A stretch of 64,000 nucleotides of DNA from Waterburya sp. (GTDB lineage: Bacteria > Cyanobacteriota > Cyanobacteriia > Cyanobacteriales > Xenococcaceae), in contig CBDCJV010000002.1 in assembly GCA_965217895.1 (NCBI GenBank), positions 3,008,001 to 3,072,000 of the forward strand. Direction: 5' to 3'. Of the stretch, positions 1 to 64,000 are shown piece by piece (position 1 is the stretch's first letter; each line of letters opens with the position of its first letter). Position numbers and translations under genes: made by a program. Under the pieces are notes generated by a model. It did no database searches. It saw only the letters and a program-made list of their open reading frames with translations, and was not told the DNA's origin.

Positions 1-403
1 ACGCTCCCGTGCTGTTTTCTTCAAAGTAAGCCAATTCTAAGTCTTGAACATGACTATAGGCATCTAAACGTATGTCATGTTGAACATCCTGTGCCAGATT
101 ACGCCATAGTCTTGTATAAGCATATTCAAATACAGATTCTAAGCCCCAGACAATTGCCGATAGTAAAGACAATACTACAAGCTGGGTAAAAATATCAGTG
201 ATACCAAAGCGAGCTACAATTGAGTCTTGCTTTTTTACTACGACATCCACCGCAGCCCCAATGATGGCAGGAGGAGCAAGATCGAAAAGTTTATTGAGGA
301 TAGAACAGATTACAGCTTGCCAAATAATAGCTTTGTATTTATCTCCATAGCGCAGCAATCGAGATAGTGGATGATTCGGCGGTTTAGCTTTATTACGGGG
401 CAT
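1..403 (-). CDS. ABC transporter permease/ATP-binding fusion, N-terminal part (runs off the window)
   Basis: ATG at 403 (minus) opens MPRNKAKPPNHPLSRLLRYG...LNKLFDLAPPAIIGAAVDVVV...LWRNLAQDVQHDIRLDAYSHVQDLELAYFEE, typical of an ABC exporter transmembrane domain; open to the window edge. Confidence 0.85.
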   Translation of the reverse strand, partial: MPRNKAKPPNHPLSRLLRYGDKYKAIIWQAVICSILNKLFDLAPPAIIGAAVDVVVKKQDSIVARFGITDIFTQLVVLSLLSAIVWGLESVFEYAYTRLWRNLAQDVQHDIRLDAYSHVQDLELAYFEENSTGA

Positions 404-618
404 ATTTAATCTGTAGTGTTTCACTTATGATTGAAAATTTAACAGATTTTAGTAACTCTTGGTAAATTATCAAATGACCTTATGCAGCACAATGAGAAAT
501 AAATGATTCCAATGAGCTATGTATCGCAGTACGTCAATCGGTTAAGACAGAAAAATCAACTGCTCGTAAGTAGCCAAGAGGTATCCCTCGCAGGGAGTAA
601 TAAGTAATAGGTAATAAG

Positions 619-736
619 TATAGTCATTCCAAATAGAAACCATACGAAAAAATCAAACTGTGATCAGTGTCACAAACCCTCCTGAGTTTTGACTTAGAAC
701 TAGTGAATCAGAAGGAAATTAATTGAAATGACTATA
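619..736. mobile_element. MITE family A (TATAGTCATT...AATGACTATA terminal inverted repeats)
   Basis: 10-bp TIRs with TA termini; related copies at 31438-31554 and 53648-53771, degenerate copy near 16108-16248. Confidence 0.75.
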
Positions 737-852
737 ATAAACGTCAGTTCGGTTTAAGCAGAAGCAGACAAAACAAAGAGATCGATAGCAATATAAGGCT
801 TCTTAGGAAAATGACAATAAGCAATTAATCCTGCAAATAAATTAGCGACAAA

Positions 853-1035
853 AAATGTCCAGAGTGCAAATCAACAAAAATAGTAAAAAATGGTCGGCGA
901 CGGGATAAACAAAATTATCTTTGTCGTAACTGTAACCGCCAGTTCATTGATACTTATAATTTGAGAGGTTATTCAAATGAAATAAAAGACCATTGTTTAA
1001 CCCTGTACTACTAACGGGATGGGATTTAGAATGCT
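853..1035 (+). pseudogene. IS1-family InsA zinc-ribbon transposase fragment, frameshifted and truncated
   Basis: Translates KCPECKSTKIVKNGRRRDKQNYLCRNCNRQFIDTY...GYSNEIKDHCLTLY, then a stop; NGMGFR continues in a shifted frame; no start codon or C-terminal part. Confidence 0.8.
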
Positions 1036-1067
1036 ACATTGCAAGAATACCGAGGCTTTGCGAAGTA

Positions 1068-1141
1068 TTGGGCTAGGCGGACTCGAACCGCCGACTTCCA
1101 CAATGTCAATGTGACACTCTAACCAACTGAGTTATAGCCCA
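1068..1141 (-). tRNA. trnV: tRNA-Val(GAC)
   Basis: Cloverleaf on minus strand: acceptor TGGGCTA/TAGCCCA, D stem ACTC/GAGT, anticodon loop TT-GAC-AT, T arm GGCGG-TTCGAGT-CCGCC; CCA not encoded. Confidence 0.97.
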
Positions 1142-1433
1142 TTGCTAAATTCTTGATTGATTATATCAAAATAATCTCAAAAAAGCTAGATTTGCCCTCA
1201 AAGCAAGAGTTAGGCATTGAAGGGCAGCTAATTACTCCTCTTGTATTAGTTTGCGATCGCGATCTCTTAATTTTTTGTTTGATAAACCTAGCCGATTTTA
1301 CTATCTATAGTCGACTAATCTCTTTTTGGTGTTTGAACACTGTTTTTAGAACTCAGTCTTAAAGCTGACGATTTTTGCGAGTATCATTGCTTATTATTAA
1401 ACTAACGATAATTATAAAACTTTAATAAAATAC

Positions 1434-2882
1434 ATGACTGCTGATTCCTCTGAATTCAAGAGCTTTAAGAAACTACTAAAAGAGAAAATTCTGTTTGGCA
1501 ATGAACCAACTCCAGAATTATTCGCCATCCTTACGGTTTACTTTGTTCAAGGAATATTGGGATTAGCTCGTTTAGCCGTTAGCTTTTTTCTTAAGGACGA
1601 TCTAGGCTTAACCCCTGCCGAAGTTGCAGCCTTGATGGGCATTGCCTCTTTACCCTGGATTATTAAACCACTGTTTGGCTTTATATCTGATGGTTTGCCT
1701 ATTTTGGGCTATCGTCGTCGCCCCTACCTGATATTATCAGGATTTTTAGGCACTATATCTTGGTTGGCTTTAGCTACCTTAGTTGATAGTGCTTGGACAG
1801 CAACTATAGCAATTTTATTAACCTCTCTTTCTGTAGCAATCAGTGATGTGATCGTCGATTCCTTAATCGTGGAAAGAGCTAGAGAAGAGTCTTTATCTCA
1901 ATCGGGATCGCTACAGTCATTGTCCTGGGGATTTTCTGCTTTGGGAGGATTGTTAACAGCTTATTTTAGTGGATTATTATTACAGCATCTCAGCAGCAAT
2001 CAAGTATTTGAAATTACGGCTAGTTTTCCCTTAATTGTTTCTGCTGTAGCCTGGCTCATTGCTGAAGAAAAGATTACCAAAGACGATTCTGAGCTAAAAA
2101 TCTCTCCTGTAAAGGAGCAAATTACACAGCTATGGAGCGCGATTAAACAAAAGCAAATTTGGTTACCCATTGCTTTTCTATTTTGTTGGCAAGCTACTCC
2201 TACCGCTGATTCAGCATTTTTCTTTTTTAGCACCAACGAACTAGGATTTGAGCCAGAATTCCTTGGTAGAATACGTCTTGTGACCAGTTTTGCCTCTTTA
2301 ATTGGCATTTTTCTGTTTCAACGCTATCTAAAAACCGTACCCTTCAGAAAGATTTTGGGTTGGAATACAGTTATTGCAGCAGCTTTAGGAATGACAACAT
2401 TATTGCTAGTAACCCATGCCAATCGTGCTTTAGGCATCGACGATCATTGGTTTAGTCTAGGAGATAGTCTGATTCTGAGCGTTGTTGGGCAAATTACCTG
2501 GATGCCTGTATTAGTGCTATCGGCTCGTCTTTGTCCTGAAGGAGTCGAAGCAACGTTATTTGCTCTTTTGATGTCTATTTGGAACTTATCGGGATTGTTA
2601 TCCCATGAATTAGGTGCATTACTTACCGCCTGGCTAGGAGTCACAGAAAACAATTTTGATCGGCTTTGGTTACTGGTAACTATTACCAATCTGTCTACCC
2701 TGCTGCCACTGCCGTTTTTAGGTTGGCTGCCTTCAGGAGATCCTCAAGCAGAATCAGCCAAAAAATCGAACCCTGGGGAAGCTCCTATTCATAGTGCAGG
2801 AGGACTAGCAGAATCTGGCATTACACCTAATCTTTTACCTGAATTTGCGGTTAACAAAAGCTTAGAAACAAACCACGATTAA
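1434..2882 (+). CDS. Folate/biopterin (BT1) family MFS transporter
   Basis: About 12 hydrophobic segments; PWIIKPLFGFISDGLPILGYRRRPY and LCPEGVEATLFALLMS motifs of the BT1 family. Confidence 0.92.
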   Translation: MTADSSEFKSFKKLLKEKILFGNEPTPELFAILTVYFVQGILGLARLAVSFFLKDDLGLTPAEVAALMGIASLPWIIKPLFGFISDGLPILGYRRRPYLILSGFLGTISWLALATLVDSAWTATIAILLTSLSVAISDVIVDSLIVERAREESLSQSGSLQSLSWGFSALGGLLTAYFSGLLLQHLSSNQVFEITASFPLIVSAVAWLIAEEKITKDDSELKISPVKEQITQLWSAIKQKQIWLPIAFLFCWQATPTADSAFFFFSTNELGFEPEFLGRIRLVTSFASLIGIFLFQRYLKTVPFRKILGWNTVIAAALGMTTLLLVTHANRALGIDDHWFSLGDSLILSVVGQITWMPVLVLSARLCPEGVEATLFALLMSIWNLSGLLSHELGALLTAWLGVTENNFDRLWLLVTITNLSTLLPLPFLGWLPSGDPQAESAKKSNPGEAPIHSAGGLAESGITPNLLPEFAVNKSLETNHD

Positions 2883-3035
2883 AGAGTTTTCAGGACTTGT
2901 AAAGTTTAAGTAAGAATGAGAAACTAGATGTCAATCGATTAAACCTCTACCAAATTTCTAAATTTTAAAACCTGACAAGTTGTGTTTAACAATTAATGAG
3001 AGAATAAAAAGCTAAATCAACTGTTAGCTGTGAAT

Positions 3036-4220
3036 ATGAGTTTAGATTGGATTAGCCGAGCCGAGCGTTTAGATGCCCTTCCTCCTTATGTATTTGCCCG
3101 TTTAGACGAATTAAAAGCCCGTGCCAGAGAACAAGGACTAGACTTAATTGATTTAGGCATGGGCAATCCTGATGGTGCAGCACCTCAGCCCATAATAGAC
3201 GCTGCGATCGCTGCTTTGCAAGATCCGCTCAATCATGGCTATCCACCTTTTGAAGGTACGGCTAGTTTCCGTCAGGCAATTACGGATTGGTATCACCGCT
3301 GCTATGGAGTTGAACTAAGTCCCGATAGCGAGGCACTACCTTTGATTGGTTCAAAAGAAGGTTTAGGTCATTTAGCAATGGCTTACGTCAATCCTGGAGA
3401 TATTATCCTGGTTCCTAGCCCTTCCTATCCTGCTCATTTTCGCGGACCATTAATTGCGGGTGCCAAGATTCAGCAAATTTATCTTTCGGCAGAGCAAAAT
3501 TGGCTAATCGATCTGAGTTCTATTCCTGAAGATGTAGCTCAAAAAGCCAAGATTCTTTATTTCAACTATCCTAATAATCCGACTACCGCCACTGCACCAC
3601 GAGAATTTTTTGAGGAGGTAGTTGAGTTTGCCCGTCACTACAAAATATTATTAGTTCACGATCTTTGCTATGCAGAATTAGCTTTCGATGGTTATCAGCC
3701 TACGTCGCTTTTAGAAATACCAGGGGCAAAAGAAATTGGGGTTGAGTTTCATACTTTATCCAAAACCTACAATATGGCTGGTTGGCGTGTAGGTTTTGTG
3801 GTGGGTAACTCCGATATTATTCAGGGTTTACGAACTCTTAAAACCAATCTCGACTACGGTATTTTCTCCGCAGTTCAAAAGGCAGCAGAAACTGCTTTAC
3901 AATTGCCCGATGAGTATATTAAGAATGTGCAGCATCGCTATAGCACTAGACGTGATTTTCTAATTAAAGGCTTGGGAGAATTAGGCTGGCAAATTCCTCC
4001 TTCTAAGGCAACCATGTATCTTTGGATAGAAACTCCTGTTGGCAAAGGTTCAACGGAATTCGCCCTTGATGTATTGCAGCAAACAGGGGTAGTTATTACT
4101 CCTGGCAACGCCTTTGGAGATGGAGGGGAAGGCTACGTTAGAATTAGTCTAATTGCCGATTGCGATCGCCTGGGAGAAGTTTTAAATCGTTTTAAAAAAG
4201 CAGGAATTACTTACAATTAA
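3036..4220 (+). CDS. PLP-dependent class I/II aminotransferase (aspartate / LL-diaminopimelate aminotransferase-like)
   Basis: NYPNNPT, DLCY and SKTYNMAGWRVG motifs; ATG at 3036 preferred over GTG at 3030. Confidence 0.9.
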   Translation: MSLDWISRAERLDALPPYVFARLDELKARAREQGLDLIDLGMGNPDGAAPQPIIDAAIAALQDPLNHGYPPFEGTASFRQAITDWYHRCYGVELSPDSEALPLIGSKEGLGHLAMAYVNPGDIILVPSPSYPAHFRGPLIAGAKIQQIYLSAEQNWLIDLSSIPEDVAQKAKILYFNYPNNPTTATAPREFFEEVVEFARHYKILLVHDLCYAELAFDGYQPTSLLEIPGAKEIGVEFHTLSKTYNMAGWRVGFVVGNSDIIQGLRTLKTNLDYGIFSAVQKAAETALQLPDEYIKNVQHRYSTRRDFLIKGLGELGWQIPPSKATMYLWIETPVGKGSTEFALDVLQQTGVVITPGNAFGDGGEGYVRISLIADCDRLGEVLNRFKKAGITYN

Positions 4221-4374
4221 ATCCTCATATCAAGTTCACGTTAAATCCGATGGGGAAAAGTATCTTAAAATTTTGAACTTATTAAACAGCTATCTACTAT
4301 CTATTAGTTTGTAGTTTTTGGTTAGTAGTTTGTAGTAAAATAATATAGTATTATTTTTGTAACTTCATTTAAAA

Positions 4375-4731
4375 ATGCAAGATTTCAAGAAGTTAAAAGT
4401 TTGACAGAAAGCCCATAATTTTACCGTTAATTTATACAAAATTTCTACTAGCTTCCCTACTGAAGAAAAGTTTGGTCTTATCAACCAAATACGACGAGCA
4501 TCGATATCAATAGAATCCAATATTGCTGAAGGATGCGGACGAAATGGTAACAAAGAATTTACTAGATTTTTATATATTGCTCAAGGTAGTGCCAAAGAAG
4601 TAAATTGTCAGATTTTAATAGCGAGAGATTTAGGTTGTTTAACTGAAGAAAAGTCTAATTTTTTGGAAGATAAAATTAATGAAATATCTAGAATGCTAAC
4701 ATCTTTAATTGAAAAAACTACAAACGACTAA
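4375..4731 (+). pseudogene. Four-helix-bundle protein (23S rRNA intervening-sequence protein family, bAvd-like) with an in-frame TGA at codon 10
   Basis: MQDFKKLKV*QKAHNFTVNLYKISTSFPTEEKFGLINQIRRASISIESNIAEGCGRNGNKEFTRFLYIAQGSAKEVNCQILIARDLG...; the TGA (4402-4404) sits at the conserved Trp of L.VWQK. Confidence 0.92.
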
Positions 4732-4770
4732 CTACTAACTACTAACTACTAACTACTAACTACTAACTAC
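4728..4770 (+). repeat. Heptamer tandem repeat (CTAACTA)x6, STRR-like
   Basis: Directly visible; overlaps the stop codon of the four-helix-bundle gene. Confidence 0.95.
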
Positions 4771-4819
4771 CCACTACCTAACAGTTAAGTAACCTACTTA
4801 AATAGAGTTTAGTATCACT

Positions 4820-5626
4820 ATGGATTTAAATACAGAAATTAAAGGACAAGGATACCCTATTCTTTGTTTACACGGTCATCCTGGTTCGTCTTCAAGTATG
4901 TCTGTATTTACCAACTATCTTTCTAGGCAGTACCAAACAATTGCTCCCGATCTCCGTGGCTATGGCAAAAGTCGCTGTAAACAGAGCTTTAAAATGCAGG
5001 ATCATATAACAGATCTTACTGCCTTACTAGACAAATATAATATAGATAGCTGTTTACTTTTGGGTTGGTCGCTTGGTGGTATTCTGGCTCTGGAATTGGC
5101 TTTAGCTATGCCCGAAAGGTTTAAGGGCATAATTCTCATTGCTACTGCTGCACATCCTTTAAGCAGCCATCCTCAACCTACCTGGCAAGAGCAATTATTT
5201 ACTGGTATTGGGGGAATCGTCAACTACATTAAACCAGCTTGGCAGTGGAATATAGATACCTTCTGCAAGCGATCGCTTTTTCGTTATTTAATTAACAATC
5301 ATGCTCCAGAATCATACTATTATTTAGCTACCGAAGCAGTACCAGCTTACTGGCAAACATCAAAAGCAGCAGATACAGCTTTATCTAACGCAATTCGACA
5401 GGGTTACAATCGCCTAGAAGACTTACACCAAATAAAAGTTCCTTGTTTAATGCTCTCAGGAGAATGCGATCGCCATATTACTGCTGACGCTAGCCAAAAA
5501 ACTGCCCAGCAGCTTCAAGACTGTCAGTATATAAACTATCTTCAGGTTGCTCATCTTTTCCCCTGGGAAATCCCAGGCCTAGTTTTAAAAGATATTCAGC
5601 AATGGCTTGAGCAAAACTTTACTTAA
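4820..5626 (+). CDS. Alpha/beta-fold hydrolase
   Basis: LHGHPG, PDLRGYG, GWSLGG nucleophile elbow, C-terminal catalytic His (VAHLF). Confidence 0.9.
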   Translation: MDLNTEIKGQGYPILCLHGHPGSSSSMSVFTNYLSRQYQTIAPDLRGYGKSRCKQSFKMQDHITDLTALLDKYNIDSCLLLGWSLGGILALELALAMPERFKGIILIATAAHPLSSHPQPTWQEQLFTGIGGIVNYIKPAWQWNIDTFCKRSLFRYLINNHAPESYYYLATEAVPAYWQTSKAADTALSNAIRQGYNRLEDLHQIKVPCLMLSGECDRHITADASQKTAQQLQDCQYINYLQVAHLFPWEIPGLVLKDIQQWLEQNFT

Positions 5627-5852
5627 TAGCTATATTAGCCAGTCAAGCTTGGTTTGGGAGGAAAGAACAGAGAAAATAACCCAAGTAAAATCTTAAACAT
5701 CAATTTGAGCAAGAAAAGAGAAGAAACGCTTTGGTATTTTATTTATGCTAAACACATATCAACTAACAGCATTGCTGATTTTAAATGTGGACTTGAAAAT
5801 GAAACTTTTTTTAATTAATAGATTTGGTAACACATAGATAAAAAATAGTAAA

Positions 5853-5996
5853 TAACGTCAGTTCGGGTTAAGAATATTAATCGGTGGAGGTAGCTATAAG
5901 CTTTTGAAATATTTTCTATGAAACTACGCCATGAAAAAATAGTATTTTTCAAATGCTTTTCTGATAAAGGTTTCTGCTTATCCCGAACTTAGGTTA
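5853..5996. mobile_element. MITE family C (TAACGTCAGTTCGGGTTAAG-type TIR)
   Basis: 20-bp TIRs, 17/20 matched; reversed copy at 29595-29746 shares internal AGGTAGCTATAAGC; lone left end at about 739-760. Confidence 0.75.
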
Positions 5997-6021
5997 AGTA
6001 GCAAGTAGTGAGTAAAGAGCA

Positions 6022-6347
6022 ATGAAAAAAACAATTAATTTCTTAACTTTGACTGTATTCGTTTTAACAATTCAGTTTTATGCTTCAGAGTCACAGGCAA
6101 CACTGGCTCAAATAAACGTAGACGGAAATGCGAGCGATGAGTTCTTGAATCAAGGAAAGAAACAGAAAGAGAAAGTCAAAATTTAGAATCTGGAAATGAT
6201 GAAATAAAGAACAATGAAATAGATCGCGAGCGACTAAACATAAAGCGTGAACAATTAAACAACAATGGCGAAACAAACCGCCGAGATCGAAACGTTGATC
6301 GACAACTAGAAAGAGAAGCAGACTCTTTCGATAAAATCAGGAAGTAA
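6022..6347 (+). pseudogene. Small secreted charged protein, split by a frameshift
   Basis: Signal-peptide-like MKKTINFLTLTVFVLTIQFYASESQA stops at 6186; a -1 frame continues KETERESQNLESGNDE...FDKIRK to TAA 6347. Confidence 0.55.
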
Positions 6348-6386
6348 TTAGTAATTAATACTTTAAATTTTACTATCAAAAAAATT

Positions 6387-7814
6387 ATGAATAATATTAC
6401 CAATCCCACAGTAATCGTCGGTGGTGGCTTTGTCGGACTGTTTACCGCCTTACATCTGAGCCATCGTCACTATAGCGAGCCTGTTATTCTAATTGATTCT
6501 CAAGATCGGTTTGTTTTTAAACCATTACTTTATGAGCATTTGACGGGGGAGATGCAGAATGAACAGGTTTTGCCCCGCTATGAAAAATTGTTAGAGGGTA
6601 GTAACGTTACTTTCATTCAGGATAAGGCAACAAAGGTTGACCTACAGCAGCGTCGGCTCGAATTAGCTTCTGGATTACACTACGATTACCGTTATCTCGT
6701 TTTAGGGGTAGGTAGTACCCAAGGATATCTTGGTACTGAGGGAGCCGAAGAAAATGCCTTTGCTTTCCGCACGCAAGAAGACACTATGGCATTAGAAAAG
6801 CACCTAAGAGAGTGTCTTCAGCGAGCTAGTCAAGTAGAATCTGCTCAAAGGGATGCTTTGCTGAGTATAGCAATAGTAGGAGCAGGGCCTTCTGGAGTGG
6901 AAATAGCCGCCACTCTCGCCGATTTATTGCCTCAATGGTATGAGAAATTAGGCGGTGACTTTGGCAACATTCGGATTGTGTTGGTCAATCACGGTCAAGA
7001 AATCCTTACAGGAGATGTTAATTCTCATTTACGAGAAACTGCCCTCCAAGCACTTAAAGAGAAGGCTATACCTGTTGAATTAATATTAGGCGCAAAAGTT
7101 ACTAAAGTTACTGGCGATCGCCTGGAATATCAGCTTGAAGGCGAAGAATCAACTAAAACTATCCAGGCTCAAACTACAGTTTGGACGGCAGGTACGGCAA
7201 ATAATCCTTTGCTCAAGACTCTATCTATTGCGGATGAAAATCGTGATAAACACGGCTTGCCTATGGTGACGGACACTTTGCAGCTACCAAATTTTCCTGA
7301 AGTATTTGCAGCAGGAGACTGTGCCGTAGTTAAAGATCGCACCTATCCTCCAGTCGCTCAAATCGCCTATCAAGAGGGAAAGACTATTGCTAAAAATTTA
7401 ATTGCATTATCGCAAAATAAAGAACTACATCCCGTCAATGCAGGTATGCGAGGCACTTTAATGAAGTTGGGTATCCGTAATGGAGTCGCTAATATTTTTG
7501 ATAAAGTGAAGGTTGATGGTAGAGCAGGAGACTCGATCCGTAATCTCACCTATCTAGAAATGCTGCCTACTCCCATACATAACTTTAATGCCACGGCAGA
7601 ATGGCTGAGTGATGAAATTTTTCATCATTATCATCAACCACATCAGCCCGCAAAACCAGGTCAACCAAAGCCAAACAAACGTTTTGCTGGTTTGGCAAGC
7701 ATTGCCGCGGGTGCAATCGCCGCGATCGCTTTAGTCGCTGGAACAAATGCGTTGTGGCGCACTATCCATTCCCCAAATCAACCGCAAGCAACCCAAGAAC
7801 AGCTCGAAAAATAA
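6387..7814 (+). CDS. NAD(P)/FAD-dependent oxidoreductase, type II NADH dehydrogenase-like, with C-terminal membrane anchor
   Basis: GGGFVG and GAGPSGVEIA dinucleotide-binding motifs, VWTAG, FAAGDCA. Confidence 0.88.
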   Translation: MNNITNPTVIVGGGFVGLFTALHLSHRHYSEPVILIDSQDRFVFKPLLYEHLTGEMQNEQVLPRYEKLLEGSNVTFIQDKATKVDLQQRRLELASGLHYDYRYLVLGVGSTQGYLGTEGAEENAFAFRTQEDTMALEKHLRECLQRASQVESAQRDALLSIAIVGAGPSGVEIAATLADLLPQWYEKLGGDFGNIRIVLVNHGQEILTGDVNSHLRETALQALKEKAIPVELILGAKVTKVTGDRLEYQLEGEESTKTIQAQTTVWTAGTANNPLLKTLSIADENRDKHGLPMVTDTLQLPNFPEVFAAGDCAVVKDRTYPPVAQIAYQEGKTIAKNLIALSQNKELHPVNAGMRGTLMKLGIRNGVANIFDKVKVDGRAGDSIRNLTYLEMLPTPIHNFNATAEWLSDEIFHHYHQPHQPAKPGQPKPNKRFAGLASIAAGAIAAIALVAGTNALWRTIHSPNQPQATQEQLEK

Positions 7815-7928
7815 TCAATTATGCTTAAAGGGTTTATATGTACACAAGCTTACGCCAACCCCTTGATCGCATTTTTAAACTACTGATTTTTCGTTATACT
7901 GCGTAACATCAGTTAATAAAATAGTTTA

Positions 7929-8612
7929 ATGGCAAAAGGCGATCTCGTATACGCATATCGAAACTTGTGGCAGCTAGACGGACTATATAAACATTACGGT
8001 ATTGACTGCGGTGACGGTACAGTAATTCATTACCGTAAGCCCAGTGAAACAATTGAAAGAACTGATTTAGCAACTTTTAGCCGAGGAAACCCTATCTACG
8101 TCGCTGAATATAGTGATGGCTTTGACTACATCCCAGATGCGGTAGTTGAAAGAGCCGAAAGTCGATTAGGAGAACAAGAATATAATTTACTGTTTAATAA
8201 CTGTGAACATTTTGCTAGCTGGTGTAAAACTGGCGTTAGCGACAGCCGACAGGTAAGAAACTTTTTACCCCTTATAAATACGCTAGATACTTCAAAACTA
8301 TATGAACCAATTAAAAACGCCTTGAAAGGTAAAGACAGCAAAACTGCACAACAGCTACTAACTGAATCTCTAATAGATATTAAATCAGTTTGGAATCAGA
8401 TCCAGCCTGAATATCAAAAAGCGATCGCCGAAATACAGGTTTGGGAAAAAGTAGCTAAAAAGGCTTTAAAAAGTAATAGAGAAGATTTAGCTCGTGCTGC
8501 GATCGCCAAAAAGTTTGACTATCAAAAAAAAGCTACCAAATTAGAAATTGAATTAAGTGAACTTGCCGAAATGACCGAAAATATTGTCCGCAATCAACAA
8601 GAATTTAGTTAA
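7929..8612 (+). CDS. LRAT/NC-domain protein with PspA/IM30-like C-terminal coiled coil
   Basis: HYGI..GDG.VIHY and YNLLFNNCEHF motifs; C-terminal ALKSNREDLARAAI. Confidence 0.88.
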   Translation: MAKGDLVYAYRNLWQLDGLYKHYGIDCGDGTVIHYRKPSETIERTDLATFSRGNPIYVAEYSDGFDYIPDAVVERAESRLGEQEYNLLFNNCEHFASWCKTGVSDSRQVRNFLPLINTLDTSKLYEPIKNALKGKDSKTAQQLLTESLIDIKSVWNQIQPEYQKAIAEIQVWEKVAKKALKSNREDLARAAIAKKFDYQKKATKLEIELSELAEMTENIVRNQQEFS

Positions 8613-8625
8613 TTGTTTAACCTAG

Positions 8626-8654
8626 GCGTTTGACAAATTTACTTTGTCAAACGC
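8626..8654. terminator. Hairpin between convergent genes, probable terminator
   Basis: GCGTTTGACAAA / TTTGTCAAACGC perfect 12-bp stem. Confidence 0.6.
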
Positions 8655-8697
8655 TCACGTTCTGTCAGACTCCAAATACTATTAAACTGCATATTAA

Positions 8698-9858
8698 CTA
8701 TGCACTGGCTTCTGCATATACGGGATAGCGGAAAATAGCTAAAGCATCTGTATCTGCTGGCATATCCTCCTCTAAAATATAGACATTGCCACCTTGAAGG
8801 AAAGTTTGAACTACAGCAAAATTGATCAAATCAATACTGTCTTCGGCTGATTCTGTCTGGAATATTACCTTATTTGCCTGTGGTTGAAATTCACCCCACT
8901 TTTGAGCATCGGCAGCGACAAACAGAGTCTCTACCTGTCCATTAGCAGCACCAGTAATTATTTGCTCTAGCTGAGAACTAGCTTCATTCGTATCAGATAG
9001 CTGATGATATTTGTCCATTGCTTGTTGGCGTTGGGCAGCAAAATGGGGTTCAATAATCTCCCAGGCTGAACGATGTAAATCTTCTGTAGCAACATCTTCA
9101 GGATTACCAGTAATTCCTGCTTCTAATAAATTATGGTATGAATTTGCTTCATGGTAGATGGGTAAAAGGTATTCTACTCCAGCTAAGATTAAAGGAGTGT
9201 TTTCTGATTGTAAAGCTGCTTTTAAACCGTTATCTATTTGATCGAAGAAACGTTTTATTTCATCTTTATTATCTGTGGTGCCAACTCCTTGACCATGATA
9301 AATAGGACTATTTCCTGAATTAGCACTATGATACTGAGTCTGTTTTTCGGGATCATCATATTTCAAAGCTTCAGCTAAACTAACTGGAACTGATTCAGGT
9401 AATTGTATTTGATTAATGCTGTAGTGGCTACCCAAGAAAAACTTCACCTGATTTTGGGATAGTGCTAATAAATAAAATTTACTATCGTTAGAAATTATGG
9501 GTAACAAAGGCTTAAGATAAAAGCGATCGCTTACCTCAACTTCTGCTTGGAAACTGTAGGGAAGACGATAATATTGAACATTATCAACATCAATAAAAAA
9601 TGCTAACCCACAATCTTGATGTTGCCAAAAATCATAATCATCTATATAGCTTTCAGCAGATTTTAATGATTTTGCTAACTCTTCTGATTTGTTCAACTGC
9701 TCTATCTTTTGTTCAGCTTCGCGAATTAAATTTTTAAAGCGGATTGTATTTTTTCTAGTTTCTGTTCCCGCCTTTTCAGCAGGCATATAAATAGAAATAC
9801 AGGTTGAGCCAGTTGTTTGAGCTAGCTTTTGAAAATCAGAGCGAGATAATTCAGTCAT
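8698..9858 (-). CDS. Bacterial archaeo-eukaryotic release factor-like protein (baeRF3/7 family)
   Basis: CISIYMP, IRFKNL, FYLKPLLP, YHGQG, PLILAGVEYL and GQVETLFV motifs. Confidence 0.8.
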   Translation of the reverse strand: MTELSRSDFQKLAQTTGSTCISIYMPAEKAGTETRKNTIRFKNLIREAEQKIEQLNKSEELAKSLKSAESYIDDYDFWQHQDCGLAFFIDVDNVQYYRLPYSFQAEVEVSDRFYLKPLLPIISNDSKFYLLALSQNQVKFFLGSHYSINQIQLPESVPVSLAEALKYDDPEKQTQYHSANSGNSPIYHGQGVGTTDNKDEIKRFFDQIDNGLKAALQSENTPLILAGVEYLLPIYHEANSYHNLLEAGITGNPEDVATEDLHRSAWEIIEPHFAAQRQQAMDKYHQLSDTNEASSQLEQIITGAANGQVETLFVAADAQKWGEFQPQANKVIFQTESAEDSIDLINFAVVQTFLQGGNVYILEEDMPADTDALAIFRYPVYAEASA

Positions 9859-9964
9859 AAAGATTTTTTAAAATGGTTGGTAACGTCTACTTATATGACA
9901 ACAAAAAAATAAGGCGATCGCATCCTTCTTTCGATAGTAAAAGATAAACAAAGCCAAAAAAATA

Positions 9965-9986
9965 AGGACGTTGATTTCAGCGTCCT
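9965..9986 (-). terminator. Intrinsic terminator downstream of the DUF2267 gene
   Basis: AGGACGTTG/CAGCGTCCT stem followed by a U-rich tract on the minus strand. Confidence 0.55.
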
Positions 9987-10030
9987 CAATATTTAAACAT
10001 TAAATTAATAGATGTATGATGCTATATTTT

Positions 10031-10885
10031 CTAGGCAGCTTCCCACATATCTTTAATTTTTCCTGGTAAAAACTCACTAACCTGACTAATTTTATCTGAA
10101 GATAATTCCTCTTTGGTAGCTGAAAAAACTGCATCAATCACTTTTTCGGCAGTTGTGCCGCGAGGCACTCCACCTTCTTTTTCGATACGATAGATAAAGG
10201 TATCTGCATCAAACTTTAAAGGCGGACGGATATTACTTAACCAGGCGACTATAGGATTATCATCGTGCCAAAGCTTGGCTATTTCCTCTTGTAGTCTTTT
10301 GTTACTAGCATTTTCCTCTGCTTCTGAGTGTAATTCTGCTTCTACTGCTTTAGATGCTTCGGTGGTCATGAGATCGCGCATGGTGCGATAAACGATAGTA
10401 GTTAAGTCTCTAGCATCAAAAATATCTTCTAATTCACCTCTGAGCATAACCTTCTCTAGAAAAGGCGTGTCTTTAGTAGCAATAGGTGTAGAAGGCCCTT
10501 TGTCTATATCATTTGGGGGATTTTTTTCCATCCGCTCAAGCATTTTTTCCCCTTTTGCGGTAAGTTTTGCTTTTTTAAACTTAATTAAATGAGGTAAAGG
10601 ACCATCGGGTGCGCCAAAAGTGTTGGCAACGCGAAAATCTACTTCTTCTTCATCGATTAAATCGGGTACATCTTCTTGATTGGCGTAGGCATTACCCGAA
10701 AACTCAGCATCAATGTACTGCTTCTGCTCTAAATAATCAAGGTGACCTAAAAAATCAGATATAGTCAAATTGCGCCCCGTAAAGTCTGTAGCTTGAAAGT
10801 CTACAGAGTGTTTTCCACTACCATCTCCTTGATGAATTTTATTAAGCAGGATGTACATTACATCATCTCTTAGAGGTATAGGCAT
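10031..10885 (-). CDS. DUF2267 domain-containing protein
   Basis: C-terminal VIDAVFSATKEELS...FLPGKIKDMW signature. Confidence 0.8.
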   Translation of the reverse strand: MPIPLRDDVMYILLNKIHQGDGSGKHSVDFQATDFTGRNLTISDFLGHLDYLEQKQYIDAEFSGNAYANQEDVPDLIDEEEVDFRVANTFGAPDGPLPHLIKFKKAKLTAKGEKMLERMEKNPPNDIDKGPSTPIATKDTPFLEKVMLRGELEDIFDARDLTTIVYRTMRDLMTTEASKAVEAELHSEAEENASNKRLQEEIAKLWHDDNPIVAWLSNIRPPLKFDADTFIYRIEKEGGVPRGTTAEKVIDAVFSATKEELSSDKISQVSEFLPGKIKDMWEAA

Positions 10886-11371
10886 ATATTTATTATTCTC
10901 TATTATTTTTTTACCAGGAAGATCTTAATAAAAATATATCAATTGTCGCATCTGCTTTAGGGATAATATTTAGATCTAACTTTAGATAGAGATGTGAGCG
11001 GGTAAAATCTGGGTTGGATTGTCCCTATTGTCTACAACTTTTGATCTGTAGGCTAGTTGAAAAAAGAAATGATCTTATTTTCGTATACCTTCTAACAGCA
11101 TGACCAAGGATTATAAACTACCCTATCTTTAAGCAGGCTACTATAGAGTAATTTGTAATTTAGCTAAAGGATCGATCAGTTTGATAGCAGTTTTTTCGGA
11201 GCTATTTATAGCTGACAACAATAGGATAAGAATTGTTAATGTCATCTTGTATTTGGTTTAAAAAATCTAGCTATTTTCCTAGCAAGCAGTCCCACTCACG
11301 CCTCATGTTTAGGATTGATTTAATTATTGTTCGTTTTTAAATAAACCCCTTTTAAATAACCCTAAAAAAAT

Positions 11372-11647
11372 ATGTTACTCGAAACTTTTGCCAAACGTTT
11401 GAAAACTGTTGCCAACTCTCTGGTCAAAAATAAATTTATTCAACCTTATTGGGTGGAAATCATTACGCAGCAACCTTCCTGTACCTACTATTTCGGACCT
11501 TTTGATTCTCGTGCAGAAGCCAAGAAAATTCAGTCTGGTTATGTAGAAGATCTGATGTCGGAAAAAGCGATTGGGATCAGTGTTGATATTAAACGCTGTT
11601 TACCTACTAGGCTAACTATTACGGACGAGGAGTACTTTGCTGAATAA
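11372..11647 (+). CDS. DUF1816 family protein
   Basis: WVEIITQQPSCTYYFGPF...GYVEDL motif; 3' end overlaps the convergent topoisomerase IB gene. Confidence 0.85.
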   Translation: MLLETFAKRLKTVANSLVKNKFIQPYWVEIITQQPSCTYYFGPFDSRAEAKKIQSGYVEDLMSEKAIGISVDIKRCLPTRLTITDEEYFAE

Positions 11648-12713
11648 TGTTTAAAACCACCTTTTCTTCTGGACTAAGCTGGTTAGATTTTGATTCTATA
11701 TTTGCCGTCTGGCTCATCAAGTCTAGTAAAGATCCATCTTCATAAGCTTCCAGAATAGCTGGATGAATGTAATATTTACGACAGGTTGCAGGACGATTAC
11801 CAAGCTGTTCGGCAACATTTTTTATTGCCTGAGTAATATTTTTACGTGCTGTATTTTCTGAGTCAAATTCACCTATTTCATCTAGCTCAATAGCAGCTAG
11901 CAGTGTGCCTGCCCAAGTGCGAAAGTCTTTTGCCGTAAACTCTTGCCCAGTTATGGTTTGGAGATACTCGTTTACGTCTGCTGAATCAACAAGTTGCTTC
12001 TCGCCAGATTCATCGTAATATTTAAATACTTCATATCCTGGTATTTCTTGACATTGCTTAATCACGTTTGCTAATCGGCGATCGCGCAGTTCTATTTCAT
12101 GATCCACACCGCTTTTGCCGCGAAATTCAAACTTTACCTTGGTGCCTGTAATATCTATATGGCGATCGCGCAGGGTAGTTAAGCCAAAAGAGCGATTCTT
12201 CTTAGCATACTGGCTGTTTCCCACCCTAATTAGAGTGGTTTCTAATAGCTGTACCACCGTTGCTAAAACCTTGTCTCTAGATAAGTCTTTTTGACGTAGA
12301 TGCTTGGCTGTAGTTGCTCTAATCTGGGGTAAGGAGGCAGCAAATAACACCATTCGATTAAACTTATGGCGATCGCGAATTTTGCGCCAGTCAGGATGGT
12401 AAAAATACTGTTTGCGCTTTTTAGCGTCTTTGCCAGTCGCCTGTAAATGCCCATGAGGTAAATGACAAATAAAGACATCGGTTAAAGCAGGGGGAATAGT
12501 TAAAGACTTGAGACGTTCTAATTCTGCTTCATCGGTAATGCGATCGCCTTTGCGATCTAAATAGCTAAAACCCCGACCAGCTTTTTTCCGTTCAATTCGT
12601 AAACTATCAGCCCGAACATATCTCAAGCCAGCAAGTTTGGCCGTCTTTTCTGGCTCAATGTCCAAAACCTTAACGATGTCGCTATTAGCTATCTTGTTTA
12701 CTGCTAACACCAT
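11619..12713 (-). CDS. DNA topoisomerase IB (bacterial/poxvirus-type)
   Basis: GHLQATGKDAKKRKQY.YH, IRVGN..Y, FRGKSG, KDFRTW and LGNRPATCRKYYIHP (catalytic Tyr region). Confidence 0.95.
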   Translation of the reverse strand: MVLAVNKIANSDIVKVLDIEPEKTAKLAGLRYVRADSLRIERKKAGRGFSYLDRKGDRITDEAELERLKSLTIPPALTDVFICHLPHGHLQATGKDAKKRKQYFYHPDWRKIRDRHKFNRMVLFAASLPQIRATTAKHLRQKDLSRDKVLATVVQLLETTLIRVGNSQYAKKNRSFGLTTLRDRHIDITGTKVKFEFRGKSGVDHEIELRDRRLANVIKQCQEIPGYEVFKYYDESGEKQLVDSADVNEYLQTITGQEFTAKDFRTWAGTLLAAIELDEIGEFDSENTARKNITQAIKNVAEQLGNRPATCRKYYIHPAILEAYEDGSLLDLMSQTANIESKSNQLSPEEKVVLNIIQQSTPRP

Positions 12714-12720
12714 TTTATTC

Positions 12721-13284
12721 CTATCCCTTATCGCTTTTTAGCGGATCGTGTCCCCAATTCATCAGCGAATAACGCCAGGGAGTTTTTTCTATATCTCCTG
12801 ATGGTTTTTGTGCCAGATGACGGTGAACATAGCCCACCACCTTTTTCATATGCTTAAAGTCTTTTTTCTGATAGTCAGACAGATCTTTATTTAAAATTTT
12901 GACAATTTTCTTGCCAGATTTACGCCCTTTGATTTTTCCTTTTTTGTCTTTTTGTCCTACAGAATTGCTTTCCTCCGTCTTTAGCCATTGCTTAATTTTA
13001 GAAGCATTCATATTGACTGCTGATTGAAAGTCTTCTAATACTTCTTGCTGTTTGGGTTCGAGCTTTTTATCGTCTTTTATTGAAGCCAAGGCTTTAGTTT
13101 TGTGTATGCTAGTTTTGCCTGTATTTTCGTTTTCAACTAAATAGCGGGGTTTGTTTTTAGTCGCGCTGATTTTTTTACCGTCTACCGTGGTAGATTCAGT
13201 AATTTTTTGAGTTACTTTTCCAGTAGTTTCTCCTCTGCCTACCTTCCACTTCACGCGATCGCCCTGTTTGAATTTAGTTGTCAT
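12721..13284 (-). CDS. DUF2945 (Tudor-like) + DUF3140 fusion protein
   Basis: N-terminal FKQGDRVKW...G.V; C-terminal VNM...WL.TEES.SVG, HM.KVVGYVHRHLAQ.P and WRYSLMNWGHDP. Confidence 0.82.
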   Translation of the reverse strand: MTTKFKQGDRVKWKVGRGETTGKVTQKITESTTVDGKKISATKNKPRYLVENENTGKTSIHKTKALASIKDDKKLEPKQQEVLEDFQSAVNMNASKIKQWLKTEESNSVGQKDKKGKIKGRKSGKKIVKILNKDLSDYQKKDFKHMKKVVGYVHRHLAQKPSGDIEKTPWRYSLMNWGHDPLKSDKG

Positions 13285-13540
13285 AGTTTAAAGTTATTTG
13301 AAATCTCACCTCTAGATAATGGCTGATTGATAAGTATTTCAACCTCTTCTAAAAGACTGATTTTCAACAAAAGCTAATAGCTAAAAAGAGACGAAAAGTT
13401 TTTAAGAGAAACTATTGACAATGTTTGATGTGAATAAAAAAAAGCTGATTCTTCCATTTCTATCTAAAATTTGTCTGTAAAAATCAAAATATAATACTGG
13501 GGGAACTTTCCACTACTACCCCACTCTCGCGCATTCCCAA

Positions 13541-13780
13541 GCCAGTCCGTTGCGGGTCTGTGACCCGTTGAAGGAACTGGCGTTTGCGCCTGAAGGCGAC
13601 GCGGTGAGACAGTTGCGGTGGTGAGACACTTGCGTTGCGGGTCTATGACCCGTTGAGCAAAGTGTTGAAAGGTTTCACCGGCATAAGCAAACTGTCGAAC
13701 CCTTTAGGGGTCGCTCGCCTGTTGGGGACGTGACGACCCTCCCCAAAGCCGAGGCAACGTGGGGCGAATGTATTCGCCCC
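13541..13780. repeat. Nested cluster of GC-rich small dispersed repeats and REP-like palindromes
   Basis: Core CGTTGCGGGTCT(G/A)TGACCCGTTGA at 13548 and 13633; REP-like GGGGCGAA-TGTA-TTCGCCCC at 13761-13780. Confidence 0.8.
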
Positions 13781-13947
13781 TTTAAGTGCCGTCTTCCGTA
13801 AACATTAACCATGATTTCACTCATTAGCTAATTTTTAATTATCTAGATGAAGAATTGAATCTACTCGAATTAAGTTCTCAAAAAAATCTTTATTTCTCCT
13901 GAAATATTGGACTTTTTATAAACTGATAGTTAAAAAGTCAATTCACA

Positions 13948-14337
13948 TTAGGCGTATTGACAATTAATTTGCAGCCATGCAGTTAAATCTGTCTCAGAAA
14001 CCTCTGACTTAGCAATACCTAACATAATCTTGACCACCTCTACTTCAGTTGCTACTAAACTAACCCTGTTAATTTCTAAAAAGACAGCCATCACAATAAA
14101 TGCAGTCCGCTTGTTTCCATCAACAAAAGGGTGATTAATCGCGATCGCATAACCCAACGCAGCAGCCAACTCAAATAAACTAGCACCTTGATTGTAGTTA
14201 GCAATATTAGTAGGTCTATATAATGCGCTTTCTAGACTCCCTTCATCTATAAATCCAGTTGCCCCACCAAAAAGAGCAAGCTGTTGAACATGGATGGCTT
14301 TGGCTTGAGCTAGGGTGACAAATCTAACCTGGCTCAT
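13948..14337 (-). CDS. doc: Doc/Fic family type II toxin
   Basis: HPFVDGNKRTA Doc motif; 4-nt overlap with the upstream antitoxin. Confidence 0.93.
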   Translation of the reverse strand: MSQVRFVTLAQAKAIHVQQLALFGGATGFIDEGSLESALYRPTNIANYNQGASLFELAAALGYAIAINHPFVDGNKRTAFIVMAVFLEINRVSLVATEVEVVKIMLGIAKSEVSETDLTAWLQINCQYA

Positions 14338-14558
14338 TTTGCCAACTCTTTAAGAGCGTTACGATAACGATTAGAAATTCCTTTGGCGGCTTCCATTACT
14401 TCTTCAAATTCTGGGTCATAAGGAGTTATTAGAACCCCTTCGGGAGTTTTCGTAACGTACAAACAGTCTCCTTCGGTAACATTTAACTGATCGAGAAGCT
14501 CTTTGGGTATACTCGCACCCAGGGAATTACCTATTCGGCGAATGTTTAATTTCATCAT
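14334..14558 (-). CDS. AbrB/MazE-fold antitoxin
   Basis: IRRIGNSLGASIPKELL...EGD, TPYDPEFE and RYRNALKELAK. Confidence 0.92.
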   Translation of the reverse strand: MMKLNIRRIGNSLGASIPKELLDQLNVTEGDCLYVTKTPEGVLITPYDPEFEEVMEAAKGISNRYRNALKELAK

Positions 14559-14566
14559 CTAACTTT

Positions 14567-14595
14567 GTAACTACTTTCGTAACTACAATATACCA
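14567..14595 (-). promoter_or_regulatory. TA operon promoter/operator: extended -10 plus two GTAGTTAC boxes
   Basis: Minus strand TGgTATATT, then two near-palindromic GTAnnTAC boxes (14579-14586, 14567-14574) just before the antitoxin start. Confidence 0.6.
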
Positions 14596-14729
14596 TAATC
14601 CACATTATACTTCAATCATGCCACGCCACATTTCATCAGTGCGATCGATAATTCCATCTACAGCGAGATGTATCTTTGGTTAGATATCTGCAAAATAAAG
14701 ACGTAGTAAAAAAGACTTGTTTTATCTTA

Positions 14730-15290
14730 ATGAACGACCAAAAATATCAAAAACGCGCTGTAGGAACATTTGCCACTCGCCAAGATGCCGAAGCAGCCCT
14801 AATAGAGCTTAGAGATGCAGGTTTTAATATGGATAAAATATCGGCGATCGCTCAAAACCCAGATAAAAAAGAAAAATTAGCCGATGTGGAAGTTAAAGCA
14901 ACATCTCAAAGAGTCAAAGAGGGTGTGGAAACAGGAGCTTTTATGGGAGCGACAACAGGAGGGATATTAGGCTTAATTGGGAGCTTAGGTATTTTAGCGA
15001 TACCTGGAGTAGGAGTGGCTACAGAGGTTGCCGTATTGTTGGGTAATGCTCTTTTGGGCAGCGGTATTGGTGCAGCAGGAGGAAGTCTAGTTGGTGCGCT
15101 GATCGGCTGGGGAATTCCTGAAGAGCAGGCGGCTTACTACGATCGGCTTTTGTCCCAGGGAAATTATCTGGTTTTAGTAGAAGGTACAGAAGCAGAAATA
15201 AACGGTGCAGAAGCTATTTTGCTTAATCGCCAAATTAGCAACTGGAATATTTATAATGCTCCTGGCAACAGTAGCGTATTAGGAGTTTGA
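14730..15290 (+). CDS. General stress protein (Gly-rich membrane hairpin, YflT-like)
   Basis: AVGTF....DAEAAL.EL..AGF, Gly-rich TM segment, LIGWGIPEEQA..Y; ATG at 14730 preferred. Confidence 0.8.
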   Translation: MNDQKYQKRAVGTFATRQDAEAALIELRDAGFNMDKISAIAQNPDKKEKLADVEVKATSQRVKEGVETGAFMGATTGGILGLIGSLGILAIPGVGVATEVAVLLGNALLGSGIGAAGGSLVGALIGWGIPEEQAAYYDRLLSQGNYLVLVEGTEAEINGAEAILLNRQISNWNIYNAPGNSSVLGV

Positions 15291-15300
15291 AAACTATTTT

Positions 15301-15903
15301 ATGCTTGAATTTATTGTTAATAGTGTAAATTCTCTTGGTTACGTAGGAATCGCTTTATTGATGGCGTTGGAAAACATAATACCGCCTATTCCTTCAGAAC
15401 TGATTATGCCTTTGGCTGGATTTGCCGTAACTCAGGGAAAGCTAAACCTGATCGGCGTAATTATAGCAGGGACTGTAGGTTCTGTAGCAGGGGCAATTCC
15501 CTGGTATTTTTTGGGAAAATATTGGGGCTTAAAACGCACCAAAGCGATCGCCGATAAATATGGCAAATGGTTGACCGTTTCTGGCGCAGATGTAGAGCAG
15601 GCTAAAAACTGGTTTGATAGAAGAGGTTATATTGCAACAGCTATGGGTCGTCTTGTACCAGGCATCAGAACTTATATATCTATTCCCGCAGGCATTAGCA
15701 GGATGCCTTTGCTCCCTTTTTTGGCTTATTCAACGGCAGGATCGATTGTTTGGGTTAGTTTGCTGACTTATGCTGGCTATATTTTGGGGGAAAACTACGA
15801 ATTGGTAGGAACTTATCTCAAGCCCATAAGTATATTAGTTGCCATTGCTGTAATTTCTTTGGTGATCTACTGGGTTATAAAAAGAAAAAGACACCACATT
15901 TAA
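15301..15903 (+). CDS. DedA family membrane protein
   Basis: LENIIPPIPSELIMPLAG and GRLVPGIRTYISIPAG motifs. Confidence 0.93.
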   Translation: MLEFIVNSVNSLGYVGIALLMALENIIPPIPSELIMPLAGFAVTQGKLNLIGVIIAGTVGSVAGAIPWYFLGKYWGLKRTKAIADKYGKWLTVSGADVEQAKNWFDRRGYIATAMGRLVPGIRTYISIPAGISRMPLLPFLAYSTAGSIVWVSLLTYAGYILGENYELVGTYLKPISILVAIAVISLVIYWVIKRKRHHI

Positions 15904-16012
15904 GTAGATGGTTGTAACTAAATATGAAATGAATCGGTTCGCGACTGGGGACTGGGGATTAGGAATAAAATTTCGTCATCAAGTCTTATAAATTATTTCG
16001 CCTACCTACTTA
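15901..16012. mobile_element. MITE family D (TAAGTAG...CTACTTA ends)
   Basis: Imperfect TIRs with internal GACTGGG heptamers; starts at the dedA stop codon; related short copy at 57092-57164. Confidence 0.6.
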
Positions 16013-16791
16013 ACTACAGTTAATCAAGCTTCAAAACTCACTCAAACCGAGAACAAAAACGTAAATAAATCTTTGCAAGAGGATAAGAAAGATCAAAAAG
16101 AATCCAATATACAGCCATTATAGAAAATAGATGAATCAAAAGGGCTATGTCGAGTCGCCGTAACCTTTCTGACTTCTGACTCCGTGCGACTAAAGCCTTT
16201 GGGACTTCCAAAAAAGCTTAACCTATGTCAATTAATTGGAATAACTATTAAGTTGCTAACTTGTTCGTCTGTTACCTAAGACCGTTTTGATGAAGGATTG
16301 CGCCTTCCCTTGGTAACAACTAAGCAGAGGAAGCGATAAAAACTCTGCACCTAGTTAGCTTAACTTTAATTACTACTGTCCGAGAATCTGGCGATCGCTC
16401 TCCTTCGATTCTCAGCAATGGGTCACAACGGTACAACTCCCATCCAGTAAATTTTGTTTTTGGTTATATCAGGTATGTTAAGCGAAATTCATCTCGCTCA
16501 ATTCCGTCGCAAGTTATATTCTTTCTCTAAACTTTTTACAAAATAAGTAACTCTGGGATTATATCTTTTTGAATAGATAGAAACTCTTAGACTCATTTAG
16601 GTACAAATTTTTATCCTTTACCCAAACGAAATTAAAGTGTACTTCATCAATACAAAATAATGTTATCTAAAACTTTTCAAGTCAACCATCCGCAGTCAGA
16701 ATATTAAACAAAGAACAATTGATTAAAATGAGAATTACTAATTACAAACAGTACTATTATCGGTTTCATTTATTAGCTATATTTTATATCA

Positions 16792-17298
16792 ATGTCTAAT
16801 AAACTACTTCTGACTTCTTTCCAAACTTGGCTACCTCACCAAATATCAAATTCTTCTGATGATTTACTAGAAACAATCCAAAAGCAGCGATTTGCTAAAG
16901 ATTCTTTATTCTTTCTCAGAAAGCTACCTGTTGATATAGAATTAGCTTCTGAACAAGTTATCGAAACAATTAAAGCTATTAAGCCGAAAGGCATTCTTTG
17001 CTGTGGGATGGCAGAATCAAGAGAAAAACTGATGGTAGAGTCTAATGCTGTTTGCAGAGAAGACTGCATTTTTACTCTAGTCGATCTCAATAAAATGATT
17101 ACTTGTTTGGCACATACTGAAGTTAGTCATAATGCAGGCAAGTTTGTTTGCGAGGGATTGTATTATGAAATTCTCAAATATACTCAAGCAAATACTTTAA
17201 AAATTCCCTGTATTTTTATTCATGTTCCTGTGCTTTACGCCAAAAACATAGACATTATTCAAGAAGACTTTACCGCCATTATTAATTTCTTGCTTTGA
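16792..17298 (+). CDS. Pyroglutamyl-peptidase I (peptidase C15)
   Basis: LLTSF, LPVD, SHNAGKFVCE and FIHVP motifs. Confidence 0.88.
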   Translation: MSNKLLLTSFQTWLPHQISNSSDDLLETIQKQRFAKDSLFFLRKLPVDIELASEQVIETIKAIKPKGILCCGMAESREKLMVESNAVCREDCIFTLVDLNKMITCLAHTEVSHNAGKFVCEGLYYEILKYTQANTLKIPCIFIHVPVLYAKNIDIIQEDFTAIINFLL

Positions 17299-17495
17299 CG
17301 CTCCCCCGCATAAATGACGGGAGATTTCTCCTTTACGCGCTTTCTTCTTAAAGCAAAATCAACAAGCCTAGGCTTGTTAGCCCATACAAAAACTAAGCCA
17401 ATATGGACATAGCCTCGACTCAGCGATCGCACTTTGACCAGCAGTCAAGAGTCACAGACTAATCCACCTCAAGACGGCGGACTAATCTGCGACTC
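17295..17495 (-). mobile_element. IS200/IS605-family right-end remnant (omega-RNA-like), no tnpA/tnpB
   Basis: Minus strand ends AGAAATCTCCCGTCATTTATGCGGGGGAGCGTCAA: subterminal hairpin plus terminal TCAA typical of IS605/IS1341 right ends; the far boundary is approximate. Confidence 0.65.
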
Positions 17496-17526
17496 AAAAG
17501 TAAAAAAATTATTCTCTAAATTTAAA

Positions 17527-17637
17527 TCAACCTTCTCTTTGATCTTTATCAGTCTGAATAAAGAGAATAAGTAAGAAGACAGTAGGAACTAAAACAAATA
17601 GGATAGTAGCTACAAATCCCAGATCATTAACTTCCAT
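17527..17637 (-). CDS. psbM: Photosystem II reaction centre protein M
   Basis: Manual translation [36 protein letters not shown] (36 aa), below the ORF-track cutoff. Confidence 0.97.
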
Positions 17638-17727
17638 ACAATAGCAGCCCCTAAATAAGTGATTATTAAAACGATATTCTTAGTCTAGAATATCATTACT
17701 TAGGCGAATAGGTGCATCGACCCATGC

Positions 17728-18042
17728 TTATTTTTTCTTAGAAGGCTTTGGTTTGGTAATAATTTTTACCGATCCATTAACTATAGTTTGGCAAGCTAAA
17801 CGGTAATTATCAGGTTTTTTCTTTAGTCTGCGTTTTTCAAAATCCGTTTTAGGAGATAAATTTTCCATTCCTTCGGCAACTTCGACAACACAGGTGGCAC
17901 ATTGACCGTAGCCACCACAGTTTCTTAGTTTTCCTCCAAGGGTATAAATATCAACTCGGTTTTGGATAGCTTTTTCACGCAAATTAGAACCCATTGCTGC
18001 GATCACTTCCTTATTTTCCTTTTCAAAGGAAATTGTCGTCAT
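17728..18042 (-). CDS. 2Fe-2S ferredoxin-like protein
   Basis: [10 protein letters not shown]...RLACQ; lies next to psbM as in other cyanobacteria. Confidence 0.92.
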
Positions 18043-18165
18043 AGAAAATTCCTCTTCTTAAATTCTATTTACTATAATTTTAAGAAATCATAAGAGATCA
18101 TACATCGATTTCCCAGTTTATTATGTTTTGAAGTGTATACCTAAGTAAATAGAATGTTTCTCTAA

Positions 18166-18945
18166 TTAAACGATAGTCGGACACAGACTATAATCCCAAT
18201 TCCAGCAATCAATTTGTTGCTGATTGATTTTGGTTTTAATCGCTATGGCTGCAACATAATCAACTACGGGTAGATAAGAATACATTGACCAATTTGCTGT
18301 TGCTTGCTTATCTCCCTGAATGGCTTGTAAGCAAGGATATCCAGTCTGGTCAAGACATATATCTACATCAGCCAATGAGCCTGTTAAACCCATACCAGTC
18401 GCTTTTAAATAAGCCTCTTTAGCAGTCCACAACTGAAAAAATGCTTTATGTTGTTGTTGACCGCTTAAACTGGCGATTAATTGAGATTCTTGAGTAGAAA
18501 AAAAACGCTGGGCAATTTTGGCGACATCTTCCATTGACCGCAGATATTCTAGATCTATTCCCAGAGGATAATCGTAAGTAAAGCCATACAGAGCATATTC
18601 GTGAGAATGGGAGATATTAAACTGTAGTGAACTATTAGAAAATGGTGCTGCTAGGCTTGGTTTACCGCGATCGCCATACCCAAATTTTACGGTAACAGGG
18701 CTTGTTTGCAGATAATTTGCTAATAAATGTCTTAATATGCCTCTGGCTACAGTAAAGCGTCTTTTGTGTTGAGGAAATCGAAATTTGTTTGCTCTTGCTA
18801 CTTCATCCTTGGATAGAAAAGTTGCTAACTGTTCAACTACTGTTGACGGTAAATCTAAATTAGCACGCCATAAATGAAGGCGATCGCAGTTTAATGGAGG
18901 ATGATACGGTGGATTTTTCCAGATCTGACTGTTGTTCTGGCTCAT
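18166..18945 (-). CDS. 4'-phosphopantetheinyl transferase (Sfp/HetI type)
   Basis: FNISHS, GIDLE and WTAKEAYLKATG motifs; start uncertain (18945 or 18987). Confidence 0.92.
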   Translation of the reverse strand: MSQNNSQIWKNPPYHPPLNCDRLHLWRANLDLPSTVVEQLATFLSKDEVARANKFRFPQHKRRFTVARGILRHLLANYLQTSPVTVKFGYGDRGKPSLAAPFSNSSLQFNISHSHEYALYGFTYDYPLGIDLEYLRSMEDVAKIAQRFFSTQESQLIASLSGQQQHKAFFQLWTAKEAYLKATGMGLTGSLADVDICLDQTGYPCLQAIQGDKQATANWSMYSYLPVVDYVAAIAIKTKINQQQIDCWNWDYSLCPTIV

Positions 18946-19019
18946 TCTTAGAAGATAAAGCAGAGTAAAGGCGATCGCATAGCTCAATGGCTAAAGACTT
19001 TATTTTAGGTGAGATCTAT

Positions 19020-20012
19020 CTACGTTCGCAAAGTGAACACAAGACAGAGTTCAATTATCTTCGTTTGCAGCATTGGCATTGCTTCGGCACCTTGTTTAAG
19101 ACTATATTCAAGTTCTAGCAGTAAGGGCAATATTGCTAAAAGTTGCTGGGTGCTTACACTGCTAATTTCTTGATTGATAAAGTAAAGACGATTAGGATTA
19201 TTGATACCCGCAGCAGTTGCAATTACTTTATTATCTTTTTCCCCCGTTGACTGCATTAGCTTAACTATTGTCCAGATGCGAAACTGCCCAACTAAAGTGG
19301 CGACTATTTTTAAGGCTGGTTCGTTGCGGTTGATTAAATCAGTTACCAGTCCCAAAGAGCGATCAATATCCCCGTCTTTAATGGCTGCTGCTAACTTGAG
19401 ACTGTTTTGAGTATTGCAGAGAACTAAAGCCGATACGGTGTTTTCATCTAAAACTCGATCGCTATCCCCTTGATAAATTTTTAATTTTTCTAATTCATTC
19501 CATAATTGTCTAGTGTCGTTGCCGACGGATTCTGCTAAGGTTGCGATCGCTTTATTCGTCAATTTAAGCTTTTTTTCCTGAGCAACTTCTCTAACTTGAG
19601 CAGCAATAAGATCGCTTTTCCAAGGAGGAATTAAGCTAAATTCTTTTACTTGAGCAATTTTTTGAATTAGCTTAGTTGAGGCTAATCTTTTATCCAGTTT
19701 TTTATTAGTAGTTAATAGTAAATGAGCAGTTTTCGGAATTACTTCTAGGGTGCGTTTTAATTCAGATAAAATCTCTTCAGTCGGTTTTTGATGGCAAAGA
19801 TTGGTATCTGCTAGCCAAACCAAACGTTCTCCCATACCAAATACTGGGGTCATCGCTTGATTTAAACCTTCAATAATTGCTTGGGGACTGTCTGCTGCAA
19901 TTTTATGGTAGTTAAATTGAAGCCAAGCAGGGTTAAGGACTTTATCCTGTAATTTTTTAACTGAATTGGCGATCGCAAAATCATTTTCTCCCCAATATAA
20001 ATATACAGGCAT
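19020..20012 (-). CDS. holA: DNA polymerase III subunit delta
   Basis: MPVYLYWGE.DF, TPVFGMGERLV and L.NELEKL. Confidence 0.92.
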   Translation of the reverse strand: MPVYLYWGENDFAIANSVKKLQDKVLNPAWLQFNYHKIAADSPQAIIEGLNQAMTPVFGMGERLVWLADTNLCHQKPTEEILSELKRTLEVIPKTAHLLLTTNKKLDKRLASTKLIQKIAQVKEFSLIPPWKSDLIAAQVREVAQEKKLKLTNKAIATLAESVGNDTRQLWNELEKLKIYQGDSDRVLDENTVSALVLCNTQNSLKLAAAIKDGDIDRSLGLVTDLINRNEPALKIVATLVGQFRIWTIVKLMQSTGEKDNKVIATAAGINNPNRLYFINQEISSVSTQQLLAILPLLLELEYSLKQGAEAMPMLQTKIIELCLVFTLRT

Positions 20013-20129
20013 ATCAGTTTTGTTTTCTTCTCTTTATGTAAAGATACGGCTATTTTTTATTAATAAATATACTCTCAGTATAATCTCGGAGTTATATTTA
20101 TTTTAGAGAAATAATTAAAGGTTTTTACA

Positions 20130-20285
20130 ATGCAAGAATTTAGTAAAATTGGGATTGATTTATTATTTTGTTTGCTCATTGGCTTTTTAATTATTAGAGC
20201 ATCTAATTCTTCTAAGCAAAATGAAGAATCAAATCATAGCTTAAGTTTAGAATCTGTAAAAATCAGTGTCGAAAGCTGGCAGTAA
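20130..20285 (+). CDS. Putative 51-aa single-TM small protein
   Basis: MQEFSKIGIDLLFCLLIGFLIIRASNSSKQNEES...SWQ; AAAGG upstream; no family recognised. Confidence 0.5.
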   Translation: MQEFSKIGIDLLFCLLIGFLIIRASNSSKQNEESNHSLSLESVKISVESWQ

Positions 20286-20572
20286 AACAAGGATAGGTAT
20301 ATTCTTGATAAACCTCCACTACATCTGTTTCTGCTGAATGCTAATCAACTATACCTAAAATAAAAATGTTGAGCAGGCTGTCTATAATTCTTGAAAACCT
20401 TTGGAGTGTGAAGCTTCTGGTCAACCGCGGTCAATTATGGGTAGATATCCCTAAACTCAGTGTAACTAGGCAAATGGTAGAATTATTAAATATAGCTATC
20501 TAACTGGGCAATCAAGACTTAGAAAACAAATATTAGACAGATAGAAATACGGATTATTCATAAAAAAATACT

Positions 20573-23431
20573 ATGTTCAAGAAACTGCTAGGCGATCCCA
20601 ACGCACGTAAACTAAAGAAATTTCAACCGTTGGTGGCAGAAGTCAACCTCATTGAAGAGGATATTAAGGATTTATCTGACGAAGAGTTAAGAGCTAAAAC
20701 AGCAGAATTTCGCCAGCAAATCTATAAAGCTACGAACGACGAAGAAATTAAAGATATTCTTGACGATATTCTGCCCGAGGCTTTTGCTGTAGTCAGAGAA
20801 GCAGCAATTCGTGTTTTGGGAATGCGCCACTACGATGTGCAGATACTTGGAGGCATAGTATTACATAAAGGGCAAATTGCCGAAATGAAAACTGGGGAAG
20901 GTAAAACCCTAGTATGTACTCTGCCTGCATATCTCAATGGTTTGACAGGCAAAGGAGTTCACGTGGTTACGGTCAACGATTACCTAGCCCGCAGAGACGC
21001 AGAATGGATGGGGCAGGTTCACCGTTTTCTCGGCTTAAGCGTCGGCTTAATTCAGGCAGGAATGAGTCCAGCAGAAAGAAGAAAAAACTATGCCTGTGAT
21101 ATTACTTATACCACGAACAGTGAGTTGGGCTTTGATTATCTACGGGATAATATGGCTGTCTCGATGGAAGAAGTTGTCCAGCGTCCTTTCAACTACTGTG
21201 TAATTGACGAGGTAGATTCTGTGCTGGTTGACGAAGCCAGAACACCTTTAATCATCTCAGGACAGGTAGAACGCCCGACAGAAAAGTATCTTCAGGCTTC
21301 CCAGGTGGCAGCGCAACTAGTCAAGCAAATAGAAAATTACGACGAAGAGGTCAATGGTGATGAAGGTATTGGTGATTACGAGGTAGACGAAAAAGCCCGT
21401 AATATTCTCATGACCGACGAAGGTTTTGCCCATGCTGAAGAAATTATCGGCGTAACAGATTTATACGACCCTGATAACCCTTGGGCGCACTACGTCTCCA
21501 ATGCTGTTAAAGCCAAAGAACTCTTTACTAAAGACGTTCACTATTTAGTGCGCAATGACGAGATTGTCATTGTCGATGAGTTTACTGGACGTGTATTAGC
21601 AGGAAGACGCTGGAGTGACGGCTTGCATCAAGCAATTGAAGCAAAAGAAGGTGTGCAAATCCAAAAAGAAACACAAACCTTAGCTAGCATTACTTATCAA
21701 AACTTTTTCTTGCTTTATCCCACCCTGGCAGGGATGACGGGGACAGCAAAAACTGAGGAAACTGAGTTTGAGAAAGTTTACAATCTTCAGGTAACAATCA
21801 TTCCTACTAACTTACCTTCAAGAAGAGCCGACCTTTCTGATGTAGTTTTTAAAAAAGAGCTTGGCAAGTGGCAGGCTGTAGCCGAAGACTGCGCTAATAT
21901 GCACTCTTTAGGTCGTCCTGTTTTAGTTGGTACTACTAGCGTTGAAAAATCAGAAACAATTTCTCAATTGCTACAGCAAAAGGGTATTGAACATAATTTG
22001 CTCAATGCCAAACCTGAAAACGTCGAGAGAGAATCAGAAATCGTTGCCCAAGCTGGTCGGAAAACTGCCGTAACCATCGCCACCAATATGGCTGGTAGAG
22101 GAACAGACATTATCTTAGGTGGTAACGCTGACTACATGGCAAGGCTGAAAGTTAGAGAATATTTAATGCCTAAAATAGTTGCCCCTGAAGATGATGATTT
22201 TATGGCATCAGTCCCTGGGATAAATATGGGCAAAAATGGTGCGAAAGGTTTTGCTGCTAACAACAATGGCAAGAAAGTAAAAACCTGGAAAGCATCTCCA
22301 CAAATTTTTCCTACAGAACTATCAGCAGAAGCAGAAAAGATGCTTAAGGAAACGGTTAAGTTTGCCGTGCAGCAATATGGCGAACAAAGCTTACCTGAGC
22401 TTGAAGTAGAAGAGAAAATTGCTGTGGCAGCAGAAAATGCTCCTGTAGATGACCCTGTGCTACAAAAACTAAGAGAAGTCTACCAAGTTATTCGTAAAGA
22501 GTACGACAAGTTTACCGATGCAGAGCATGGAGAGGTAATTGCTAACGGTGGACTGCACGTAATTGGTACAGAACGCCATGATTCTCGTCGGGTAGATAAT
22601 CAGTTACGAGGCAGGGCAGGAAGACAGGGTGACCCTGGTTCAACCAGATTCTTCCTTAGTTTAGATGATAACCTGTTGCGGATCTTTGGTGGCGATCGCG
22701 TTGAAAAACTGATGAATATGATGCGCGTTGAAGACGATATGCCCATTGAGTCTAAAATGCTGACCAACTCCTTAGAAGGAGCGCAAAAGAAAGTAGAAAC
22801 TTTCTATTATGATACCCGCAAGCAGGTCTTTGAATATGATGAGGTGATGAACAATCAGCGTCGTGCTATTTACGCCGAACGCCGTCGCGTCTTAGAAGGT
22901 TTAGATCTCAAGGAACAAGTTATTCAATATGCCGAGAAAACCATGGGAGAAATTGTCGATGCCTATGTTAACCCCGAATTACCTCCTGAAGAATGGAAGC
23001 TGGATAAGATGGTGGATAAAGCCAAAGAGTTTATCTATCTCCTCGAAGATGTCGAACCTGCTCATATAGAAGACATGACCGTTAATGAAATGAAAAATTT
23101 CTTGTGTGAAGAGGTTCGTAAAGCCTATGACATTAAAGAGCATCAAATAGACAGTATGCAGCCAGGGTTAATGCGCCAAGCAGAAAGATTTTTTATTCTG
23201 CAACAGATTGATACTCTATGGCGCGAACACTTACAGGCGATGGATGCTCTGCGAGAATCTATTGGTTTACGAGGTTATGGACAAAAAGATCCGCTGATTG
23301 AATACAAACAAGAGGGCTATGAAATGTTCTTAGAAATGATGATTGATATTCGCCGTAACGTTGTTTATTCTCTCTTCCAATTCCAACCTCAAACTCAGCC
23401 TCCTCAGCAAGCAGAAGTACAGGCAGTTTAA
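20573..23431 (+). CDS. secA: Preprotein translocase subunit SecA
   Basis: [38 protein letters not shown] and [11 protein letters not shown]. Confidence 0.99.
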
Positions 23432-23445
23432 GAAAGTCTTTACTG

Positions 23446-23480
23446 AAAAGCCAGCAATAATTGCTGGCTTTTTAATTTTT
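23446..23480 (+). terminator. Intrinsic terminator of secA
   Basis: AAAAGCCAGCAAT / ATTGCTGGCTTTT stem plus T tract. Confidence 0.8.
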
Positions 23481-23691
23481 ACTATGATATATATCTTAAT
23501 AAATCGTATTAAAAATAATAACTCTTTGAGTATAAATAAAACGGAAATAATAACCTGCTTTAGCTACTTCAACTATTAGTCTTAAAGCAAAAAAGAGACT
23601 GCAAAACGCTAGTCTCCTTTTTACTTTAGTAAGATGTTAAAATACATTTTACTTATTTAAATATGGAATTTTTATTTTCAAGATTTGGCTA

Positions 23692-24018
23692 TTAACGAGT
23701 TGCTGTGGTTGCAGCAGCTTTACTATTATCCCATTCCTGAAGTTCAATAGATTGCAAGCTAGGAAAGAGGAAATGATTCTCTTCTACATATTGCGCTCCA
23801 AACAATCCTTTTTCAGCCCAGAAGTATCTATCTGTAGTGTGTTCGTTTCTCTTAACCACCAAGACTGCTGGAGGTTGAATACCCATATTGGCTATATGAT
23901 TGCGAGCTGCGGTTACTGGTTTCTCTTCGCCACTTTCGATATGATACTGAGAGACTAATTCTAATATTTTGCGACCTTCTTGACGACGACGGCTTTTACG
24001 TTTGCGTTTCCTTGCCAA
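23692..24018 (-). CDS. DUF3155 family conserved cyanobacterial protein
   Basis: ARKRKRKSRRRQEGR, KPVTAAR, RNEHTTDRYFWAEKGLFGAQY; TTG start with GGAGG upstream. Confidence 0.85.
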   Translation of the reverse strand: MARKRKRKSRRRQEGRKILELVSQYHIESGEEKPVTAARNHIANMGIQPPAVLVVKRNEHTTDRYFWAEKGLFGAQYVEENHFLFPSLQSIELQEWDNSKAAATTATR

Positions 24019-24260
24019 CCCTTTTACCTCCTAATATTCACTAAGGGAATACTGTGTCATTAGTTACTTATTATGAGCCAATTGTATCGTAATGAACAAT
24101 AAAAATCAACTACCCAGAGGAGATATTATCGAAAAGATATTTAGATAAAAATACTAAACAAAAAATGTCTGGTTTGATAATTTATGATGGAAAAAGATAA
24201 AGCTGTAAAACTAAAATTAGATATACACAGCTTAGGCTGACGGCAATTGTTTTTTGGCTA

Positions 24261-25622
24261 ATGTCTAGATTTACCGCAATCTCTGTCTTGGGAGCATTAA
24301 TGTCAGACAACTATTTTTCCAGTACTGAATTTACCGCTTTGTGTCAGTCTCAGATAACAATACTGTCTAAAAGTTTGGGAGCGGTATGGAGCGTGATTTA
24401 TTTAACAGAGGAAATGAGCGAAGATGGACAGGCGCAGTTGTTTCCTTTGGCAGTTTATCCTCAAGGTAAAAATAAAAAAGCTTTAGAACTTCCTCCTGTT
24501 AAATTATCTGAGTTTTGGCAACAGTTACAGTCTAATTCAGTTGCTCAGTTACTACCTGCTAATTTGACCAACAAAAATACTAAAAATCAATCAGCACCTA
24601 ATCTAAAATCTGGCTCAGAAGAGAGAAAACAGTTAATAGTACCTTTGATTCATCAAGATACTTTTTTTGGTTTGCTAGTAACTGGAAGAGAGGATCGAGA
24701 ATGGCAATCAACAGAGTTAAGGCAGATCGAAGAAATTACGCGAACTATTGCGATCGCTCGTTTTTTAGAGCTTCAATATCACTGGACTAAAGAAGAATTG
24801 ACCGCTCAAAAAAATCGGCAACGTCTTGAGCGCGATCGCCAAGACGATCTGTTACATCAGCTACGTAACCCTTTAACTGCACTGCGGACATTTGGCAAAT
24901 TATTGATTAAACGCTTGCTGCCAGGCGATAGCAATCGTTTAATTGCTCAGAGCATCCTAGAACAAAGCGATCGTTTTCAACAGCTTCTAGAACAGTTTGA
25001 AACCGAGTCAAACGCTATAGATTCAATTAATTACGAAGATTTTGAGCGGAGCAAGATCCCTGTCTTAGAAGCTAGTGATTTTACGGTAGCACAAAGCAAC
25101 TTTTTGTTACCAAGCTCTGATAAAGAATTAGATTCTCTAGATTTGCAGCAAATTCTCGAACCTCTCTTGAATACAGCCAAGGCGATTGCTACAGACAGAA
25201 ATATTAAATTAACTACTAACATTCCCTCAATTATCCCCAAGGTAAGAGCAGATATTTCAGCTTTGAGAGAAATTTTTAATAACTTAATTGACAATGCTTT
25301 AAAGTACACTCCTGCTGGAGGAAAAGTGCAGCTCGATTTAGAAACAAAGCAGTTGGCAACTGAGCCAAAAATGTTGGGTATAGCAATTAGTGATACTGGT
25401 TATGGTATTCCCACAGCCGATCGAGAGCATATTTTTGAGCGACACTATCGGGGAATACAGGCACAAAGCGATATTCCTGGCACTGGTTTAGGACTGGCGA
25501 TCGCTCATGAACTGATTGTCAAGATGCAGGGAAAAATTGAATTAATCAGCCCTAACAATTTGTCAAAAGATAGTCCTGGTACTACCTTTATTGTGTGGAT
25601 ACCTGTTTTCATTGAGCATTGA
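24261..25622 (+). CDS. GAF-domain sensor histidine kinase
   Basis: LLHQLRNPLT H-box, NLIDNALKYT, DTGYGI, GTGLGL. Confidence 0.92.
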   Translation: MSRFTAISVLGALMSDNYFSSTEFTALCQSQITILSKSLGAVWSVIYLTEEMSEDGQAQLFPLAVYPQGKNKKALELPPVKLSEFWQQLQSNSVAQLLPANLTNKNTKNQSAPNLKSGSEERKQLIVPLIHQDTFFGLLVTGREDREWQSTELRQIEEITRTIAIARFLELQYHWTKEELTAQKNRQRLERDRQDDLLHQLRNPLTALRTFGKLLIKRLLPGDSNRLIAQSILEQSDRFQQLLEQFETESNAIDSINYEDFERSKIPVLEASDFTVAQSNFLLPSSDKELDSLDLQQILEPLLNTAKAIATDRNIKLTTNIPSIIPKVRADISALREIFNNLIDNALKYTPAGGKVQLDLETKQLATEPKMLGIAISDTGYGIPTADREHIFERHYRGIQAQSDIPGTGLGLAIAHELIVKMQGKIELISPNNLSKDSPGTTFIVWIPVFIEH

Positions 25623-25688
25623 ACATTGAACATTGAGCATTGACCAACAATAGATGTTAAATGTTAACTGATAAATGTTTAATGTTAA
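25610..25688. repeat. Inverted heptamer arrays (CATTGAR)x5 and (ATGTTAA-like)x5 forming an intergenic hairpin
   Basis: Directly visible; similar arrangement at 48365-48432 on the minus strand. Confidence 0.85.
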
Positions 25689-25691
25689 CCG

Positions 25692-26717
25692 ATGCGGAAA
25701 TTATATTTTTTATTACCAGGGACAACGGGAAAGTTTAATGGAGGCGGATTATGGGCAGAATTAAAAACCTGTGCTTTGGCAAAGCAAATATGTGCTGCTG
25801 AAGTAGTTACCTATCGACAACGAGAAAAAGATTGCGCTTTTTTGGCTGATATTTTGCCAATGACTGATGCACAATCTTCGATTTTTATTGTTGGCTGGGG
25901 TTTTGATGTTCCTAAGCTAATTGCTAAACTTCAGGGGCAAAAGCAAAATATTGTCTATCACGCTCATAGTGCAGGCTATGGTTTCGATCTACCGCCAGAA
26001 ATTCCCATTATTACCGTTAGTCGCAACACGATGGGTTATTGGGGTCAAAAAGCTGCAAACGGCTTGATTTATTATCTTCCTAATCAAATTAGTGATGAAT
26101 TTTATAATGCAAATCAACCACGAGACATTGAGATAGTAGTGCAGACGCGCAAGTCTTCACAATACCTGCTGCAACAATTGATTCCTGCTTTAAAAAACCG
26201 TTATCGGGTTGAAGTTATTGACAGTTATGTAGAAGATTTAGCCCGACTGTTTAATCGTAGCCAAGTTTATCTCTATGACTCTGCTGAATACTGGGCAACA
26301 AATGGTGTAACTGAAGGATTTGGTTTACCACCATTAGAAGCTTTAGCCTGTGGCTGCACAGTTTTTTCTAGCGTTAATCACGGACTATCAGATTTTTTAG
26401 ATCCTGGATTTAACTGTCATAAGATTGCGGGATATAGCCTGGAATATGACCTACAGCGAATTGCTAAAGCGTTGGGTCAACCGCCAAATTTTAAGTTAAT
26501 CGATTCACTGTTGGCAGAATATCGTCAAGAGAATTTATTGGCTAGATTTAAAGTAATTCTGGCTGAGATTAATGATTTTTTTGAGATGCGATCGCCTTTG
26601 TTATCTGGAGAATGTCAGCTTGCAAACACCATTAATAGCTTGAATACCAAACGTATCAACAGGTTAAAAATACAGAGAATCTTAGCTAAGCTGCAGCAAA
26701 AGCTGACCAGAAAATAG
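25692..26717 (+). CDS. Glycosyltransferase (GT-B, family 4-like)
   Basis: EGFGLPPLEALACG motif. Confidence 0.85.
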   Translation: MRKLYFLLPGTTGKFNGGGLWAELKTCALAKQICAAEVVTYRQREKDCAFLADILPMTDAQSSIFIVGWGFDVPKLIAKLQGQKQNIVYHAHSAGYGFDLPPEIPIITVSRNTMGYWGQKAANGLIYYLPNQISDEFYNANQPRDIEIVVQTRKSSQYLLQQLIPALKNRYRVEVIDSYVEDLARLFNRSQVYLYDSAEYWATNGVTEGFGLPPLEALACGCTVFSSVNHGLSDFLDPGFNCHKIAGYSLEYDLQRIAKALGQPPNFKLIDSLLAEYRQENLLARFKVILAEINDFFEMRSPLLSGECQLANTINSLNTKRINRLKIQRILAKLQQKLTRK

Positions 26718-26917
26718 ATTTAAAGAATTTTTGATGATAGGAAAGACTCTACGGTAGATGTAGCGGGGTCTTTAGTCCTACCAGAAAGTAGCAAAATGTG
26801 CTAGAATTTATTTATAAAATGCGACTATATTGGGCTTTATTGGCTATAAAAGAGAAGCAAGCAGAGTTTATCAGCCATTAATCCAAATTATTGCATATAT
26901 TTGGAGTTTTTCACAGT

Positions 26918-29473
26918 ATGACCACTTCCCAGGAACGGATTATCCCCACTGATCTGAGTAACGAAATGTCTCGCTCCTATTTGGAGTACGCCATGAGCGT
27001 AATTGTCGGCAGGGCATTGCCAGACGCTAGGGATGGTCTTAAACCAGTTCATCGTCGCATCCTCTATGCGATGTACGAATTAGGACTAACCCCAGACCGT
27101 CCGTTTCGTAAGTGCGCCCGTGTTGTGGGGGAAGTATTAGGTAAATATCATCCTCACGGTGATACCGCCGTTTATGATGCGTTGGTGAGGATGGCGCAGG
27201 ATTTCTCCATGAGAAACCCCTTAATTAACGGACATGGCAACTTTGGGTCAATAGATAACGATCCTCCCGCAGCCATGCGTTATACGGAGTGTCGCTTACA
27301 GGCATTGGCAACCGATTCACTACTGCGAGATATTGAAGCCGAAACCGTAGACTTTGCCGATAACTTTGATGGTTCACAGCAAGAACCTGTGGTGCTTCCC
27401 GCCAGAATTCCTCAGCTTTTGCTTAACGGTTCATCGGGTATTGCCGTAGGCATGGCAACTAATATTCCTCCTCATAATTTGGGAGAAGTGATCGAAGGTG
27501 CGATCGCCTTAATTCATAATCCCGAAATTAGCGATCTCGAATTGATGCAGTACATCCAAGGTCCTGATTTTCCTACAGGGGGGCAAATCATCGGCAGAGC
27601 AGGCATTAAAGAGGCATACACTACAGGTAGAGGCTCAATTACCATGCGCGGGGTAGCCGAGATCGAAACCCTACAGCAGCGTGGTAGAGCCGACAAAGAA
27701 GCAATTATTATTACCCAACTGCCCTACCAAACCAATAAAGCCGCTTTAATTGAAAAGATTGCTGATTTGGTTAACGATCAAAGAATAGAGGGGATTTCTG
27801 ATATCCGCGACGAGAGCGATCGCACGGGGATGCGAGTAGTGATTGAGCTTAAACGGGATGCCTATCCTCGTGTTGTGCTTAATAACCTTTATAAGCAAAC
27901 TGCGGTACAGGCTAACTTTGGGGCAAATATGTTGGCATTGGTCAATAACGATCCTCAGTTACTGACTATTCGTCGCTTTTTGCAGGTATTCTTAGAATTC
28001 CGTGTCGAAGCAATCACTAGAAGAACTCGCTACCAGCTTCGCAAAGCCGAAGAAAGAGATCATCTGTTACAGGGTTTATTGATTGCTTTAGACAATATTG
28101 ATGCCATCATTGGACTAATTAGAGGTGCAGCAGATACCGCCTCCGCTAAAGACGAGTTGATTCAAGGGTTTGGTTTATCTTCTACTCAAGCAGATGCCAT
28201 TTTACAAATGCAGTTGCGTCGTCTAACTGCCTTAGAAGCAGAAAAAATTCAGGCAGAACATGAAGACTTACAGACGCAAATTGCCGACCTAAACGATATT
28301 TTGGCGCGCAAAGAACGAATTGAAGAAATTATTGAGTCGGAACTAACCACAATCAAAAATGTTCATGCTACTCCTCGTAAAACTGAGATTGTTCAGGGAG
28401 AAGGGGAACTATTAGATAAAGACCTAATTGCCAATGAGCAGTCGGTGATTCTGCTAACTGAGCAAGGATATATCAAGCGGATGCCCGTAAGTACCTTTGA
28501 AGCTCAAAGCAGAGCAACCAGAGGTAAAGCTGCTGCCAAGATGAGGGAAAACGACGGCATAGAACACTTCATGACCTGTTGCGATCATGATAAAGTTCTG
28601 TTCTTTAGCGATCGCGGGGTGGTATATTCTTTCTATGCCTATCAAATTCCTGCTACCTCGCGCACGGCTAGGGGAATACCTTTGGTGCAGATGCTGCCCA
28701 TTTCCCAGGCAGAAAAAATCACCTCGCTGATTGCAGTAAGCGAGTTTACCGAAGACGAATATCTAATCATGCTCACCCGCAAGGGCAATATCAAAAAAAC
28801 TGCCCTCTCAGCTTTTGCTAATATTCGCTCTAATGGTTTAATCGCTATTTCCCTCCAGCCAGAAGACGAACTACGCTGGGTACGTTTAGCAACAGACGAA
28901 GACAGCGTGATCATTGGCACACGCCAAGGAAAAGCAATTCACTTCAAAACTAATAAACAGCAGTTACGTCCGTTAGGCAGATCCACCAAAGGGGTTAAAT
29001 CTATGAAGCTTAGGGGTAAAGATGAATTAATTAGCATGGATATTATTCCTGCACAGATCGTTGCCACTATAGCTGAGACAACAGATGAAGAAGATGAAGA
29101 CAACGGCGAAGAGCTGATCGTCAATGAAGAGACAGATCGAGGGCCTTGGTTACTAGCTATTACCAATAATGGCTATGGCAAAAGAGTTCCTATTGCTAAA
29201 TTCCGCCTGCAAAATCGTGCGGGTATGGGAGTAAGAGCGATTAAGTTTAAATCAAAAGATGATTGCTTAGTAGCAATTGATATTGTCAATCCAGACGATG
29301 AACTAATGATCGTTACCAATCGAGGTATCATGATTCGTCAGGGAGTAAAAGCAATATCTTTACAGTCTCGTAATGCTACTGGAGTTAGAGTCCAGAGACT
29401 AGATAAAGACGATGCGATCGCTGCTGTTGCTCCCGTACCACCTCTAGAAATAGATGAAGAGGAAGAAAGTTAA
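26918..29473 (+). CDS. gyrA: DNA gyrase subunit A
   Basis: [29 protein letters not shown]; GyrA-box-like QSRATRG and C-terminal beta-pinwheel repeats. Confidence 0.96.
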
Positions 29474-29489
29474 ATCTTGCTTCGCCCTC

Positions 29490-29521
29490 AGCTTTAAGCT
29501 TTGAACCTGAAGCTTAAAGCT
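29490..29521 (+). terminator. Hairpin after gyrA
   Basis: AGCTTTAAGCTT / AAGCTTAAAGCT 12-bp stem. Confidence 0.55.
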
Positions 29522-29594
29522 ATTTATTACAGATGAAGAACAAGTTCCTTTCCTGATTATTATTTATGTAACTCTAAAATTGAGGAGGCTAGAC

Positions 29595-29746
29595 TAAACT
29601 GAGTTCGGGATAAGCTAAAACCCCAGCCACTGAATTAATTACAAAATTCTTTTTTCTGAGAGGATTGTTTAATCTGGCTGTTTAGCAATATTCTCAAGGC
29701 TTATAGCTACCTTAGCATTTAATTGTCTTAACCCGAATCGAAGTTA
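29595..29746. mobile_element. MITE family C, reversed copy
   Basis: GAGTTCGGGATAAG...CTTAACCCGAA ends; internal similarity to 5853-5996. Confidence 0.7.
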
Positions 29747-29769
29747 AACTAGCTGCCATTTAAACAATT

Positions 29770-31356
29770 GTGTCGATGGATAACAATCTCGTAGGACAAA
29801 TTATTCAGGGACGTTATTACGTCGTCAAACAACTCGGAAGAGGCGGTGTTGGAGTCACTTTTTTGGCAGAGGATCGACAGTGTTTTAATAGCCCTTGCGT
29901 AGTCAAGCAGCTAAAACCAAAATTGGCAAATGCCAAAACTCTAGAAATAGCTCGACGGCTGTTTAATCGCGAAGCAGAAATCATGAATCGCTTAGGAGAC
30001 TGCGATCGCATTCCTCGCTTGCTAGCTTATTTTGAACACAACCAGGATTTTTTTCTGGTTCAGGAGCTAGTTGAAGGACACGATCTAAGCCAGGAAATAA
30101 TTGCCGGTCAACCTTGGTCGGCAGATAAAGCGATCGCTTTGCTCAAGGATATTCTAGAAGTTTTGATGTTTGTTCAGCAAAACAACGTTGTTCACCGTGA
30201 TTTAAAGCCCTCAAATTTGATGCGTCGCGATCAAGACCAAAAAATTATCTTGATCGATTTTGGCTCAGTTAAACAAATAAGTACGCAAATTGTTAATCCA
30301 GCAGGACAAGTTAATCCTACTGTAGCAGTTGGCACTAGATCCTATATGCCAATAGAGCAAATGACTGGTCATCCTGGATTTTATAGCGATATTTATGCTG
30401 TTGGGATTATTATTATCCAAGCTTTAACAGGAGTTCATCCTCGAGATTTGAATGTTGATGAAGATAATGAAATCATCTGGCGTAATAAACTCGATCATCA
30501 GGCAAATTATCAACCACGATTTTTAGAAATTTTAGATACTATGGTGCGCCGTCGTCACCAACAAAGATATACTTCGGCGCAAGCTGTGCTGTTAGATCTA
30601 GAACAGTTAAACGCACTAACAAACAATGATAAAGCAACAAAAATTGTTGCTAATTCCACTTCATCTAATTCATCGATAAAAGTTCAGGCTGTTCCAAAAA
30701 TTGAGCGCGAAACAAAAACCATTAGCAGCCAAAGTAATAATCATCAAAATGTCCCTCTTAATTTACCTACAAGGGCTAAGTCCAAAAAATCAAAGTTTAA
30801 AATAAGTTTGGCGATCGCTAGCGTAGTGGCATTGTTAGCTGCTGTTTTAGGAGGATGGGTACTGTTCCAAAAATTTAATTCACCGCCAAAGTTTCAACTA
30901 TCTCTGTATAAAAATATTAACCAAGGTTTTCAAGTAGATTATCCTGAACCATGGCTAAAGCAGAATCGAGACGATTTTTTTGCTACAGGAGTTGTTTTTT
31001 TGGCACCTTTAGATGGCGATCGCGATAAATTTAAAGAACGAGTTAGTGTCCTGGTAGAAAACTTGTCTGGAAAAACTTCTTTAGCAGCATACACCGATGA
31101 ATCGATCGCAGAAATCAAAAAGCTTTCCGATCCCAACGTCAGCAAGGCTCAAGCAGTTAGATTAGGGGGGCGTGAAGGACGACAAGTTATCTATCATGGA
31201 GAAGAAAACGGTTACCCCGTAGATAAGATGCAGGCTTGGTTGGTAAAAGATAATCAGGCTTATATATTTACCTATACGGCTCAACCAGAAAATTACGATA
31301 GCTATTTACCTACAGTTGAGAAAATGATTGAATCTTTTGCAATTATTAGCAATTGA
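29770..31356 (+). CDS. Membrane Ser/Thr protein kinase with C-terminal PsbP-like domain
   Basis: LGRGGVG, VVKQL, HRDLKPSN, DFG; TM helix; GFQVDYPEPW...MIESF C-terminal domain. Confidence 0.9.
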   Translation: MSMDNNLVGQIIQGRYYVVKQLGRGGVGVTFLAEDRQCFNSPCVVKQLKPKLANAKTLEIARRLFNREAEIMNRLGDCDRIPRLLAYFEHNQDFFLVQELVEGHDLSQEIIAGQPWSADKAIALLKDILEVLMFVQQNNVVHRDLKPSNLMRRDQDQKIILIDFGSVKQISTQIVNPAGQVNPTVAVGTRSYMPIEQMTGHPGFYSDIYAVGIIIIQALTGVHPRDLNVDEDNEIIWRNKLDHQANYQPRFLEILDTMVRRRHQQRYTSAQAVLLDLEQLNALTNNDKATKIVANSTSSNSSIKVQAVPKIERETKTISSQSNNHQNVPLNLPTRAKSKKSKFKISLAIASVVALLAAVLGGWVLFQKFNSPPKFQLSLYKNINQGFQVDYPEPWLKQNRDDFFATGVVFLAPLDGDRDKFKERVSVLVENLSGKTSLAAYTDESIAEIKKLSDPNVSKAQAVRLGGREGRQVIYHGEENGYPVDKMQAWLVKDNQAYIFTYTAQPENYDSYLPTVEKMIESFAIISN

Positions 31357-31437
31357 CAATTTGACCTTAACTTATATTCTCGATTTTCCAGACAAGTTGA
31401 TTATTATCGTTTGATGTCTAACATTAACTGAACGCAG

Positions 31438-31554
31438 TATAGTCATTCTAATTAGTTGACGTATGGTATTTTTGTATTAACAAGTAGGTTAAATGCTACT
31501 CATTACTAATTACTTTTTCTCAAAACCAACTGGTTGCTATTTAAAATGACTACA
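31438..31554. mobile_element. MITE family A copy
   Basis: TATAGTCATT...AATGACTACA; its reverse complement aligns with 53648-53771 (TAGTCATT.TAAATAGCA.CCAG). Confidence 0.75.
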
Positions 31555-31568
31555 ATAGCTCAGTTCTG

Positions 31569-31599
31569 TTGACAATCTCCGAGATGAATATGTTACTAT
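31569..31599 (+). promoter_or_regulatory. Sigma70-type promoter of tRNA-Arg
   Basis: TTGACA at 31569-31574 and extended -10 TGtTACTAT at 31591-31599; spacer long (19 nt). Confidence 0.5.
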
Positions 31600-31613
31600 T
31601 ATTGAGCAAATCT

Positions 31614-31687
31614 GGGTCATTAGCTCAACTGGATAGAGCAACGCCCTTCTAAGGCGTAGGTTTCAGGTTCGAGTCCTGAATGGCCTG
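31614..31687 (+). tRNA. trnR: tRNA-Arg(TCT)
   Basis: Acceptor GGGTCAT/ATGGCCT, anticodon arm ACGCC-CT-TCT-AA-GGCGT, T arm TCAGG-TTCGAGT-CCTGA. Confidence 0.97.
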
Positions 31688-31688
31688 T

Positions 31689-31890
31689 ATCGCGCTATCG
31701 CTTGATACCTTTACGCTCTCTCTGAAACCTCTGCTTCAGTAAAGCGTAGTCTTGCTCAAAAGTGAACATAACAAAAAGCCGAAGGCGAATTTTTTTCTCA
31801 ACCAAAGGCTATTTTCCTCTAAAATCTTCTGCTAGGTAAGCATGGCTAAAACCTCCAGAATCCAAGGAGCGTAAAATACGATAGCGCGAT
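31689..31890. mobile_element. MITE-like element (family E) directly 3' of tRNA-Arg
   Basis: Perfect 12-bp TIR ATCGCGCTATCG/CGATAGCGCGAT plus inner TTTACGCTC/GAGCGTAAA. Confidence 0.6.
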
Positions 31891-32451
31891 CGCAAGACAT
31901 CACCTGGATTTAGTAATGTTGACCTAATTTCTCGCGATCTTGGATCTTTCATTCACTCGTGCCTAATATGTAACTTTACTAACTATTGATATTTGTGGCG
32001 ATCGCTGATTAATGCAAGCGATCGCAAACGCTTTTTTGAAAAATCTAGTTGGGGATAAACTAGGTACTAGAGAAATTAATCTATTATTATCATTGATATT
32101 TTCTAGGTAACTCCCAATTGATACTAGGGGAAAAACTCAGGTATTTTTAGGTATTTATGGTCAATATCTAAATTAATTTCCTCTGCTGTTGGCAAATGTT
32201 GTAATTTTCTTAATTAAATTTAGGGCTTGTAAAATCTTATTAGGTCAGAGTCACACGAACATCTGAAAAACGTCTTGAATCGACCTAAAACCAAAGAGAC
32301 AATAAAACCTCTTACTTTTGCACTAGATTAGGCATATATTCCTATTACTTTAGTCTCTCTTCTAGCTACTAAAGTAATAAGGATACTTAAACAGTGGAAA
32401 CAAATAACATTTCAAGGTTAAATGAAAAGATATTATCTATGATGTGATTTT

Positions 32452-33669
32452 ATGATTTCATCTATAAAATTCTTACCCAATCCATTTCGCTTTTTACTGA
32501 TTACCGAATGGGCAATGCTTGCTAGTTGCGGCTCTTTGGCAGTAGTAGAAGCTTGGCAGGGTCATACAATCCCTGTACAGCACATTTCAGTTTTATTTTT
32601 TTTGGGTTTGATGGGTCTAGCTTTGCCTAGTGGAAACCAAGTTGTTAAGGTTATCTACACGGCGATCGAAATTGGCCTGATCTTTTACGGGACAGTATTA
32701 GGCTATCTCCATATCTTGCCAACGCTATATTTGATTGTAGTTATGCGAAGCTGTTTCCTATTTAAATCCCTAGGACGCTGGCTAGTTGCTGGATTAGTGT
32801 TTATTTTGTTTCTTAGCGACCAGTACAAATACATTCTACAGGCTATGCCAGATGCGACCGCAGAACAAGTTAACTTTGGGATGCACGTTGTCGCTGAAAC
32901 CCTGGTATTTGCTTTAGGGGTCTTTTTTGTGTTGCAATTAACCAATAAAATTTTAACCGAACGTCAGATGCGACAAGAGTTGGCTCAGGCTAACGAATTA
33001 TTACAGGAATATTCTCAAAAAGTTGAGGAATTGGCAACGGTGCAAGAACGCAACCGCATTGCTCGCGATATTCACGATTCTTTGGGTCATGCTTTAACTA
33101 GCTTGAATATTCAAATGCAAACTGCCGTTAAACTTTGGGAAAAAGAACCCGTACAGGCTCATTCTTTTCTAACTCAAGCTCAACTATTAGGTAAAACGGC
33201 AATGCAGGAGGTTCGTAAATCTATCAGCACTTTAAGGGAAGATGCCAAAGAGGAACGACCTTTAGAAGCCAGGATTGAAACCTTGGTAGATGATTATCGC
33301 CAAGGAACTGGATTATCGATTTATACTAACATCAGTCGCTGTGGTTCTATCCCCAAACCAGTAGCTAAAGCAATTTATCGCCTAGTTCAAGAATCTTTAA
33401 CCAATATTTTCAAATATGCTAAAGCTACAGAGGTACGCATTCAGCTTAGAACTACTCCCGAAGAATTTAACTTAACTGTAGAAGATAATGGCAAAGGTTT
33501 CGACCCTAGGCAAAATCGTTCTGGGTTTGGAATAAGGGGTATGCAAGAGCGTGTAACAATTGTAAATGGAGAATTTAGGATCATCACCTCCCCAGGTAAA
33601 GGCTGTCGCATCGAGGTAAAAATTCCTAATGTAAAGTCCTCTCAGAAGCCTTTGCAGCTAGTAAAGTAA
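32452..33669 (+). CDS. Membrane sensor histidine kinase (HisKA_3, NarX/DesK type), no adjacent response regulator
   Basis: ERNRIARDIHDSLGH, QESLTNIFKY, DNGKGF, GFGIRGMQER. Confidence 0.93.
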   Translation: MISSIKFLPNPFRFLLITEWAMLASCGSLAVVEAWQGHTIPVQHISVLFFLGLMGLALPSGNQVVKVIYTAIEIGLIFYGTVLGYLHILPTLYLIVVMRSCFLFKSLGRWLVAGLVFILFLSDQYKYILQAMPDATAEQVNFGMHVVAETLVFALGVFFVLQLTNKILTERQMRQELAQANELLQEYSQKVEELATVQERNRIARDIHDSLGHALTSLNIQMQTAVKLWEKEPVQAHSFLTQAQLLGKTAMQEVRKSISTLREDAKEERPLEARIETLVDDYRQGTGLSIYTNISRCGSIPKPVAKAIYRLVQESLTNIFKYAKATEVRIQLRTTPEEFNLTVEDNGKGFDPRQNRSGFGIRGMQERVTIVNGEFRIITSPGKGCRIEVKIPNVKSSQKPLQLVK

Positions 33670-33731
33670 TACCAATTCTCGAAAATAATGAGAGACTTGG
33701 GACAAGATAAGCTCTTAGCTTTTAGCTTTTA
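33669..33731. repeat. Dispersed repeat, MITE family F half
   Basis: About 60 nt identical to the reverse complement of 61250-61313. Confidence 0.85.
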
Positions 33732-33780
33732 GACGGGCGGTATAAACGCTTGGAGAAACCCGAAGCGACACGCTCTACTT

Positions 33781-34356
33781 TTAGCTCTCAAGCAAAGTTT
33801 TAATTTCTATCACTTTTTGATTATATTTGTTATCTTCTATAACTGGAATTAATTGATCGCCAGCAATAGGTAAATTCAATTCAATCCAAGATTTACAGCC
33901 ACCATAGGCATTACTGTAAGGAATAGATTGGGGCTGAGGTAGACGATAAACTTTTAGTAGTAAAACTATCAAAGGTTTTTGAGGCTTCCATTTAAGGCGA
34001 TCGCCGATCATTTGCTCATTCCAGATATGATATGGTTGCAATGCCTCGATCTGCTTAATACTATCAATTGCTAAAACATCAGTTATTTCAGCACAACTTC
34101 CAATAGTTACTTGTTCTGGATGCCAACCAGACTCCACGGGGACAACTTTTGAGGCGAATTCTGGCTTAAGTAAATAAGGTTTTTGATGTTCGTAGGTAGG
34201 ATATAGCCAAACAAATGAATGCTCTACCTCAAAACCCTGTTCACGAATACCGCCTTTTCGTAGCAGGATGATAGTATCGCCTTGATTTAAAGCTTCAACG
34301 GCGATCGCCCATTCTTTTAAAGCGTGCTGAAGATGTAGAGGTTTAGCTAGCTTCAT
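33781..34356 (-). CDS. DUF1802 family protein
   Basis: ALKEW, LLRKGGI.E, LYPTYEHQ and YGGCKSW. Confidence 0.9.
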   Translation of the reverse strand: MKLAKPLHLQHALKEWAIAVEALNQGDTIILLRKGGIREQGFEVEHSFVWLYPTYEHQKPYLLKPEFASKVVPVESGWHPEQVTIGSCAEITDVLAIDSIKQIEALQPYHIWNEQMIGDRLKWKPQKPLIVLLLKVYRLPQPQSIPYSNAYGGCKSWIELNLPIAGDQLIPVIEDNKYNQKVIEIKTLLES

Positions 34357-34395
34357 AGCTAATAATAAATATTTTTAACTACTTTAAGTTTAATC

Positions 34396-34881
34396 TTAAA
34401 CCAATCTTGCTAAATCAAGAATAAAAACAGTCAGTGCAGTATCTTCGTCTTGGGGAATAACCGTAACATGACTGGCAATTTCTAAAGTATCGGCTCGTCG
34501 GTAAGCATCAGGTATAAGGCGAATATGTGCCGCGGGAACATCAATCAAACTAGGAGATTCTGCTACCATAATTCCTAATGGCTCTCCTGTAATATTTTTG
34601 CTGATAATGAAATAACCTTTTGTTTGAGAGGTCTGGAGCAAGTTAGTTCTGAACAACTTTTGGTGTAGATCGACAATAGCTATTTCTTGTTCTGCTATGT
34701 GAGCTAAATTAACATGACTCAGCCCACTACCATGAGTAGGATTATGTTTAACAACTTTTTGCACCTGCAAGATAGGCAAAGCTAAGGTCAGTTTGCCTAT
34801 GGGAAATACTAAAAGTTTAATTAATGAATTTTGATTGGCTAAGATTTTCGGGCTGTTTAAATCAATTGTCAGATTGCTCAT
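34396..34881 (-). CDS. CheW-like protein, last gene of the pix/tax1 operon
   Basis: LVFPIG.L.LALPI..V.KV, VDLH; position after cheA. Confidence 0.8.
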   Translation of the reverse strand: MSNLTIDLNSPKILANQNSLIKLLVFPIGKLTLALPILQVQKVVKHNPTHGSGLSHVNLAHIAEQEIAIVDLHQKLFRTNLLQTSQTKGYFIISKNITGEPLGIMVAESPSLIDVPAAHIRLIPDAYRRADTLEIASHVTVIPQDEDTALTVFILDLARLV

Positions 34882-34882
34882 T

Positions 34883-34960
34883 GTTAGTAGTTAGTAGTTA
34901 GTAGTTAGTAGTTAGTAGTTAGTAGTTAGTAGTTAGGGGCGAACGGTCGTTCGCCCGTAC
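34883..34960. repeat. (GTTAGTA)x7 heptamer array joined to a REP-like palindrome
   Basis: Seven perfect units at 34883-34931, then TAGGGGCGAACGGTCGTTCGCCCGTAC. Confidence 0.92.
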
Positions 34961-35007
34961 AAAAGAGACAAGGCATACCTTGTACAGTTTTGGCTTTTTA
35001 GTTACGG

Positions 35008-38000
35008 TTAGTTTTGGTTGCTATAGTGCTGAATCAGTTTGTCTATTTCTGAGAGAAATCTATCTTCGACATAGGGTTTAGTGAAGTAGTGTTTTGCTCC
35101 TAAACTGGTGGCTAATGATTGATGTTTTTCGCCACTACGAGAACTAAGCATAACGACGGAAATATCAGTTAATTGTGATTCTTCTCGGCAAGCGGTCAAA
35201 AATTCAAAGCCATTCATGTTAGGCATTTCTACATCGCAGATCACTAAATTAGTTTGTAAATTATTGCGGAGTAATTCTAAACCTTCAAGTCCATCTCTTC
35301 CCTGTAAAACTCTGTATCCTTTTCTTTCTAGGCTCAGTGCTAAAGTACGTCTTAAAGCCGAAGAGTCATCTATAACTAAAATAGTTTCTGTCTTTGTAGG
35401 GAAAATTGTAGGAGGACTTGTATATGTTTTGCCTTCGAGGATTTTTTTGATTTCGGCGACAAATTCTTGTTCTACATAAGGTTTAGTAAAATATCCGTCA
35501 GCACCTAGCTGCATCGCTAAATTGCGATGTTTTGCGCCACTACGAGAAGTCAACATAAAGGTAGGAATTTTGGATAGATCTGAATCTCGACGACGCATTC
35601 CTAAAAACTCAAAGCCGTTCATGGTCGGCATTTCGACATCACAAATAATTAAATCAAGGTCAGGGTTTTGTCTAAATCCTTCTAGTCCATCCTTACCATC
35701 TTTTTTTTGCACAACTCGATAACCTTGCTTTTCTAAAGTTAAAGCCATGGTGCGTCTTAAAGCTGTCGAGTCATCGACAATCATGATTGTTTTTAAAGAT
35801 GTAGATTTGTTAAGAACTACAGCTTGTTCAATTAAATTTTCATTAGCGGTACTAATTTCTTCAGTTACTATAGACTCCGTTGACTCTAAAAATAAATCTG
35901 CTTCTGGTATGAAAGTTGCTGTAGAGGCAACAGAGGTCATTTCTTCGCCCAAGATCATACTAATTAAAGCTGTGCCATCAAAAGCAGGAATCAGACTACC
36001 ATCACCTAAGATAGTACAGCCATAAGTATAAGCTGGTGCTGCGATCGCTTTTCCGTAAGGTTTAATCACTAACTCTTGTTCACTAAGTAAGCTAACAACT
36101 TCTAAAGCAAATAGCTGTTGTCCTCGTCGTAACAGAAGTAGTGGTGCTAACCAATCTTCTGGAGGAGCAATGGTTTTGAAAGCTTTGCTGTTAGAATTCT
36201 TATCAGGTATTGGGCAGTTGTATTGCAGCACTTCTGCAAGGGAGTAAATCGGAATTAGTTTGCTATTTAAAGAAAGAAACTTTTGCTGATTAGAAACTTT
36301 AATTTGTTGGTGAGTGGGAATGATAATTTCTTCGATGCTATCAGAAGCTATAGCAAAAGCAGTTAAACCAAGAGAGCAAACTAATAGTTTGGCGATGGTT
36401 AGAGTCAGCGGTAAACGCAGAGTAAAGGTAGAACCTTGTCCAGGTATCGAAGCAACGGCAATCTTGCCTTTCAAGGTTTCAATTTGCGATCGCACTATAT
36501 TCATGCCGACACCTCTACCAGAAAGTTCGCTGACTTTACTAGCGGTAGAAAATCCAGGTTCAAAAATTAGGTCGAACAGTCTTTCTTTAGTTGCTATTGC
36601 TGCTTCAGTCGCCGAAATCAAACCCTGCTCAATTCCCTTTTGTTTAATTTTTTCTAAATCTAAACCTTTACCATCATCCTTAACTTCAATTACAGTTTGA
36701 TTTCCCTGATAGTAAGCCTGAATTTCAATTGAGCCTCGTGCAGGCTTACCTTTTCCTGCACGAATATCAGGTTGTTCGATACCGTGATCGAAACCATTAC
36801 GCAATAAATGCAGCAAAGGATCGGCTAATTTTTCTAGTACTGCTTTGTCTACTAATACTCCAGTCCCAGTCATTTTCAGATCGACTGGCTTGTGATATTT
36901 ACTGGACAAATCTCTTATAGTGCGAGGGAAACGCTGCAATATTTGATCTAGAGGCAGCATCCTCACCCACATCAACTCATCACGCATTTGACTTAGCATT
37001 TGACGCTGGCTATTGATAGTGCGATCGCTCTGCTTGGCAAAAATAGTTATATCATCGACGCTTTCTTCTAGCTGCACTACTTCTTCAAGTACCTCTTGTA
37101 AAGAAGAATAGAGGGTACTGTAGCTGTCCATTTCTAAAGAATCAAATTCTGCTGCATAAGCTGAAAGATTTGAGGTTGATACTGGAGTTGCCCAACTGCG
37201 TAAAGTATTAGAGCGTTGTTCTAAAATTATTTGGTCGGCAATTTCTCGCAGTTTTTTAGTAACTTCTCGAAAGCGAGAAAATTTCTGTCCTAGTTCGGCT
37301 ACATTCTCCTGTAGCTGTTGGTTTTGTAGCGATAGACCATTACGATTAATAGTCAATTCACCGACTAGGTTATTCATTTTTTCCAAGCGATCTAGTTCGA
37401 CTCGAACAGATAGTTTGGGAGTAGCTTGTACCTGGGGTTTGGCAGCTTCTAATTCTGCTGGTTTTGATTCTTGAGCAGAAGTAGTTTTAGTAGGTAAAGA
37501 TAAAGAAGACGGTTGACTTTCTATAGTAGGAAGACTGGCAAATAGCTGTTCAATTGATTCAACTGCTGTTTCTATATTTTCTGCTGGAGAAAAGTTATTT
37601 TGAGCTACTAAATCCTCTGCAACTTCTTCTAAAGGTTGTTCATCAGCAATTGTGCCAAAGATATCGTCAATATCTACATTGACTGACTCGGTAATTTCCC
37701 CAACAGCTTCTTCTACAGGCTGTTCATCAGCAATTTTACCAAAGATATCACTAATACTTTCATCATCTAACTTCGTAGCCTCAGCAAATTCCTCTATCGT
37801 CGATTCATCATCAGGAATTGCACCAAAAATATCACTAATATCTGTATCGCCTGATTCTATCGGTTGAGCCAATTCTTCTACCGTTGATTCATCTTCGGGA
37901 ACAATACCAAAGATGTCGTTAATACTTTCCTCGGCTGACTCTAAACTTTCGGCAGTGACTTCTTCTACAAGTTCATCATCGGGAATCATCCCAAAAATAT

Positions 38001-38991
38001 CATTGATGGTGTCATCGGCTGAGTCGAAAGTCTCAGCGACTTCTTCTATTAGTCGATCATCGGCAAGATCGGCAAATATATTAATATCATCTGTTAAAGG
38101 ATCTAAAACTGGTTCGGATGACCATAAATTATCTGGATCTTCTGTGACCAATTCTTCAAAAGCCATTCCAGTTTCAAAATTGCTAGAAACCGATTCTTCT
38201 GAGTAAGCTTGAGCTAATTCTTTTAAAGTAGAAGAAACTTCTCCACCTTGTTCGCGATCGCCCGCTAAGACCAGATCTTTTGCTAAAGTACAGTCAGCGA
38301 CTGTTGCCTGAATTATCTCTAAAATGCGATCGCTATTTTGCCCCAAAGCTGTTTGGGACGTTTGCACAATATCGCTAAAGCCTGGCAGGTTAAACAACTC
38401 CGCAAAACCAGCAAACATATCTAGCTGTCCCTGTAATTCCTCTTCTAAATTATAATTAGCGGGATTAGCTGCAACGGTTTGTAAGTGTTCCAAAGCCTGA
38501 ACAACATCCACTTCAAAAATCGAAGAGACAATATCTACTCCTAGATCGCTAGAACTGGGCATATAATTATCAGCATTTTTCAGAGCATCTGCCAAACGGA
38601 TTTCTAAAGCAGTAAATACTGGTTCAGCCTTTAGTAATGCTGCTTCTTCGTCAAAAGTTCCTGTCTCAATTTGTTCGGTGAGGGGATTACGCAGACAATC
38701 ATATCCCTGTAACAGTAGACTTTCTAATTCTCCATCAAAATCAACGCGATCGCTATAAAGAGCCTTGAAAAAATCCTCTAATCGATGAGCCAATAATTCA
38801 ATCGCCCCTAACTCAACACTGGCTGCACCACCTTTGATGGAGTGAGCAGCCCGCATCAACTCATGAACTTTTGGGGTACTATGGTTCTCGCGGAGGTCAA
38901 GTAGACCTGTTTCTAGTACTTGTAATAGTTCTTGAGCTTCTTCGATGAAAAATTGATATGCTTGGTCGCGAATATCGGGGTTGAGTGACAT
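35008..38991 (-). CDS. pixL: Hybrid CheA-like kinase (PixL type): HPt, acidic repeat linker, HATPase, CheW and two REC domains
   Basis: LMRAAHSIKGGA HPt, HLLRNGFDHGIE, SGRGVGM; two C-terminal receivers (IVDDS...CDVEMP...TKPY, twice). Confidence 0.9.
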   Translation of the reverse strand: MSLNPDIRDQAYQFFIEEAQELLQVLETGLLDLRENHSTPKVHELMRAAHSIKGGAASVELGAIELLAHRLEDFFKALYSDRVDFDGELESLLLQGYDCLRNPLTEQIETGTFDEEAALLKAEPVFTALEIRLADALKNADNYMPSSSDLGVDIVSSIFEVDVVQALEHLQTVAANPANYNLEEELQGQLDMFAGFAELFNLPGFSDIVQTSQTALGQNSDRILEIIQATVADCTLAKDLVLAGDREQGGEVSSTLKELAQAYSEESVSSNFETGMAFEELVTEDPDNLWSSEPVLDPLTDDINIFADLADDRLIEEVAETFDSADDTINDIFGMIPDDELVEEVTAESLESAEESINDIFGIVPEDESTVEELAQPIESGDTDISDIFGAIPDDESTIEEFAEATKLDDESISDIFGKIADEQPVEEAVGEITESVNVDIDDIFGTIADEQPLEEVAEDLVAQNNFSPAENIETAVESIEQLFASLPTIESQPSSLSLPTKTTSAQESKPAELEAAKPQVQATPKLSVRVELDRLEKMNNLVGELTINRNGLSLQNQQLQENVAELGQKFSRFREVTKKLREIADQIILEQRSNTLRSWATPVSTSNLSAYAAEFDSLEMDSYSTLYSSLQEVLEEVVQLEESVDDITIFAKQSDRTINSQRQMLSQMRDELMWVRMLPLDQILQRFPRTIRDLSSKYHKPVDLKMTGTGVLVDKAVLEKLADPLLHLLRNGFDHGIEQPDIRAGKGKPARGSIEIQAYYQGNQTVIEVKDDGKGLDLEKIKQKGIEQGLISATEAAIATKERLFDLIFEPGFSTASKVSELSGRGVGMNIVRSQIETLKGKIAVASIPGQGSTFTLRLPLTLTIAKLLVCSLGLTAFAIASDSIEEIIIPTHQQIKVSNQQKFLSLNSKLIPIYSLAEVLQYNCPIPDKNSNSKAFKTIAPPEDWLAPLLLLRRGQQLFALEVVSLLSEQELVIKPYGKAIAAPAYTYGCTILGDGSLIPAFDGTALISMILGEEMTSVASTATFIPEADLFLESTESIVTEEISTANENLIEQAVVLNKSTSLKTIMIVDDSTALRRTMALTLEKQGYRVVQKKDGKDGLEGFRQNPDLDLIICDVEMPTMNGFEFLGMRRRDSDLSKIPTFMLTSRSGAKHRNLAMQLGADGYFTKPYVEQEFVAEIKKILEGKTYTSPPTIFPTKTETILVIDDSSALRRTLALSLERKGYRVLQGRDGLEGLELLRNNLQTNLVICDVEMPNMNGFEFLTACREESQLTDISVVMLSSRSGEKHQSLATSLGAKHYFTKPYVEDRFLSEIDKLIQHYSNQN

Positions 38992-39084
38992 GATACTGAA
39001 TCTTCAAGTAGGTACTTTTCTTTAACTACAAACGACTAACCATAAACTACAAACTTTTATGCAATTTATTAAAAGGGAGAAAAC

Positions 39085-41103
39085 TTAAGTCTTAAATTTG
39101 CCAATGTCTGACTGGAGTTTTTCGGCTACGCTTGATAACTGTTTGATCGAAGTAGATACTTGAGTAGCCGATTGAGAATTATTTTCGGCGATCGCAGCTA
39201 CATTAACCATCCCTTTACTTACTTGGGCAGAGGTTGTTGATTGCAGATTTGCTGCTTGAGTAATTAAGCCAACCAGTTTATTAATTTCGTTACCAACCTG
39301 AGTTACTTCCTTTAGACTATGGCGAGTTTGCTGCACTAGTTCGTTACCCACTGCAATCTGAGCCGTACCTTGGTTCATTGACTCTACTAAAACGTTGGTT
39401 TCTAGCTGAATTTTACTTACCAGAGTCTCAATTTCTGCCGTTGCTTGTGCTGATTGAGTTGCTAGAGAACGGACTTCATCGGCAATTACAGCAAAACCTT
39501 TACCCTGTTCCCCTGCCCTAGCTGCTTCAATGGAAGCCTTGAGTGCCAACAGGTGAGTTTGAGCAGCAAAACGACTAATGAGATTAACTGCTTGGGAAAT
39601 TTCTTGGGAAGATTCCCCCAGTTTTTGAGCTTTGGTAGCAGTTTCGGTAACCGTAGTTTTAATAGCATTGATTTCGGCTGCTGTCTGGTTCATTGCCTTG
39701 TCGCTATTGTCTATAGTTAAGTTAGCTTGTTTGACAAAATTTTCTGCTTGAGAAGCATTGAGTAATACCTGATTACTTGATTGCTCCATTGCCTTTATTT
39801 GCTCCAACATCTGACCAATTTCTGATGCTTGGGTAATGGCTTCTTGCGCCAACTTTTGCACTGCAACATCGTTAGTTAAAGTATTGCTTTGCACCTCTAC
39901 TGCTGCGATTTTAGTTTGGTTGACTAATTTTTGGAGGCTTTCAATAGTTGAGTTATAGGAATCAGCAATTGTGCCAATTTCGTCCTCGGTAACTTTGGCA
40001 CGAATGGTTAAATTACCTTCGGATACTTCAGATACCTCCTGTAATAGACTTAAAGCTCGACTTTGAATTGCTTCTTTTGCTGCTTTCTGCCGATTTTCTG
40101 CCGATTTTTGCTGTTCCAAGAATTCTAGACGAGTCATGGCAAAACTAATTTGATCGGCGATTTGAGTAATAAAGTCGATCTCTTCATTAAGCCAAGGACG
40201 TTGAGCAGAGCATTGATGAGCAATTAGCAAGCCGTGTAGCTCGTTTTCTACTATTACAGGAGCAATTAAACTCGCTTTTACCTGCAAAGACTCTAATGTA
40301 TTTCGATGATCCCGATCTGTCTGAGTAAGATCATTAATAATTTCAATTTGACTATCGCCCTGGTAATGTTTATCAAAATAAGCAGCAACTAAATTAGGGT
40401 TTAAAATCTCAGTATTTTGAGTAACGGCAAACCCTTGAGAAACAGACTCGGCAACAACTTTACCTGCTGTACTACTCTCAAACTGATAGTAAATAACCCG
40501 ATTTGCAGGTAGAATTTTGTAACTTTGTGCCACAGCAATCTCTAATATTTCTCTTTGATCGACAGCAGCAGCAAACTCTAAGATCGCATTTTTAATCGTT
40601 TCTGATTGTTGAGCAATTAAGGTTTGAGCTTGCACAAAGTCAAGTAACTGGCTTGACATACGGTTAATGTTCTCACCTAAGCGAGTAATTTCATCTGTGC
40701 CTGCGATCTGAAGACTGACATCAAAGTTACCCTGACCAATTTTTTGTACAGCATTAGCAGCCAAGAGAATGGGACGCAGCAGTCGATTAGCTAAAGTATA
40801 GGCGATCGCGCCAACTCCTAGGGCAATGATTCCCGTACCCAATAAGAAAACCAAGCGCAATTCTCTTTTAGAGGCAAAAACCATGTCACTGTTTGGCAAA
40901 TCTCCTATCAAAGCTTTTTTGAGAGTCGTCTCTTGATTAACCGAACGAGCAGCAAAATGATAAGCAACTAAACCTAAAGCCACCGTGGGAATTGTGCCAA
41001 TGGCGATCGCTAAAACGATAATTTTAAACCGAATGCTTTTTTGCTGCCACCAGGATACAGAATTGGGCAGGGAAGATAATTCTGAGGAGCTAGGGTTGGT
41101 CAT
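39085..41103 (-). CDS. Methyl-accepting chemotaxis protein with HAMP and Cys-less GAF (PixJ2-like position)
   Basis: Two TMs, HAMP, GAF and [27 protein letters not shown]. Confidence 0.9.
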
Positions 41104-41145
41104 GGAGCAAGGTAGTAGGTAGTAGTAGTAGGTAGTAGGTAGTAG

Positions 41146-43497
41146 TTAGCTAACTTTAAATTTAGCGACGCTGCTTTGTAGCTGTTGGGCTACGTTTAAC
41201 AAGTCTTTAAAAGAGGCAGACACGGCGATCGCTTCGGAAGCGGTTTTATTAGAGATGGTGGCAACCTGCATCATGGTTTGACTAACTAGTTTGGAGTCTT
41301 GAGACTGTTCCACTGTAGCCGAGGCAATTTGTCCCACCAACTGATTAATTTCTTGGCTCACATCGGCAATTTCAGTTAGGGAGTGACGGGTTTTATCCAC
41401 TAGTTTTGTACCTGCAACTACCTGTTCTGTGCCAGATTCCATAGCTGCTACCACTTCATTTGTTTCTGCCTGAATCTCTGCCACCAGAGCCTCAATTTCT
41501 GCCGTTGCTGCTGCTGATTGACGAGCCAGCGATCGCACCTCATCGGCAACTACCGCAAAGCCTCTTCCTTCCTCTCCTGCGTGAGCAGCCTCAATCGAAG
41601 CATTTAAAGCCAACAGGTTAGTTTGATCGGCAAAATTACTAATTACGGTGACTACCTTAGAAATTTTCTGGGATGACTCTCCTAAACGTTTTACCTTTTT
41701 GGCAGTTTCGGCAACGGTGTCTCTAATTTCTTGGAAACCTGCCACAGTCAGATTCATGGCATCATCCCCAGCCTTTACCGTCTGGGAGGCTTTGAATACT
41801 GCTGCTTCTGCTGCTTTGGCATTACTGGCTACAGCCTGAATTGAATCAGTAATTAGCTGAATCCGCTTCAAAGCTGAATTAATTTCTTGGGTTTGTACCG
41901 ATGCGTCTGTAGAAAGTTCTTGAATTGAGATATCTTTGTCGCTGGTTGTAGTTGTTACTTGTGTGGCAGCAGTTTGTACTTGTGCTACTAGCTTCCTCAG
42001 ACTTTCAATCGTCGCGTTATAAGAGTCCCCAATTGTACCGATTTCATCTTCCTGTACCTTTACCTGTACGGTTAAATCTCCCTGACTAACGGGGTCTACC
42101 TCCATTAGTAACTCAAAGGCTCGGCGTTGCAAAGTTTCCCTAGCAGCTCTTTCTTTTTGCTCGGCTAGCTTTTGCTTTTCTAGCAGCTCTACTTTTTCTA
42201 AAGTATTGCCTACCTGAGAGGCGATCTCGCTTAGCAGAGTAATTTCGTACTTTTGCCAAGCTCTAGGCTGATCGCATTGGTGAGCAATCAGTAAACCAGC
42301 TAATTTATTGTCAATTATCACGGGAGTAACTAAGCTGGCAATGACGGCAAAAGGTTCTAACATCTTGAGGTGACACTCATTTAAATCTGCTTGATAAATA
42401 TTGGCGATCGCCTTTACTTCTCCCTGCTGATATTTTTCGGCGTAACCTTGGGCAAAACAAGGATCGTTAATCTCCGCATTCAGAGCTACAGGATATTTTT
42501 CGTCTACTGCTTCTGCTATTATTTTGCCCTGCCACTGGGCATCAAAACGATGATAAATAACGCGATCTGCCTTGAGAACCCCTTTACTGCTTTCTACTGT
42601 AACTTGCAAAATTTCTGAGACATCTTTGGCTTGGGAGATATCCCAGGCAATTTCTTTAAGTAAACTAGAACGTTCGGCATCCTGCTTGAGGCGAGCTTCA
42701 TTAATTTGAATTGAATCTGCCAAAAGATTAAATGTACTGCCTAATAAGCCCACTTCATCAGTCGAATCAACCGCAGCCCTAACTGCAAAATTGCCCTCAG
42801 AGAAATCTTGAGCTACTCTTTGCAGATTTTGAATTGGCTCGGCGATCGCTTTACTGAGAATTTTACTCAAAGCGATGATTGCCATTAAAACAATAATTGC
42901 TAAAATTGACTGTGCCAGTAAGCTACTTTTGAGTACGCCGTGAATTAAGCTTAGAGAATTGCCAGAGACTAAAATTCCTAAAGGTTGTCCAGTATTATCG
43001 GCGATCGTTTTTGCTGCCAAAGCATACTTATTGCCTTCAATTGTCCCTATTTGATTGACTATTTTGCCGTTGCTGGCGATCGCTAAATCTAAAATTTTTT
43101 GATTGTTAATAGTAGTACCAGAGGATGCAGATAAAGTAAAATCTCCGCTCGGCTGGCGCAAATAAACTGCACTGTAACCCTGTTGTCTTGTCAAAGCAAT
43201 CACCGTTTTTTCTAATACTGGTAATTTGTTGTCAGCCACCTCATTAGCCAAAATAATTTCAATTACTTGATTTTTTACAGCTATGTTTGCATCTACTTGC
43301 TCTATTAATTGGTTCTTTAAAGTTTCATTGAGCCATAGTCCGCCTGCACCAATAACCATAATTAATCCTCCAAAGCTAAACCAAGGAATTAATGCAGTTT
43401 TGCGATTAATTGGTAAATGATAGAGTCGGCGCAGCCAGCCAGAATTTATTGGCAATTGACTATGTTCTTGATGTTTAAATTGAGTCGAATTATTCAT
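41146..43497 (-). CDS. pixJ: Cyanobacteriochrome photoreceptor MCP (PixJ-like, single DXCF GAF)
   Basis: GAF with DPCF and CH motifs, HAMP and MCP signalling domain; start 43497 or 43515. Confidence 0.88.
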
Positions 43498-43611
43498 AAA
43501 AACTAAAATTAGCAATAAGTAAATTTCTGGCTGTATAAAAAGATAAAAGTTTTAAATAGGATGAATGAATTTTAAAGTCTTTATATTGGTAAAAATATTA
43601 TGTTAAATATA

Positions 43612-44169
43612 TTAATTAGATCTAGTTTGGGGCATCGCTGTAATAATTGTTTTTCCATCTAAAACTAAAACTATGTCTCCTTGTCTTAACCAATATCCTT
43701 GTAAAAAAGGTTGAATTTGCCTGGTTGTTATTGAACTTGAGGCTGATTGAATCGCCTCGATATCGCACATTTCTATATCTTCTACAGAGTCAATAACTAA
43801 GCCAAGATGAATATTATTTTCAGGCTCAGCTTTAGTTTTTTCTTTGTTAGGAGATAGAACAATTACTGGATGATTAGAAAGATTTAATTCTTGTTGATAC
43901 TCAGACTCAAGACCAATTAAGCGTCCTAAATCCACCATCCAAAGAATATCTCCTCGCCAGTTATAAACACCCATAACCCAAGCTGGCAGATGGGGAATTG
44001 CTACAATCTGACCAAGCTGAATTTTCAAAATTTCTGTAATCTGCCTAATTGGTAGCATTACTTGAGTATCTGAATGAAGACAAAATCTTAAAAACTGTTC
44101 TTCTTTGCTTTTGCTTGCAAGCTGCTTAGGAGAATTTGATAAGCTGACTTTAGAAAATAAATCAGACAC
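43612..44169 (-). CDS. pixI: CheW-like protein
   Basis: IPHLPAWVMGVYNWRGDILWMVDL; operon position. Confidence 0.85.
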   Translation of the reverse strand: MSDLFSKVSLSNSPKQLASKSKEEQFLRFCLHSDTQVMLPIRQITEILKIQLGQIVAIPHLPAWVMGVYNWRGDILWMVDLGRLIGLESEYQQELNLSNHPVIVLSPNKEKTKAEPENNIHLGLVIDSVEDIEMCDIEAIQSASSSITTRQIQPFLQGYWLRQGDIVLVLDGKTIITAMPQTRSN

Positions 44170-44223
44170 AACTATAAATTATTAAGTATTTTTTTACCTT
44201 GGTTTTGCTAGAGAAAAACGCCT

Positions 44224-44586
44224 TTAAGAAATTAAGTTTTTCACTGTACGAATCAATTCTTCTTGATCTATTGGTTTAGGAATATAAGCATCAGCACCCT
44301 GCTTTTTGCCCCAAAATTTATCCATTTCTGTACCCTTTGTAGAACAAAGAATAATCGGTATTTTACTGGTATTTGCCGAAGTTTTGAGTTGGCGACAAAT
44401 TTCAAAACCGCTACGTCCTGGTAAAACGATATCTAAGACAATTAAATCAGGACAATTTTGCTCAATTTTTTCTAATGCCTCTTCTCCACTCAAAGCAACG
44501 GATATATTGATTCCAACTTCTTTTAAACACCCTGTAATAATTGACCTCTCCGTAGCCGAGTCATCAACAATCAATGTATATCCCAT
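44224..44586 (-). CDS. pixH: CheY-like single-domain response regulator
   Basis: IVDDS, PDLIVLDIVLP, DKFWGKKQGADAYIPKP. Confidence 0.88.
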   Translation of the reverse strand: MGYTLIVDDSATERSIITGCLKEVGINISVALSGEEALEKIEQNCPDLIVLDIVLPGRSGFEICRQLKTSANTSKIPIILCSTKGTEMDKFWGKKQGADAYIPKPIDQEELIRTVKNLIS

Positions 44587-44787
44587 AATAATTGTTATTC
44601 CCAGTTATTGATAATTGTGCTGAATTGTTAGCGGTTGTCGTTTCATACTTTTAAATTAAACAGATTATATTTTTTGTGGACAATACATATAGTTCCCTTT
44701 AAGAGAATCAAATTAACAATAAGTAAAAACTGCTTAATATTTTCTCTTGCCACACAGTAAGTTTCTTGCTAAAGAAATATTGTTCGC

Positions 44788-45990
44788 TTAACTTTTCTTT
44801 TGAACTACATATTTATTAATAGTTTCTAAAACCTGTTCTGGTTGAGCAGGTTTAGTCAAAAAGTCAGTTGAGCCTACCATTTTGGCTCTAACTCGATCGA
44901 CAATGCCATCATTACCTGTAAGAATGACGATGGGAGTGCTTTTAAAAAAAGACAGTTTGCGTAGCTGAGAACAAATTTCATAGCCGTTAGTATTAGGCAT
45001 GACTAGATCTAAAAAAATCAAATCTGGTTTACGACTGAGCAAAACCGCGATCGCTCTTAAGCCATCCATTTCCTGCACAAATTGATATCCAGCTTCGGTG
45101 ATAATGCTCTCCATTGTTTGACAGATAACTGGACTGTCATCAATACAGGCAATGGTTACACGACGAGGAGTCTTGGTTTTAAATAGTTTTTGGGCAACTG
45201 GCGCAGATACGGGAGGCGCAATATCGCCAACTTCACCTAGCTGTACTAGACCTAGCTGAATATATGGCAGTAAAGAGCGCGTTACGGTAACTACGTCTCG
45301 CTTCATCCGCACACTTAGATCCCGCAGAGTTTGTTGACCATCTAACAGTTGAGTCAGATTTTGATAAATTTGGGCAGAAGTTCTTTTCTGTAAAGCTTCT
45401 GGCTGACGAATGATTGGAGCCATATCAGGAGAGCGATCGGCTACTTTAGCATCTTGCCAAGCTGAATACAGCTTGTTTGCTTCTTTGATAACTTGTTCGG
45501 CATCAATCAAAATCAACCTAGTGGTTAGTAAATTGTCTTTGATTGATTCACAAGTCACATTCATTGCTTGGGTTACATCAAACAAAATTTCAATTACCGT
45601 AGCCGTAATTGCTTTGGTAGCCTGATCGCGACTAATTTTGTTTTGGTCGATCCAAACCGATAAAAGCTGATACTCCCAAGAGATTCTTGATTCTTCTTGA
45701 GCAATATTAGCCAAAGCTAACTGAATTTCATCGACATGAGCTAATCTTTCTGGACAATAAGCAACAACGTGTCTTCTCCATCTTCTAACGGGGTGTATTC
45801 CGCCGCTAGCGTATACAATACGCCCTAAATATAGATAAAATACCCAAGCGCGATTTTGAGTATCGGAGATGACTAACTGACCACTAAACCGAGATTCTTT
45901 GAGAGACTCAAAAAGTTCAATTTGTTTAGTAGCCGTAAAGTGTTGAATATGAGTCCGAGTATGACCAGCTCCAGTTTTGGCAGTCGTCAT
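44788..45990 (-). CDS. pixG: PatA-family response regulator (PATAN + REC)
   Basis: FSGQL...WVFYLYLGRIVYA.GG.HPVRRW N-terminus; C-terminal REC. Confidence 0.88.
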   Translation of the reverse strand: MTTAKTGAGHTRTHIQHFTATKQIELFESLKESRFSGQLVISDTQNRAWVFYLYLGRIVYASGGIHPVRRWRRHVVAYCPERLAHVDEIQLALANIAQEESRISWEYQLLSVWIDQNKISRDQATKAITATVIEILFDVTQAMNVTCESIKDNLLTTRLILIDAEQVIKEANKLYSAWQDAKVADRSPDMAPIIRQPEALQKRTSAQIYQNLTQLLDGQQTLRDLSVRMKRDVVTVTRSLLPYIQLGLVQLGEVGDIAPPVSAPVAQKLFKTKTPRRVTIACIDDSPVICQTMESIITEAGYQFVQEMDGLRAIAVLLSRKPDLIFLDLVMPNTNGYEICSQLRKLSFFKSTPIVILTGNDGIVDRVRAKMVGSTDFLTKPAQPEQVLETINKYVVQKKS

Positions 45991-46447
45991 TATAAACTTC
46001 CTCGTATAAAGTAATCGCAGTTTACTAACAAAATGCTGCTCAACGCTATTGCGGTTGAAATAAGGATTTTTTAGTAAATATTTTAGGTGTAGTTGCTTCT
46101 TATCAAATATTGATAAAAAACCTATGTTGCGATCTCAAATTAAATTAAGCTAATCTCAATTCTATAGTTCCCCAAAATTCAGGTAATGCGATCAAATTTA
46201 TCAATATTTTTTCTTTAACTATCTGAGATTACGCAGCTAAACGATACTAAAATCTGTTCGGATAGAAAACTTTAAGGTTAGAGGTTAGAAGAGCTATAGC
46301 TATTTTAAGCAAAGAGTGCTTTGACGGTGAGGGACGCGAAGGTTTGTGACTCTTGTTCAATCGCCGTGTTATCAATCGGATTTAGCATTAGTTAGAAGCC
46401 TAGTTAAGAAAAAAATCTAATTTCACCAAGAATTTAATTTTTTCCAG

Positions 46448-48364
46448 CTACTTAGCTAAAGCTTTATCATGACGTGGCGATCGCATTTCGAGATAAACCA
46501 ACAAAGCATTGACATCCGCTGGATTGACTCCACCAATGCGGGTTGCCTGACCAATGGTCAAAGGCTTGACCTGATTGAGTTTTTCTCTTGCCTCTATCCG
46601 TAGAGTTTCCACCGTGAGATAGTCTAAATCTTGGGGTAATCTGCGCTGGGTATGACGGCTAATTTGTTCGATTTGGGTTTGTTGACGTTTGATATAGCCA
46701 GAATATTTAATGTCAATTTCTGCCCCTTCTGTCTCGGCTATATTTAATTCAGCATTATCCAGCCCATAGTTTTGCAAATCAGCATAATGAAACTTGGGAC
46801 GGCGCAACAACTCAGCTAGAGTAATCGATCCTTTGATATTTTGCTGAGTTTCGCTGGCGATCGCCATTCCTACTGTATCTTGTTCTTTAATGCGAGTAGC
46901 TTCTAGCCTTGCTTTTTCGGCTGTAATTTTTTCTTGTTTGTCGGCATATAGCTGCCAACGGCGATCATCGATTAAGCCTATTTCTCTACCCAAGGGAGTT
47001 AAACGGCGATCGGCATTATCAGAACGCAAAATCAGACGATATTCTGAACGACTAGTTAACATCCGATAGGGTTCACGCAGATCTTTAGTACACAAATCGT
47101 CAATCAGCGTCCCCAGGTAACTTTGTTCCCTAGAGAAAATTACCTCTGGTTCACCTCTAATAAATTTAACGGCGTTAATACCCGCAACCAAACCCTGTGC
47201 TGCTGCTTCTTCATAGCCCGTTGTACCGTTTATTTGCCCTGCGCTAAATAACCCCTCAACTTTTTTGGTCATCAAGGTAGGATAACACTGAGTAGCGGGC
47301 AAAAAGTCATACTCCACCGCATAGGCAGGACGTAGCATGGCGCAGTTTTCCAGTCCTGGTAGAGTTCTAAGCATTGCTAACTGCAATTTTTCGGGCAATC
47401 CTGTAGAAAATCCTTGGATATATAGTTCAGGAATATCTCTGCCTTCTGGCTCAATAAAAATCTGATGGCTTTCTTTATCGGCAAAACGAACAATTTTATC
47501 TTCGATACTAGGACAGTAACGAGGGCCTTTCGCATCTACCCAACCACCATACACAGGAGACAGATGCAAATTATCGCGAATGATTTTATGAGTTTCGGCG
47601 GTGGTACGAGTTAGATAGCAGTTCATTTGCTCTCTTTTTACCCAGGCTGTGGGGTCAAAACTAAACCAGCGCACTATCTCATCTCCTGGCTGTGCCTGCA
47701 TTTTGCCATAGTCTACCGATCGCCGATCAACCCTGGCGGGAGTTCCAGTTTTTAGTCTGCTGGTTTCAAAACCCAACTGATTCAAGGTTTCGGTTAGACC
47801 TGTAACGGCAAACTCCCCCGAACGTCCTGCGTCCATGGATTTATTGCCCACCCAAATTTTTCCGCCTAAAAACGTTCCTGTAGTGAGAATTACGGCTTTA
47901 GCAGCAAAACAAGTACCAAAGTAAGTCTCAACTCCAATTATTTCATCGTTTTTACCCAGTATTAGATCGGTAACCGTACTTTCGCGAATGTTTAAGTTCT
48001 CTTGATTCTCAACGATTTGCTTCATTACCGCAGCATATTCGCGCTTGTCGGTTTGCGCCCGTAATGCCCAGACCGCAGGACCACGAGAAGCGTTAAGCAC
48101 CCTTTTTTGCAGATAAGTGCGATCGCTGACCTTGCCGATTTCTCCTCCCAGAGCATCAATCTCATGGGTTAACTGAGACTTTGCAGGACCACCAACCGCA
48201 GGATTGCAGGGTTGCCAGGCAATTCTATCTAAGTTAAGAGTTAACATTAAAGTACGACAGCCTAACCTGGCTGCTGCTAAGGCAGCTTCACAGCCTGAAT
48301 GTCCACCGCCGACGACGATAATGTCAAAAGCGTCTTGAAAATCTACGGGATGAGATACGGTCAT
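46448..48364 (-). CDS. mnmG: tRNA uridine-5-carboxymethylaminomethyl(34) synthesis enzyme
   Basis: [51 protein letters not shown]. Confidence 0.98.
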
Positions 48365-48432
48365 TTCATTTATCAATTATCATTTGTTTAAAACCGAAAG
48401 TTCAATGCTTCGATGCTTAATGTTCAATGTTC

Positions 48433-49569
48433 TTACCTTGTAGCTTTAGTAGTTTCTACCGTAGTTGAAACCATTGCTGCTATTAAGTGTTCAGCAGATA
48501 CGCTAAAAGGTAAGCGATGAATATCCGATCGAGGCTGAGTGGCGATAATTGCTACTTTGCGTAGTTGAGCCAAACTAACATTACTTAATCCTAAATCTTC
48601 TAAAGTTTTGGGCAGACCAATTTCGGTATAAAACTTAATTAGCTGTTGCCTAGATGATGCTGCTAAAAGATTACCCTGCACCATTTCTTCTAAGCGTAAC
48701 TGAACTAGAATACCGTAGGCTACCTTTTCTCCATGCAGTACATCGTGAGCTTCTAGAAGATGAGTCAAGCCATTATGAACCGCGTGAGCAGCTACAGTTC
48801 GACATTCTGCTCCCCCAAGACCGCCGATTACCCCTGCCAGTAAGACTGTAGCGTCAACTACCTCGCGCCATTCATTACTATCAGGTTTTTGTAAAGCGAT
48901 CGCCGATTTTTGGAATAATATATCCCGCAAAATTCGCGCCTGCTGTACCGCTGAAATTAACAGAGTAGCGGAAGATTCTCCACTACTAACTGAAGCCTCA
49001 TACCATTTGGCGATCGCATCGCCAATGCCTGCAACCAAAGTTCTTTGAGGAGCAGTACGCACCAAACTATAATCTAGAATCAAAAGCTCAGGACAACGGC
49101 TAAGAGTTACATCATACTCAAACGCTCCCGCTTCAGAATAAATATTTGATAAAGCCGTCCAGGCTGCACAGGTAGCTCCCGAAGTGGGGATAGTAACTAT
49201 CGGTAAATTACACTGATGAGCTAATAATTTTGCCGTATCTAAGGCTTTGCCACCGCCAACACCAATAACTAGATCCGCCTGATGTTTTGTGGCTAGATTT
49301 TCTAATTTGATCAGTGAGGACTCAGCACAATCTGGACTGTAGCTGGCAGATTGGCTAATTAGTTTCTCAGCCTTCAGTATAGGCTCTAGAAAAGGCTTGA
49401 TAGTCTTCAGGGTATTATTACCGCCTACCAGCAAAGGACGCACGCCCAATTTGGCAATTTCTTGACCTGAGTTTGCCAAACAATGTTCACCTCGCAGCAC
49501 CCGTGCAGGAGAGATGGCTAAAGGAGTATAGCTAATTGCTGTTTTATTTGCTGCTGCGGTTTTGCTCAT
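48433..49569 (-). CDS. Iron-containing alcohol dehydrogenase family protein (glycerol dehydrogenase-like)
   Basis: GVGGGKALDTAK, IPTS, GIGDAIAKWYE, HAVHNGL, HGEKVAYG. Confidence 0.9.
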   Translation of the reverse strand: MSKTAAANKTAISYTPLAISPARVLRGEHCLANSGQEIAKLGVRPLLVGGNNTLKTIKPFLEPILKAEKLISQSASYSPDCAESSLIKLENLATKHQADLVIGVGGGKALDTAKLLAHQCNLPIVTIPTSGATCAAWTALSNIYSEAGAFEYDVTLSRCPELLILDYSLVRTAPQRTLVAGIGDAIAKWYEASVSSGESSATLLISAVQQARILRDILFQKSAIALQKPDSNEWREVVDATVLLAGVIGGLGGAECRTVAAHAVHNGLTHLLEAHDVLHGEKVAYGILVQLRLEEMVQGNLLAASSRQQLIKFYTEIGLPKTLEDLGLSNVSLAQLRKVAIIATQPRSDIHRLPFSVSAEHLIAAMVSTTVETTKATR

Positions 49570-49580
49570 GTCTGCTTCAA

Positions 49581-50105
49581 TTAAGTATTTTTAGCTGTCG
49601 GTAGCTTATTTATATTTTGAGAGAACACGTTAATTTCAATATCTTTGTCTTCTCTAGTAATTAGCGATCGCTTTGCTTCGCCTAAAAACAGAGGTTGAGA
49701 AACACCCGTCTGAGGATGTAAAACAGTTCTCAATTTGATCGTAAACTGGTTATTGCCATTTGCGCCAGTCCTACCATAAGAATATAGATCTGAGGCTGCC
49801 TGAAGCAAGGTCGGTTCAATGGCGGATTTCTCTATATCTGGGGCTACGGCTACTACGGCTTGATTTGCCCCATTATCGTAAATTAAGGAATAGCGTGCTG
49901 CACCAGGAATGTCTGCATGGGGAAATAAACCTAAACCCAGGGCAAATATTCCAGTTGTGAGAACTCCCATAAAGCTGGTAACACCTACAAGACGAAAGCG
50001 AAACCCCCACTTGACGACAAAAGATACAATTGCTATCAGAAGGCAAACAATAGTCGCAACGCCTGACCATTTGGCATAAAAGAAAATATCAGTTGGCAAT
50101 GTCAT
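49581..50105 (-). CDS. ycf51: Ycf51 family protein
   Basis: WGFRFRLVGVTSF, IYDNG and TLLQAASDLYSYGR. Confidence 0.85.
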   Translation of the reverse strand: MTLPTDIFFYAKWSGVATIVCLLIAIVSFVVKWGFRFRLVGVTSFMGVLTTGIFALGLGLFPHADIPGAARYSLIYDNGANQAVVAVAPDIEKSAIEPTLLQAASDLYSYGRTGANGNNQFTIKLRTVLHPQTGVSQPLFLGEAKRSLITREDKDIEINVFSQNINKLPTAKNT

Positions 50106-50339
50106 ATTAGGTTATTAAATAATCTGGTAGATATAATCTAGAGCTACAAGATAAAAAATAGGCATCGATAGCCTTAGCTAGTCGATACCTATTATCTTGA
50201 TATGGAAATAATATCAGTTAGATGGTCAGATTGCTTAAAATCAACTAAAAATTACTAGACAATTAAAATTTATTTGCTTTTTGCTTCGAGGAACTTTGTT
50301 CTTGAAATCTTTGATAGCATTACTAGCATCCCTCGTACT

Positions 50340-50759
50340 TTAATTTGCGCCATCATTTTTCATAGAATCTCCAGTATCTTTCATAGCACCGCCAGTATCT
50401 TGCATGGCACCGCCAGCTTTATCTTTCATGGCATCTCCAGTATCATTCATAGCATCTCCAGCGTCATTTGCACCATCTTTCATGGCACCTCCAGCATCGT
50501 TTACGGCATCGCCAGTGGCATCACCAGCGTCGTTTACAGCATCTCCAGCAGCATCACCAGCATTGTTTACAGCATCGCCAGTGGCATTTCCAGCGTCGTT
50601 TACAGCATCGCCAGTGGCATTTCCAGCATCATTAACGGCACCTCCAGCGTCATTTGCTGCACCGTCTACCCCATTAGGGGTTTCTGTTTTGTCTGCACAG
50701 GCTCCAAATAAAAGAGATAGAGCAACAAACATGGGAATGGCGATAGTTTTAATATTCAT
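50340..50759 (-). CDS. Lipoprotein with 11-residue LEA-like repeats
   Basis: Lipobox LFGAC, then tandem DAVNDAGNATG-type units (33-bp DNA repeats). Confidence 0.8.
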   Translation of the reverse strand: MNIKTIAIPMFVALSLLFGACADKTETPNGVDGAANDAGGAVNDAGNATGDAVNDAGNATGDAVNNAGDAAGDAVNDAGDATGDAVNDAGGAMKDGANDAGDAMNDTGDAMKDKAGGAMQDTGGAMKDTGDSMKNDGAN

Positions 50760-50853
50760 AAATTAATACCAAAAAAATTACTAGACAACTTAAGTGATAC
50801 TCGATAATTCCGATAGAGTCAAAGGAAGATTAAATTTTTGTTGTTAGGCTGAT

Positions 50854-51822
50854 TTAACCTCGCCCAACTTCAGCAAAAATTTCCGCCAGTATATCACCTG
50901 CTCCTTGTTCCCGCAATTTAGCTGCCAAATCTTTGCCCAGTTGCTCGCAATTGTGACGCTCACCGCTTACGGTGTCTTTAATCAGTCTCAATCCATCTAG
51001 ACTAGCTACCATTCCTTTGATAGTTAAATTATTATTTTCAATGCTAGTATTAACGCCGATTGGCACTTGGCAACCGCCTTCTAGCTCTCTTAAAAACGAT
51101 CTTTCTGCCAAAGCGCGATCGCAACTGTCGGCATCTTCTAATACTTTTAAGATCTTCAAAATTTCTTCATCGCCTGCACGACATTCAATACCCAATGCAC
51201 CTTGTCCCACTGCATGAAGCGAAATTTCAGGAGAAATAATTTGGTGAATGCGATCGCTCATATCTAATCGCTGTAAACCAGCTACAGCCAAAATTATTCC
51301 GTCATACTCACCCGCGTCTAATTTGGCTAAACGAGTATTGACATTGCCGCGAATATCCTTGAATTCTAAATGGGGATAGCTGTGTCGTAGCTGTGCCAAA
51401 CGTCTGAGGGAAGACGTTCCAATTACCGCACCAGCAGGAAGAGTTTCTAGCTTTTTATCCTTATTTTTTTCATTAACTGCCAAAGCATCGGCAGGATCTT
51501 CTCTTTTAGTTATACAACCTAGCATCAATCCTTCTGGTAAATTAGTCGGCAGATCCTTGAGGGAATGCACCGCAAAATCCGTTTGATTATTGAGCATTCC
51601 CGTTTCTAGCTCTTTAGTAAACAAACCTTTGTCGCCGATTTTTGCCAAAGGAACATCCAGAATTTTATCCCCTTGAGTACTCATTTTTTCGACTTCAAAT
51701 TCAAGATTGGGAAAATGTTTTTCTAACTCGGCTTTTACCCAGTAAGTTTGCACTAAAGCAAGCTGGCTTTTTCGTGTGCCGATGCGCACAGTGCGTTTAG
51801 AAGTTTCAATTGAGGATGTCAT
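50854..51822 (-). CDS. hemC: Hydroxymethylbilane synthase
   Basis: [42 protein letters not shown]. Confidence 0.98.
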
Positions 51823-51917
51823 AAACAGTATCTTAAAAAAATCTAATAAATCAACCCGATCTAGGGTATCGCAGTTCCTGTAAACCTATTGATTAATTTT
51901 TGTTTTTATCTAACTTT

Positions 51918-52062
51918 ATACTAAATCCGATTAGAAAAAATATCTTCAATAATAAGTTCGTAGTATGTAGTTCGTCGTTGGTAGTAAAAAAACGACGAAC
52001 TACATACTAACCACTACTTACTACTTGAAAGTTAAGTAACCTATTGGAATAAGATTTAGTAT
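51918..52062. mobile_element. Family B element, empty (cargo-less) form
   Basis: Perfect 10-bp TIR ATACTAAATC/GATTTAGTAT; perfect internal 19-bp inverted repeat (51961-51979 / 51991-52009); ends homologous to 4238-4815. Confidence 0.85.
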
Positions 52063-52089
52063 TACCTCAAAGCTTTTCCTAACTTGAGA

Positions 52090-52941
52090 TTAATAACCAT
52101 AGCGATCGCTTTTGTTGATGATTAATAGTTGAAATCCTTTTTGCCGATGGAATTCCTGCCAAATAAGATCGTCAGTAGCTAACTGCAAATATTTTTTTGG
52201 ATAAAGATCGATCGCTTTTTCTAAACTCATGATTGCCCAATTATGATTATGCAGTTGAGCATAGCAACAAGCAAGCTGATACCAAGCTGGATCGAAGCGA
52301 TCGTCGAGTTCTAGAGCTTGATTGTAATTATAAATAGCCTGCTGATATTGCTTCTTCTGCTGTAAAACCCTACCTTTTTGATACCAAGTCCAGTAATCAT
52401 CAGCTTCAATATCCAAAGCTTGATCGTAGCTTTGCAAAGCCAGTTCTAATTTACCCCAGTGCTGCTGTGCCTCTCCACGGCGATAAAAAGACCAAAAATC
52501 TTGCGGACGTAACTCTAAAGCCCGATCGTAATATGATATTGCCTGTTCATAATCTTCTAACTTACGCCAAGCTTCGGCAATACGGTAAATTGCCCAGTAA
52601 TCCTGGGGATGAGCAGCTAGAGCTTTAGTAAAGCAAGCGATCGCCTGATCGTATTGGTTTAGTTCAACAAAATAAATATAGCCTTGTTCATACCATGCCC
52701 AATAGTTATTTGGTTCTATCTTGGTAGCATAATCATAACAAGCGATCGCCTCAGAATATTCTCCCAAAGCCTCTAAAACTGCGCCTTTGCGATACCATGA
52801 CCAGTAATCGAGAGGTTTATAGTTTATGGCGCGCTCATAGCTAGTTAATGCTTCTTGATAATAGCCTTCTAAACGTAGCTGATTACCTTGTCGATACCAT
52901 TCGGAATAACTATCTGGACGGCATTCTAGGGGCTGATACAT
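52090..52941 (-). CDS. Tetratricopeptide repeat protein
   Basis: Multiple 34-aa A...Y..A...P.DYW.WY repeats. Confidence 0.9.
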   Translation of the reverse strand: MYQPLECRPDSYSEWYRQGNQLRLEGYYQEALTSYERAINYKPLDYWSWYRKGAVLEALGEYSEAIACYDYATKIEPNNYWAWYEQGYIYFVELNQYDQAIACFTKALAAHPQDYWAIYRIAEAWRKLEDYEQAISYYDRALELRPQDFWSFYRRGEAQQHWGKLELALQSYDQALDIEADDYWTWYQKGRVLQQKKQYQQAIYNYNQALELDDRFDPAWYQLACCYAQLHNHNWAIMSLEKAIDLYPKKYLQLATDDLIWQEFHRQKGFQLLIINKSDRYGY

Positions 52942-53091
52942 TTTTTACAATGTTTAATTTAATCTAATTTTGATATCTAAAGTGACCTATTTATATCTAA
53001 GCGCAATAGGGAGATAATAAATACTAGAAAAGTTAGGAATTGATAACTATTTTAATTGTGCTTAATGCTTAATCCAAAGGTATTGAAATTA

Positions 53092-53628
53092 CTACACTCG
53101 ATTCAAGATAAAAAAGAATGGTTGGGATATTCTTTTGAAATCCATCAATCCTAATACGGTATTATTATCTACTTTTCTGAAAACATCATTAATAGGCAAG
53201 TAATCGTAAATCATGGTCGCGCTGACTTTATCTCTATATTCCATCATGCGAACTCTAGCTTTACTCTCTTCAGTTTTGAATATCTTATTCATCTGGATAT
53301 AAAAAGGTTTCATTGCCTCATTTCTAGGAATAGGTAAACTAAGTCCAAGATTCATTATGGTAGGATTTGGATCTACCTTGAAAATACTATTACCATCAGA
53401 AAATAGTAAAGGATGGACGCTATCTGCTGAGATGAATTCTTTGCCGTACCAATTAAAAACTTCTAATAAACCATCCATCTGATGATTGGTATGAAAACCA
53501 GATCCCTTCCATTTACCAATCATGAATTCTATGTCTACGGGATCTAAGTCATCAAAGAGTTGTAGCGCGACCTCAGTACTAACATTACCCTGCTGGGCGA
53601 TCGCTTTGGAGATATTTATGGTGTTCAT
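53092..53628 (-). CDS. GXWXG + DUF4334 domain protein
   Basis: MIGKWKG, WYGKEF, VHPL, SATMIYDYLPINDVFRKVD. Confidence 0.88.
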   Translation of the reverse strand: MNTINISKAIAQQGNVSTEVALQLFDDLDPVDIEFMIGKWKGSGFHTNHQMDGLLEVFNWYGKEFISADSVHPLLFSDGNSIFKVDPNPTIMNLGLSLPIPRNEAMKPFYIQMNKIFKTEESKARVRMMEYRDKVSATMIYDYLPINDVFRKVDNNTVLGLMDFKRISQPFFFILNRV

Positions 53629-53647
53629 GATTTTGCTGGGTATGAAG

Positions 53648-53771
53648 TATAGTCATTCTAAATAGCAGCCAGACTATCTTTGAAAAAAGTAGTAGATAGC
53701 AAATAGCAAATAAGATTTAACTTTACAATTAGTACATAACTATTATAAGGAAATTAATTGGAATGACTATA
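53648..53771. mobile_element. MITE family A copy
   Basis: TATAGTCATTC / GAATGACTATA 11-bp TIR. Confidence 0.78.
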
Positions 53772-53777
53772 ACTTTA

Positions 53778-53915
53778 AGGCGTTGCTGAATCAAGGTATG
53801 ATTTTCAAAATTTTGACTTGATAACGAGTATTTAAAAAGCTGATAGCTAATAGCTAATAGCTGATAGCTACGAGCAGATTACTTAGCAGTTTCATACTTC
53901 AAATCAGCAACGCCT
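53778..53915. mobile_element. MITE family G with internal GCT(A/G)ATA heptamers
   Basis: AGGCGTTGCTGA / TCAGCAACGCCT 12-bp TIR extended by GTATGA/TCATAC. Confidence 0.78.
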
Positions 53916-53988
53916 AAAATCATATCTTCTTATCTCTTACCAAGTATCCTAGTTTTCAACCACTAAATAAATTAAATTTCACAGTCCT

Positions 53989-55233
53989 TTGTCCATAATT
54001 GTTGCTCTTATTTTAATATCCCTACTTGCTGCTTATGTCGCCTGGAATTTGGGTGCTAATGATGTGGCGAACTCTATGGGAACATCCGTCGGTTCAAAAG
54101 CTATTACTCTAACTCAAGCAATTGTTATAGCTGGCATTTTAGAGTTTACAGGAGCGGTAATATTTGGTAAACAAGTATCGGCTACTTTAGCTACTAAGGT
54201 GGCAAATCCTAGTCTATTTGTCGATACTCCCCAGACGTTTTTAGTCGGCATGATTGCGGTATTGCTCTCCTGTGGCATCTGGCTACAGGTTGCTACCAGC
54301 AAAGGTTTGCCCGTGGCTTCTTCCCATGCAGTAGTAGGAGCGATCGCTGGATTTAGCTGGGTAGCTATTGGTAAAGAAGCGATCGCCTGGGGCAATATCG
54401 GCTTAATCTGTTTGGGTTGGATCGTTACCCCTGTACTTAGTGCCATTGTGGCAGCAGGTTTGTACAGCCTGTTGCGCTACTGGTTGTTTGAGCGGGAAGA
54501 TACCCTAAAACAGTTAAAAGAATGGATTCCCTGGTTGAGCGCAGCTTTAATTAGCATTTTTGGCGTTATTGTTTTGCCTACTGTTGTACAGCTACCTATT
54601 TTTAATTATCTGGTGCTGCCAGAGCAAACTATTAGCTTGGGTATTGGCTTGATAGCCACTACAGGAATTACCTTATATGGTTGGAATCGCCTTGACGAAT
54701 ATCAAAAACAGTGGTTTGAGACTTCAGTTTTAGAAAAAATCATGGGTAAGTTTCAGGTGCTTAGTGCCTGTTTTGTAGCTTTTGCTCATGGTTCAAATGA
54801 TGTTGGTAATGCGATCGCGCCTTTAGCAGCCATAGTTTATATTTTCCATACCAATGAAGTCCCAATTAACAGTTTGGAAATTCCTCTTTGGATTCTCGTC
54901 TTAGGTGGTTTAGGGATTGTGGCAGGATTAGCCGTACAGGGAAAAAAGGTGATAGCTACTGTCGGCGAAAATATTATTACCCTAGTACCTAGTACTGGTT
55001 TCTGCGCTGAAATTGCCACTGCAACTACAATTTTACTTGCCTCTCGTATTGGTTTACCCGTTTCTACTTCCCATGCCTTAGTTGGTAGCGTCATCGGCAT
55101 TGGTTTAATTTCTACTAATCAAAAAGTACGTTGGTCAACTATCAAGTCTGTAGTTTTGGCTTGGGTAATCACCTTACCTGTAGCAACGGTTTTAGGTGCA
55201 GTAATTTTCTCTTTACTGTTGCCTTTATTTTGA
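53989..55233 (+). CDS. Inorganic phosphate transporter, PiT family
   Basis: GANDVANSMGTSVGS and FAHGSNDVGNAI signatures. Confidence 0.95.
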   Translation: MSIIVALILISLLAAYVAWNLGANDVANSMGTSVGSKAITLTQAIVIAGILEFTGAVIFGKQVSATLATKVANPSLFVDTPQTFLVGMIAVLLSCGIWLQVATSKGLPVASSHAVVGAIAGFSWVAIGKEAIAWGNIGLICLGWIVTPVLSAIVAAGLYSLLRYWLFEREDTLKQLKEWIPWLSAALISIFGVIVLPTVVQLPIFNYLVLPEQTISLGIGLIATTGITLYGWNRLDEYQKQWFETSVLEKIMGKFQVLSACFVAFAHGSNDVGNAIAPLAAIVYIFHTNEVPINSLEIPLWILVLGGLGIVAGLAVQGKKVIATVGENIITLVPSTGFCAEIATATTILLASRIGLPVSTSHALVGSVIGIGLISTNQKVRWSTIKSVVLAWVITLPVATVLGAVIFSLLLPLF

Positions 55234-55239
55234 GCAGCA

Positions 55240-55488
55240 GCTATGACGGACAAAACAAAGAGCCAGTATTTTGTGTCTTTGAAATCTTAGTTTTACTATG
55301 ACGCGAGTGTTTTATCTGACAAAGAATGTTTTAGCTGTTCAATGACAGATTTAACACTGGCTCTTTTACGTACCATAGCATTACGCATCAAGATTAGGAC
55401 GTTTTATAAAATTGCTAGCTGCTACTTGCTACTTGTTACTTTCGAGCCGATAACCAAATATGTCCTAACGTAACTTTGTACGGCTATA
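55240..55488. mobile_element. Two abutting MITE-like elements (about 55240-55379 and 55374-55488)
   Basis: GCTATG..AAAGAGCCAGT / ACTGGCTCTTT..CATAGC, then TAGC..TTAGGAC / GTCCTAA..GCTA with internal GCTACTT heptamers. Confidence 0.6.
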
Positions 55489-55577
55489 GTTGCGAACCCC
55501 AGAAACTAATAACTAACCAAAGGTTCAACGGAGAACAAGCGATAAAATTAAAAGGAAATATAAATTAAATTGATTTT

Positions 55578-57098
55578 ATGGCGATCGCTTTAAAAAATAA
55601 GCAAAAATCTCGTGTGGTAGTTGTGGGTGCAGGTATCGGTGGTTTGACCACAGGAGCATTGTTAGCCAAAAATGGTCATCAGGTAACTATTTATGACCAG
55701 GCGATCGTTCCAGGTGGATGTGCTTCTACTTTTAAGCGTCGTGGCTTTACTTTTGAGGTGGGGGCAACTCAGGTGGCAGGGTTAGAGCCTGGAGGCATAC
55801 ACCACCGCATTTTTCAGGAGTTGGACATTGAGCTACCTCAAACTACCTACTGCGATCCTGCCTGTGCTGTATTTTTACCAGGAGAAACCGAACCGATTAA
55901 TGTCTGGCGAGACGCTGCTAAATGGCAAGCAGAGAGACAAAGACAATTTCCTGGTAGTAAACCATTTTGGCATCTATTAAATAAACTATTTAAGGCTAGC
56001 TGGCGATTTCAAGGTAGAGATCCCGTGTTGCCTCCTCGCAATATTTGGGATTTATGGCAGTTAGTCTCGGCGGTTAGACCAGATACTTTAATTACCGTAC
56101 CTTTTGTTCTGATGACTGTGGCTGATGCCCTCAAGCTATACGGCTTATACGGCGACAAACGGCTAAAGACTTTTCTCGATCTCCAGCTAAAACTTTATTC
56201 TCAGGTAGATACAGATGAAACCGCTTTGTTATATGCAGCAACAGCCTTAGCGGTTTCCCAAGCACCTCAAGGACTGTTCCATCTCCAGGGCAGTATGCAA
56301 GTACTAAGCGATCGCCTAGTGACAGGGTTAGAAAAATATCAGGGAAAGTTATTGATGCGCCATAGCGTTGAACAAATGCATACTACTTCGGGTCGAGTGA
56401 CGGGGATAACTGTCCGCAATCAAAAGACTGGTGAAACCTGGGTCGAAGAGGCAGACGAAGTAGTAGCAAACGTTACTGCTCAGAATTTAGTCAAGCTAAC
56501 TTCAGATAAATCCTTGGGCAATTACCAACGGCGGTTGGAGAAACTCCCCCAACCATCAGGGGCATTTGTAGTTTATTTAGGAGTTAAGCGAAAAGCAATT
56601 CCTCCAAACTGTTCTCCTCATCTACAGTTTCTTTACAACCAAGATGAAGTAATTGGCGAAAATAACTCTCTTTTTGTTTCCGTAAGCAAGCCTGGGGATG
56701 GACGCGCACCTGATGGGCAAGCAACCATCATTGCCTCCTCATTTACTGATGCCGATCTATGGTGGCAAGCAGAGGAGAAAGACTATGCCCGTATTAAACA
56801 AGATTATACAGAAGAAGCGATCGCTCGCCTCGGAGAATATTTTCAACTCACTCCAGAAAATATTCTCCACGCCGAAGCAGCAACCCCCAGAACCTTTGCT
56901 CACTATACCGCCAGAGAAAAAGGTGTTGTTGGCGGATTGGGGCAGCGTCTGGCTAATTTTGGTCCATTTGGCTTTGCTAACCGTACTCCTATTAAGCATC
57001 TTTGGTTAGTAGGAGATTCAACCCATCCAGGAGAGGGGACGGCAGGAGTCAGCTATTCTGCCTTGACCGTGGTTAGACAAATTGCAGCAGGTAAGTAG
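55578..57098 (+). CDS. crtD: Carotenoid C-3',4' desaturase
   Basis: GAGIGG, GGCASTF.RRGFTFEVGATQVAGLEPGGIH, VGDSTHPGEGTAGVSYSA. Confidence 0.9.
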   Translation: MAIALKNKQKSRVVVVGAGIGGLTTGALLAKNGHQVTIYDQAIVPGGCASTFKRRGFTFEVGATQVAGLEPGGIHHRIFQELDIELPQTTYCDPACAVFLPGETEPINVWRDAAKWQAERQRQFPGSKPFWHLLNKLFKASWRFQGRDPVLPPRNIWDLWQLVSAVRPDTLITVPFVLMTVADALKLYGLYGDKRLKTFLDLQLKLYSQVDTDETALLYAATALAVSQAPQGLFHLQGSMQVLSDRLVTGLEKYQGKLLMRHSVEQMHTTSGRVTGITVRNQKTGETWVEEADEVVANVTAQNLVKLTSDKSLGNYQRRLEKLPQPSGAFVVYLGVKRKAIPPNCSPHLQFLYNQDEVIGENNSLFVSVSKPGDGRAPDGQATIIASSFTDADLWWQAEEKDYARIKQDYTEEAIARLGEYFQLTPENILHAEAATPRTFAHYTAREKGVVGGLGQRLANFGPFGFANRTPIKHLWLVGDSTHPGEGTAGVSYSALTVVRQIAAGK

Positions 57099-57209
57099 AT
57101 AGGACAAATTAATTAGAAGATAGTCTCAGTAATGAGTAATGAGTCGTAAATATCTTGCTTACTTGGTTTTATCTAAAATTTAATTTAAATATATTTAACT
57201 AAAATAAAA

Positions 57210-58352
57210 ATGTTCGAGTTAATATTTGCTCAAAGTTTAGCAATAGTATCAAATCAAAATTTTATTTCTGAGATCGATCGGCCAACAGCAGTAGTAAATG
57301 CTTCTACTCTCCAGAAAATCAGCCCAAACAACGGTAATTTAAATTACTCAGGTAGAGTAGACTGGGAAAATCCTCAAGCACCAGGCTTTAGTTATCCAGG
57401 GACAGCATTGGAGTTTAAATTTACTGGTACTAGTTTAAAAATCGAGCTATCAGAAGATAATTGGGGCAGCGAAAATTATGTTGATGTTTATCTTGACGGA
57501 AGTTCTCAGCCTACGACTATTAAACTAAGACAAGAAAATGGTCAACCAGTTGTTTATGATATAGCTACTGGATTAGAAAACAAGACTCACAATGCCGTTG
57601 TGGTTAAACGAGTTGATTACCTAACGGGAGAATTTAAGCTTCATAGCATAGCAATTGACGGTGAGCTACTGACTGCTAATCCAGACTCTAATAAAAAGAT
57701 AGAGGTTTATGGCGATTCTATTTCTGCTGGTCATGCGGTGGAATATGAACCTCCAGGAGTTCAAGATCCTCAAACAAATCTAATTCCTATTTCCAATGCT
57801 TATTATAGTTATGCTTCCATACTAGCAAGAGATTATGATGCAGAACTTTCTTTGATAGCTCAATCAGGAGCATCTTTGGTCAATGGTTTTGGCTTTTGGA
57901 ATAACGGCACAGGAACAGAAGCTTTTTATAACAGAATTAAGCCTCTTGGCGACGCTCCTCTATGGGATTTTAAACAATACACCCCTGACTTGGTAGTGAT
58001 TGCTCTGGGTCAAAACGATGCTGCAACAATTGGTAATAATTTATCTAGCGAAGCTTGGAAAGGACACTATAAACAATTTATTGCTAATCTGCGAGCCAAA
58101 TATCCAGATTCTTATTTTGTGGGTATGTTTCCCAATATGTATCATGATACTCGATGGGACGGATATTTAACCGAAGCGATCGCCGAGTACCGCCAGGAAA
58201 ACCACGATAATCGTGTTTTTTCGCTGATTCAGAAGCAAGTAACCCCTGGTCATCCTCGCATTAGTGAACAACAGCTTATGGCAGACACTTTAAAAAAGTT
58301 TATTGATGGGACTCTAACTAAAAAAGGTTTTAACTGGGATGTGGCTAATTGA
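57210..58352 (+). CDS. SGNH/GDSL hydrolase (CE2 acetyl-xylan-esterase-like)
   Basis: IEVYGDSISAG, IAQSG, LGQND, GHP; N-terminal beta domain (FTGTSL). Confidence 0.85.
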   Translation: MFELIFAQSLAIVSNQNFISEIDRPTAVVNASTLQKISPNNGNLNYSGRVDWENPQAPGFSYPGTALEFKFTGTSLKIELSEDNWGSENYVDVYLDGSSQPTTIKLRQENGQPVVYDIATGLENKTHNAVVVKRVDYLTGEFKLHSIAIDGELLTANPDSNKKIEVYGDSISAGHAVEYEPPGVQDPQTNLIPISNAYYSYASILARDYDAELSLIAQSGASLVNGFGFWNNGTGTEAFYNRIKPLGDAPLWDFKQYTPDLVVIALGQNDAATIGNNLSSEAWKGHYKQFIANLRAKYPDSYFVGMFPNMYHDTRWDGYLTEAIAEYRQENHDNRVFSLIQKQVTPGHPRISEQQLMADTLKKFIDGTLTKKGFNWDVAN

Positions 58353-58389
58353 ATAAATACTGGGCGATGGCTAAATACCTACTGAAAAT

Positions 58390-58818
58390 CTACTGAATAT
58401 ATTTGGCTAAAGCTGTTTCTAATGTTGCTATTAACTTGTCAATATCTCCATCTGTAGCAGCAAAAGAATCTGGTGGAGAAATATTAGGTTGAAAGTTAAT
58501 TAACTTTACCTGCCCTTCGCCAATAACAACAATTACAACCTCTGTTTCTTGATCGTAATTATCAACAATTCCCAAGATTTCTTGCAGTTGTCCTCTAGTA
58601 TTTTGATTTAGTTTCTCAAGGCTTGCTTGAGAACAAGCAACAAAATGAGGTTCAGGTTTCAAATCAATACCTAAAACCTCTTTTGTATCTGCCCATTCTC
58701 TTTGTAGTCCCCAGGCTAAAGCAGCAAGCTGTTGTTCACAATCGTTAACAAAAATGTCTAATTGCGATCGCCATTTTTGTTCGGCTATTTCTGGTCGATT
58801 ATTACTTAAATCAAACAT
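58390..58818 (-). CDS. ccmS: Beta-carboxysome assembly chaperone CcmS-like protein
   Basis: KWR.QLD.FV.....LAALAWGL, GIDL.P.PHFV.C and LQEILG motifs. Confidence 0.75.
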   Translation of the reverse strand: MFDLSNNRPEIAEQKWRSQLDIFVNDCEQQLAALAWGLQREWADTKEVLGIDLKPEPHFVACSQASLEKLNQNTRGQLQEILGIVDNYDQETEVVIVVIGEGQVKLINFQPNISPPDSFAATDGDIDKLIATLETALAKYIQ

Positions 58819-59059
58819 ATTAACTGTTAAACACCCTAACGTTTTGTTTCACAGCCAGACATAATCATCCAAAATTTTGGCTTGTGAAAACTGCATCCTT
58901 ATTTATCGTCTTCTTTGTCCACACTAAAGTCAAGCCTTCCCTGCATCAAAGCGCAAGGCAAGCAAACTATTTGAAATAAACCTTTAGCTCAAATTAAAAG
59001 ATTTTTTTCACCGCAAACTACCTTAACTTGGCAAAGTTTGGCAAGATCTATGAATCTAG

Positions 59060-59377
59060 TTAAATTTCGCACTCCATACGAGCAAAGGTAATAGCATCAA
59101 ACCCAAAGGCAAACATTAAAGGCATCGGCGAGGTAACAAGGTAGCTAGCAAACAATGCCAGCACGCTGACAATAGCAGCAGAAGCTAACCATTTATATTC
59201 GCTACTACTCAAACCTTTTTCACTCTTGATAACTCTCATTACCTTTTGGGGGATAGGTTCTGGCATAACGCCATTAGGAGGAAATGCCCAATAGTGATTG
59301 TAGCGTTCTTGAAATAAATCCGTCCAGCCGTTGCGATCGCACCATTCTTGAATCCATTCGTCATGAAAGTGTTTCAT
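59060..59377 (-). CDS. Conserved cyanobacterial membrane protein
   Basis: EWIQEWC..NGWTD...YWAFPP..VMPEPIP; C-terminal TM. Confidence 0.75.
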   Translation of the reverse strand: MKHFHDEWIQEWCDRNGWTDLFQERYNHYWAFPPNGVMPEPIPQKVMRVIKSEKGLSSSEYKWLASAAIVSVLALFASYLVTSPMPLMFAFGFDAITFARMECEI

Positions 59378-59664
59378 CAGATTTTAAGTTTTAAGATAAC
59401 TTAATTGTTAAAACTTGTAGCAATAAATTTTTAAATATTTGTCTTTTCCTGGTTTTCATACATTAACAAAAGTCGCCTTTTTTTTAAATATTTATTCTTG
59501 CATACTTAACAAACCTTAAATGAAACTTAATTGTTTAATCAAAATTATGAGCATAATTACTTATTTTATTGTTTTGCGCTTAATATATCTTCATTATTTA
59601 GTTTGTTAATTAGAGACAAAAAACACTTAGTATTGAACGCTAGCTAGTTAACAATTAGTAATAT

Positions 59665-60234
59665 TTATAAGTAGTATTCAAAAGATTTTAAACAAGTTTC
59701 AGTACAAATAAAATTCAGTTTGATGTCCCATGTATCTACTGGCAATCGGTCAACATAGGCAAAATCAAATACTATACCAATAGTGGGAATAGTTGCCCAC
59801 TGGGGGAGACTTAATAAACGATCGTAAAAACCGCCTCCGTAACCCAAACGATACCCTCGTTGATCGCAAGCTACGGTAGGAACTAAAATCAAGTCGGCAG
59901 ACGAAGGCGTAATTACTTTTGCTGTTGCTAAAGGTTCTTTGATACCATATTTACCTACATTTAAAGTTTCTCCTGGCTGCCATAAATGCCAAACTAAAGT
60001 TTTTTCAACACAGCGAGGAAAAGCCCAGTTTTTATGTTCAAAAAATAGGGAGGATAAATCAGCTTCTTGACGAAAACTAAAGTAGGCAAAGACTGTTTTT
60101 GCTTGTTGAAATAGTGGGAAAGTTTTCAAGCGATCGCCAATAAGATTACTTTTTGCCTGCCATTCATTAGTAGAAACAGACTTTCTTTGCTGCATTATTG
60201 TCCGTCTTAATGCTGATTTATCTAGTTGAGACAT
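59665..60234 (-). CDS. 5-formyltetrahydrofolate cyclo-ligase
   Basis: YGIKEP and DLILVP...DQRGYRLGYGGGFYDR. Confidence 0.95.
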   Translation of the reverse strand: MSQLDKSALRRTIMQQRKSVSTNEWQAKSNLIGDRLKTFPLFQQAKTVFAYFSFRQEADLSSLFFEHKNWAFPRCVEKTLVWHLWQPGETLNVGKYGIKEPLATAKVITPSSADLILVPTVACDQRGYRLGYGGGFYDRLLSLPQWATIPTIGIVFDFAYVDRLPVDTWDIKLNFICTETCLKSFEYYL

Positions 60235-60257
60235 AATATTAAGAAAATAAATGTGGC

Positions 60258-61091
60258 TTATTTTTCAGATTCTAGATAAGAACACCAATCACTCCAGCCA
60301 CCAGGATACAATTTAGTATTTTTCAACCCTGCCAGACTAAGAGAAAATAGGTTAACACAGGCAGTTACCCCAGATCCGCAATAGACAATTATCTCTTCTG
60401 CGTACTTCAAATCACTCCATAACTGTTGCTGTGCTTGTATGGACTTGAGATATCCCGATTCATCACTTACCTGTTTCCAAGGAGAATTAACCGCACCTTC
60501 GATACTTCCCGCAATTGGATCTATTGGTTCAATTAATCCCAGATAGCGATCGCGATCGCGTGAGTCTATTACAATTACTCCATCCTTATGTTGAGCAGAT
60601 TTTACTACGTTTATGTCTACTAACCAATCTGGATTAGGTTGAGGGGAGAAACTTGCCGATCTATTTTTGGGAATAGCGTTACTTACAGGATAATCATGTT
60701 TTAGCCAGTCATTCCAACCACCGTCCAATAGAACTACAGAATCATGTCCTAGATAACGTAATAACCACCATAAGCGCGCTGCAAATGCAAAATGGGAATC
60801 ATCATAGGCGACAACTAGGGTCTCATTTTTGATAATTCCCATACTTGCCAACTTTTGAGCCAGCCTATCCATATCTGGTAAAGGGTGTCTTCCTCCGTGG
60901 CGTTGTACCTCACTGGCTAAATCGCGATCTAAATTGAGATAATATGCACCCTCAATATGAGCGTGATGATATGACTCTTCTCCCCAATGGGGATCGGCTA
61001 ACTGAAAACGACAGTCTACTATGACTAAGAAGGGGTTATCTAATCGCTGCATCAGCCATTGGCTATCAACTAGATATTTTGTTTTCTTCAT
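60258..61091 (-). CDS. Thiosulfate/3-mercaptopyruvate sulfurtransferase (tandem rhodanese)
   Basis: GRHPLP, AARLWW.L, VYCGSGVTAC, LYPGGWSDW. Confidence 0.93.
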   Translation of the reverse strand: MKKTKYLVDSQWLMQRLDNPFLVIVDCRFQLADPHWGEESYHHAHIEGAYYLNLDRDLASEVQRHGGRHPLPDMDRLAQKLASMGIIKNETLVVAYDDSHFAFAARLWWLLRYLGHDSVVLLDGGWNDWLKHDYPVSNAIPKNRSASFSPQPNPDWLVDINVVKSAQHKDGVIVIDSRDRDRYLGLIEPIDPIAGSIEGAVNSPWKQVSDESGYLKSIQAQQQLWSDLKYAEEIIVYCGSGVTACVNLFSLSLAGLKNTKLYPGGWSDWCSYLESEK

Positions 61092-61225
61092 GAGAATTTA
61101 TGTTCAACACATCTCTATTTTTATAATGCCCTAATAGAGGAAACGGAATTAGGCAATATGCGGATTTTCCAGCAAGAAGAAGAGGAGTCCCAACAAGCTT
61201 ATGAATCAAGTCGATGATTACTAAT

Positions 61226-61313
61226 TTACCCAAATCTGTAAGCTAAAAGCTAAAAGCTAAAAGCTAAGAGCTTATCTTGTCCCAAGTCTCTCATTATTTT
61301 CGAGAATTGGTAT
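61226..61313. mobile_element. MITE family F with (GCTAAAA)n heptamers
   Basis: Right part identical to 33669-33731 (reverse complement); imperfect TACC..AATCT / AGAATTGGTA ends. Confidence 0.65.
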
Positions 61314-61324
61314 AAGGTTGAGCA

Positions 61325-61801
61325 TCAAACATCACCTGGATTTAACTGCATCATTTTCCACGTAACAAAAGTTCCTACTGGACTCCAAAGTAGATAAGGG
61401 ACTAACAGCCAAAATGCAGTAGTAGATATAGGAAAAACTATTACCGCTAAGATTGCTCCTAAAAAGAAGCCAGTTCCACCAATAATTGTGCCTATTTTGA
61501 GACTGCGCGTTTTACACATTACCAAGGTATAAAGAGAAATTGATATTTCGACCAACAAATAAAAACCCATTAGCGACCAAGGAGAATTGCCATCAGGTTT
61601 AGTCTCCCAGACGTTGTAGGCCGACCATGCACCACAGATAAAGATAACTGTCCAGATGATAGGAATAGCTCCTTCAAAGGTTAGCCAGCTAGGACGACGC
61701 AGGTTTTTAAACCAACGAAAGTCTTGACTTGAAATTAAACGATTTAAACCAAAGGGAACAATCAGAGTAACAATAGCGATCGCTAGCCAGGAAGGAATCA
61801 T
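61325..61801 (-). CDS. TspO/MBR family tryptophan-rich sensory protein
   Basis: WFKNLRRPSW, IPIIWT, LLVPYLLW. Confidence 0.9.
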   Translation of the reverse strand: MIPSWLAIAIVTLIVPFGLNRLISSQDFRWFKNLRRPSWLTFEGAIPIIWTVIFICGAWSAYNVWETKPDGNSPWSLMGFYLLVEISISLYTLVMCKTRSLKIGTIIGGTGFFLGAILAVIVFPISTTAFWLLVPYLLWSPVGTFVTWKMMQLNPGDV

Positions 61802-61947
61802 AATAATTGGTAATGATAAAATTTCTGAACGTTCTTAAATTTTGTCATTAAAGTCACAGAATAAAAAACAGCACCCTATCACAATTTATTTATACTCTTC
61901 TTATTTGCTTTTTTCGGTGGATGTAAAATGTGAACTTAGTATGACAA

Positions 61948-62415
61948 CTAACCGCTCACCCAGACATACTCAGAAAATATCATGGCAATACTAATTCCTA
62001 AGCTTAGACCAACTAGAACTTGAAAAGGCGTGTGTCCCAACAGCTCTTTTAGTCTTTCTTCATTTAAATTATGCTTTTCTTGAAACAGTTCATCAATTAG
62101 CTGATTAAGAATTTTTGCTTGTTTCCCTGCTGCTTGACGTACCCCCGCAGCATCATACATGACAATGATGGCAAAGAGACAGGCGATCGCAAATTCGGCA
62201 GAAGACCAACCTTTTAGTGAGCCAACGCTAGTAGCTAACGCACCAACTAAGGCTGAATGGGCGCTAGGCATTCCTCCAGGAGAAAGTAAATAAGTTATGT
62301 TGAGCTGACGATTTTGGATTAGATCGATGACTAGCTTTAATCCCTGTGCTGAAATACAGGCTAAGAGTGCCACCATTAGTATCTGATTGTGTAAAATACC
62401 AGCAACTTCCTGCAT
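61948..62415 (-). CDS. Divergent PAP2 family protein (DUF212)
   Basis: GGMPSAHS, VMYDAAGVR, LKELLGHTP. Confidence 0.93.
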   Translation of the reverse strand: MQEVAGILHNQILMVALLACISAQGLKLVIDLIQNRQLNITYLLSPGGMPSAHSALVGALATSVGSLKGWSSAEFAIACLFAIIVMYDAAGVRQAAGKQAKILNQLIDELFQEKHNLNEERLKELLGHTPFQVLVGLSLGISIAMIFSEYVWVSG

Positions 62416-62462
62416 GGTTTATCTTCTTGCCCCAAAAATATTATCTGATATAGAGTTTCGTT

Positions 62463-63383
62463 CTAGCGATCGCGAGTGACGATATATTTAGCTACAGCCC
62501 TTAACGGCTCGGCTTTTGCACCATAGGTTGATAGCTGGGCGATCGCACTATCTACTAACTCCTGTGCTTTGAAACGGGATTTTTCTAATCCCCACAAGCT
62601 TGGATAGGTGGCTTTCTGTGCCTCTAAATCTTTGCCAGCGGTTTTGCCCAACTGTTCGTCTGTCGCTGTAATATCTAAAATATCATCAATTATCTGAAAA
62701 GCCAGACCAATATTTTGAGCATAGTTGGACAGCCTCTTTATATCAGCTTTTTGGGCATCGGCTAAAATTGCTCCTGACACCACGGAGGCATTTAGTAACG
62801 CCCCTGTCTTATGAGTGTGAATAAAACTGAGGGTTTCAGCCGTAATGTCTGATTTTCCCTCTGATTCTAAATCTAAAACCTGTCCGCCAACCAAACCCGC
62901 AGCACCTACAGTGTGTCCTAAACAAGCCACAACTTTGATAATGTTTTCTGCTTTGACGTTTTGGGTTTGCGTGGCAACATATTCAAAGGCATAAGCCAGC
63001 AAGCCATCTCCTGCTAGGATAGCAATATCATCGCCATAAACTTTGTGATTAGTTAGCTTTCCTCGACGAAAATCATCATTATCCATGGACGGTAGGTCAT
63101 CGTGGATCAAAGACATGGTATGAATCATTTCTAAGGCACAGGCGGTAGGCATCGCCATTTCTATACTGCCACCAATTAGCTCACAGGTTGCCAAACAAAG
63201 AATTGGACGTAGGCGTTTGCCTCCGGCTAGCAATGAATAGCGCATTGCCTCGTAGATTTTCTCTGGTCTAGCGACCGTAATTGAGCGATCTAACGCTTGT
63301 TCAACAAGAACTTTTTTTTGCTTTAAATAATTGTTCAAGTCAAACTTTTTAGGCCCGCTCAGCTTTTTGTCGGCTTGTACCAT
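62463..63383 (-). CDS. crtE: Geranylgeranyl diphosphate synthase
   Basis: [31 protein letters not shown]. Confidence 0.95.
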
Positions 63384-63698
63384 ACTGCACGATAATGTCT
63401 TATTTAATCATCTTTTATAATCCTATTATCCCTCGACGGGTTACTTTAACCAAATAACAGGTATCTTAACTTAATAGAAATAATAGAAGTTGGAATATTG
63501 CCACTTTATCGAAGATGTCGCTCGGTTTTACTGAAAATTAAAAACCAATGCAGTCGTTATCGTGACTGTATTAGTGAAGAGATCGCTAGTACCAGCGATC
63601 GCCATGATAGATAATTAAGCAAAAGAATTTGCCAACCAATTAACTTTTAGTCGAGACGATAATGCTCTCGTATTGAATTAGTGTAGCTCGTATCTTCT

Positions 63699-64000
63699 TC
63701 AATCATTTCTCTTCCAAGTAAAATGGAGCTTATTTTTGATTTTTTTTAATAAATTAAACAACCAAAAATCACCAAAAGGATTTATATATTTGGCTAAAGT
63801 CCAAACTAATAAACAAGGGTGGGCAACAACCTGTAGTAAAGGAAGATCATCTTCCGAATCAGTGACAACGATTGCTGAATGAATTTGGGAGTCTGACAAT
63901 GCTGAGCGCATCATTAATAGCTTACCTTGATGGCGATCGCTTGCTCCTTGCCAAAATCGACAGCCAACTAGGCGATCGTATCTAATGGGCAGATGTTTGA
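63699..64000 (-). CDS. C-terminal part of a HAD-like hydrolase (starts outside the window)
   Basis: Frame open to the window edge; GK...VVTDSEDDLPLL resembles HAD motifs III/IV. Confidence 0.6.
   Translation of the reverse strand, partial: KHLPIRYDRLVGCRFWQGASDRHQGKLLMMRSALSDSQIHSAIVVTDSEDDLPLLQVVAHPCLLVWTLAKYINPFGDFWLFNLLKKIKNKLHFTWKRND

Follow-up and report, generated by a model that had tools for sequence, protein, structure and literature searches.

A window of 64,000 nucleotides from Waterburya sp. (that is, the whole stretch of DNA that was analysed) carries, between an aspartate aminotransferase gene and an alpha/beta hydrolase gene, a dead remnant: a single, immobile-looking cassette, similar to the intervening sequences (IVSs) of 23S rRNA, inside an IS630-family MITE. 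Comparing this copy with its relatives, we suggest that IVS-like cassettes of this kind dock by repeat homology, hitchhike on MITEs and decay to hairpins, a scenario that we consider probable, if by a modest measure. The value of the case lies in the comparison (that is, an allele series in close species and a replicate in the genome G006) and not in the dead window copy. It links three loose ends, namely the very large PF05635 family that has no assigned function, the heptamer runs of cyanobacteria and other bacteria, and the transposase-free spread of small genes, and the allele series and the replicate are concrete substrates for binding and integration assays. On the basis of GCGATCGC sites and gene content, the host would be placed among cyanobacteria.

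The element, all features of which lie on the + strand, opens with the left shell of the MITE (4239-4290), a ‘long-left’ type whose terminal inverted repeat (TIR) reads CGTTAAATCC in place of TACTAAATCC, and closes with the right shell (4781-4814), whose TIR reads GAGTTTAGTA in place of the intact GGATTTAGTA; both ends have thus decayed, with three mismatches on the left and two on the right in the terminal 10 nt. Between the shells follow a heptamer piece of the right-arm type (TATCTAC TATCTA, 4291-4303), the left heptamer arm (TTAG TTTGTAG TTTTTGG TTAGTAG TTTGTAG, 4304-4335), which can pair with the right arm, a decayed box of the -10 type that is a putative promoter (TAAAAT, 4336-4341), a PF05635/TIGR02436 four-helix-bundle pseudogene of 118 codons (4375-4731) and a right heptamer array of nine units (CTACAAA, CGACTAA, five of CTACTAA, CTACCCA and CTACCTA; 4718-4780), which overlaps the last codons and the stop of the gene and whose outer units are the same as those of the host MITE array. 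Because the piece at 4291-4303 stands outside the left arm, the left arm and the gene are flanked by direct repeats, and this left junction recurs in a relic in G019 (L276) and in G000 at C2:1800027. The aspartate aminotransferase gene (3030-4220, +; NF004611) lies upstream, and the alpha/beta hydrolase gene (4820-5626, +) begins with its ATG at 4820, past the right shell. A contig from the likely source sample is identical over 4121-4756, a confirmation that is not independent. More runs matching these heptamer arms occur in the window at 34883-34936, 39018-39055 and 41110-41149 (C2:3042883, C2:3047018 and C2:3049110).

The assignment of the gene to PF05635, as proposed in the initial annotation, is borne out by profile scores of 136.4 bits for PF05635 (cut-off 33.8; E 5e-40) and 128.2 bits for TIGR02436 (cut-off 24; E 1.5e-37), and the nearest solved structure is 2GSC, with five chains (phmmer E 1.3e-17). 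Codon 10 is an in-frame TGA (4402-4404) at a position that is almost invariant in the family (tryptophan in 92 and a stop in 2 of 96 aligned relatives), and the window gene is a pseudogene. TGA also occupies this codon in a 68%-identical relative (L046, G020:C1:2529723), probably as an independent hit. A -10-like box follows the left arm in 11 of the 12 other relatives listed (TACAAT or TATAAT, at about -30 to -39), where the window reads TAAAAT; a sigma-70 scan returned nothing above chance and nothing on the + strand, and it did not detect the TAAAAT box. The gene is under purifying selection in the one pair that was compared (dN 0.045, dS 1.38), and inside ISAs1 shells pN is 0.05 and pS 0.43. 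Neither the 61 family genomes nor 80 of the 187 genome_contigs loci held a protein relative of more than 79% identity.

The shell belongs to an IS630-family MITE with TACTAAATCC ends and a TA target, and shares its TIRs with autonomous IS630 elements in the genome. Among these, a 1161-bp IS has terminal 15-16 nt identical to those of a short MITE copy, scores 122.5 bits against NF033545 (cut-off 100) and is present in seven full copies of 99.8-100% identity and one partial copy; G007 holds an intact 359-aa IS630 transposase relative, the IS ends of which are even closer to the MITE. The transposase of the active IS630 at L002 (G000:C2:2984655-2985815) is spread over two frames that meet in an A-rich stretch, and that of the G007 relative is a single ORF. 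Of 22 left-end matches in the genome, 15 have a partner at the right end and so delimit elements, 14 of them 124-192 bp long and the fifteenth 576 bp; together these form a multi-copy family without transposase. TA is found at both ends of 18 of the 20 sites listed, the exceptions being the left end of the window copy and one end at C2:256563, and the flanks of the IS630/MITE sites follow NTNA/TNAN. By analogy with IS630 elements, which are described as inserting into TA and duplicating it by a mechanism as in ISY100 (PMC2170065), the TA was presumably duplicated on insertion; no exact empty allele was seen among these IS630/MITE sites. In relatives, shells with the same TIRs contain other small repeats.

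The initial annotation had paired the window element with a short copy near 51918, which is a gene-free two-armed hairpin of the same MITE family (51919-52061, +; 143 bp with both TA, TIRs intact). The similarity of their ends (23/28 nt on the left at 4242-4269, 27/33 on the right) was exactly reproduced and exceeds chance: at these thresholds, the genome gives 15 left and 7 right matches (self included) as opposed to 0-1 and 0 with shuffled queries (five shuffles each), and all of the genome matches are positions of the window element family or its decayed IS630 parent. The short copy does form a perfect 19-bp stem with loop GGTAGTAAAAA (folding z -7.0), and the long copy is opened at the matching point, where 371 bp (4341-4711) separate GTAGTAAAA from AAAAAACTAC and the stop codon of the 118-codon gene falls within the right arm. 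To the left of this opening point the A-run is present, although it belongs to the decayed -10-like box. As an empty counterpart, however, the 51918 copy is not the closest one. G017, G020 and G023 contain one-armed MITEs that have only a direct CTAC(C/T)NA run, and six of these match the loaded left shell over 45/51 to 55/62 nt, whereas the 14 hairpin copies align to it over 38/46 nt at most and the 51918 copy over 23/28. Judged by the shell sequence, the nearest gene-free relatives of the loaded copy are therefore the one-armed sister MITEs and not the hairpins. In the loaded copy the CTAC(C/T)NA run is split, with 4291-4303 to the left of the left arm and the remainder beyond the right arm.

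Two further observations in close species concern the loaded state and its loss. At the aminotransferase-hydrolase junction, synteny was found in 4 of the 28 relatives' loci examined and the element is absent in all four; a contig of run X6 likewise skips it. The genome has a single loaded copy of this shell, which may have arrived loaded at this junction or may have been loaded in place. The second observation is the G019 relic, a cassette that is 94% identical to that of the window and that lies at a different site, within a small array. Its left junction is that of the window copy (26/27) and its final 62 nt are conserved as well (58/62); the remaining gene sequence has been lost, and MITE ends are absent. 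At the orthologous site of G020 the flanks of the relic join as an uninterrupted small array, and the corresponding position is taken up by different sequence in G017, in G023 and in this genome. One cassette lineage therefore occupies two unrelated arrays, one of them shell-free, and gene loss from the loaded state is directly seen. Read contigs (X1/X2) that join 4317 to 4666 were considered as a possible excision at the window locus, a reading that was rejected as the joint matches the G019-type relic at another site.

A similar comparison can be made at window positions 25610-25690, a gene-free heptamer hairpin of the CATTGAG/TGTTAAA type. The orthologous gap holds no run in G020, one unit in G017, a hairpin in G023 and a loaded cassette in G019, and unrelated heptamer runs in other members of the genus. 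Taken over five close species, the alleles form a series of none, one-armed, loaded, partly deleted and hairpin. The polarity of the G019/G020 pair and of the window/one-armed comparison is not strict, as the same alleles would result if a loaded ancestor had undergone excision; among the matches listed, orthologous empty sites in this genome were identified for only a few of the 29 sister loci. These alleles bear on a step implied in the initial annotation, by which the gene had opened the loop of a pre-existing hairpin, a gene-only segment entering the loop of heptamer hairpins at an A-run. Several short copies do have A-rich loops at the position that matches the gene insertion point, and the site at 25610-25690 is a gene-free hairpin here and loaded in G019; yet the two alleles of that site, loaded and empty, do not have the same arm units, the arms move with the gene and track its clade, the nearest gene-free relatives are one-armed, and the G019 relic shows partial loss of a gene. 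We therefore regard loop insertion as very improbable, and it fits the window copy less well than the alternatives do.

What recurs across loci is the gene together with its arms. A profile search of the genome found four PF05635 genes, one of which is split by an integrated element, and all four have mirror arms of their own with differing units; a further locus missed by this search (L436, G000:C2:1413978-1414100) is another gene relic, in which two short arms enclose what is left of a PF05635-like gene, namely its 3′ third. When ‘armed’ was defined by script as a period-7 signal on both sides plus complementarity of the arms, 21 of 29 genus loci and 30 of 60 loci mostly of other phyla were armed, and in the larger genus set (111 loci minus 8 partial ones) the count was 67 of 103, as compared with none of 600 control ORFs (long ORFs of this genome, their lengths unmatched to those of PF05635 genes). 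The left-arm unit mirrors the right arm of its own locus at 5.9 of 7 positions (n = 58) and tracks the protein clade (Mantel rho 0.35 versus a permutation maximum of 0.13, n = 58), a covariation that is expected from linkage and kinship alone. Together with the shell-free relic, this census upholds the alternative that the initial annotation had also offered, that gene plus arms form a unit of their own, and supports the view that left arm, gene and right arm come and go as one cassette. MITEs are not the main home of such arrays, because only 9 of the 54 arrays of the window heptamer family in the genome are close to a TIR. In the other cassettes inspected by eye, no right-arm piece could be made out beyond the left arm, which means that pop-in between direct repeats is not a general rule.

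The other alternative, that the MITE ferries the gene as cargo, is demonstrated for related shells, by pairs of loaded copies in G023 (ISAs1-type) and in G006 (TACTAAATCC-type), though not for the window copy. No further loaded copy of the window's exact shell subtype was found among the 15 paired elements of the genome (14 short hairpins and the one loaded copy), in 50 of the left-end matches of relatives or in nine long-left matches from 61 family genomes, and a 32-nt pattern of the window shell had no exact match in metagenome contigs. Loaded copies do occur in related shells. G023 has, at separate sites, two loaded ISAs1-type elements of 574 bp, which agree at 573 of 574 positions and one of which is bordered by a 12-bp repeat. 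Loaded copies related to them occupy other sites in G017 and G019, and a loaded element of 511 bp in G020 has no counterpart at the orthologous position of this genome. Sister shells have thus transposed with the gene as cargo. A locus in G023 (L245, G023:C1:4556121) nests four elements, with a heptamer hairpin enclosing a CAATACCGTTCGG-ended MITE, this in turn a GGGGGATTTAGGGGG hairpin and this a loaded ISAs1-type shell; this genome has only the outer hairpin. In a census that covered only the end motifs already noticed, 13 of the 103 genus loci lie between both ends of a shell and 90 do not, the window copy falling outside the 13 because its left TIR has decayed. The 13 loci represent five shell types: ISAs1-type (four), a type that we take to be IS200/IS605-like (three), an ACGT..TGTGAA type (three), a CTGACTTTTCACGG type (two) and TACTAAATCC (one).

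The TACTAAATCC locus, in G006, has an intact PF05635 gene of another clade with arms made of GGGTAAC; the TACTAAATCC ends that enclose it are perfect, and the gene is oriented the other way round from that of the window copy. G006 also contains seven one-armed GGGTAAC MITEs with TACTAAATCC ends (one of them broken by a contig end), and the left arm of the loaded copy is the GGGTAAC array of these MITEs. A second loaded copy at another site is decayed and internally deleted, and its left TIR was not seen. The empty-to-loaded direction is favoured because the empties hold about 30 nt that are absent from the loaded copy and because 4-5 similar one-armed left ends are found in other species (G008, G013, G047 and G054). 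This favours the interpretation that the array of the MITE became one arm of the cassette, and TACTAAATCC shells would have been loaded at least twice, with cassettes of different clades and in different orientations.

These data can be set against a simpler account, in which the cassette was acquired a single time, by chance, by an IS630 derivative that then spread as a mobile insertion cassette, all the one-armed and hairpin MITEs being deletion products and the cassette having no mobility of its own. Such an account is attractive in that the loaded copy combines features of both short forms (the long-left shell and the left arm) and looks old (decayed TIRs and a stop codon), loaded shells do transpose, and five short copies retain the terminal 22 nt of the gene, AAAAAACTACAA(A/G)CGACTAAC, a retention that also follows from arm complementarity. 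We nonetheless consider it unlikely: the G019 relic is shell-free and its flanks are joined directly in G020, most cassettes have no recognised shell, the G006 empties contain sequence that the loaded copy lacks, and TACTAAATCC shells appear to have been loaded at least twice, in different clades and orientations.

The scenario that we prefer comprises two nested modules, a MITE shell and a cassette. The shell is a non-autonomous IS630-family MITE that would be moved in trans by an IS630 transposase into TA. The cassette (left arm, -10-like box, PF05635 gene and right arm), similar in design to ORF-bearing 23S rRNA IVSs, may enter existing runs of its own heptamer through repeat-homology recombination, either by pop-in/pop-out or by gene conversion. 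Because its heptamer runs often sit on MITEs, the cassette would come to lie between IS ends and thereby become transposable as cargo. Deletion of the gene would then leave a two-armed hairpin and deletion of the whole stem a one-armed run, such that the hairpins would be products of gene loss. The window copy would have reached the aminotransferase-hydrolase junction in this lineage, and is dead today. As to the protein, we think it most likely that it forms a pentameric ring on the heptamer arms of its own cassette and contributes to their maintenance or spread. A wider generalization, which we put forward tentatively and with less than even confidence, is that PF05635 genes with mirror heptamer arms are transposase-free selfish elements, whose pentamer recognises the heptamer cognate to it and favours recombination that brings the cassette into any run that matches; the abundant runs and hairpins of cyanobacterial genomes would then be its landing sites and remains, MITEs would serve as vehicles only incidentally, and an rRNA IVS with an ORF would be a copy whose landing site was in rRNA.

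An RNA route is also conceivable, in which the arms pair in a transcript, RNase III excises the cassette, and an Avd-like pentamer and a borrowed reverse transcriptase (RT) return it to DNA at matching repeats. The precedent is the S23p IVS of Coxiella burnetii, in which a gene of the same family is described together with heptamer repeats upstream of it, a terminal stem of 28 bp and removal by RNase III (PMC4990558, which also cites a homopentamer for the Xanthomonas protein of the family). Moreover, PF05635 is reported to resemble Avd, which is essential to retrohoming of diversity-generating retroelements (DGRs; PMC10053308), the window protein matches the bAvd profile PF22296 (E 3.6e-7) and the Avd profile NF033474 (E 1.6e-7), albeit below their cut-offs (31.1 versus 40 bits and 31.6 versus 80 bits, respectively), and the two arms pair when folded alone (-33.8 kcal/mol versus -11.1 +/- 3.6 for shuffles, with 0 of 500 as good). 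However, the whole long element folds no better than shuffles (z -0.8) and the longest unbroken helix is 12 bp, inspection by eye of the ORFs at window positions 1-12000 revealed no RT gene, and DNA recombination explains the junctions without extra assumptions. We thus hold the RNA route to be distinctly unlikely, and retain docking by DNA recombination as the working scenario.

Two further observations concern PF05635 genes at other loci. An element of about 9 kb in G000 (C2:5147748-5156605, L301) interrupts PF05635 genes near codon 62. It contains a 681-aa ORF, what by inspection is a DnaB-like helicase, and three genes that resemble tyrosine recombinases. Between three species its ends share 97-99.9% identity, and the element recurs in three different PF05635 genes of G019 (L242/L259, L250/L256 and L253) and in G020 (L243/L257); PF05635 genes appear to be its attachment sites. 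A single genome (OZ240210.1; L196, L215-L226 and L228-L232) contains 18 copies of a PF05635 gene at 99.4-100% identity; in these the upstream boundary is largely constant, the downstream ends vary in position and the right arm is the only one present. Many of these copies stand head-to-head with an ORF for which Pfam has no family and whose motifs are suggestive of rolling-circle initiators.

Heptamer tandem repeats of cyanobacteria go by the name of STRR. The window arms resemble such repeats in being intergenic 7-base tandem runs, often beside start or stop codons (PMC4679880), but are tied to a gene family and in mirror arrangement. The available text of that paper describes TAACTGA runs, gives their mode of transmission as unknown and contains no link to the PF05635 family that we could find. 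Other accessible accounts place PF05635 in cas loci (PMC3936711) and among strain-unique genes (PMC8700078); a survey of the literature that covered few subscription journals found no paper that ties the family to MITEs or to inverted heptamer arms outside rRNA. Of the better-known systems, the 23S rRNA IVS of C. burnetii shares with the window cassette a PF05635 gene within complementary ends, heptamers just upstream of the start and an ORF that is prone to decay, but the window cassette is intergenic, between two protein genes and not in rRNA, and cassettes of this kind occur at many unrelated sites, with heptamer arrays as both arms, and within IS shells. IS630/Tc1-mariner MITEs offer the same combination of TIRs in common with a resident IS630, TA ends, no transposase and near-identical short copies at several sites, whereas here the interior is variable (a heptamer run, a hairpin or a gene cassette) and the window TIRs have decayed. 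With the Avd/bAvd accessory proteins of DGRs, the window protein shares a related four-helix-bundle family and the five-chain 2GSC as the nearest structure; unlike them, it falls below both Avd cut-offs, and no RT, TR or VR was seen adjoining the gene, the immediate neighbours of which are the aminotransferase and the hydrolase. Mobile insertion cassettes (MICs) and transporter ISs, which are known classes (PMC3129680), likewise carry a passenger gene between IS ends without a transposase of its own, although the passenger family described here is found in five types of shell, comes with arms of its own and for the most part lacks a shell altogether. The window feature is neither an rRNA IVS nor a DGR; in its behaviour it would resemble a MIC, and in its appearance it resembles an IVS.
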